Shown: piece by piece, positions 1 to 6,703 of the stretch
Numbering within the stretch: the stretch's first letter is position 1
Layout of the letters: every line of letters begins with the position of its first letter
From: a virus
Taxonomy: Duplodnaviria; Heunggongvirae; Uroviricota; Caudoviricetes
IMG/VR virus record: IMGVR_UViG_2534682252_000011
Strand: one strand, 5' to 3'
Length of the DNA: 6,703 nucleotides
Notes under the pieces: model-generated
What the model was told of the DNA's origin: nothing
What the model saw: only the letters and a program-made list of their open reading frames with translations
Database searches by the model: none
Made by a program: the position numbers and the translations under genes

Positions 1-159
1 TGATTATGGCATTCAGGCTCTGCTAAAAATGCCAGATAACATTCCGGCCTCCCCTGATTCAGGTTATAAATGACACAATATCTTGACAACACCCGTCACT
101 GTCTGTCAGAAAATATACCGCCAGGCATAAGTATCATGTGAAATCCAACTATCCTTCTG

Positions 160-202
160 AGCCAGCACCTCTCCACCGAAAGTCAGTGCTGGCTGTTTTT
201 TT
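160..202 (+). terminator. Putative intrinsic terminator: 8-9 bp stem (161-168 gccagcac / 186-193 gtgctggc), 17-nt loop, followed by gttttttt
   Basis: Perfect inverted repeat read directly from the sequence, followed by a run of 7 T (196-202). It lies in the flank I do not recognise as lambda. The loop is large for a canonical terminator. Confidence 0.4.
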
Positions 203-429
203 CCTTAATAAAGCATCTGTAACTGGTTGTTGTTCTGCGGGTTCTGTTCTTCGTTGACATGAGGTTGCCCCGTATTCAGTGTCGCTGATTTGTATTGTCT
301 GAAGTTGTTTTTACGTTAAGTTGATGCAGATCAATTAATACGATACCTGCGTCATAATTAATTATTTGACGTGGTTTGATGGCGTAGATGCACGTTGTGA
401 CATGTAGATGATAATTATTATCATTTTGC

Positions 430-436
430 GGGTCCT
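430..436. other. cosQ: cosQ-like element (gggtcct) about 24-30 bp upstream of the cosN nick
   Basis: Position relative to the genome right end (459) matches where I recall lambda cosQ to lie. The exact cosQ boundaries are from memory. Confidence 0.4.
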
Positions 437-459
437 TTCCGGCGATCCGACAGGTTACG

Positions 460-471
460 GGGCGGCGACCT
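460..471. other. cosN: cosN: 12-nt cohesive-end sequence gggcggcgacct; right genome end ...cgatccgacaggttacg ends at 459
   Basis: Exact match to the canonical lambda cohesive end GGGCGGCGACCT, preceded by the canonical right-end sequence. Nu1 starts about 190 bp downstream, as in lambda. Confidence 0.85.
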
Positions 472-504
472 CGCGGTTTTTCACTATTTATGAAAATTTT
501 CCGG

Positions 505-625
505 TTTAAGGCGTTTCCGTTCTTCTTCGCCGTAACCTAATGTTTTTATTTAAAACACCCCCTGAAAAGAAAGGAAACGACAGGTGCTGAAAACGGGCTT
601 TTTGGCCTCTGTCGTTTCCTTTCTC
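505..625. promoter_or_regulatory. cosB: cosB: terminase small-subunit binding region with R3 (cgtttcc 512-518), an A/T-rich tract at the expected IHF site I1 (536-558), R2 (ggaaacg 573-579, inverted) and R1 (cgtttcc 613-619)
   Basis: Three copies of the cgtttcc / ggaaacg core in the R3-I1-R2-R1 order and orientation known for lambda, between cosN and the Nu1 start. I could not identify a clean IHF consensus by eye. Confidence 0.65.
568..624. repeat. 16-bp perfect inverted repeat (568-583 / 609-624) with a 25-bp spacer; the arms correspond to R2 and R1
   Basis: 568-583 agaaaggaaacgacag is the exact reverse complement of 609-624 ctgtcgtttcctttct. Confidence 0.8.
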
Positions 626-648
626 TGTTTTTGTCCGTGGAATGAACA

Positions 649-1194
649 ATGGAAGTCAACAAAAAGCAGCTGGCTGACATTTTCGGCGCGAGTATCCGTA
701 CCATTCAGAACTGGCAGGAGCAGGGAATGCCCGTTCTGCGGGGTGGTGGCAAGGGTAATGAGGTACTTTATGACTCTGCCGCCGCCATAAAATGGTATGC
801 CGAAAGGGATGCTGAAATTGAGAACGAAAAGCTGCGCCGGGAAGTTGAAGAACTGAGGCAGGACAGCGAGACAGATCTCCAGCCAGGGACTATTGAGTAC
901 GAACGCCATCGACTTACGCGTGCGCAGGCCGACGCACAGGAACTGAAGAATGCCAGAGACTCAGCTGAAGTGGTGGAAACCGCATTCTGTACTTTCGTGC
1001 TGTCGCGGATCGCAGGTGAAATTGCCAGTATTCTCGACGGGATCCCCCTGTCGGTGCAGCGGCGTTTTCCGGAACTGGAAAACCGACATGTTGATTTCCT
1101 GAAACGGGATATCATCAAAGCCATGAACAAAGCAGCCGCGCTGGATGAACTGATACCGGGGTTGCTGAGTGAATATATCGAACAGTCAGGTTAA
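649..1194 (+). CDS. Nu1: Terminase small subunit gpNu1 (181 aa), intact
   Basis: 181-aa ORF beginning MEVNKKQLADIFGASIRTIQNWQEQGMPV, an N-terminal helix-turn-helix, with the LRGGGKGNEV segment. Near-identical to lambda gpNu1 as recalled. Sits immediately downstream of cosB and overlaps the A start by 26 nt. Confidence 0.95.
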   Translation: MEVNKKQLADIFGASIRTIQNWQEQGMPVLRGGGKGNEVLYDSAAAIKWYAERDAEIENEKLRREVEELRQDSETDLQPGTIEYERHRLTRAQADAQELKNARDSAEVVETAFCTFVLSRIAGEIASILDGIPLSVQRRFPELENRHVDFLKRDIIKAMNKAAALDELIPGLLSEYIEQSG

Positions 1195-2896
1195 CAGGCT
1201 GCGGCATTTTGTCCGCGCCGGGCTTCGCTCACTGTTCAGGCCGGAGCCACAGACCGCCGTTGAATGGGCGGATGCCAGTTACTATCTCCCGAAAGAATCC
1301 GCATACCAGGAAGGGCGCTGGGAAACACTGCCCTTTCAGCGGGCCATCATGAATGCGATGGGCAGTGACTACATCCGCGAGGTGAATGTGGTGAAGTCTG
1401 CCCGTGTTGGTTATTCCAAAATGCTGCTGGGTGTTTATGCCTACTTCATAGAGCATAAGCAGCGCAACACCCTTATCTGGTTGCCGACGGATGGTGATGC
1501 CGAGAACTTTATGAAAACCCACGTTGAGCCGACTATTCGTGATATTCCGTCGCTGCTGGCGCTGGCCCCGTGGTATGGCAAAAAGCACCGGGATAACACG
1601 CTCACCATGAAGCGTTTCACCAATGGGCGTGGCTTCTGGTGCCTGGGCGGTAAAGCGGCAAAAAACTACCGTGAAAAGTCAGTGGATGTGGCGGGTTATG
1701 ATGAACTTGCTGCCTTTGATGAGGATATTGAACAGGAAGGCTCTCCGACGTTCCTGGGCGATAAGCGTATTGAAGGCTCGGTCTGGCCAAAGTCCATCCG
1801 TGGCTCCACGCCCAAAGTGAGAGGCACCTGCCAGATTGAGCGTGCAGCCAGTGAATCCCCGCATTTTATGCGTTTTCATGTTGCCTGCCCGCACTGCGGG
1901 GAGGAGCAGTACCTTAAATTTGGCGACAAAGAGACGCCGTTTGGCCTCAAATGGACGCCGGATGATCCCTCCAGCGTGTTTTATCTCTGCGAGCATAATG
2001 CCTGCGTCATCCGTCAGCAGGAGCTGGACTTTACTGATGCCCGTTATATCTGCGAAAAGACCGGGATCTGGACCCGTGATGGCATTCTCTGGTTTTCGTC
2101 ATCCGGTGAAGAGATTGAACCGCCTGACAGTGTGACCTTTCACATCTGGACGGCGTACAGCCCGTTCACCACCTGGGTTCAGATTGTCAAAGACTGGATG
2201 AAGACGAAAGGGGATACGGGAAAACGTAAAACCTTCGTGAACACCACGCTCGGTGAGACATGGGAAGCGAAGATCGGCGAACGTCCGGATGCTGAAGTGA
2301 TGGCAGAGCGGAAAGAGCATTATTCAGCGTCCGTTCCTGACCGTGTGGCTTACCTGACCGCCGGTATCGACTCCCAGCTGGATCGCTACGAAATGCGCGT
2401 ATGGGGATGGGGGCCGGGTGAGGAAAGCTGGCTGATTGATCGGCAGATTATTATGGGCCGCCACGACGATGAACAGACGCTGCTGCGTGTGGATGAGGCC
2501 ATCAATAAAACCTATACCCGCCGGAATGGTGCAGAAATGTCGGTATCCCGTATCTGCTGGGATACTGGCGGGATTGACCCGACTATTGTGTATGAACGCT
2601 CGAAAAAGCATGGGCTGTTCCGGGTGATCCCCATTAAAGGGGCATCCGTCTACGGAAAGCCGGTGGCCAGCATGCCACGTAAGCGAAACAAAAACGGGGT
2701 TTACCTTACCGAAATCGGTACGGATACCGCGAAAGAGCAGATTTATAACCGCTTCACACTGACGCCGGAAGGGGATGAACCGCTTCCCGGTGCCGTTCAC
2801 TTCCCGAATAACCCGGATATTTTTGATCTGACCGAAGCGCAGCAACTGACTGCTGAAGAGCAGGTCGAAAAATGGGTGGATGGCAGGAAAAAATAA
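1169..2896 (+). CDS. A: Terminase large subunit gpA, reading frame ends prematurely (575 codons, where lambda gpA has 641 as I recall)
   Basis: GTG start at 1169 giving MNISNSQVNRLRHFVRAGL...; contains VVKSARVGYSK. Roughly 99% identical to recalled lambda gpA until ...EKWVDGRKK, then TAA at 2894-2896. Confidence 0.9.
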   Translation: MNISNSQVNRLRHFVRAGLRSLFRPEPQTAVEWADASYYLPKESAYQEGRWETLPFQRAIMNAMGSDYIREVNVVKSARVGYSKMLLGVYAYFIEHKQRNTLIWLPTDGDAENFMKTHVEPTIRDIPSLLALAPWYGKKHRDNTLTMKRFTNGRGFWCLGGKAAKNYREKSVDVAGYDELAAFDEDIEQEGSPTFLGDKRIEGSVWPKSIRGSTPKVRGTCQIERAASESPHFMRFHVACPHCGEEQYLKFGDKETPFGLKWTPDDPSSVFYLCEHNACVIRQQELDFTDARYICEKTGIWTRDGILWFSSSGEEIEPPDSVTFHIWTAYSPFTTWVQIVKDWMKTKGDTGKRKTFVNTTLGETWEAKIGERPDAEVMAERKEHYSASVPDRVAYLTAGIDSQLDRYEMRVWGWGPGEESWLIDRQIIMGRHDDEQTLLRVDEAINKTYTRRNGAEMSVSRICWDTGGIDPTIVYERSKKHGLFRVIPIKGASVYGKPVASMPRKRNKNGVYLTEIGTDTAKEQIYNRFTLTPEGDEPLPGAVHFPNNPDIFDLTEAQQLTAEEQVEKWVDGRKK

Positions 2897-3095
2897 CTGT
2901 GGGACAGCAAAAAGACGACGCAATGAGGCGCTCGACTGCTTCGTTTATGCGCTGGCGGCGCTGCGCATCAGTATTTCCCGCTGGCAGCTGGATCTCAGTG
3001 CACTGCTGGCGAGCCTGCAGGAAGAGGATGGTGCAGCAACCAACAAGAAAACACTGGCAGAATACGCCCGTGCCTTATCCGGAGAGGATGAATGA
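2897..3095 (+). pseudogene. A: Displaced 3' end of A: LWDSKK still in the A frame (2897-2914), then [59 protein letters not shown] in the +1 frame, ending in the ATGA overlap with W
   Basis: Frame-0 ORF 2880..3095 encodes the expected gpA C-terminus and ends exactly at the W start (atg 3092-3094 / tga 3093-3095). Recovering the ancestral protein needs both readthrough of TAA 2894-2896 and a +1 shift near 2915. Confidence 0.7.
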
Positions 3096-4900
3096 CGCGA
3101 CAGGAAGAACTTGCCGCTGCCCGTGCGGCACTGCATGTACCTGATGTACAGGAAAACGGGTGGCAACGGTTACAGAAAGACGGACGGCGAGTGGAGTTTA
3201 CGACCACTTCCGTGTCTGACCTGAAAAAATACATTGCTGAGCTGGAAGTGCAGACCGGCATGACACAGCGACGCAGGGACCTGCAGGATTTTATGTATGA
3301 AAATCGTCCACCATTCCCACCCTTCGTGGGGCCGGACGGCATGACATCGCTGCGTGAATATGCCGGTTATCACGGCGGTGGCAGCGGATTTGGTGGGCAG
3401 TTGCGGGCGTGGAACCCACCGGGTGAAAGTGTGGATGCAGCCCTGCTGCCCAACTTTACCCGTGGCAATGCCCGCGCAGACGATCTGGTACGCAATAACG
3501 GCTATGCCGCCAACGCCATCCAGCTGCATCAGGATCATATCGTCGGGTCTTTTTTCCGGCTCAGTCATCGCCCAAGCTGGCGCTATCTGGGCATCGGGGA
3601 GGAAGAAGCCCGTGCCTTTTCCCGCGAGGTTGAAGCGGCATGGAAAGAGTTTGCCGAAGATGACTGTTGCTGCATTGACGTTGAGCGAAAACGCACGTTT
3701 ACCATGATGATTCGGGAAGGTGTGGCCATGCACGCCTTTAACGGTGAACTGTTCGTTCAGGCCACCTGGGATACCCGTCCCTCGCGACTGTTCCGGACAC
3801 AGTTCCGGATGGTCAGCCCGAAGCGCATCAGCAACCCGAACAATACCAGCGACAGCCGGAACTGCCGTGCCGGTGTGCAGATTAATGACAGCGGTGCGGC
3901 GCTGGGATATTACGTCAGCGAGGACGGGTATCCTGGCTGGATGCCGCAGAAATGGACATGGATACCCCGCGAGTTACCCGGCGGGCGCGCTTCGTTCATT
4001 CACGTCTTTGAACCCGTGGAGGACGGGCAGACCCGCGGTGCAAATGTGTTTTACAGCGTGATGGAGCAGATGAAGATGCTCGACACGCTGCAGAACACGC
4101 AGCTGCAGAGCGCCATTGTGAAGGCGATGTATGCCGCCACCATTGAGAGTGAGCTGGATACGCAGTCAGCGATGGATTTTATTCTGGGCGCGAACAGTCA
4201 GGAGCAGCGGGAAAGGCTGACCGGCTGGATTGGTGAAATTGCCGCGTATTACGCCGCAGCACCGGTCCGTCTGGGAGGCGCAAGAGTGCCGCACCTGATG
4301 CCGGGGGACTCACTGAACCTGCAGACGGCTCAGGACACGGATAACGGCTACTCCGTGTTTGAGCAGTCACTGCTGCGGTATATCGCTGCCGGGCTGGGTG
4401 TCTCGTATGAGCAGCTTTCCCGGAATTACGCCCAGATGAGCTACTCCACGGCACGGGCCAGTGCGAACGAGTCGTGGGCGTACTTTATGGGGCGGCGAAA
4501 ATTCGTCGCATCCCGTCAGGCGAGCCAGATGTTTCTGTGCTGGCTGGAAGAGGCCATCGTTCGCCGCGTGGTGACGTTACCTTCAAAAGCGCGCTTCAGC
4601 TTTCAGGAAGCCCGCAGTGCCTGGGGGAACTGCGACTGGATAGGCTCCGGTCGTATGGCCATCGATGGTCTGAAAGAAGTTCAGGAAGCGGTGATGCTGA
4701 TAGAAGCCGGACTGAGCACCTACGAGAAAGAGTGCGCGAAACGCGGTGACGACTATCAGGAAATTTTTGCCCAGCAGGTCCGTGAAACGATGGAGCGCCG
4801 CGCAGCTGGTCTTAAACCGCCCGCCTGGGCGGCTGCGGCATTTGAATCCGGGCTGCGACAATCAACAGAGGAGGAGAAGAGTGACAGCAGAGCTGCGTAA
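3092..4900 (+). CDS. B: Fused reading frame: head-tail joining protein gpW N-terminus (about 62 aa, no stop) continuous with portal protein gpB; an intact portal could also start at the internal ATG 3293
   Basis: 602-aa ORF starts [15 protein letters not shown]... (gpW), has the SD ggagagg at 3081-3087, and continues without a stop into [23 protein letters not shown]...[10 protein letters not shown] (gpB). The lambda-position W stop tga (3298-3300) and B start atg (3297-3299) are both out of frame here. In-frame ATG at 3293 with agga at 3285-3288 would give a 535-aa portal. Confidence 0.85.
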
Positions 4901-6202
4901 TCTCCCGCATATTGCCAGCATGGCTTTTAATGAGCCGCTGATGCTTGAACCCGCCTATGCGCGGGTTTTCTTTTGTGCGCTTGCAGGCCAGCTTGGGATC
5001 AGCCGCCTGACGGATGCAGTATCCGGCGACAGCCTGACTGCCGGAGAGGCACCCGCGGCGCTGGCGTTATCCGGTGATGATGACGGACCACGACAGGCCC
5101 GGAGTTATCAGGTCATGAACGGCATCGCCGTGCTGCCGGTGTCCGGTACGCTGGTCAGCCGGACGCGGGCGCTGCAGCCGTATTCGGGAATGACCGGTTA
5201 CAACGGCATTATCGCCCGTCTGCAACAGGCTGCCAGCGATCCGATGGTGGACGGCATTCTGCTCGATATGGACACACCGGGCGGGATGGTGGCGGGAGCA
5301 TTTGACTGTGCTGACATCATCGCCCCGTGTGCGAGACATAAAAACCGGTATGGGCGCTGGCCAACGACATGAACTGCAGTGCAGGTCAGCTGCTTGCCAG
5401 CGCCGCCTCCCGGCGTCTGGTCACGCAGACCGCCCGGACAGGCTCCATCGGCGTCATGATGGCTCACAGTAATTACGGTGCTGCCCTGGAGAAACAGGGC
5501 GTGGAAATCACGCTGATTTACAGCGGCAGCCATAAGGTGGATGGCAACCCCTACAGCCATCTACCGGGTGATGTCCGGGAAACACTGCAGTCCCGGATGG
5601 ATGCAACCCGCCGGATGTTTGCGCAGAAGGTGTCGGCATATACCGGCCTGTCCGTGCAGGCTGTGCTGGATACCGAGGCTGCAGTGTACAGCGGTCAGGA
5701 GGCCATTGATGCCGGACTGGCTGATGAACTTGTCAACAGCACCGATGCGATCACCGTTATGCGTGATGCACTGGATGCACGTAAATCCCGTCTCTCAGGA
5801 GGGCGAATGACCAAAGAGACTCAATCAACAACTGTTTCAGCCACTGCTTCGCAGGCTGACGTTACTGGCGTGGTGCCAGCGACGGAGGGCGAAAACGCCA
5901 GCGCGGCGCAGCCGGACGTGAACGCGCAGATCACCGCTGCGGTTGCGGCAGAAAACAGCCGCATTATGGGGATCCTCAACTGTGAGGAGGCTCACGGACG
6001 CGAAGAACAGGCCCGCGTGCTGGCAGAAACCCCCGGTATGACCGTGGAAACGGCCCGCCGCATTCTGGCCGCAGCACCACAGAGTGCACAGGCGCGCAGT
6101 GATACTGCGCTGGATCGTCTGATGCAGGGGGCACCGGCACCGCTGGCTGCAGGTAACCCGGCATCTGATGCCGTTAACGATTTGCTGAACACACCAGTGT
6201 AA
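4881..6202 (+). pseudogene. C: Capsid assembly protease gpC (S49/ClpP-like), split by a net +2 frameshift at about 5323-5344 into ORF pieces 4881..5372 and 5369..6202
   Basis: GTG start 4881 with strong SD gaggagga (4869-4876) and a 20-nt overlap with the B stop, as in lambda. Frame 0 reads ...GAFDCADIIAPCARHKNRYGRWPTT then stops; the gpC continuation PVWALANDMNCSAGQLLASAASRR... is in frame 2. The ORF-track start at 4746 is inside B and is not the real start. Confidence 0.8.
5597..6202 (+). CDS. Nu3: Scaffolding protein gpNu3 (201 aa), nested in-frame in the 3' part of C, intact
   Basis: Internal ATG at 5597 (MDATRRMFAQKVSAYTGL...) sharing the C stop at 6200-6202. Length and position match lambda Nu3. 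It lies downstream of the C frameshift, so it is unaffected. Confidence 0.75.
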   Translation: MDATRRMFAQKVSAYTGLSVQAVLDTEAAVYSGQEAIDAGLADELVNSTDAITVMRDALDARKSRLSGGRMTKETQSTTVSATASQADVTGVVPATEGENASAAQPDVNAQITAAVAAENSRIMGILNCEEAHGREEQARVLAETPGMTVETARRILAAAPQSAQARSDTALDRLMQGAPAPLAAGNPASDAVNDLLNTPV

Positions 6203-6211
6203 GGGATGTTT

Positions 6212-6544
6212 ATGACGAGCAAAGAAACCTTTACCCATTACCAGCCGCTGGGCAACAGTGACCCGGCTCATACCGCAACCGCGCCCGGCGGATTGAGTGC
6301 GAAAGCGCCTGCAATGACCCCGCTGATGCTGGACACCTCCAGCCGTAAGCTGGTTGCGTGGGATGGCACCACCGACGGTGCTGCCGTTGGCATTCTTGCG
6401 GTTGCTGCTGACCAGACCAGCACCACGCTGACGTTCTACAAGTCCGGCACGTTCCGTTATGAGGATGTGCTCTGGCCGGAGGCTGCCAGCGACGAGACGA
6501 AAAAACGGACCGCGTTTGCCGGAACGGCAATCAGCATCGTTTAA
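6212..6544 (+). CDS. D: Head decoration protein gpD (110 aa), intact
   Basis: [27 protein letters not shown]...AISIV, near-identical to recalled lambda gpD. aaggga SD at 6201-6206; starts 9 nt after the C stop, as in lambda. The ORF-track start at 6206 (MFM...) is probably not used. Confidence 0.95.
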
Positions 6545-6561
6545 CCTGACCCTTCATCACT

Positions 6562-6587
6562 AAAGGCCGCCTGTGCGGCTTTTTTTA
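6562..6587 (+). terminator. D-E intergenic hairpin (stem 6566-6570 gccgc / 6575-6579 gcggc, loop ctgt) followed by a run of 7 T; putative attenuator or RNA-stability element
   Basis: Inverted repeat plus T-run read directly from the sequence. Its function is not known to me, and full termination here would be odd because E is needed in amounts similar to D. Confidence 0.3.
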
Positions 6588-6599
6588 CGGGATTTTTTT

Positions 6600-6703
6600 A
6601 TGTCGATGTACACAACCGCCCAACTGCTGGCGGCAAATGAGCAGAAATTTAAGTTTGATCCGCTGTTTCTGCGTCTCTTTTTCCGTGAGAGCTATCCCTT
6701 CAC
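6600..6703 (+). CDS. E: Major capsid protein gpE, 5' partial (first 35 codons; runs off the window end)
   Basis: ATG at 6600 giving MSMYTTAQLLAANEQKFKFDPLFLRLFFRESYPF, matching the lambda gpE N-terminus as recalled. Confidence 0.9.
   Translation, partial: MSMYTTAQLLAANEQKFKFDPLFLRLFFRESYPF

Follow-up and report, generated by a model that had tools for sequence, protein, structure and literature searches.

The window analyzed here (6,703 nt) is the whole of the draft contig AMTQ01000039.1 (GCA_000302735.1), both of its ends being contig ends. Its left part holds a reverse-complemented spacer of the kind found between the nanS-p esterase gene and the holin gene S (1..225, minus strand), a hairpin followed by a U7 run within that spacer (160..202, plus strand), a joint at 224..225, a 25-codon ORF on the minus strand (183..260) and lambda-type right-end DNA that extends to cosN (225..459, plus strand). 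The last segment comprises the start of ylcI, its upstream region and cosQ; it is 99.1% identical to the right end of phage 434 and 95.8% identical to lambda. The position of cosQ at about 430–436 is deduced from its distance to the end, using the 434 annotation. The cosN site GGGCGGCGACCT can be read directly from the sequence at 460..471 (plus strand), and the 434 record ends at the equivalent of window base 459. According to the ORF list nu1 occupies 649–1194, and the start of terminase A is at 1169. The long palindrome on the cosB side, between cosN and nu1 (563–630), gave chance miRNA-type Rfam matches only. Upstream of the ylcI start, window 295–308 TTGTCTGAAGTTGT fits the CII-site consensus ttgy-N6-ttgy, and the annotators of 434 marked a site of this form 35–48 nt upstream of its ylcI-like gene.

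A preliminary description of the window had placed the beginning of the lambda right end at about 224 and a complete divergence to the left of it. We found lambda-type DNA from base 225 rightwards, with 95.8% identity to lambda and at most 97.7% to other lambda-like phages. Megablast against 50,697 phage records returned 127 with a match to the window; in the lambda-like records that reach the joint the alignment starts exactly at base 225 and none is collinear leftwards, so the divergence is borne out. Bases 1–225 match other DNA, at E values of 1e-92 to 1e-106. In a four-way alignment the reverse complements of 434 and H-19B follow the sequence of the window and Sp4 as far as base 225, beyond which they run on into the esterase-proximal half of the spacer; base 225 (G) is common to both parental sequences and thus represents a microhomology of 1 nt. 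Using a 211-nt probe (window 120–330), the joint was found at 100% identity in 294 of 5,426 complete E. coli genomes, while in the remaining ones one half of the probe matched, with the split always at base 225. Aligned with EDL933, the window shows no difference across the joint, and six IMG/VR contigs carry the joint as well. The joint at 224/225 is a real recombination joint.

The left flank had been described as unrecognized non-lambda DNA. It is indeed not lambda DNA, but it can be recognized: it is the nanS-p/S spacer of Stx-type phages, turned round. Window 1–225 is 98.7% identical to H-19B; for 434 and over 20 Stx1a-converting phages the identity is 93.8%, and all of these matches are to the opposite strand. 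The equivalent sequence in 434 sits between a SASA/NanS-p-type esterase gene and the holin gene S, and H-19B shows the same layout. The likeness to the spacer of these phages includes the annotated terminator; in contrast to them, the orientation towards cos and nu1 is reversed in Sp4 and the esterase-proximal half lies elsewhere.

The terminator consists of a 9-bp G+C-rich stem (160–168/186–194) followed by a G and by U7 at 196–202, in agreement with the hairpin and T7 run noted before at 160–202. Its hairpin (160–194) has a fold energy of -16.3 kcal/mol (z = -3.2 compared to shuffled sequences), is marked as a terminator in the record of phage 434 (OL657226) and is invariant, together with the U-run, in 434, H-19B and Sp4. 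With a G+C-rich stem-loop directly 5′ of a U-run, 160–202 is a predicted Rho-independent terminator; a simple terminator scan missed it because the loop is longer than 8 nt. It was brought in with the inverted block described below. In the window it is directed toward cos, whereas in uninverted phages, such as 434 as its native setting, it is directed against late transcription. As it moved together with the block, its relation to a 90-aa ORF (phrog_1853) that runs antisense between R and S is preserved, and the transcript served by this conserved anti-late terminator may be that of the 90-aa ORF. The substitutions in 434 cluster just upstream of the hairpin (window 115–157, compared to 160–202). 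An Rfam search of bases 1–700 gave nothing relevant, after which a curated sRNA ending at the terminator was dropped as a candidate. A promoter scan of 1–260 yielded no sigma-70-like site on either strand.

On the minus strand the ORF at 260..183 encodes the 25-aa peptide MSTKNRTRRTTTSYRCFIKEKNSQH, as had been read earlier: an ATG at 260–258, 12 codons of a right-end gene and a stop at 185–183. These are codons 1–12 of ylcI/ynfO, followed by 13 out-of-context codons. Residues 1–12 form the N-terminus both of the 64-aa ORF of lambda and 434 and of the 74-aa YlcI/YnfO protein (DUF3950), a variant that is common in E. coli prophages. The ATG of the 64-aa ORF has the same position in lambda, where it lies 199 nt from the right end, and likewise in 434. 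In contrast to the lambda ORF, only 12 codons survive in the window, and the intact gene of the Sp4 lineage would be the 74-aa variant. The DUF3950 domain (residues 21–49 of the intact protein) is missing from the remnant: a Pfam search of the 25 residues gave no match, compared to 70.6 bits for the intact 74-aa relative. The rearrangement leaves cosN unaffected, and since the joint is located 235 nt upstream of cosN, we infer that cosQ, cosN and cosB are untouched.

Bases 1–504 of the window are 99.6% identical to a prophage locus present in many O157:H7 chromosomes, with both mismatches (477 and 483) to the right of cosN. This locus is the prophage CP-933M in EDL933 and Sp4 in Sakai (ECs_1088–ECs_1101); the prophage was reportedly published in 2001. 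Joint, remnant ORF and terminator of Sp4/CP-933M are base-for-base those of the window. From base 505, in contrast, the window follows the prophage Sp8 (99.8%) and not the nu1::ISEc8 of Sp4. The order in Sp4 is Q, tRNAs and esterase gene ECs_1088 (all plus strand), a partly deleted IS629, a C-terminal ylcI fragment ('ylcI, plus), pchA ECs_1091 (minus), Rz/Rz1 (minus), R (minus), the 90-aa ORF (plus) and S ECs_1100 (minus), then 96 nt, the equivalent of window base 1, the joint, ylcI codons 12–1 (minus), cos, nu1 interrupted by ISEc8 (plus) and the terminase. Thus, in both EDL933 and Sakai the plus strand of the locus carries Q, the tRNAs, the esterase gene and nu1, and the minus strand carries pchA, Rz, R and S between them. 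The block of ∼3.5 kb from 'ylcI to the spacer (5732–9224 of the EDL933 locus, L003) is flipped relative to both flanks.

The window stops 96 nt before S, so that only the related complete genomes show the inverted block. In those examined that carry the joint, the next gene leftwards is always the minus-strand holin gene S, 96 nt beyond base 1, and in all related loci examined R, Rz and pchA come next after S, likewise inverted. The upstream neighbour, which had been named as worth inspecting, is therefore the holin gene of the phage itself and points away. The sole accessory gene of the inverted block is pchA, a LEE-island activator of the PerC family. The expectation of cargo near cos holds in the weak sense that pchA lies ∼3 kb away inside the block; a foreign replacement is not what is found. 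The pchA gene (ECs_1091) occupies 7366–7680 of the Sakai locus (L015), corresponding to 5894–6208 of the EDL933 locus.

Base-level comparison recovers both halves of each broken parental sequence, in opposite orientation, at two junctions, which is the signature of a reciprocal inversion. The spacer halves of the EDL933 locus end at ...4658 and run from 9224 to 9001; the ylcI halves lie at window 260–225 and at 5732–5812 of the EDL933 locus. In H-19B the 3′ end of the esterase gene, the spacer and S are contiguous, and this sequence matches the two halves found in Sp4 at 100% and 98.7% identity. To the left of IS629 the match to H-19B is 100% up to ...ATATGCGGAT; H-19B next reads TGTTT CAGTTACAG..., while the window joint resumes with (C)AGTTACAG on the reverse strand. 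It follows from this resumption point that 5 nt (TGTTT) are missing from the spacer. For the other parent, pchA, ylcI and cos are contiguous and uninverted in 654 genomes (best identity 99.6%). Compared to one of these uninverted relatives, ylcI codons 1–12 are located in the window and codons 49–74 (the C-terminal 26) at the far junction, while codons 13–48 (108 nt) are lost, removing the whole DUF3950 domain. The recombination joint that had been proposed is hence a true one and truncates the right-end ORF, but the accessory region has not been replaced: what abuts the lambda-type DNA is the prophage's own inverted spacer.

Between the two parental breakpoint regions no inverted repeat of at least 9 nt was found; therefore the flip was not mediated by pre-existing homology, and an inverted-repeat-mediated inversion, homologous or site-specific, was rejected. 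A switch of the Hin/Gin/Cin invertase type was rejected as well: there are no crossover repeats of this length, the joint is fixed, sequence was lost and the block contains no annotated invertase gene.

The other junction is occupied exactly by an IS629 of 1,073 bp (4659–5731 of the EDL933 locus), which is internally deleted and has both termini intact. In 38 O157 genomes IS629 is missing at this locus and two different small-deletion scars are found, ...GCGGA|ATGAAAA... and ...TCAATAT|TAATTAATG... (about 4755–4765 in L012 and about 4750–4760 in L013), and therefore independent imprecise excisions of IS629 have taken place here. IEE-dependent excision of IS629 leaves adjacent deletions of a few nt to >40 kb, and IEE carries out microhomology-mediated end-joining in vitro (PMC9943667). 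The Sp4 locus resembles the IS629/IEE rearrangements of EHEC (Kusumoto 2011, as far as cited in PMC9943667) in the IS629 at the reciprocal junction, the small and ∼100-nt losses, the 1-nt microhomology and the two independent imprecise excisions at the locus. IEE is documented for excisions and deletions, and no account of an inversion in which one of the joints lacks an IS was found.

In view of the IS at the junction, the losses at both sites, the 1-nt microhomology and the excision at the locus, 224/225 is very probably the cos-proximal end of an IS629-driven inversion of the ∼3.5-kb lysis block in the defective lambdoid prophage Sp4/CP-933M of O157:H7. The ancestral order would have been Q ... 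nanS-p esterase gene, spacer, S, R, Rz, pchA, ylcI (leftward), cos and nu1, and the flipped segment would have reached from the middle of the spacer to the inside of ylcI. After the flip, the S-proximal half of the spacer with its now cos-directed terminator, leftward in the ancestral order, abuts ylcI codons 1–12 beside cos, and the C-terminal 26 codons of ylcI lie beside the esterase gene, with the partly deleted IS629 between them. Two routes could lead there: either a recombination between two IS629 copies in inverted orientation, with the cos-proximal one lost later by excision together with flanking DNA, or an aberrant one-ended transfer of IS629, after which end-joining repaired the break that was left. 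The IS-free joint would have been sealed by microhomology-mediated end-joining of the IEE type, with a loss of 5–8 nt of the spacer and 108–111 nt of ylcI. An IS-free reciprocal left junction would read spacer ...GCGGATTGTTT fused to ylcI codon 13.

A two-IS inversion should show an inverted IS copy at both junctions; IS629 is present at the left junction only and the window joint is IS-free, so the classical form would require that the second copy has since been excised. Searches for intermediates with IS629 at the exact sites (ylcI::IS629, spacer::IS629) were confounded by thousands of IS629 ends and returned unrelated two-piece matches only; an uninverted prophage carrying IS629 at one of the two sites, or a form with two IS629 copies, did not turn up in this confounded search either. 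Since no intermediate was found, the order of events is put forward, like the driving role of IS629, the end-joining seal and the involvement of IEE, as what the present arrangement suggests.

The IS-free state of the window joint, its microhomology of 1 nt and the failure to find an intermediate with a second IS629 would also fit an illegitimate inversion independent of any IS, with IS629 landing at the other junction later by chance. Such a sequence of events is possible, though we consider it improbable: IS629 would have had to land by chance at the reciprocal junction and to remove 5 nt from one flank and 108 nt from the opposite one with both of its termini intact, which makes this course less parsimonious than an inversion driven by IS629. 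Much less probable still is a modular exchange, in which foreign cargo from another phage replaced the accessory region between lysis genes and cos and 224/225 is a module boundary. Lambdoid phages are mosaic, morons are common between Rz and cos and the left flank is non-lambda DNA; however, this flank is the reversed late-region spacer of the prophage itself, followed by the inverted S, R, Rz and pchA, and the C-terminal part that ylcI lacks here turns up at the opposite end of the block in complementary orientation, as an inversion would leave it. Position 224/225 is not the boundary of a moron or cargo insertion. That the joint is an assembly artefact is hardly conceivable. The window is indeed a short draft contig with clustered single-base indels and a switch between Sp4 and Sp8 alleles, but the same joint lies, always in the same context, in 294 genomes finished independently, among them Sakai and the re-sequenced EDL933.

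Judged by their orientation, S, R and Rz, although intact, should be antisense to the Q-dependent late transcript after the inversion, so that lysis would be uncoupled from late transcription. ylcI appears to be destroyed, and pchA would now run against late transcription, unlike its uninverted homologues that adjoin ylcI in other prophages. In an earlier study Asadulghani et al. (2009; PMC2669165) reported the disruption of the Sp4 nu1 by ISEc8 and scored its lysis function as present; the inversion is absent from their text, and our literature search found no text describing an inversion of the Sp4 lysis block. With the lysis genes inverted relative to late transcription, this functional lysis score may be optimistic.

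The inversion could also be read as a rewiring instead of mere decay, in which S-R-Rz became sense to the leftward ylcI promoter region and pchA was taken out of Q read-through, giving a new and possibly CII-responsive control. The hairpin should not interfere with this, as on the minus strand it is preceded by A7 and has no U-run after it and is thus predicted to be non-terminating. A consensus promoter scan gave no minus-strand promoter upstream of the ylcI ATG. We regard such a rewiring as unlikely. If it were true, the lysis genes and pchA of Sp4 would be under a new promoter instead of pR′, and fixation in O157:H7 would mean selection for a non-lytic prophage that carries a regulator. The prophage and this kind of rearrangement are both already known, the former is carried by hundreds of finished O157:H7 genomes, and the case adds little new biology; it corrects the annotation of the left flank, which is not cargo, and offers an example at base resolution of an IS629-associated inversion with an end-joining scar.

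The window, a draft contig, is probably stitched together from two prophages, and its parts should be read with this in mind. It carries Sp4-type alleles at 328 and 360 and Sp8-type alleles at 477 and 483; therefore the switch lies inside 361..476, an interval that includes cosN and is a 116-nt exact repeat, identical in Sp4 and Sp8. Bases 225–6703 are 99.8% identical to Sp8, and true Sp4 diverges completely after 504: Sp8 is followed from base 505, in place of the Sp4-type cosB and the ISEc8-interrupted nu1. A 153-nt pattern of the Sp4/Sp8 hybrid (351–503) had no match in IMG/VR, GTDB representative genomes or JGI metagenomes, and window 1–700 is covered by no complete E. coli genome or phage record. 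The switch is probably an assembly chimera through the 116-nt repeat and is not taken to indicate a different prophage; a real inter-prophage recombinant near cos is the alternative.

Compared to Sp8 the window contains nine single-base indels and five substitutions. All nine indels, together with two adjacent substitutions (a 2-nt swap), cluster at 2894–2915, 3138–3326 and 5323–5340, and the indels break the frames of terminase A (575 aa, compared to 641 in Sp8), W, the portal gene and the prohead protease gene. The contigs of five other draft assemblies end at the equivalent of window 2893–2895, which suggests a branch point of the assembly graph or a repeat boundary, and points to consensus errors, not to real pseudogenes. 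Most simply, the window can be read as a draft contig threaded through repeated prophage DNA and containing consensus errors. A further contig, IMGVR_UViG_2529293045_000024 (L006 1–13117), is either an inter-prophage recombinant or another assembly chimera. It follows Sp4 in reverse through the inverted block and, from the precise boundary of IS629 on, runs into an intact ylcI, followed by cos and a nu1 of another type; therefore the block is flanked there by two inverted cos regions.

Follow-up and report, generated by a model that had tools for sequence, protein, structure and literature searches.

Among the closest known counterparts of the site analyzed here is the cos of phage lambda (NC_001416 / J02459), which consists of cosQ, cosN, I2, and cosB. 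The cosQ element is 7 bp long and has a role in packaging termination, and cosB extends over approximately 120 bp with the subsites R3-I1-R2-R1 (PMC4669245). In cosN, 12 bp are flanked by 2 bp on each side, and 10 of these 16 positions are symmetric; R3 occupies bp 50-65, Nu1 starts at bp 191, and the spacing from cosN to R3 is critical (PMC9026076). The intervening I2 (bp 18-50) is functionally important in lambda, and in vivo it is required at a stage later than cleavage (PMC4856287). Both cosQ and cosN are shared between lambda and phage 21 (PMC4669245). Among resident prophages, Sp8 of Escherichia coli O157:H7 Sakai has intact terminase and morphogenesis genes and no cI/cro, and no circularisation, replication, or packaging of it was seen (PMC2669165).

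We analyzed a stretch of 6,703 nucleotides, hereafter the window, which was identical to the entire 6,703-bp contig AMTQ01000039.1 of assembly GCA_000302735.1, an O157-type draft genome of Escherichia coli PA7. The contig was located by looking up the truncated 575-aa gpA as an exact protein, and its proteins carry the name of E. coli PA7. The closest complete relative was prophage Sp8 of E. coli O157:H7 Sakai (99.8% identity over 225-6703), which we take to be the same element as CP-933X of EDL933. As judged from sequence, and with high confidence, the locus is a canonical lambda-type cos (cosQ-cosN-I2-cosB, the latter with R3-I1-R2-R1) of an Sp8-type lambdoid prophage, situated on a short draft contig in which the gene lesions are likely errors and the left flank may be one too. 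The flanks and subsites of this cos are given below in window coordinates.

1-224, plus strand: left flank, without homology to lambda or Sp8; identical to the sequence preceding cos in an Sp4-type O157 prophage
225-459, plus strand: homologue of the lambda right end, from alignment; ends at the expected top-strand nick between 459 and 460
430-436, plus strand: cosQ (GGGTCCT), packaging-termination element; 7/7 versus lambda, at the same spacing from cosN
437-457: spacer between cosQ and cosN, 21 bp, length as in lambda; one substitution (443 T>C)
458-473: cosN, the 12-bp cohesive-end sequence plus 2 bp on each side; 16/16 versus lambda, 10/16 positions two-fold symmetric
460-471, plus strand: 12-nt cohesive end GGGCGGCGACCT; lambda bp 1-12, 12/12
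477-509, plus strand: I2, bent AT-rich segment separating cosN from cosB; equivalent to lambda bp 18-50, with 477 G>T and 483 G>A, length unchanged
509-524, plus strand: R3, binding site of TerS (Nu1); lambda bp 50-65, 16/16
525-567: interval between R3 and R2, place of the IHF site I1 in lambda; five substitutions versus lambda
568-583, minus strand: R2, TerS binding site, inverted; 16/16 versus lambda
584-608: spacer between R2 and R1; one substitution and a 1-bp deletion versus lambda
609-624, plus strand: R1, TerS binding site; 16/16 versus lambda
649: ATG of Nu1, unchanged versus lambda

In lambda, cosQ is reported to lie at 48473-48479 (Wieczorek & Feiss 2001). Comparison with lambda was made by global alignment of window 1-1160 against a construct in which the lambda right end (NC_001416 48043-48502) was joined to the left end (1-700). 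Window positions 225-459 corresponded to lambda 48268-48502, and from position 460 the window was nearly identical to lambda from bp 1 onward, through Nu1. The initial annotation had proposed that the right genome end is joined directly to the 12-nt cohesive end and followed by cosB and Nu1, and its coordinates proved exact: the right-end sequence ...cgatccgacaggttacg ends at 459, gggcggcgacct occupies 460-471, and the region upstream of Nu1 follows. The accompanying claim that cosQ, cosN, R3, R2, and R1 are intact was likewise borne out, with 7/7, 16/16, 16/16, 16/16, and 16/16 positions identical to lambda, respectively. No element with a known terminase contact differs from lambda, and the differences are confined to spacers. 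The distance from cosN to R3 was preserved, with no insertion or deletion relative to lambda within 460-524. Two IHF-consensus-like cores in the R3-R2 interval, at 538-550 and 533-545 (minus strand), scored equally in the window and in lambda, and they are candidates for I1.

The pattern cosQ-N21-cosN was present at one place in the window and absent from all 200 dinucleotide-preserving shuffles, which argues that the resemblance reflects homology rather than chance. A de novo search for direct and inverted repeats also picked out the R sequences, with R2 inverted. No family was returned when the window was scanned with Rfam, and a promoter and terminator scan of 1-700 revealed nothing beyond chance except for hairpins belonging to cosN and to the R2-R1 palindrome. 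In that palindrome, R2 and R1 (568-624) form the arms of a 26-nt imperfect palindrome with 85% complementarity and a 5-nt gap, in which a GGGC/GCCT hairpin is nested.

From the contiguity of the two genome ends it had been proposed that the DNA derives from a prophage, a circle, or a concatemer. This holds, and the prophage is favoured: the window is a contig of a bacterial draft genome, and the 99.8%-identical Sp8 is integrated adjacent to icd. A prophage map is permuted around attP, so that the right and left ends of the virion genome are joined at cos, between lysis/bor and Nu1. In Sakai, Sp8 is integrated with int-xis adjoining icd and its cos is internal, the gene order being int, xis, replication genes, Q, holin S, endolysin R, Rz/Rz1, bor, cos, Nu1, A, W, B, C, D, E ... 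J, lom, stf, tfa. The late-gene order in the window is Nu1-A-W-B-C-D, and lysis genes upstream of cos are seen in the relatives only. Textbook maps of integrated lambdoid prophages show just this, cos in one piece with the lysis region on one side and Nu1 on the other, and the feature is as such already known. An integrated prophage is thus the best supported reading, with integration itself inferred from the relatives, as the window contains no int, att, or host flank.

The missing host flank would also suit a circular replicative form or a concatemer of an induced phage, in which cos is contiguous too. We consider this origin very unlikely, however, because the source is a bacterial whole-genome draft, near-identical copies reside in chromosomes, and neither circularisation nor replication of Sp8, which has no cI/cro, was observed in Sakai (PMC2669165). 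A still smaller probability, close to nil, is assigned to the junction being an assembler's circularisation of a linear virion genome or the cos of a PICI that hijacks the terminase of a helper. PICIs do carry a lambda-like cosQ and cosN (PMC9026076); otherwise we found no specific support for either. The first scenario, an artificial circularisation with a terminal duplication, had been named at the outset as the one that would overturn the junction, and it was excluded: the contig is 6.7 kb long, shows no prefix-suffix overlap or terminal duplication, and contains a single copy of the cohesive-end 12-mer. The PICI reading was rejected on the presence of lambda-identical R3, R2, and R1 followed by Nu1-A-W-B-C-D rather than rpp (PMC9026076).

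For the cos of an integrated Sp8-type prophage, a packaging mechanism can be proposed by applying steps established for lambda (PMC4669245, PMC4856287, PMC9026076). With the DNA bent at I1 by IHF, Nu1 dimers would occupy R3 and R2 on either side of the bend, and R1 would serve as an accessory site. Nu1 on cosB would anchor gpA, leading to nicks 12 bp apart at cosN, which are expected between 459 and 460 on the top strand and between 471 and 472 on the bottom strand. Terminase would remain on the cosB end and dock on the portal, and the DNA would be translocated and packaged rightward from that end. At the next cos, the terminating cut would be directed by cosQ, cosN, and I2. On this analogy the cos in the window may be functional in packaging. 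Two observations count against its use: the I2 double substitution was seen in no isolated phage of the collection, and Sp8 in Sakai showed no circularisation, replication, or packaging (PMC2669165).

The part of the window to the left of cos has a different affiliation from the part to the right. Positions 1-476 were identical to the locus of an Sp4-type prophage, including 328A, 360A, cosQ, and cosN, and that locus diverged completely after 504. The Sp4 type was assigned from its ISEc8-disrupted nu1 (nu1::ISEc8) and its 21-type cosB (PMC2669165). From 477 onward the alleles of the window are those of Sp8 (477T and 483A). Every Sp8-type locus examined had 328G and 360G and another sequence upstream of 225, where Sp8 is lambda-like. 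The haplotype switch therefore lies within 361-476, a stretch of 116 bp that is identical in both parents and holds cosQ and cosN. Window 1-700 was found in one piece in none of 5,426 complete E. coli genomes, and a 136-nt pattern combining the Sp4-type left with the Sp8-type right side of the junction was absent from GTDB representatives, IMG/VR, and JGI metagenomes.

These data raise the possibility that the contig is partly chimeric, with an Sp4/Sp14-type left part (1 to ~476) joined to an Sp8-type right part through the near-identical cos region, so that the haplotype as written does not exist in the strain. We regard this as a substantial possibility, somewhat short of an even chance. It would account for the Sp4-type identity through 328A and 360A to 476 followed by 477T and 483A, for the lack of 1-700 in the complete genomes and of the junction in the three large collections, and it agrees with the many private indels on the same contig. 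On the other hand, natural recombination between O157 lambdoid prophages uses shared segments of this kind (PMC2669165), and in many phages cos lies between mosaic boundaries; a rare true recombinant would look alike. Both parents have a contiguous cos, and the cos finding is therefore unaffected by whether the contig is a chimera or a recombinant. There is only a very slight chance that the switch is real and arose by annealing and ligation of identical cohesive ends, namely the right end of an Sp4/Sp14-type element and the left end of an Sp8-type element; if true, the joining of cohesive ends would generate lambdoid mosaicism precisely at cosN.

Mosaic boundaries were seen on both sides of cos: homology to lambda and Sp8 starts at 224/225, homology to an Stx1a phage starts at 408/409, and the prophage with the 21-type cosB diverges at 504/505. 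Lambda/Sp8, the Stx1a phage, and the 21-type-cosB prophage have only ~409-504 in common, a segment with cosQ, cosN, and the greater part of I2. The Sp4-type flank also contains a strong terminator-like hairpin, GCCAGCAC...GTGCTGGC, at 162-194 with seven consecutive T behind it (-16.3 kcal/mol for segment 155-210); the simple terminator scan missed this 162-203 element because of its long loop. In the Sp4-type prophage from which the left flank of the window would come (NZ_CP030767.1 845583-870086), the holin, lysozyme, and lysis protein genes at locus positions 9674-11904 are annotated on the strand opposite to the terminase genes, with IS1203 and ISEc8 near them, which suggests an inversion or rearrangement upstream of cos in that prophage.

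Downstream of cos, the initial annotation had described the terminase and head genes as damaged as written. This was confirmed in the deposited sequence: a stop and a frameshift interrupt A, shifted frames fuse W with B, and C is in two pieces. The genes are as follows.

649-1194, plus strand: Nu1, terminase small subunit, 181 aa; intact, Pfam PF07471
1169-3095, plus strand: A, terminase large subunit; disrupted by TAA at 2894-2896 (AT>TA) after codon 575, and +A at 2915 shifts the last 66 codons
3092-3300, plus strand: W, head-tail joining protein; scrambled by an inserted T at each of 3138, 3147, and 3170 and by a G missing after 3275
3297-4900, plus strand: B, portal protein; 5' end shifted by +C at 3305 and +G at 3326
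4881-6202, plus strand: C/Nu3, prohead protease and scaffold; inserted C (5323) and A (5340) split the gene
6212-6544, plus strand: D, head decoration protein; intact

As written, W and B read as one fused ORF of 602 aa (3092-4900). Nu1 was identical to the Nu1 of Sp8 and differed from that of lambda by four substitutions (V46A, A72D, A75T, and L132I), and residues 1-45, which hold its DNA-binding region, were the same as in lambda.

Relative to Sp8, the lesions comprised the AT>TA change at 2894-2895, 10 single-base indels, and one substitution at 4284. The indels listed individually are insertions at 2915, 3138, 3147, 3170, 3305, 3326, 5323, and 5340 and a 1-base deletion after 3275. All of these changes, that at 2894-2895, the 10 indels, and the substitution at 4284, were private to the window and absent from Sp8, an Stx1 phage, and lambda, and the window agreed with Sp8 at every other discriminating site. 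Eight of the indels fell within 2915-3326 and two within the 18 bp of 5323-5340, mostly outside homopolymers. Ten indels stood against only ~4 substitutions relative to the 99.8%-identical Sp8. Among ~15 billion proteins the frameshift peptides were found on this contig alone, and a 48-nt pattern spanning two private lesions had no match in IMG/VR, GTDB representative genomes, or JGI metagenomes. The substitution at 4284, a private A>G in the portal gene, is the sole private lesion outside both indel clusters.

Five other draft assemblies break at the equivalent of window positions 2893-2895, which is where the damage starts. We considered whether these breaks reflect a second, truncated copy starting at ~2894; this was rejected, as O157 genomes contained two full-length copies of a 601-bp stretch across ~2894. 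We attribute the fragmentation of contigs near 2894 to this two-copy repeat in general. A blend of the Sp8 and Stx1-prophage copies was also rejected as the origin of the indels, since the window follows Sp8 at all discriminating SNPs and the indels occur in neither copy.

The absence of the lesions from relatives, the excess and clustering of indels, the restriction of the peptides to one contig, and the breaks of other drafts at the same place lead us to regard sequencing or assembly error as the probable source of the stop in A and of the frameshifts in A, W, B, and C. If they were real, this would be a decaying prophage in which the terminase large subunit, W, portal, and protease are dead and cos and Nu1 persist as intact orphans. 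The lesions are present in the deposited sequence, and lambdoid prophages made defective by frameshifts are common in O157 (PMC2669165). We nevertheless consider real decay improbable: ten indels against ~4 substitutions, in tight clusters mostly outside homopolymers, fit a base-calling or consensus error better than mutation, and no other sequence had the lesions, whose start coincides with the break point of other assemblies.

An intact cos next to dead terminase and head genes is thus most likely the product of an error-laden, possibly chimeric repeat contig of a 2012-era draft, and not biology. The practical value of the analysis is caution about this draft contig, and its additions are the identification of the source contig and a warning on the gene damage and the left flank. 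The significance of the site itself is small, as a lambda-type cos occurs in ~83% of complete E. coli genomes: a 90-bp query from cosN to R3 (440-529) matched 4,510 of 5,426. The matches were chromosomal at 8,460 of 8,494 places and on plasmids at 34, and 465 complete E. coli records, which share the I2 variant (477T, 483A), matched at ≥99%. In the record of phage DE3, the homologous stretch is annotated as 'cos site'.

The cos of PICIs has a lambda-like cosQ and cosN without the lambda R sites and is followed by rpp, whereas the window has R sites and Nu1 (PMC9026076). The simple cos of N15 combines a lambda-like cosQ and cosN with a single R site, in contrast to the complex tripartite cosB and Nu1 of the window (PMC4669245). 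Sp4/Sp14-type O157 prophages have the same cosQ and cosN as the window, but a phage-21-like cosB and a different terminase. Lambda has the same cosQ, cosN, R3, R2, and R1 as the window, with equal distances from cosQ to cosN and from cosN to R3, and its downstream genes follow in the same order. Differences from the lambda cos are confined to spacers and amount to 10 substitutions plus a deletion of 1 bp (443; 477 and 483; the I1 interval; R2-R1), and lambda virion records have the two cos halves at opposite ends, which in the window are joined. Several of these differences recur in other phages. The 443C allele and the 1-bp deletion between R2 and R1 are common to the viable phages 2H10, Kati, PhiR63_1, and the Stx1a-converting Stx1_9793, and all changes on the cosB side from 485 on also occur in Stx1 phages in the alignment. 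Unlike the window, 2H10, Kati, PhiR63_1, and Stx1a-converting phages retain the G of lambda at I2 positions 477 and 483; the double variant 477T/483A was found in no isolated phage of the collection, where the best full-length match to 440-529 was 97.8%. There is also a slight possibility that this Sp8-specific I2 variant alters packaging. It is widespread in O157, and the cos of Sp8 in O157:H7 Sakai carries it together with the same Nu1, being identical to the window over 380-660.

Follow-up and report, generated by a model that had tools for sequence, protein, structure and literature searches.

The window analysed here, a stretch of 6,703 bp, is the entire contig AMTQ01000039.1 of GCA_000302735.1, a 2012 draft genome of E. 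coli O157:H7 strain PA7. By gene order and comparison with annotated references, it carries the module cos-Nu1-A-W-B-C/Nu3-D-E' of a Sakai Sp8-type lambdoid prophage, with every gene on the plus strand and with E left incomplete, and the contig terminates inside repeated prophage sequence. Pfam domains on the contig genes (Phage_Nu1, GpA_ATPase/GpA_nuclease, Phage_portal_2, Peptidase_S49 and HDPD) match a packaging and head module of the lambda type. Towards the left lies GGGCGGCGACCT (460–471), which, from established knowledge of lambda, we take to be the cosN cohesive-end sequence. The nu1 gene (649–1194), encoding the 181 aa terminase small subunit with its Phage_Nu1 domain, is intact and its product is identical to that of Sakai Sp8. 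At the other end, gene D for the head decoration protein (6212–6544) is also intact, and the start of gene E for the major capsid protein (6600–6703) is interrupted by the contig end. The link between strain and accession comes from Table S1 of PMC4587872, where PA7 is given as AMTQ00000000; in our literature searches the AMTQ accession was absent from main texts and PA7 was named only in this supplementary table.

The closest relative of the window is prophage Sp8 of strain Sakai, where the corresponding segment lies at 1,630,000–1,636,300 of NC_002695.2. Re-sequenced EDL933 (CP008957) carries this Sp8 segment without a single difference, and the gene order of Sp8 is that of the window, cos-nu1-A-W-B-C/Nu3-D-E. 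Without any repair, nucleotide identity to Sp8 is 99.8% over 225–6703. Comparison with Sp8 and with re-sequenced EDL933 shows, from position 505 onwards, nine 1-base indels, one TA/AT swap and a single substitution, which changes B by K329R; unlike Sp8, the window also begins with 360 bases of Sp4-type sequence. The left arm of lambda, from cos to E, is likewise collinear with Sp8 and has no indels relative to it but is more distant from the window than Sp8 is. A first-pass annotation had put the module at about 99% identity to lambda, a figure that holds for the proteins (97.8–99.2%) but not for the nucleotides (97.5%, with 138 substitutions from 505 on).

Gene A, encoding the terminase large subunit, runs from 1169 to 2896 and specifies 575 instead of 641 amino acids. 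It ends at a TAA stop (2894–2896) that arises because a run of seven A residues reads as six, followed by T and then AA, so that AAAAAAAT-A is read as AAAAAAT-AA and the difference appears as a TA/AT swap at 2894–2895 (lesion 1, 2888–2896). Among independent copies of this site, 220 of 223 have A7-T-A, three have A6-T-A and none has the A6-T-AA of the window. A product matching the A6 allele is present on 328 contigs, and A6 is also found in O121 RM8352. As the A7 run (2888–2894) varies in other assemblies, this single site could be a real variant. Records of a 575 aa A protein on 11 contigs were considered as independent support and rejected, the genes in question ending at contig ends (2893–2895) and showing the intact A7-T allele wherever the sequence continues. 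Programmed frameshifting or phase variation at the A7 run was also set aside, since no more than one of the ten could be explained in this way. Lesion 2, an A inserted between G and C at 2915 and thus outside any homopolymer, moves the remainder of A into the ORF 2880–3095 (71 aa, EKH02010.1).

The next six lesions affect W and B. Three T insertions in W, at 3138 (ATG^ACC to ATGTACC, lesion 3), at 3147 (ATG^ACA to ATGTACA, lesion 4) and at 3170–3171 (T read as TT, lesion 5), together add three bases and scramble 11 codons before the W frame is regained. Near the end of W, a run of four G residues reads as three (3276–3278, lesion 6), although G4 is kept in all 218 independent copies of the site. 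In B, which encodes the portal protein, a C is inserted between T and G in codon 3 (3305, lesion 7) and a G between C and T in codon 10 (3326, lesion 8). Read from its own ATG at 3297, B meets a stop after 15 codons; because of a net gain of four bases between the start of W and codon 10 of B, however, B lies in the W frame, creating an artificial W–B fusion ORF of 602 aa (3092–4900) that RefSeq lists as a phage portal protein (WP_248698537.1). No contig encoding this fusion was found by exact look-up, and it exists only as an nr/UniParc record. Further into B, the AAA to AGA change at 4284 (K329R) is the sole private substitution downstream of cos. An intact portal protein with K329R was absent from a collection of 15 billion proteins, and the substitution is thus uninformative as a marker of PA7 relatives.

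The C gene, encoding the prohead protease, is split in two. Its N-terminal fragment (4881–5372; S49 family, 163 aa, EKH02012.1) has a frameshifted tail and contains both lesions: at codon 148 a run of three C residues reads as four (5323–5326, lesion 9), and at codon 154 four A residues read as five (5340–5344, lesion 10). C3 is kept in 152/152 and A4 in 98/98 independent copies of the respective sites. A5 at 5340 is seen in one complete genome, 2014C-3050, where the gene is annotated as ‘frameshifted’ and a second run-length error lies 40 bases upstream. The C-terminal fragment (5369–6202) is 277 aa long (EKH02013.1). Nested in it, the Nu3 scaffold ORF is intact, with putative coordinates of 5597–6202 that follow from the gene map of lambda and an ATG at position 5597. 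The 277 aa fragment also occurs in CP043011.1 and on a Logan contig, but neither carries the insertions of the window and both were rejected as independent support: CP043011.1 is rich in assembly errors and its indels are other ones, and the Logan contig merely begins at the ATG of the fragment.

What sets these lesions apart is their kind, their placement and the ease with which they can be undone. At every coordinate listed in the first-pass annotation the window does differ from the intact allele, although the three T insertions in W had been overlooked. The view expressed there that only homopolymers are affected was not borne out, as only four of the ten events fall in runs of three or more, with 17% expected (binomial p = 0.08), or three of nine if the swap is left out (p = 0.19). 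Five of the insertions introduce a base unlike both of its neighbours (G^C +A, G^A +T twice, T^G +C and C^T +G) and one more turns T into TT; the majority of events are not changes of run length, and homopolymer error as the mechanism is not supported. Natural divergence of this module takes a quite different form. Sp8 differs from the Stx1 phage by 54 substitutions and from lambda by 138, without a single indel in either comparison, and set against these 192 substitutions and no indels the indel-type events of the window give Fisher p-values of 1.6e-13 to 2.5e-17. Likewise, 219 independent copies of a 600-bp lesion region show 1,651 mismatches but only 16 gap positions, with 212 copies being free of gaps. 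The events are also tightly packed, eight of them within 433 bp (2894–3326) and two within 18 bp; in 200,000 random placements, eight of ten events never fell within a 450-bp span. Once the ten are reverted, the Nu1, A, W, C and D proteins are 100% identical to those of Sakai Sp8 and B differs only by K329R, whilst at the nucleotide level ten single-base repairs leave three differences from Sp8 in 6,472 positions.

Searches of other genomes and metagenomes recovered the intact allele in abundance. The block 2860–3360 with its lesions was carried by none of 3,213 matching complete E. coli genomes (best identity 98.4%), and neither lesion cluster was present in any of 5,426 complete E. coli genomes, just one of which shared a single C-gene insertion, a homopolymer gain. 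None of the ten lesion k-mers was found in approximately 240 IMG/VR and metagenome copies. The exact lesion patterns had no matches in the viral, metagenome and genome collections searched, whereas the intact allele had at least 120 matches in each of the viral and metagenome collections. The products specific to the frameshifts (163 and 71 aa) did not occur outside PA7 among approximately 15 billion proteins. Similar errors can nevertheless be seen in other public copies, namely in metagenome contigs of 1.2–2.3x coverage, in genomes with genes annotated as ‘frameshifted’ and in CP043011.1, which is labelled a ‘complete’ genome but has 25 gap openings in 5.9 kb. Metagenome copies bearing indels in these regions are those of lowest depth, with coverage of 1.2–2.3x and ranks 1, 2, 4 and 6 of 46 (Mann-Whitney p = 4e-5). 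The errors in all these records differ from those of the window, with the exception of the loss from the A7 run and the change from A4 to A5, and the five non-homopolymer insertions of the window are unique.

The left end of the contig has a different affinity. Positions 1–440 are 100% identical to a different O157 prophage whose nu1 gene is interrupted by ISEc8; in Sakai, the prophage with an IS-disrupted nu1 is Sp4 (PMC2669165). Sequence of the Sp4 type extends over 1–360, of which 1–224 is missing from Sp8, and the alleles at 328 and 360 are those of Sp4. There follows a 116-bp stretch (361–476) common to Sp4-type and Sp8-type prophages, inside which the alignment places the switch from one to the other: the Sp8 alleles T477 and A483 start at 477 and the sequence after that is Sp8-only. 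Among the best places listed from 5,426 complete genomes, none spans position 224/225 into the Sp8-type module. Judged from the alignment, the join may be a second, independent sign that the contig is unreliable, with a real recombinant being the alternative possibility; that a contig of only 6.7 kb stops within repeated prophage sequence points the same way.

Taken together, these sequence comparisons make it very probable that the broken A, W/B and C genes are a local artefact of consensus or assembly and do not stem from mutations in the bacterium. The lesions belong to a single assembly and are local, and undoing them gives back exactly the reference proteins. On this explanation, the ten errors would occupy two short patches of low quality (2894–3326 and 5323–5344), and on the real PA7 chromosome A, W, B and C should be undamaged and match those of Sakai Sp8 completely or almost completely. 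Candidate technical causes are sparse read coverage, a patch introduced by gap filling, or the use of 454 reads in a hybrid assembly. Genomic DNA of the PA strains was sequenced by Illumina HiSeq 2000 at IGS (PMC4587872), and sister genomes of the project are Illumina/Velvet or Illumina plus 454/Celera assemblies (PMC3593324). If PA7 is an Illumina-only assembly, single-base insertions of this sort are atypical and a fault of the assembler or gap-filler has to be assumed. Each of the five non-homopolymer insertions is compatible with the 454 flow order TACG, but such a fit has a probability of 0.125 by chance and we have not used it as evidence. A local patch of low-quality consensus or gap filling fits better than a chemistry-wide homopolymer bias. 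Thus, where artefact and recent decay had been offered as the two possible sources of the lesions, the former, to which the first-pass annotation leaned, is strongly favoured, but without support for the homopolymer mechanism.

Could the Sp8-type prophage of PA7 truly bear all ten mutations, leaving it a recently degraded cryptic prophage with an inactive terminase large subunit, portal and prohead protease? The lesions are, after all, present in the deposited sequence, frameshifts and other defects are well known in O157 prophages (PMC2669165) and the A7 run is variable elsewhere; moreover, no stx allele is listed for PA7, hence the strain has undergone some loss of prophage content. Being private to one strain is also how very recent real decay is expected to look. 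We nevertheless regard such decay as very improbable, given that ten indel-type events beside one substitution in a sequence otherwise identical to Sp8 are the reverse of the natural pattern of no indels in 192 substitutions (p ~1e-13 or lower), that neutral decay would be scattered and not gathered in two tight patches, and that three T insertions within 33 bases which jointly restore the frame are unlike independent neutral hits. The non-homopolymer lesions, moreover, are shared with no relative, complete genome or metagenome copy searched. It also seems very unlikely that a real burst of clustered single-base insertions, arising for example from a patch or two of error-prone repair synthesis, knocked out terminase, portal and protease together in a stx-negative O157:H7 strain, in company with a real Sp4/Sp8 inter-prophage recombinant at cos.

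Two further explanations divide or relocate the fault. In one, the run-length changes (A7 to A6, G4 to G3, C3 to C4 and A4 to A5) reflect real slippage or a heterogeneous population and only the non-homopolymer insertions are artefacts, as the A6 form at 3/223 independent loci and in O121 RM8352 and the recurrence of A5 at 5340 in one complete genome might suggest. The invariance of the G4, C3 and A4 runs in 218, 152 and 98 independent copies makes this highly improbable, as does the fact that the recurrences come from assemblies with nearby run-length errors or a ‘frameshifted’ annotation or from contigs of ~2x coverage; in the window itself, the run-length changes share both patches with the non-homopolymer errors. 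In the other, reads of an Sp8-type and a Stx1-phage-type prophage were merged in a collapsed repeat, and the consensus took up both alleles where the copies differ. O157 genomes have two copies of the segment, this short contig has its ends in repeats, and the T then C of the window at 3304–3305, where lambda has C and Sp8 has T, was suggestive at first. This is hardly credible, however, as the window agrees with Sp8 at every one of the 52 sites that discriminate Sp8 from the Stx1 phage (55 alignment columns), none of the ten lesions falls on such a site and stx1 is not listed for PA7. Examples of Sp8-specific SNPs are 2830G and 3524C. A variant in which the collapse acted through a possible 454 flow-space mechanism was rejected on the same 52 sites.

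A local artefact of consensus or assembly is an ordinary finding whose value lies in data hygiene, with little biology attached. The lesions provide no basis for calling the prophage defective or for inferring decay of its packaging genes. The artificial products that have entered the protein databases, among them the 602 aa W–B protein WP_248698537.1, the truncated terminase and the split protease (EKH02009–EKH02013), may mislead annotation and pseudogene counts. The choice between artefact and decay had also been thought to decide whether the element is a live temperate phage, but the example of Sakai indicates that it does not: there, Sp8 lacks cI and cro, although its genes for morphogenesis and terminase are all intact, and it is not excised, with no circularisation, replication or packaging observed (PMC2669165), so that it is non-inducible despite intact head genes. 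Were the lesions real, PA7 would merely have one more already non-inducible O157 prophage, now without head genes, and other defective prophages could have slightly fewer helper functions to draw on (PMC2669165).

The window reads as a lambda-like phage's left arm, running from cos through nu1, A, W, B, C/Nu3 and D into the beginning of E. An exact-product look-up traced it to contig AMTQ01000039.1 (6,703 bp) of the E. coli PA7 assembly GCA_000302735.1, to the whole of which it is byte-identical. PA7, an O157:H7 clinical isolate from Pennsylvania (genome AMTQ00000000), is placed in clade 2.9 in Table S1 of PMC4587872, where no stx allele is given for it. No other strain in that table has an empty stx-allele field, so PA7 seems to be an O157:H7 strain that lacks stx, which is relevant to the copy number of the module in this strain. 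Identity to lambda is 97.5%. The top matches, with 99.8% identity over 225-6703, are O157:H7 chromosomes; examples are the Sakai prophage Sp8 and the corresponding locus of re-sequenced EDL933, between which there is no difference across the aligned part. The prophage module itself is well known.

Alignment of 225-6703 with Sakai Sp8 reveals nine single-base indel columns and five substituted columns. The window has gained an A at 2915, a T at each of 3138, 3147 and 3170, a C at 3305 and a G at 3326; a G4 run has become G3 (3276-3278), a C3 run C4 (5323-5326) and an A4 run A5 (5340-5344). Two substituted columns form an adjacent TA/AT swap at 2894-2895, which makes a TAA stop in A; an equivalent reading is the loss of one A from A7 together with a single A becoming AA. 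Two more, at 328 and 360, belong to the contig's differing left end and the fifth, an A-to-G change at 4284 (K329R in the portal protein B), is seen in no other record, is private to the window, and may be either a real PA7 SNP or a further consensus error. The lesion coordinates in the first-pass annotation all proved correct against Sp8, though its list omitted the three T gains in W.

The reading frames change as follows. A stops after 575 of 641 amino acids, its tail running on in another frame as a 71-amino acid ORF. In W, 11 codons are scrambled before the frame is regained and the stop is then lost; read from its own ATG, B ends after 15 codons, and because of the net gain of four bases W and the remainder of B form a 602-amino acid ORF. 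A break at codons 148-154 leaves C as two pieces, 163 and 277 amino acids long. No lesion affects Nu1, D or the nested Nu3 ORF. Once the ten events (nine indels and the swap) are reverted, the proteins Nu1, A, W, C and D show 100% identity to those of Sakai Sp8, and B differs solely by K329R. The artificial W–B fusion (3092-4900) is an active RefSeq record, WP_248698537.1 ('phage portal protein'), whilst the original annotation has separate fragments (EKH02009-EKH02013), one of them called 'gifsy-1 prophage terminase large chain gp2'.

Are these lesions found anywhere else? None of the 3,213 matching complete E. coli genomes carries the block 2860-3360 at 99% identity or more; the top complete genome reaches 98.4%, and the sole lesion in common is a loss from the A7 run. 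A 46-base query able to seed only on lesion-bearing sequence matched one of 5,426 genomes, with only the A5 run in common with the window. This genome, NZ_CP027472.1 (L255; 1,004,510-1,004,854), is the sole complete one with a window lesion: its run at 5340 reads A5 in place of A4, there is a further run change (G3 to G2) 40 bases upstream, and its S49 peptidase gene is annotated 'frameshifted'. None of the ten lesion k-mers is present among 240 other copies, which were chosen for an intact W stretch, so that the test is not independent at 3138 and 3147. The exact lesion patterns have no match in viral, metagenome or genome collections, the intact allele having at least 120 matches each in the first two, and among ~15 billion proteins the frameshifted products of 163 and 71 amino acids occur in PA7 only. 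In other copies the G4, C3 and A4 runs are invariant (218 of 218, 152 of 152 and 98 of 98 copies respectively), and 220 of 223 have A7. Two candidates for independent support were rejected: the 575-amino acid 'truncated A' on 11 contigs reflects genes that run off a contig end at 2893-2895, such records reading A7-T (the intact allele) wherever the sequence goes on, and the 277-amino acid C fragment in CP043011.1 and a Logan contig lacks the window's insertions in both.

From 505 on, Sp8 differs from the Stx1 phage by 54 substitutions and from lambda by 138, with no indels in either case, whereas just one of the window's private differences over this part is a substitution, the others being nine indels and a swap (Fisher p = 1.6e-13 to 2.5e-17 against the natural pairs). 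Across the 600-bp lesion region, 219 independent full-length copies (IMG/VR and metagenomes) show 1,651 mismatches and 16 gap positions, 212 being gap-free. Eight events fall within 433 bp and the other two within 18 bp, clustering matched in none of 200,000 random placements. Although present in the deposited sequence, the lesions are very probably errors of one draft contig. Real decay of the prophage is improbable and a mixture of real and artefactual lesions somewhat more so; least credible is that two repeat copies were collapsed and the consensus took in the alleles of both, since the window has the Sp8 allele at each of the 52 sites that tell Sp8 from Stx1, none of which carries a lesion.

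As to how such errors might have arisen, the proposal that the lesions are confined to homopolymers does not hold: five are insertions of a base unlike either neighbour and one is T to TT. Runs of at least three bases account for 4 of 10 events against a background of 17% (p = 0.08, or 0.19 without the swap). The 454 flow order fits five of five non-homopolymer insertions, but chance alone would give such a fit with probability 0.125. PA-strain genomic DNA was sequenced on the Illumina HiSeq 2000 at IGS (PMC4587872); for sister genomes, Velvet was used on Illumina reads alone or Celera on a mix of Illumina and 454 reads (PMC3593324).

Nor do the lesions decide, as had been suggested, whether the element is a live phage: Sakai Sp8, with all its morphogenesis and terminase genes intact, is without cI and cro and showed no circularisation, replication or packaging (PMC2669165). 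The most that its head genes may offer is help to other defective prophages.

Frameshifts recur at the A7 run (2888-2894), close to the 3' end of A (loci L014, L005, L048, L155 and L246; protein P0065). O121 RM8352 has A6, its gene bearing the annotation 'frameshifted', as do 3 of 223 other copies; CP043011.1 is missing two As. A 73-amino acid product matching an A6 allele (MGGWQEKILWDS...; P0065) occurs on 328 contigs, complete genomes included, and the allele could be either really inherited or a repeated error. In five unrelated short-read E. coli assemblies (L008-L012), a contig ends exactly at 2893-2895, ~64 bases past the last Sp8/Stx1-phage SNP (2830) and at the start of the window's first lesion cluster. 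Because the two prophage copies are identical over 2831-3281, this point may be where short reads cease to map to a single place.

Indels in other copies call for general caution over pseudogenes called from low-coverage metagenome contigs. The multi-indel copies are human gut metagenome contigs (L137, L155, L238 and L242) of 1.2-2.3x k-mer coverage; where coverage is given in the name of a metagenome contig, those with gaps in the two lesion regions (1.2-2.3x) rank 1, 2, 4 and 6 of 46, counted from the lowest coverage (p = 4e-5). The 'complete' 5.48-Mb genome CP043011.1 (L005; 2,554,950-2,575,783) has 25 gap openings in 5.9 kb of the module, with terminase and portal each in several ORFs, and looks like an unpolished long-read assembly. 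Other indel-bearing copies lie in genomes with genes annotated 'frameshifted'.

A second sign of the contig's unreliability is its left end. Window 1-360 is Sp4-type, with 100% identity to the O157 prophage that has ISEc8 inserted in nu1, and with Sp4 alleles at 328 and 360, whilst from 477 on the window is Sp8-type; the switch lies inside a 116-bp stretch common to both, which holds cosN (460-471). No such left end precedes an Sp8-type module among the best matches listed from 5,426 complete genomes searched. The join could be a chimera made by a short-read assembler or, alternatively, a real Sp4/Sp8 recombinant in PA7. In the Sp4-type prophage of NZ_CP022689.1 (L004, 5174-8427), the lysis cassette (holin, lysozyme and an Rz-like gene) is opposite in strand to nu1 and terminase, and window 1-224 corresponds to the sequence adjoining the holin gene. 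Because the same 225 bases are reversed in L005, upstream of the holin gene, the Sp4 type would have an inversion with one end at window 224/225, a junction that occurs in 294 complete genomes.

Follow-up and report, generated by a model that had tools for sequence, protein, structure and literature searches.

Gene A in the window

The gene for the terminase large subunit in a lambda-type prophage module from Escherichia coli PA7 is written with an in-frame TAA and, shortly after it, a shift of frame. This raises the question of whether the bacterium carries a truncated terminase or whether the interruption belongs to the draft sequence. We analysed the whole stretch of DNA in which the gene lies (6,703 bp; hereafter, the window), which is the entire contig AMTQ01000039.1 of draft assembly GCA_000302735.1; the proteins of this contig, EKH02009 to EKH02013, carry the label Escherichia coli PA7. 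The window holds a lambda-type head-gene module, comprising cosN, Nu1, A, W, B, C/Nu3, D and the start of E. It matched 144 phage records and 4,639 of the 5,426 complete E. coli genomes that were searched. The best matches, which cover 225-6703 at 99.78% identity, came from O157:H7 genomes, among them Sakai, in which the matching element is prophage Sp8, re-sequenced EDL933, which has the equivalent prophage, and many others. Gene A in the Sakai Sp8 and EDL933 matches is an intact CDS of 1926 nt, annotated as phage terminase large subunit. The features of the window are listed here with the basis of each assignment in brackets.

460..471, + strand: cosN cohesive-end sequence, GGGCGGCGACCT, known as the cohesive end of lambda (alignment of the window with Sp8 and with an ISEc8-interrupted prophage)
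649..1194, + strand: Nu1, terminase small subunit, intact, 181 aa (ORF list; PF07471; Sakai annotation ECs_1629)
1169..2896, + strand: gene A as written, 575 codons and then TAA, with ATPase and nuclease domains (ORF list, Pfam)
2894..2895, + strand: first lesion, AT written TA at the end of an A7 run (alignment with intact homologues)
2915..2915, + strand: second lesion, an extra A after AAAAAG (alignment with intact homologues)
2916..3095, + strand: displaced 3' end of gene A (RRNEALDC...SGEDE and the stop), the prohead/portal-binding tail, in the +1 frame relative to 1169
3092..3300, + strand: gene W, with three private 1-nt insertions and one deletion (alignment with Sp8)
3297..4900, + strand: gene B (portal), with private insertions at 3305 and 3326 and a substitution at 4284 (alignment with Sp8)
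4881..6202, + strand: gene C/Nu3 (S49 prohead protease and scaffold), with private insertions at 5323 and 5340 (ORF list, alignment)
6212..6544, + strand: gene D (head decoration), intact (ORF list, Pfam, Sakai annotation)
6600..6703, + strand: 5' end of gene E (major capsid), cut by the contig end (transferred from Sakai ECs_1635 through the alignment)

Translation of gene A from its GTG start at 1169 gave 575 codons that end in EKWVDGRKK and are followed by TAA at 2894-2896. Read past this stop, the frame continues as RKK, stop, LWDSKKTTQ, and the +1 frame, which opens at 2895 with NCGTAKRRRNEALDC..., runs to a stop at 3095 and overlaps the ATG of W at 3092. The original prediction had described these same elements, namely the TAA after VDGRKK, LWDSKK next in the frame of A, and RRNEALDC...SGEDE in the +1 frame up to the W start, and the translations agree with it on all three. 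It had also put the truncation at 65 codons short of the natural end. Natural gpA is 641 aa long and 66 of its residues are lost here, counting the stop at codon 576 and the 65 codons beyond it.

Two lesions about 20 nt apart had been predicted, one at the end of the A-run and one near 2915, and alignment with intact homologues placed them at the same sites. At the first, AAAAAAATACTG in the intact homologues is written AAAAAATAACTG in the window, with bases 2894 and 2895 swapped. Codon 576, ATA (Ile) in the intact gene, thereby becomes TAA, and the change is equivalent to A7>A6 together with TA>TAA, that is, to A7-T-A written as A6-T-AA. At the second, one extra A at 2915 converts AAAAAG-CGACGC to AAAAAGACGACGC (the unlesioned sequence at this site being AAAAAGCGACGC) and leaves the last 60 codons of A in the +1 frame. 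The displaced tail is annotated in the source as a separate ORF of 71 aa (2880-3095, EKH02010.1).

The assignment of the gene to the lambda gpA type of terminase was borne out as well. Precomputed Pfam matches in the 575-aa product include GpA_ATPase (PF05876, the N-terminal packaging ATPase) and GpA_nuclease (PF20454, the endonuclease), and gpA of the intact Sp8 homologue is identical to lambda gpA at 636 of 641 residues. The gene also has the context of a gpA-type TerL, lying downstream of cos and Nu1, overlapping W and being followed by the portal gene B. What the written gene lacks is the in-frame C-terminal prohead/portal-binding tail of a 641-aa product, and this tail is regained once both lesions are undone: swapping 2894 and 2895 back and deleting 2915 gave a 641-codon ORF with a product identical to Sp8 gpA. 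The stop and the frame shift are a deterministic reading of the letters, for which chance is not an issue; the issue is whether those letters are the true sequence of the organism.

Private differences are clustered and dominated by single-base indels

Base-by-base alignment showed 505-6703 of the window to be the same as Sp8 of Sakai and EDL933 but for 12 private columns, which comprise the AT>TA swap at 2894/2895, nine 1-nt indels (insertions at 2915, 3138, 3147, 3170, 3305, 3326, 5323 and 5340, and a deletion after 3275) and one substitution, at 4284. In a five-way alignment of 6,200 columns, the natural relatives Sp8, the Stx1 phage, lambda and 2H10 differed from one another at 192 columns, every one of which was a substitution and none an indel, whereas the differences private to the window amounted to nine indels and three substitution columns (Fisher p = 1.6e-13). 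The large excess of substitutions over indels that would mark a genuine pseudogene was not found among these private columns. The lesions are private to the window, dominated by indels and clustered, with nine events in 433 bp (2894-3326) and two in 18 bp (5323-5340), and because Sp8 itself has no private column in the five-way alignment, their removal gives Sp8 exactly.

Gene A is one of four consecutive essential head genes (A, W, B and C) that are frameshifted with essentially no substitutions alongside. Within W, the insertions at 3138, 3147 and 3170 garble 11 residues before the frame is regained, the deletion after 3275 removes the stop codon, and W and B read as a single ORF of 602 aa (3092-4900). 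We observed that the six private 1-nt indels at 3138, 3147, 3170, 3275, 3305 and 3326 sum to an in-frame join, which gives the region the look of a W-portal fusion. This apparent fusion at 3092-4900 belongs to the same error set as the lesions in A. C/Nu3 is split into an ORF of 163 aa (4881-5372), whose product was found in E. coli PA7 only, and one of 277 aa (5369-6202), and both of its insertions change the length of a homopolymer (C3>C4 at 5323 and A4>A5 at 5340). The sole isolated private substitution, at 4284, is an A>G change that turns AAA into AGA (Lys329Arg in portal B), and it may be a real strain SNP or a further error.

Homopolymer-length changes account for five of the events (A7>A6 with A1>A2, T1>T2, G4>G3, C3>C4 and A4>A5). 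The change from A7-T-A to A6-T-AA is a known product of incomplete extension in flow sequencing, among the error modes of 454. The five insertions outside homopolymers were all compatible with false-positive flows in the TACG order, a fit that is weak and does not discriminate, since its chance expectation is 0.125; that half of the insertions are not homopolymer extensions counts against an artefact. The homopolymer pattern and the flow-compatible insertions together are suggestive of low-coverage sequencing by a flow-based chemistry, either 454 or Ion Torrent.

Searches for the lesions in other genomes

The lesions were then sought as exact matches. A 90-mer covering 2860-2949 was matched exactly at none of 4,510 homologous places, which lie in 3,189 complete E. 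coli genomes, and in none of 80 phage records; a second 90-mer, covering 3100-3189, was likewise without an exact match at 4,511 places in complete E. coli genomes. The lesion-specific products of 71, 163 and 257 aa were found on one contig only among the 153 billion gene positions of the collection searched. Recurrence in independent genomes or assemblies, as expected of a genuine pseudogene, was seen at none of the 4,510 places and in none of the 80 phage records. What was found instead has the marks of consensus error: differences private to one draft assembly, gathered at or near homopolymers, and a corrected sequence that is a known intact allele. An uninterrupted 641-codon ORF from 1169 to 3095, which the original prediction had itself named as the outcome that would speak against it, is present in every other copy and in the window with its lesions undone. 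The apparent defects in A, W/B and C vanish on comparison with about 4,500 other copies of the same DNA.

Ten other draft contigs carry the same 575-aa product, and we considered them as independent support for the stop. We rejected them, as these contigs merely end at ...GGAAAAAAAT, with the A7-T intact; their sequence is intact up to the last bases (...GGCAGGAAAAAAAT), and they hold partial genes at contig ends and not copies of the TAA. Given the very many draft assemblies of O157, a few contig ends within a range of three bases are no evidence of a lesion. Several unrelated drafts break their contigs within three bases of the lesion site (the equivalent of 2893-2895 of the window). These breaks probably reflect a repeat boundary, the last SNP between Sp8 and the Stx1 phage being at 2830 and the next at 3282. 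With such a boundary and so large a number of O157 drafts, their coincidence with the lesion site is unremarkable.

Terminase pseudogenes are common elsewhere, and the A7 run itself is frameshifted in several finished genomes. The run is A6, not A7, in the complete genomes of O121 RM8352 and of five other STEC or other E. coli; the terminase gene at the A6 run is annotated as 'frameshifted' (for example, I3S_RS10290 in O121 RM8352), and a leftover C-terminal ORF of 73 aa (MGGWQEKILWDSKK...) that matches the A6 form lies on 328 contigs. In view of these finished genomes and of the 328 contigs, there is nothing implausible as such in a real lesion at the A7 run. A 72-aa in-frame fragment (MDGRKKILWDSKK...) was also seen, on 353 contigs; their accessions are from E. 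coli, with one source name Shigella sonnei.

Prophages of O157 are often genuinely defective. If the lesions were real, PA7 would harbour a decaying, packaging-defective Sp8-like prophage with a 575-residue A that lacks the docking tail and with W, B and C inactivated. Frameshifted gpA genes in finished genomes, some of them at the same A7 run, speak for this, as does the report of AMTQ01000039.1 in two samples, the second of which may not be an independent assembly. The functional side is also sound. The C terminus of TerL contacts the portal, and in lambda Aam42 the absence of the last five gpA residues already abolishes prohead binding while leaving an enzyme that cuts cos (PMC4856287). The lesions themselves point the other way. 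Nine indels accompany one isolated substitution, against 0 indels and 192 substitutions among the natural relatives; nine events crowd into 433 bp of a sequence that matches Sp8 at all its other bases; an unusual insertion, ATG[T]AC, appears at two sites 9 bp from each other; and the lesions were in no other genome, phage record or assembly searched. We consider real lesions unlikely, and even if real they would make the prophage no more than an ordinary defective one.

The interpretation in the original prediction was thus partly supported. That a terminase without its tail would fail to dock onto proheads holds in principle, as Aam42 illustrates, but it does not carry over to a real PA7 enzyme, the lesions being private to one contig; the inference applies only if the written sequence is real. 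The claim that the truncated terminase is real runs against the 12 private differences, nine of them 1-nt indels, which also wreck W, B and C.

We also asked whether translation could bridge the interruption. If ribosomes underwent a programmed +1 frameshift at AAA-TAA-C (2891-2897), the 575-residue part and the tail would be made as one chain, a near-full-length gpA. This is formally possible, since the +1 frame, open from 2895, extends to RRNEALDC...SGEDE, and an AGGA lies just upstream. However, none of the approximately 4,500 homologues conserves the site, each having AAAAAAATACTG with an in-frame tail, and seven residues would be replaced in the product. W, B and C, moreover, carry the same kind of lesion and have no such rescue. 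This lack of conservation and the similar breakage of the adjacent genes led us to reject programmed frameshifting, whose likelihood we regard as vanishingly small. It is extremely unlikely that the lesions are present in PA7 DNA and that a +1 slip gives a gpA with a seven-residue substitution, or that a private burst of frameshifts silences the four head genes.

Another source of insertion-like differences would be the collapse of paralogous O157 prophage copies during assembly, with SNPs between the copies written as two adjacent bases. About seven places per O157 genome match the window, other draft assemblies break their contigs in the same region, and the left end of the contig combines two prophage types, all of which would fit such a collapse. 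Yet only two places per O157 genome match the 90-mer, the other copies being approximately 66-69% identical. The only candidate for co-assembly, the Stx1 phage (98.9%), does not differ from Sp8 at any of the lesion sites, and wherever a SNP separates the two, the window carries the Sp8 allele. We therefore rejected the splitting of SNPs from collapsed paralogues: in the alignment of the window, Sp8 and the Stx1 phage, which addresses co-assembling paralogues only, no lesion coincides with a paralogue SNP. This origin of the differences is very unlikely.

At the hybrid left end, 1-360 is a 100% match to another O157 prophage, one in which Nu1 is interrupted by ISEc8, and from 477 onwards the window carries Sp8 alleles. 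The switch lies in a shared segment, 361-476, which runs up to and including cosN (460-471). The contiguous stretch 1-1200 of the window was found in no complete E. coli genome. The junction could be an assembly chimera across the shared repeat or a natural recombinant at cos, and it looks chimeric.

Probable origin of the stop and comparison with known systems

These comparisons of sequence indicate that the TAA at 2894-2896 and the frameshift are very probably a sequencing or consensus artefact in the draft contig, with no truncated enzyme behind them. On this explanation the DNA beneath the errors would be O157:H7 prophage Sp8, and the contig would represent 6.7 kb of lambda-like prophage head genes. 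The TAA and the extra A at 2915 would be two members of one set of base-calling or consensus errors, the rest of which would consist of eight 1-nt indels and one substitution, and the errors would be gathered mainly in 2894-3326 and 5323-5340, two stretches with poor support. The true gene A of PA7 is most likely an intact 641-codon ORF that encodes a normal gpA-type terminase.

An artefact of this kind is ordinary and not novel. Taken as written, the sequence would imply a non-docking terminase, a W-portal fusion and a split prohead protease. The case is a caution that draft contigs of multi-copy O157 prophages are unfit for calling the inactivation of prophage genes without read support.

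The window resembles lambda and Sp8 (Sakai ECs_1630; EDL933 WP_001027365.1) in its gene order, cos-Nu1-A-W-B-C-D-E, and in the overlaps of Nu1 with A and of A with W, and differs from both at codon 576, which is TAA, and in the shift to the +1 frame that follows after 20 nt. Like lambda Aam42, the written gene is a C-terminal truncation of gpA that removes the prohead-binding end, and the same phenotype would be predicted from it; however, Aam42 results from one verified mutation and lacks 5 residues, whereas the window is short of 66 and its lesion is probably absent from the DNA. With the A7>A6 pseudogenes, such as that of O121 RM8352, the window shares the affected homopolymer and a leftover C-terminal ORF. 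Those pseudogenes arise from a single -1 event that is found in many genomes, whereas the window has A6-T-AA and a second insertion, on one contig only, and, unlike them, eight more indels in the next genes. It also resembles the errors of flow-based or low-coverage drafts, in which private, clustered and indel-dominated differences stand in otherwise identical sequence; half of the differences in the window are changes of homopolymer length.

Follow-up and report, generated by a model that had tools for sequence, protein, structure and literature searches.

A W-portal fusion reading frame in a short draft contig of Escherichia coli O157:H7 PA7 and its probable origin as a consensus error

The window, i.e., the whole stretch of 6,703 nucleotides that was analysed, carries the left-hand part of a head module of the lambda type, in which Nu1 (649-1194) is followed in order by A, W, B, C and D (6212-6544), and then by the first part of E. 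Near-identical DNA and the same gene order place it in the head module Nu1-A-W-B-C-D-E of the O157:H7 prophage Sp8. The window corresponds to an entire contig (Table 1), which is listed for two samples and is assumed here to represent the same assembly under two records. A single ATG-initiated open reading frame (ORF) running from the W start through the portal gene B, as described in the first-pass annotation, is present according to the ORF list, its translation and the Pfam domains. Its N-terminus, as far as the first 15 residues, is that of W, of which codons 1-61 are joined in frame to B, and the remaining ~520 codons correspond to a complete lambda-family portal. Gene calls on record for the contig leave the region 3096-4126 empty and comprise only a 257-aa portal fragment (4127-4900).

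Table 1. Coordinates of the features discussed in the text (positions of the window).
Feature	Position	Strand	Description
Window = whole contig AMTQ01000039.1	1..6703	.	base-for-base identity; draft GCA_000302735.1, E. coli PA7
Contig left end	1..476	+	identical (100%) to another O157 prophage, e.g., CDC#03-98 120918-121337
Lesion cluster 1, terminase gene A	2893..2915	+	A7-T-A -> A6-T-AA (AT->TA at 2894-5) plus +A at 2915
602-codon ORF	3092..4900	+	W codons 1-61 (residues 16-26 scrambled into 12), 17-residue out-of-frame linker, B from residue 11
Lesion cluster 2, inside W	3138..3170	+	+T at 3138, 3147 and 3170; net +3
Lesion cluster 3, W/B junction	3275..3326	+	GGGG -> GGG (-G at 3275/6), +1 base at 3304/5, +G at 3326; net +1
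Lesion cluster 4, prohead protease gene C	5323..5340	+	+C at 5323 (CCC->CCCC), +A at 5340 (AAAA->AAAAA); net +2

The two domains expected from such an ORF, gpW (PF02831, residues 1-62) and Phage_portal_2 (PF05136, residues 101-469), are both detected by Pfam. The portal domain is complete (profile positions 2-354 of 354, 324 bits), and the portal part of the ORF shares 98-99% identity with the 533-aa portals of E. coli. The gpW domain is incomplete: it matches profile positions 1-60 of 66, residues 62-68 are replaced, no in-frame stop occurs, and its score amounts to 65.7 bits vs 126.7 bits for the intact W of Sp8. The native portal start is lacking, with no start codon in an ATGA overlap and no trace of the Sp8 N-terminus MKMSTIPTLL.

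A base-by-base alignment to lambda, Sp8 and two other copies bears out the three single-base indels that had been proposed to lie behind the fusion. The GGGG run reads GGG at 3276-3278, one extra base occurs at 3304/3305 and an extra G occurs at 3326; because these changes net +1, B is placed in the frame of W. The second of them had been given as an extra t at 3304, which stands as far as the single extra base is concerned and reads as T against lambda, whereas against Sp8, the true closest relative, the base is C (+C at 3305). The lambda-position stop of W (TGA, 3298-3300) lies out of the W frame, and the frame opened by the lambda-position start of B (ATG, 3297) closes after 15 codons, as had been claimed for both, and the native first 10 residues of the portal are replaced. 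The altered N-terminus predicted for a start at ATG 3293 was reproduced over its 12 residues.

The claim that W only lacks its last seven residues holds in part. Residues 62-68 are indeed replaced, but W cannot be considered as otherwise intact because the three +T insertions of cluster 2 also scramble residues 16-26, eleven residues which give way to twelve unrelated ones. The W frame is kept across this cluster since the three insertions net +3, and two of them are one repeated change, ATGAC to ATGTAC, within 9 bp. Both damaged parts of W matter according to the lambda virion structure: the scrambled segment runs from the last part of helix 1 into the β-hairpin, and the lost residues 62-68 belong to the C-arm. 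In lambda, 12 copies of gpW dock beneath the portal after packaging via this C-arm, which binds gpB by β-sheet augmentation (PMC10721106).

Among 5426 complete E. coli genomes, the closest relatives of the window are O157:H7 strains, including Sakai (Sp8) and EDL933, with 99.8% identity over 225-6703. The Sp8 prophage of Sakai (NC_002695.2, 1629797-1636268) is here the same as the corresponding prophage in the re-sequenced EDL933 genome (CP008957.1, 1715235-1721706). Over 225-6703, the window departs from Sp8 by nine single-base indels, an adjacent AT-to-TA swap and three substitutions, and by nothing else. Two of these substitutions (328 and 360) are those of the other prophage from which the left end stems, and over 361-6703, where the gene order is the same, the two sequences are identical save for the nine indels, the swap and one substitution. 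In Sp8 the genes A, W, B and C are intact (641, 68, 533 and 439 aa, respectively), with an ATGA overlap between W and B, whereas the window disrupts all four genes and carries another left flank (1-360). Lambda displays ~97.5% DNA identity over the module and the same layout. Its W and B genes, which naturally overlap at ATGA and lie in different frames, encode separate proteins; in contrast, the ORF of the window joins both, with a partly scrambled W and a truncated C-arm.

The nine indels and the swap, which occurs in an A run, represent ten small lesions with respect to Sp8, so that the three junction indels, the only ones noted at first, account for only three of the ten window-private lesions. 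In the terminase gene A, the swap creates a TAA stop after codon 575 and the A inserted at 2915 then shifts the frame (ORFs 1169-2896 and 2880-3095). The prohead protease/scaffold gene C (4881-6202) is split into ORFs of 163 aa (4881-5372) and 277 aa (5369-6202). The fusion is thus no isolated event, since seven further private lesions exist in A, W and C. Once all ten lesions are reverted, the window again encodes A of 641 aa, W of 68 aa (identical to that of Sp8), B of 533 aa with one residue different, and C of 439 aa. In addition, a private A-to-G change at 4284 converts a lysine of the portal to arginine (...GGARVPH...) and occurs in none of five reference copies; it may be either a further miscall or a true strain SNP.

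The left part of the contig would have a distinct origin. The switch from the other O157 prophage to the Sp8-type sequence takes place within a shared stretch of 116 bp (361-476), which holds cosN (460-471). Because not one of the 5426 complete E. coli genomes contains this hybrid left join, the left end of the contig is probably chimeric, joined via the shared cos stretch.

Both DNA and protein searches were performed for recurrence of the fusion. The W-B junction is carried by 3210 of the 5426 complete E. coli genomes, with a best identity of 98.5% (397 vs 401 nt); consequently, no genome shares even one W-B indel, and none of the six W-B indels was found in any of these 3210 genomes. Each of the three junction variants gave no exact match in IMG/VR, and the GGG variant gave none in the JGI metagenomes; as a positive control, the GGGG version matched at least 120 viral contigs. 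The check for recurrence of the variant in the lambda reference or other lambda-like copies accordingly found the junction lesions in no public copy searched. At the protein level, the 602-aa ORF was compared with 5.8 billion protein clusters, none of which combined gpW and portal domains (PF02831 and PF05136), the query coverage reaching at most 88% among 670 portal homologues. The W part, searched against 1.84 billion cluster representatives, yielded 24 gpW-like matches, all of 54-217 aa. A natural class of gpW-portal fusions recurring in independent genomes or phages was therefore not found by these DNA and protein searches. The exact 602-aa protein exists only as WP_248698537.1 / UPI0002E2703B, which derives from this assembly alone; an exact-match look-up of the protein on contigs returned none, the recorded gene calls skipping 3096-4126.

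A 575-aa A product in 11 contigs and a 277-aa C product in three raised the idea that the lesions recur in independent assemblies, which was rejected. The 575-aa A products of other assemblies are partial genes at contig ends, devoid of the stop, and do not reflect a shared lesion. As for the 277-aa C product, the copy of CP043011.1 results from different indels, and the copy from a Logan contig is a partial gene at a contig start.

The nature of the private changes differs from that of natural divergence. Between the window and intact natural copies of the module (lambda, an O157 TR01 prophage and an Stx1 phage), 275 substitutions and two indels are counted, vs three substituted bases and nine indels for the window-private changes (Fisher p = 3e-13). 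Similarly, viral contigs yielded 70 distinct natural versions of the W-B junction, which together show 582 substitutions with respect to Sp8 and hardly any indels, and a 68-codon W with the ATGA overlap is kept in 113 of 114 natural loci from viral contigs. The lesions of the window are biased towards insertions (8:1), and half of them occur in non-repeat contexts. They gather in four clusters of 18-52 bp, six of the nine gaps between lesions being of 60 bp or less (permutation p = 5e-6), and all lie within 2893-5340, the 2.4 kb upstream, which is single-copy, being free of lesions. Two or three prophages within one O157 genome share an almost identical module from ~2830 on. Short-read and hybrid assemblers collapse such near-identical repeat regions.

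The reading frame is preserved in one of the four clusters, which corresponds to the chance prediction, so that no sign of selection can be recognized; the idea of compensatory frameshifts maintained by selection was rejected on this basis. The idea that each indel represents a mixed column at a SNP between paralogues is only partly supported. Paralogue SNPs fall in two of the four clusters, at 3282 (cluster 3) and 5334 (cluster 4), both in the Stx1-phage copy, so that this mechanism explains only part of the lesions; the coincidence with the clusters is not significant (p about 0.1, an estimate), and none of the O157 paralogues examined showed a difference in cluster 2.

Taken together, the privacy of the lesions to one assembly, their dominance by indels, their clustering and their reversibility to the intact genes of a near-identical reference make it very likely that the W-portal ORF is a consensus error in a short, repeat-derived draft contig and not a real feature. 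The local assembly error, which the first-pass annotation had named as the alternative to its fusion, is the reading favoured by this evidence. The underlying DNA would be that of Sp8, the lambda-like prophage of essentially all O157:H7 genomes, in which W (68 aa) and B (533 aa) are separate genes that overlap by ATGA. In the contig, which comes from a 2012-era draft of E. coli O157:H7 PA7, the consensus past ~2830 would carry ten one-base miscalls, three of which (-G, +1 and +G), located at the boundary of W and B, would by chance leave one open frame.

As a technical cause for these miscalls, poor read tails or a low effective coverage in the collapsed repeat are likely. Every event amounts to a plus-or-minus-one call in a single nucleotide flow, with six changes of homopolymer length and five non-homopolymer insertions. 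In all five of the latter, the inserted base is one that the TACG flow order places between the two adjacent bases, a coincidence which has a chance of about 1 in 8 and is weak alone. The lesions would fit the plus-or-minus-one flow calls of pyrosequencing, a resemblance likewise weak by itself. For PA3, PA5 and PA9, sister strains sequenced at the same centre, Illumina/Velvet or Illumina+454/Celera was used; all three figure in the table of the 26-genome announcement, which does not include PA7 (PMC3593324).

Real bases would make the module a dead remnant of a prophage, its terminase being cut at codon 575 and its protease frameshifted. The Sp8 head module could in that case be decaying in PA7, the W-B ORF being a functionless by-product of pseudogenisation. 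Prophages of O157:H7 are often defective and frameshifted head genes occur elsewhere, e.g., nohD in TR01, and the damage to A, W, B and C together is what a dead module would show. However, decay would require ten indel-type events and at most one substitution within 2.4 kb otherwise identical to Sakai and EDL933, against the 275 substitutions to two indels of natural divergence. The spectrum of the lesions, with its excess of insertions, its half in non-repeat contexts, its tight clusters and the ATGAC to ATGTAC change made twice within 9 bp, is equally at odds with decay, as is the occurrence of the junction lesions in none of the 3210 complete genomes with the junction. Genuine decay is for these reasons regarded as improbable.

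Still less probable, to the point of being very doubtful, is that the ten lesions are real and arose in a localised burst of +1/-1 frameshifts creating a translated gpW-portal chimera or, more weakly, an assembling covalent fusion. For a viable phage using either a functional covalent gpW-gpB adaptor-portal fusion or a portal that restarts at ATG 3293 or ATG 3341, there is hardly any likelihood. The 602 codons are open and both Pfam domains remain detectable, but on the same contig the terminase is stopped at codon 575 and the protease is frameshifted, so that neither prohead formation nor packaging would be possible. Moreover, the W part is scrambled where helix 1 passes into the β-hairpin, and has lost the last seven residues of the C-arm by which gpW contacts gpB through β-sheet augmentation (PMC10721106); no protein combining gpW and portal was found, the coverage not exceeding 88% for the 670 portal homologues and the 24 gpW-like representatives being limited to 54-217 aa. 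With a dead module and a W damaged in two structurally important parts, a functional adaptor-portal fusion is unsupported under any reading. The real connector-portal fusion envisaged at the outset is not upheld, as its lesions are private to one draft contig, are clustered and also wreck A and C.

The biological importance of the ORF is accordingly small, and a new connector-portal architecture is without supporting evidence. Its interest resides in curation, since the 602-aa chimera circulates publicly as a "phage portal protein" under the above-mentioned accessions. Short repeat-derived contigs in older drafts of O157:H7 can yield plausible fusion ORFs, and scans for gene fusions in prophage modules should first test whether the lesions are private to a single draft contig and dominated by indels.

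The reading of the ORF as a consensus error has its counterparts in other draft or noisy assemblies, where many singleton fusions of this portal with its neighbours are found, most of them on single contigs. They include fusions of the portal with the S49 protease (912-966 aa, one cluster having six members) and of the terminase with the portal (730-861 aa), several of them from Logan. The number of such singletons, in which draft and Logan assemblies fuse the portal to C or A, shows that artefactual portal fusions are common. The present case differs from them in that the partner is W instead of C or A, and in that the errors are biased towards insertions and not towards deletions. One of the forms, the portal-C fusion of 966 aa, recurs and might point to a hotspot in the 20-nt stretch where B and C overlap.

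Some further observations were made on related copies. In CP043011.1 (2554950-2575783), a 5.48-Mb E. coli chromosome recorded as complete, the same module occurs with its own deletions of 1-3 bases, which leave an A of 525 aa and a portal in three pieces; none of the indels of the window is shared, and the sequence looks like an unpolished long-read assembly. In the complete genome of TR01 (NZ_CP033605.1), the Nu1-like gene nohD (1102-1646 of the TR01 locus) is annotated as "frameshifted". At 893, the window has one T more than that record; because it agrees with lambda at this position, the lesion lies in the nohD of TR01. Finally, five aligned contigs from other draft E. coli assemblies break off at most 2 bases apart in the A7 run of gene A (2887-2895), and 11 contigs carry the 575-aa A product. 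These ends coincide with the first lesion of the window, and could correspond either to a repeat boundary in the assembly graph or to an IS insertion in a sub-lineage.

Follow-up and report, generated by a model that had tools for sequence, protein, structure and literature searches.

The window analyzed here is a stretch of 6,703 bp which makes up the whole of contig AMTQ01000039.1 in the draft assembly GCA_000302735.1 of E. coli PA7. The identity of the two sequences was verified. The window encodes a lambda-type head-gene block in the order Nu1-A-W-B-C/Nu3-D-E. The exact lambda cohesive-end sequence GGGCGGCGACCT (cosN) is located at 460-471, 178 nt upstream of Nu1, as in lambda. Nu1 lies at 649-1194 and is followed by the terminase large-subunit gene A (1169-3095), which is broken as written. 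Genes W and B form one fused ORF of 602 aa on the plus strand (3092-4900). The gene C locus, encoding a lambda-type prohead protease of the S49 family, spans 4881..6202 (+) and comprises 439 codons after two extra bases are deleted. The Nu3 scaffold gene is nested in frame within C (5597..6202, +). D lies at 6212-6544 as called and the start of E is found at the end of the window. The left end (1..224, no strand) comes from a different O157 prophage type and is joined to the Sp8-type block via a shared cos-region repeat at 225-504.

The block was compared to known prophages. Sp8 of E. coli O157:H7 Sakai (ECs_1629-ECs_1635) and the equivalent prophage of re-sequenced EDL933 (CP008957) have the same gene order and a nucleotide identity of 99.8% over 225-6703. 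Sp8 differs from the window in lacking its nine private indels, the base swap at 2894-2895 and one substitution, and in having another left flank in place of 1-224. Lambda has 97.5% DNA identity across the block. Lambda gene C and that of the window share the NCSAGQ motif, which includes Ser166, and an internal Nu3 start in frame, but lambda gene C is in one piece whereas that of the window is, as written, in two pieces of 163 aa and 277 aa.

Gene C of the window was read in frame 0 from GTG 4881 and ended with ...DIIAPCARHKNRYGRWPTT*, the stop being TGA at 5370-5372. This 5' fragment (EKH02012.1; 4881..5372, +) is comprised of 148 authentic codons, an out-of-frame tail of 15 codons (PCARHKNRYGRWPTT) and the TGA. 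The 3' ORF (EKH02013.1; 5369..6202, +) starts at Met163 and encodes 277 aa, which include Ser166, most of the S49 domain and the Nu3 part. When gene C was aligned base by base to Sakai Sp8, re-sequenced EDL933 and lambda, exactly two single-base insertions were found, one C and one A. The extra C is in the cccc run at 5323..5326 (+, local context tcgCCCCgtg), where the aligned reference has CCC. The extra A is in the aaaaa run at 5340..5344 (+, catAAAAAcc), where the aligned reference has AAAA. The initial annotation had described gene C as split by two single-base insertions, and this was confirmed by the alignment. The coordinates it gave for the frame-0 stop and for both runs were also correct. 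The spacing of the insertions had been put at 19 nt and is actually 17-18 nt, depending on their placement within the runs.

Deletion of both bases gave an ORF of 439 codons (4881-6202 less two bases). Its product had 0 differences to Sakai ECs_1633 and differed from lambda gpC at 9 of 440 aligned positions. Deletion of either base alone was insufficient, as a stop at codon 197 remained. As written, no continuous ORF of about 439 codons lies between portal gene B and decoration gene D. The B-C-D synteny and the in-frame nested Nu3 are both present, and the continuity of the ORF returns on deletion of the two bases. Nu3 runs from ATG 5597 to 6202, encodes 201 aa and is untouched, in agreement with its earlier description as intact. 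By offset it matches lambda nu3 at 5132-5737, lambda C being located at 4418-5737.

The Pfam domain Peptidase_S49 (PF01343) was matched by residues 150-297 of the intact reference gpC (E=3.2e-43) and by the downstream 277-aa ORF (E=9.7e-38). Residues 81-298 of gpC aligned to the B. subtilis SppA structure 3RST (E=1.5e-21). Since the break in gene C falls at codons 148-154, it cuts through the middle of the catalytic fold. The serine of NCSAGQ is residue 166 of the repaired gpC and lies three residues into the 5369-6202 ORF. It aligned with the serine of the SppA 'AASGG' segment. Medina et al. are said to have reported Ser166 as the gpC nucleophile in 2010. The serine motif had been placed in the severed part of the gene, and NCSAGQ is indeed located there. 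The N-terminal part is severed from it as had been claimed, the 5' fragment ending before Ser166 and most of the S49 domain. Judged from these alignments, neither gpC fragment would be expected to give an active protease. In a passage of PMC3224144 which cites Medina et al. 2010, gpC is described as the viral protease of the lambda prohead, which works together with portal B and scaffold Nu3. Were the lesions real, a 163-aa N-terminal gpC would be made, and possibly a 277-aa fragment without the first half of the SppA/ClpP-like fold. There would then be no active prohead protease and no viable heads, with Nu3 still produced.

The split allele was searched for in a range of sequence collections. 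An exact 44-mer across both insertions had 0 matches in GTDB representative genomes, IMG/VR and JGI metagenome contigs. The segment was present in 2,475 of 5,426 finished E. coli genomes, and the double-insertion allele was found in none of the 5,426. The best full-length match among them had an identity of 98.0%, which corresponds to the two gaps. A gapped pattern allowing 0 or 1 extra base per run returned 84 copies from IMG/VR, all of wild-type length. The frameshift-specific 163-aa product was found on one contig in an index of 153 billion genes, and this contig was AMTQ01000039.1. At the two run sites of gene C the window form was present at 0 of 94 independent loci and the reference CCC / AAAA at 87 loci. 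The initial annotation had named ccc and aaaa as the corrected form that would restore one 439-codon ORF. This was borne out at 87 of 87 fetched loci with the segment and in every full-length match to a finished genome, the comparison covering loci other than that of strain PA7 itself. Hundreds of O157 genomes are at least 99% identical in the head block and are without the lesions. No second sequence reproducing the lesion was found in any collection searched.

Both insertions fall within short homopolymer runs, and skipping one base at each recovers the intact frame, which is consistent with programmed recoding. Two ribosomal +1 shifts, or transcriptional slippage at C4 and A5, would then give some full-length gpC and tune the level of the protease. 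However, this would need two independent low-efficiency events within 18 nt, and the same runs are unshifted at all 87 fetched loci with the segment, with no match to the shifted form in any collection. Efficient transcriptional slippage needs longer runs than 4-5 bases. The contig also contains seven further indels at sites which are mostly not slippery. As the arrangement is conserved in no homologue and two shifts are needed, programmed recoding was effectively excluded, its probability being negligible.

Two other sequences containing the 277-aa ORF, CP043011.1 and a Logan contig, were considered as independent support for the split and rejected. CP043011.1 has a different lesion, and the Logan contig starts at the ATG of that ORF. 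The head block of CP043011.1 (2558950-2571783) is like that of the window in that many single-base indels fragment A, B and C and in that the gpC 3' ORF of 277 aa is identical. The portal is in three pieces, gpA and gpC are also fragmented, and the lesion in C is the loss of a G located 28 nt upstream. It is unlike the window in that 19 of its 19 indels are deletions, mostly in homopolymer runs, compared to 8 insertions among the 9 indels of the PA7 contig, of which only some extend runs. CP043011.1 looks like an unpolished long-read assembly.

Gene C is not the only gene of the contig with such lesions. In addition to the two insertions described in the initial annotation, seven more private single-base indels and the base swap were found, which break gpA and fuse W and B. 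Over 225-6703 Sakai Sp8 and re-sequenced EDL933 are identical to each other, and alignment of the window to Sp8 gave 14 differing positions in 6,479 aligned bases. Nine of the 14 are indels of a single base, eight being insertions and one a deletion. They form three clusters and, as written, damage four essential head genes, A, W, B and C. Cluster 1 is in gene A (2894..2915, +). The reference has AT and the window TA at 2894-2895, and the reference A7-T-A-C is changed to A6-T-AA-C, so that codon 575 of gpA is followed by a TAA stop. The rest of gene A, an ORF of 71 aa (2880-3095), is shifted by an extra A at 2915. Cluster 2 is in W and the start of B (3138..3326, +) and is made up of +T 3138, +T 3147, +T 3170, -G 3275, +C 3305 and +G 3326. 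It scrambles 11 residues of W, bypasses the W stop codon and fuses W to portal B. Cluster 3 consists of the two insertions in gene C (C at 5323, A at 5340). The differences at 328 and 360 are in the left-end segment, where the contig matches the different O157 prophage. Position 4284 is the sole ordinary private substitution, an A to G change giving Lys to Arg in the portal (caaAag to caaGag). It was seen in no other locus examined and could be a real SNP or another error.

Apart from 4284 the private lesions occupy eleven positions, all within the three clusters. At these eleven positions the window version was present at 0 of 94 independent loci and the reference version at 26-87 loci. The median gap between the nine indels was 26.5 nt and five gaps did not exceed 30 nt. 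In 200,000 random placements this degree of clustering was never reached. Only three of the eight insertions lengthen a run already present, and a simple model of homopolymer error therefore fails to explain the full set. When the flow order of pyrosequencing was considered, 8 of 8 insertions fitted single-flow overcalls, compared to 83% of random insertions (P about 0.18-0.23).

The lesions could also be real frameshifts, by which the Sp8-type prophage of PA7 would have been inactivated in the four head genes A, W, B and C. They are present in the deposited sequence, and the break in C, lying within the fold aligned to 3RST (81-298), would hence be inactivating. In finished genomes, the other prophage which shares the left flank of the window has an IS66-family element interrupting its Nu1. 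It is common in O157 for lambdoid prophages to be defective, with frameshifts and IS insertions. Since the prophages of O157 are often truly defective, a real pseudogene should be given some weight a priori. Against this, nine indels and a base swap were found over 6.5 kb compared to one ordinary substitution, and the indels lie in about 230 nt. Spontaneous base substitutions are several-fold commoner than indels in E. coli, and indels that arise naturally tend to fall in longer runs. Genuine decay would be expected to leave a lesion that is reproducible and a natural mutation spectrum; the ratio found was 9 indels to one substitution, and the indels were clustered. The lesions are also absent from every other sequence searched, including the near-identical O157 genomes, and the junction at the left end is without precedent. 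Real frameshifts are thus unlikely. A burst of clustered, insertion-biased indels in A, W, B and C with almost no substitutions, which would be an unusual local mutational signature leaving Nu3 without its protease, is very unlikely. The pseudogenized protease implied by the initial annotation was not supported, as the lesions are private and clustered, with nine indels on one small draft contig.

The contig shows several signs of derivation from a repeat region. Bases 1-420 match a different O157 prophage at 100%, and it is this prophage in which Nu1 carries the IS66-family insertion. Bases from 361 onward are Sp8-type, the cos-region segment 225-504 being shared by the two prophage types. 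Coverage of at least 80% of window positions 1-1000 at one place was found in 1 of 5,426 finished genomes, and this hit ranked below hits with 78%. As the junction is essentially absent from the 5,426 finished genomes, the contig is chimeric or else a rare recombinant. In at least 10 other draft assemblies of E. coli, a contig stops precisely at codon 575 of gpA, within the A7 run at about 2895. This codon is a recurrent assembly breakpoint and coincides with indel cluster 1. Many other drafts contain partial gpC fragments of 127-155 aa, with the contig ending near cluster 3. In O157 genomes, parts of the window match at up to 7-9 places, and the gene C segment is present in 2-4 copies.

These observations bear on a variant of the artefact in which reads from two or more diverged PA7 prophage copies were collapsed into one contig, the indels then being differences between the copies. 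The number of matching places per O157 genome, the switch of prophage type within 225-504 and the contig ends of other drafts at cluster 1 and near cluster 3 are all consistent with this. The three-way alignment with Sp8 and the Stx1-phage copy was not. The window followed Sp8 at 59 of 59 sites discriminating the two, and no inserted base matches the Stx1-phage copy. Clusters 1 and 2 are also within 2831-3281, where the Sp8 and Stx1-phage copies are identical. Mixing with the Stx1-phage paralogue was rejected as the cause on these grounds, a result which applies to that paralogue only. A collapse of copies in general is possible but doubtful. Because Sp8 is followed at all 59 sites, the background of the window is plain Sp8-type sequence.

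The two extra bases in gene C are very probably errors of consensus or base calling in a PA7 contig of low quality derived from repeats, to judge from the sequence comparisons. The split is attributed to an artefact because the indels are private, clustered and insertion-biased, with almost no substitutions, and because they occur on a short mosaic draft contig whose background sequence is that of an intact prophage found in hundreds of finished O157 genomes. Several marks of an artefact were found here: the lesions occur in one record and in none of the near-identical sequences obtained independently, the indels are clustered and outnumber substitutions, and the contig is short and comes from a repeat region of a draft assembly. 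The lesions would accordingly be errors and not mutations, and the underlying gene of PA7 is most likely an ordinary intact Sp8-type gene C.

Such errors may have arisen as follows. In O157:H7 genomes there are several lambdoid prophages that are nearly identical, and draft assemblers break or collapse these regions into short contigs of poor consensus. Short stretches of poorly supported consensus could then give rise to clustered single-base insertions. Automatic gene calling then turned the result into the two fragment proteins EKH02012.1 and EKH02013.1. In O157 drafts lambdoid prophages have been described as hard to assemble, and the 454 data of sister PA strains had to be corrected at homopolymers (PMC4587872). 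For sister strains sequenced at the same centre, Illumina reads were assembled with Velvet or 454+Illumina hybrid data with Celera (PMC3593324). The strains tabulated in that paper include PA3, PA5 and PA9, and PA7 (AMTQ) is not among them. A literature search on the PA7 accession AMTQ00000000 gave no match.

The split of gene C is most likely not real biology. On this reading the errors of the contig have been carried into protein databases in the form of fragments, namely EKH02012.1 ('minor capsid C domain protein'), EKH02013.1 ('minor capsid protein C') and a 575-aa gpA. Scans for split genes in draft genomes will keep meeting such repeat-derived prophage contigs. Private clustered indels in neighbouring genes offer a quick way to separate an artefact of this kind from a real pseudogene. 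If the lesions were real, PA7 would add another case to the defective lambdoid prophages that are well known from O157:H7.
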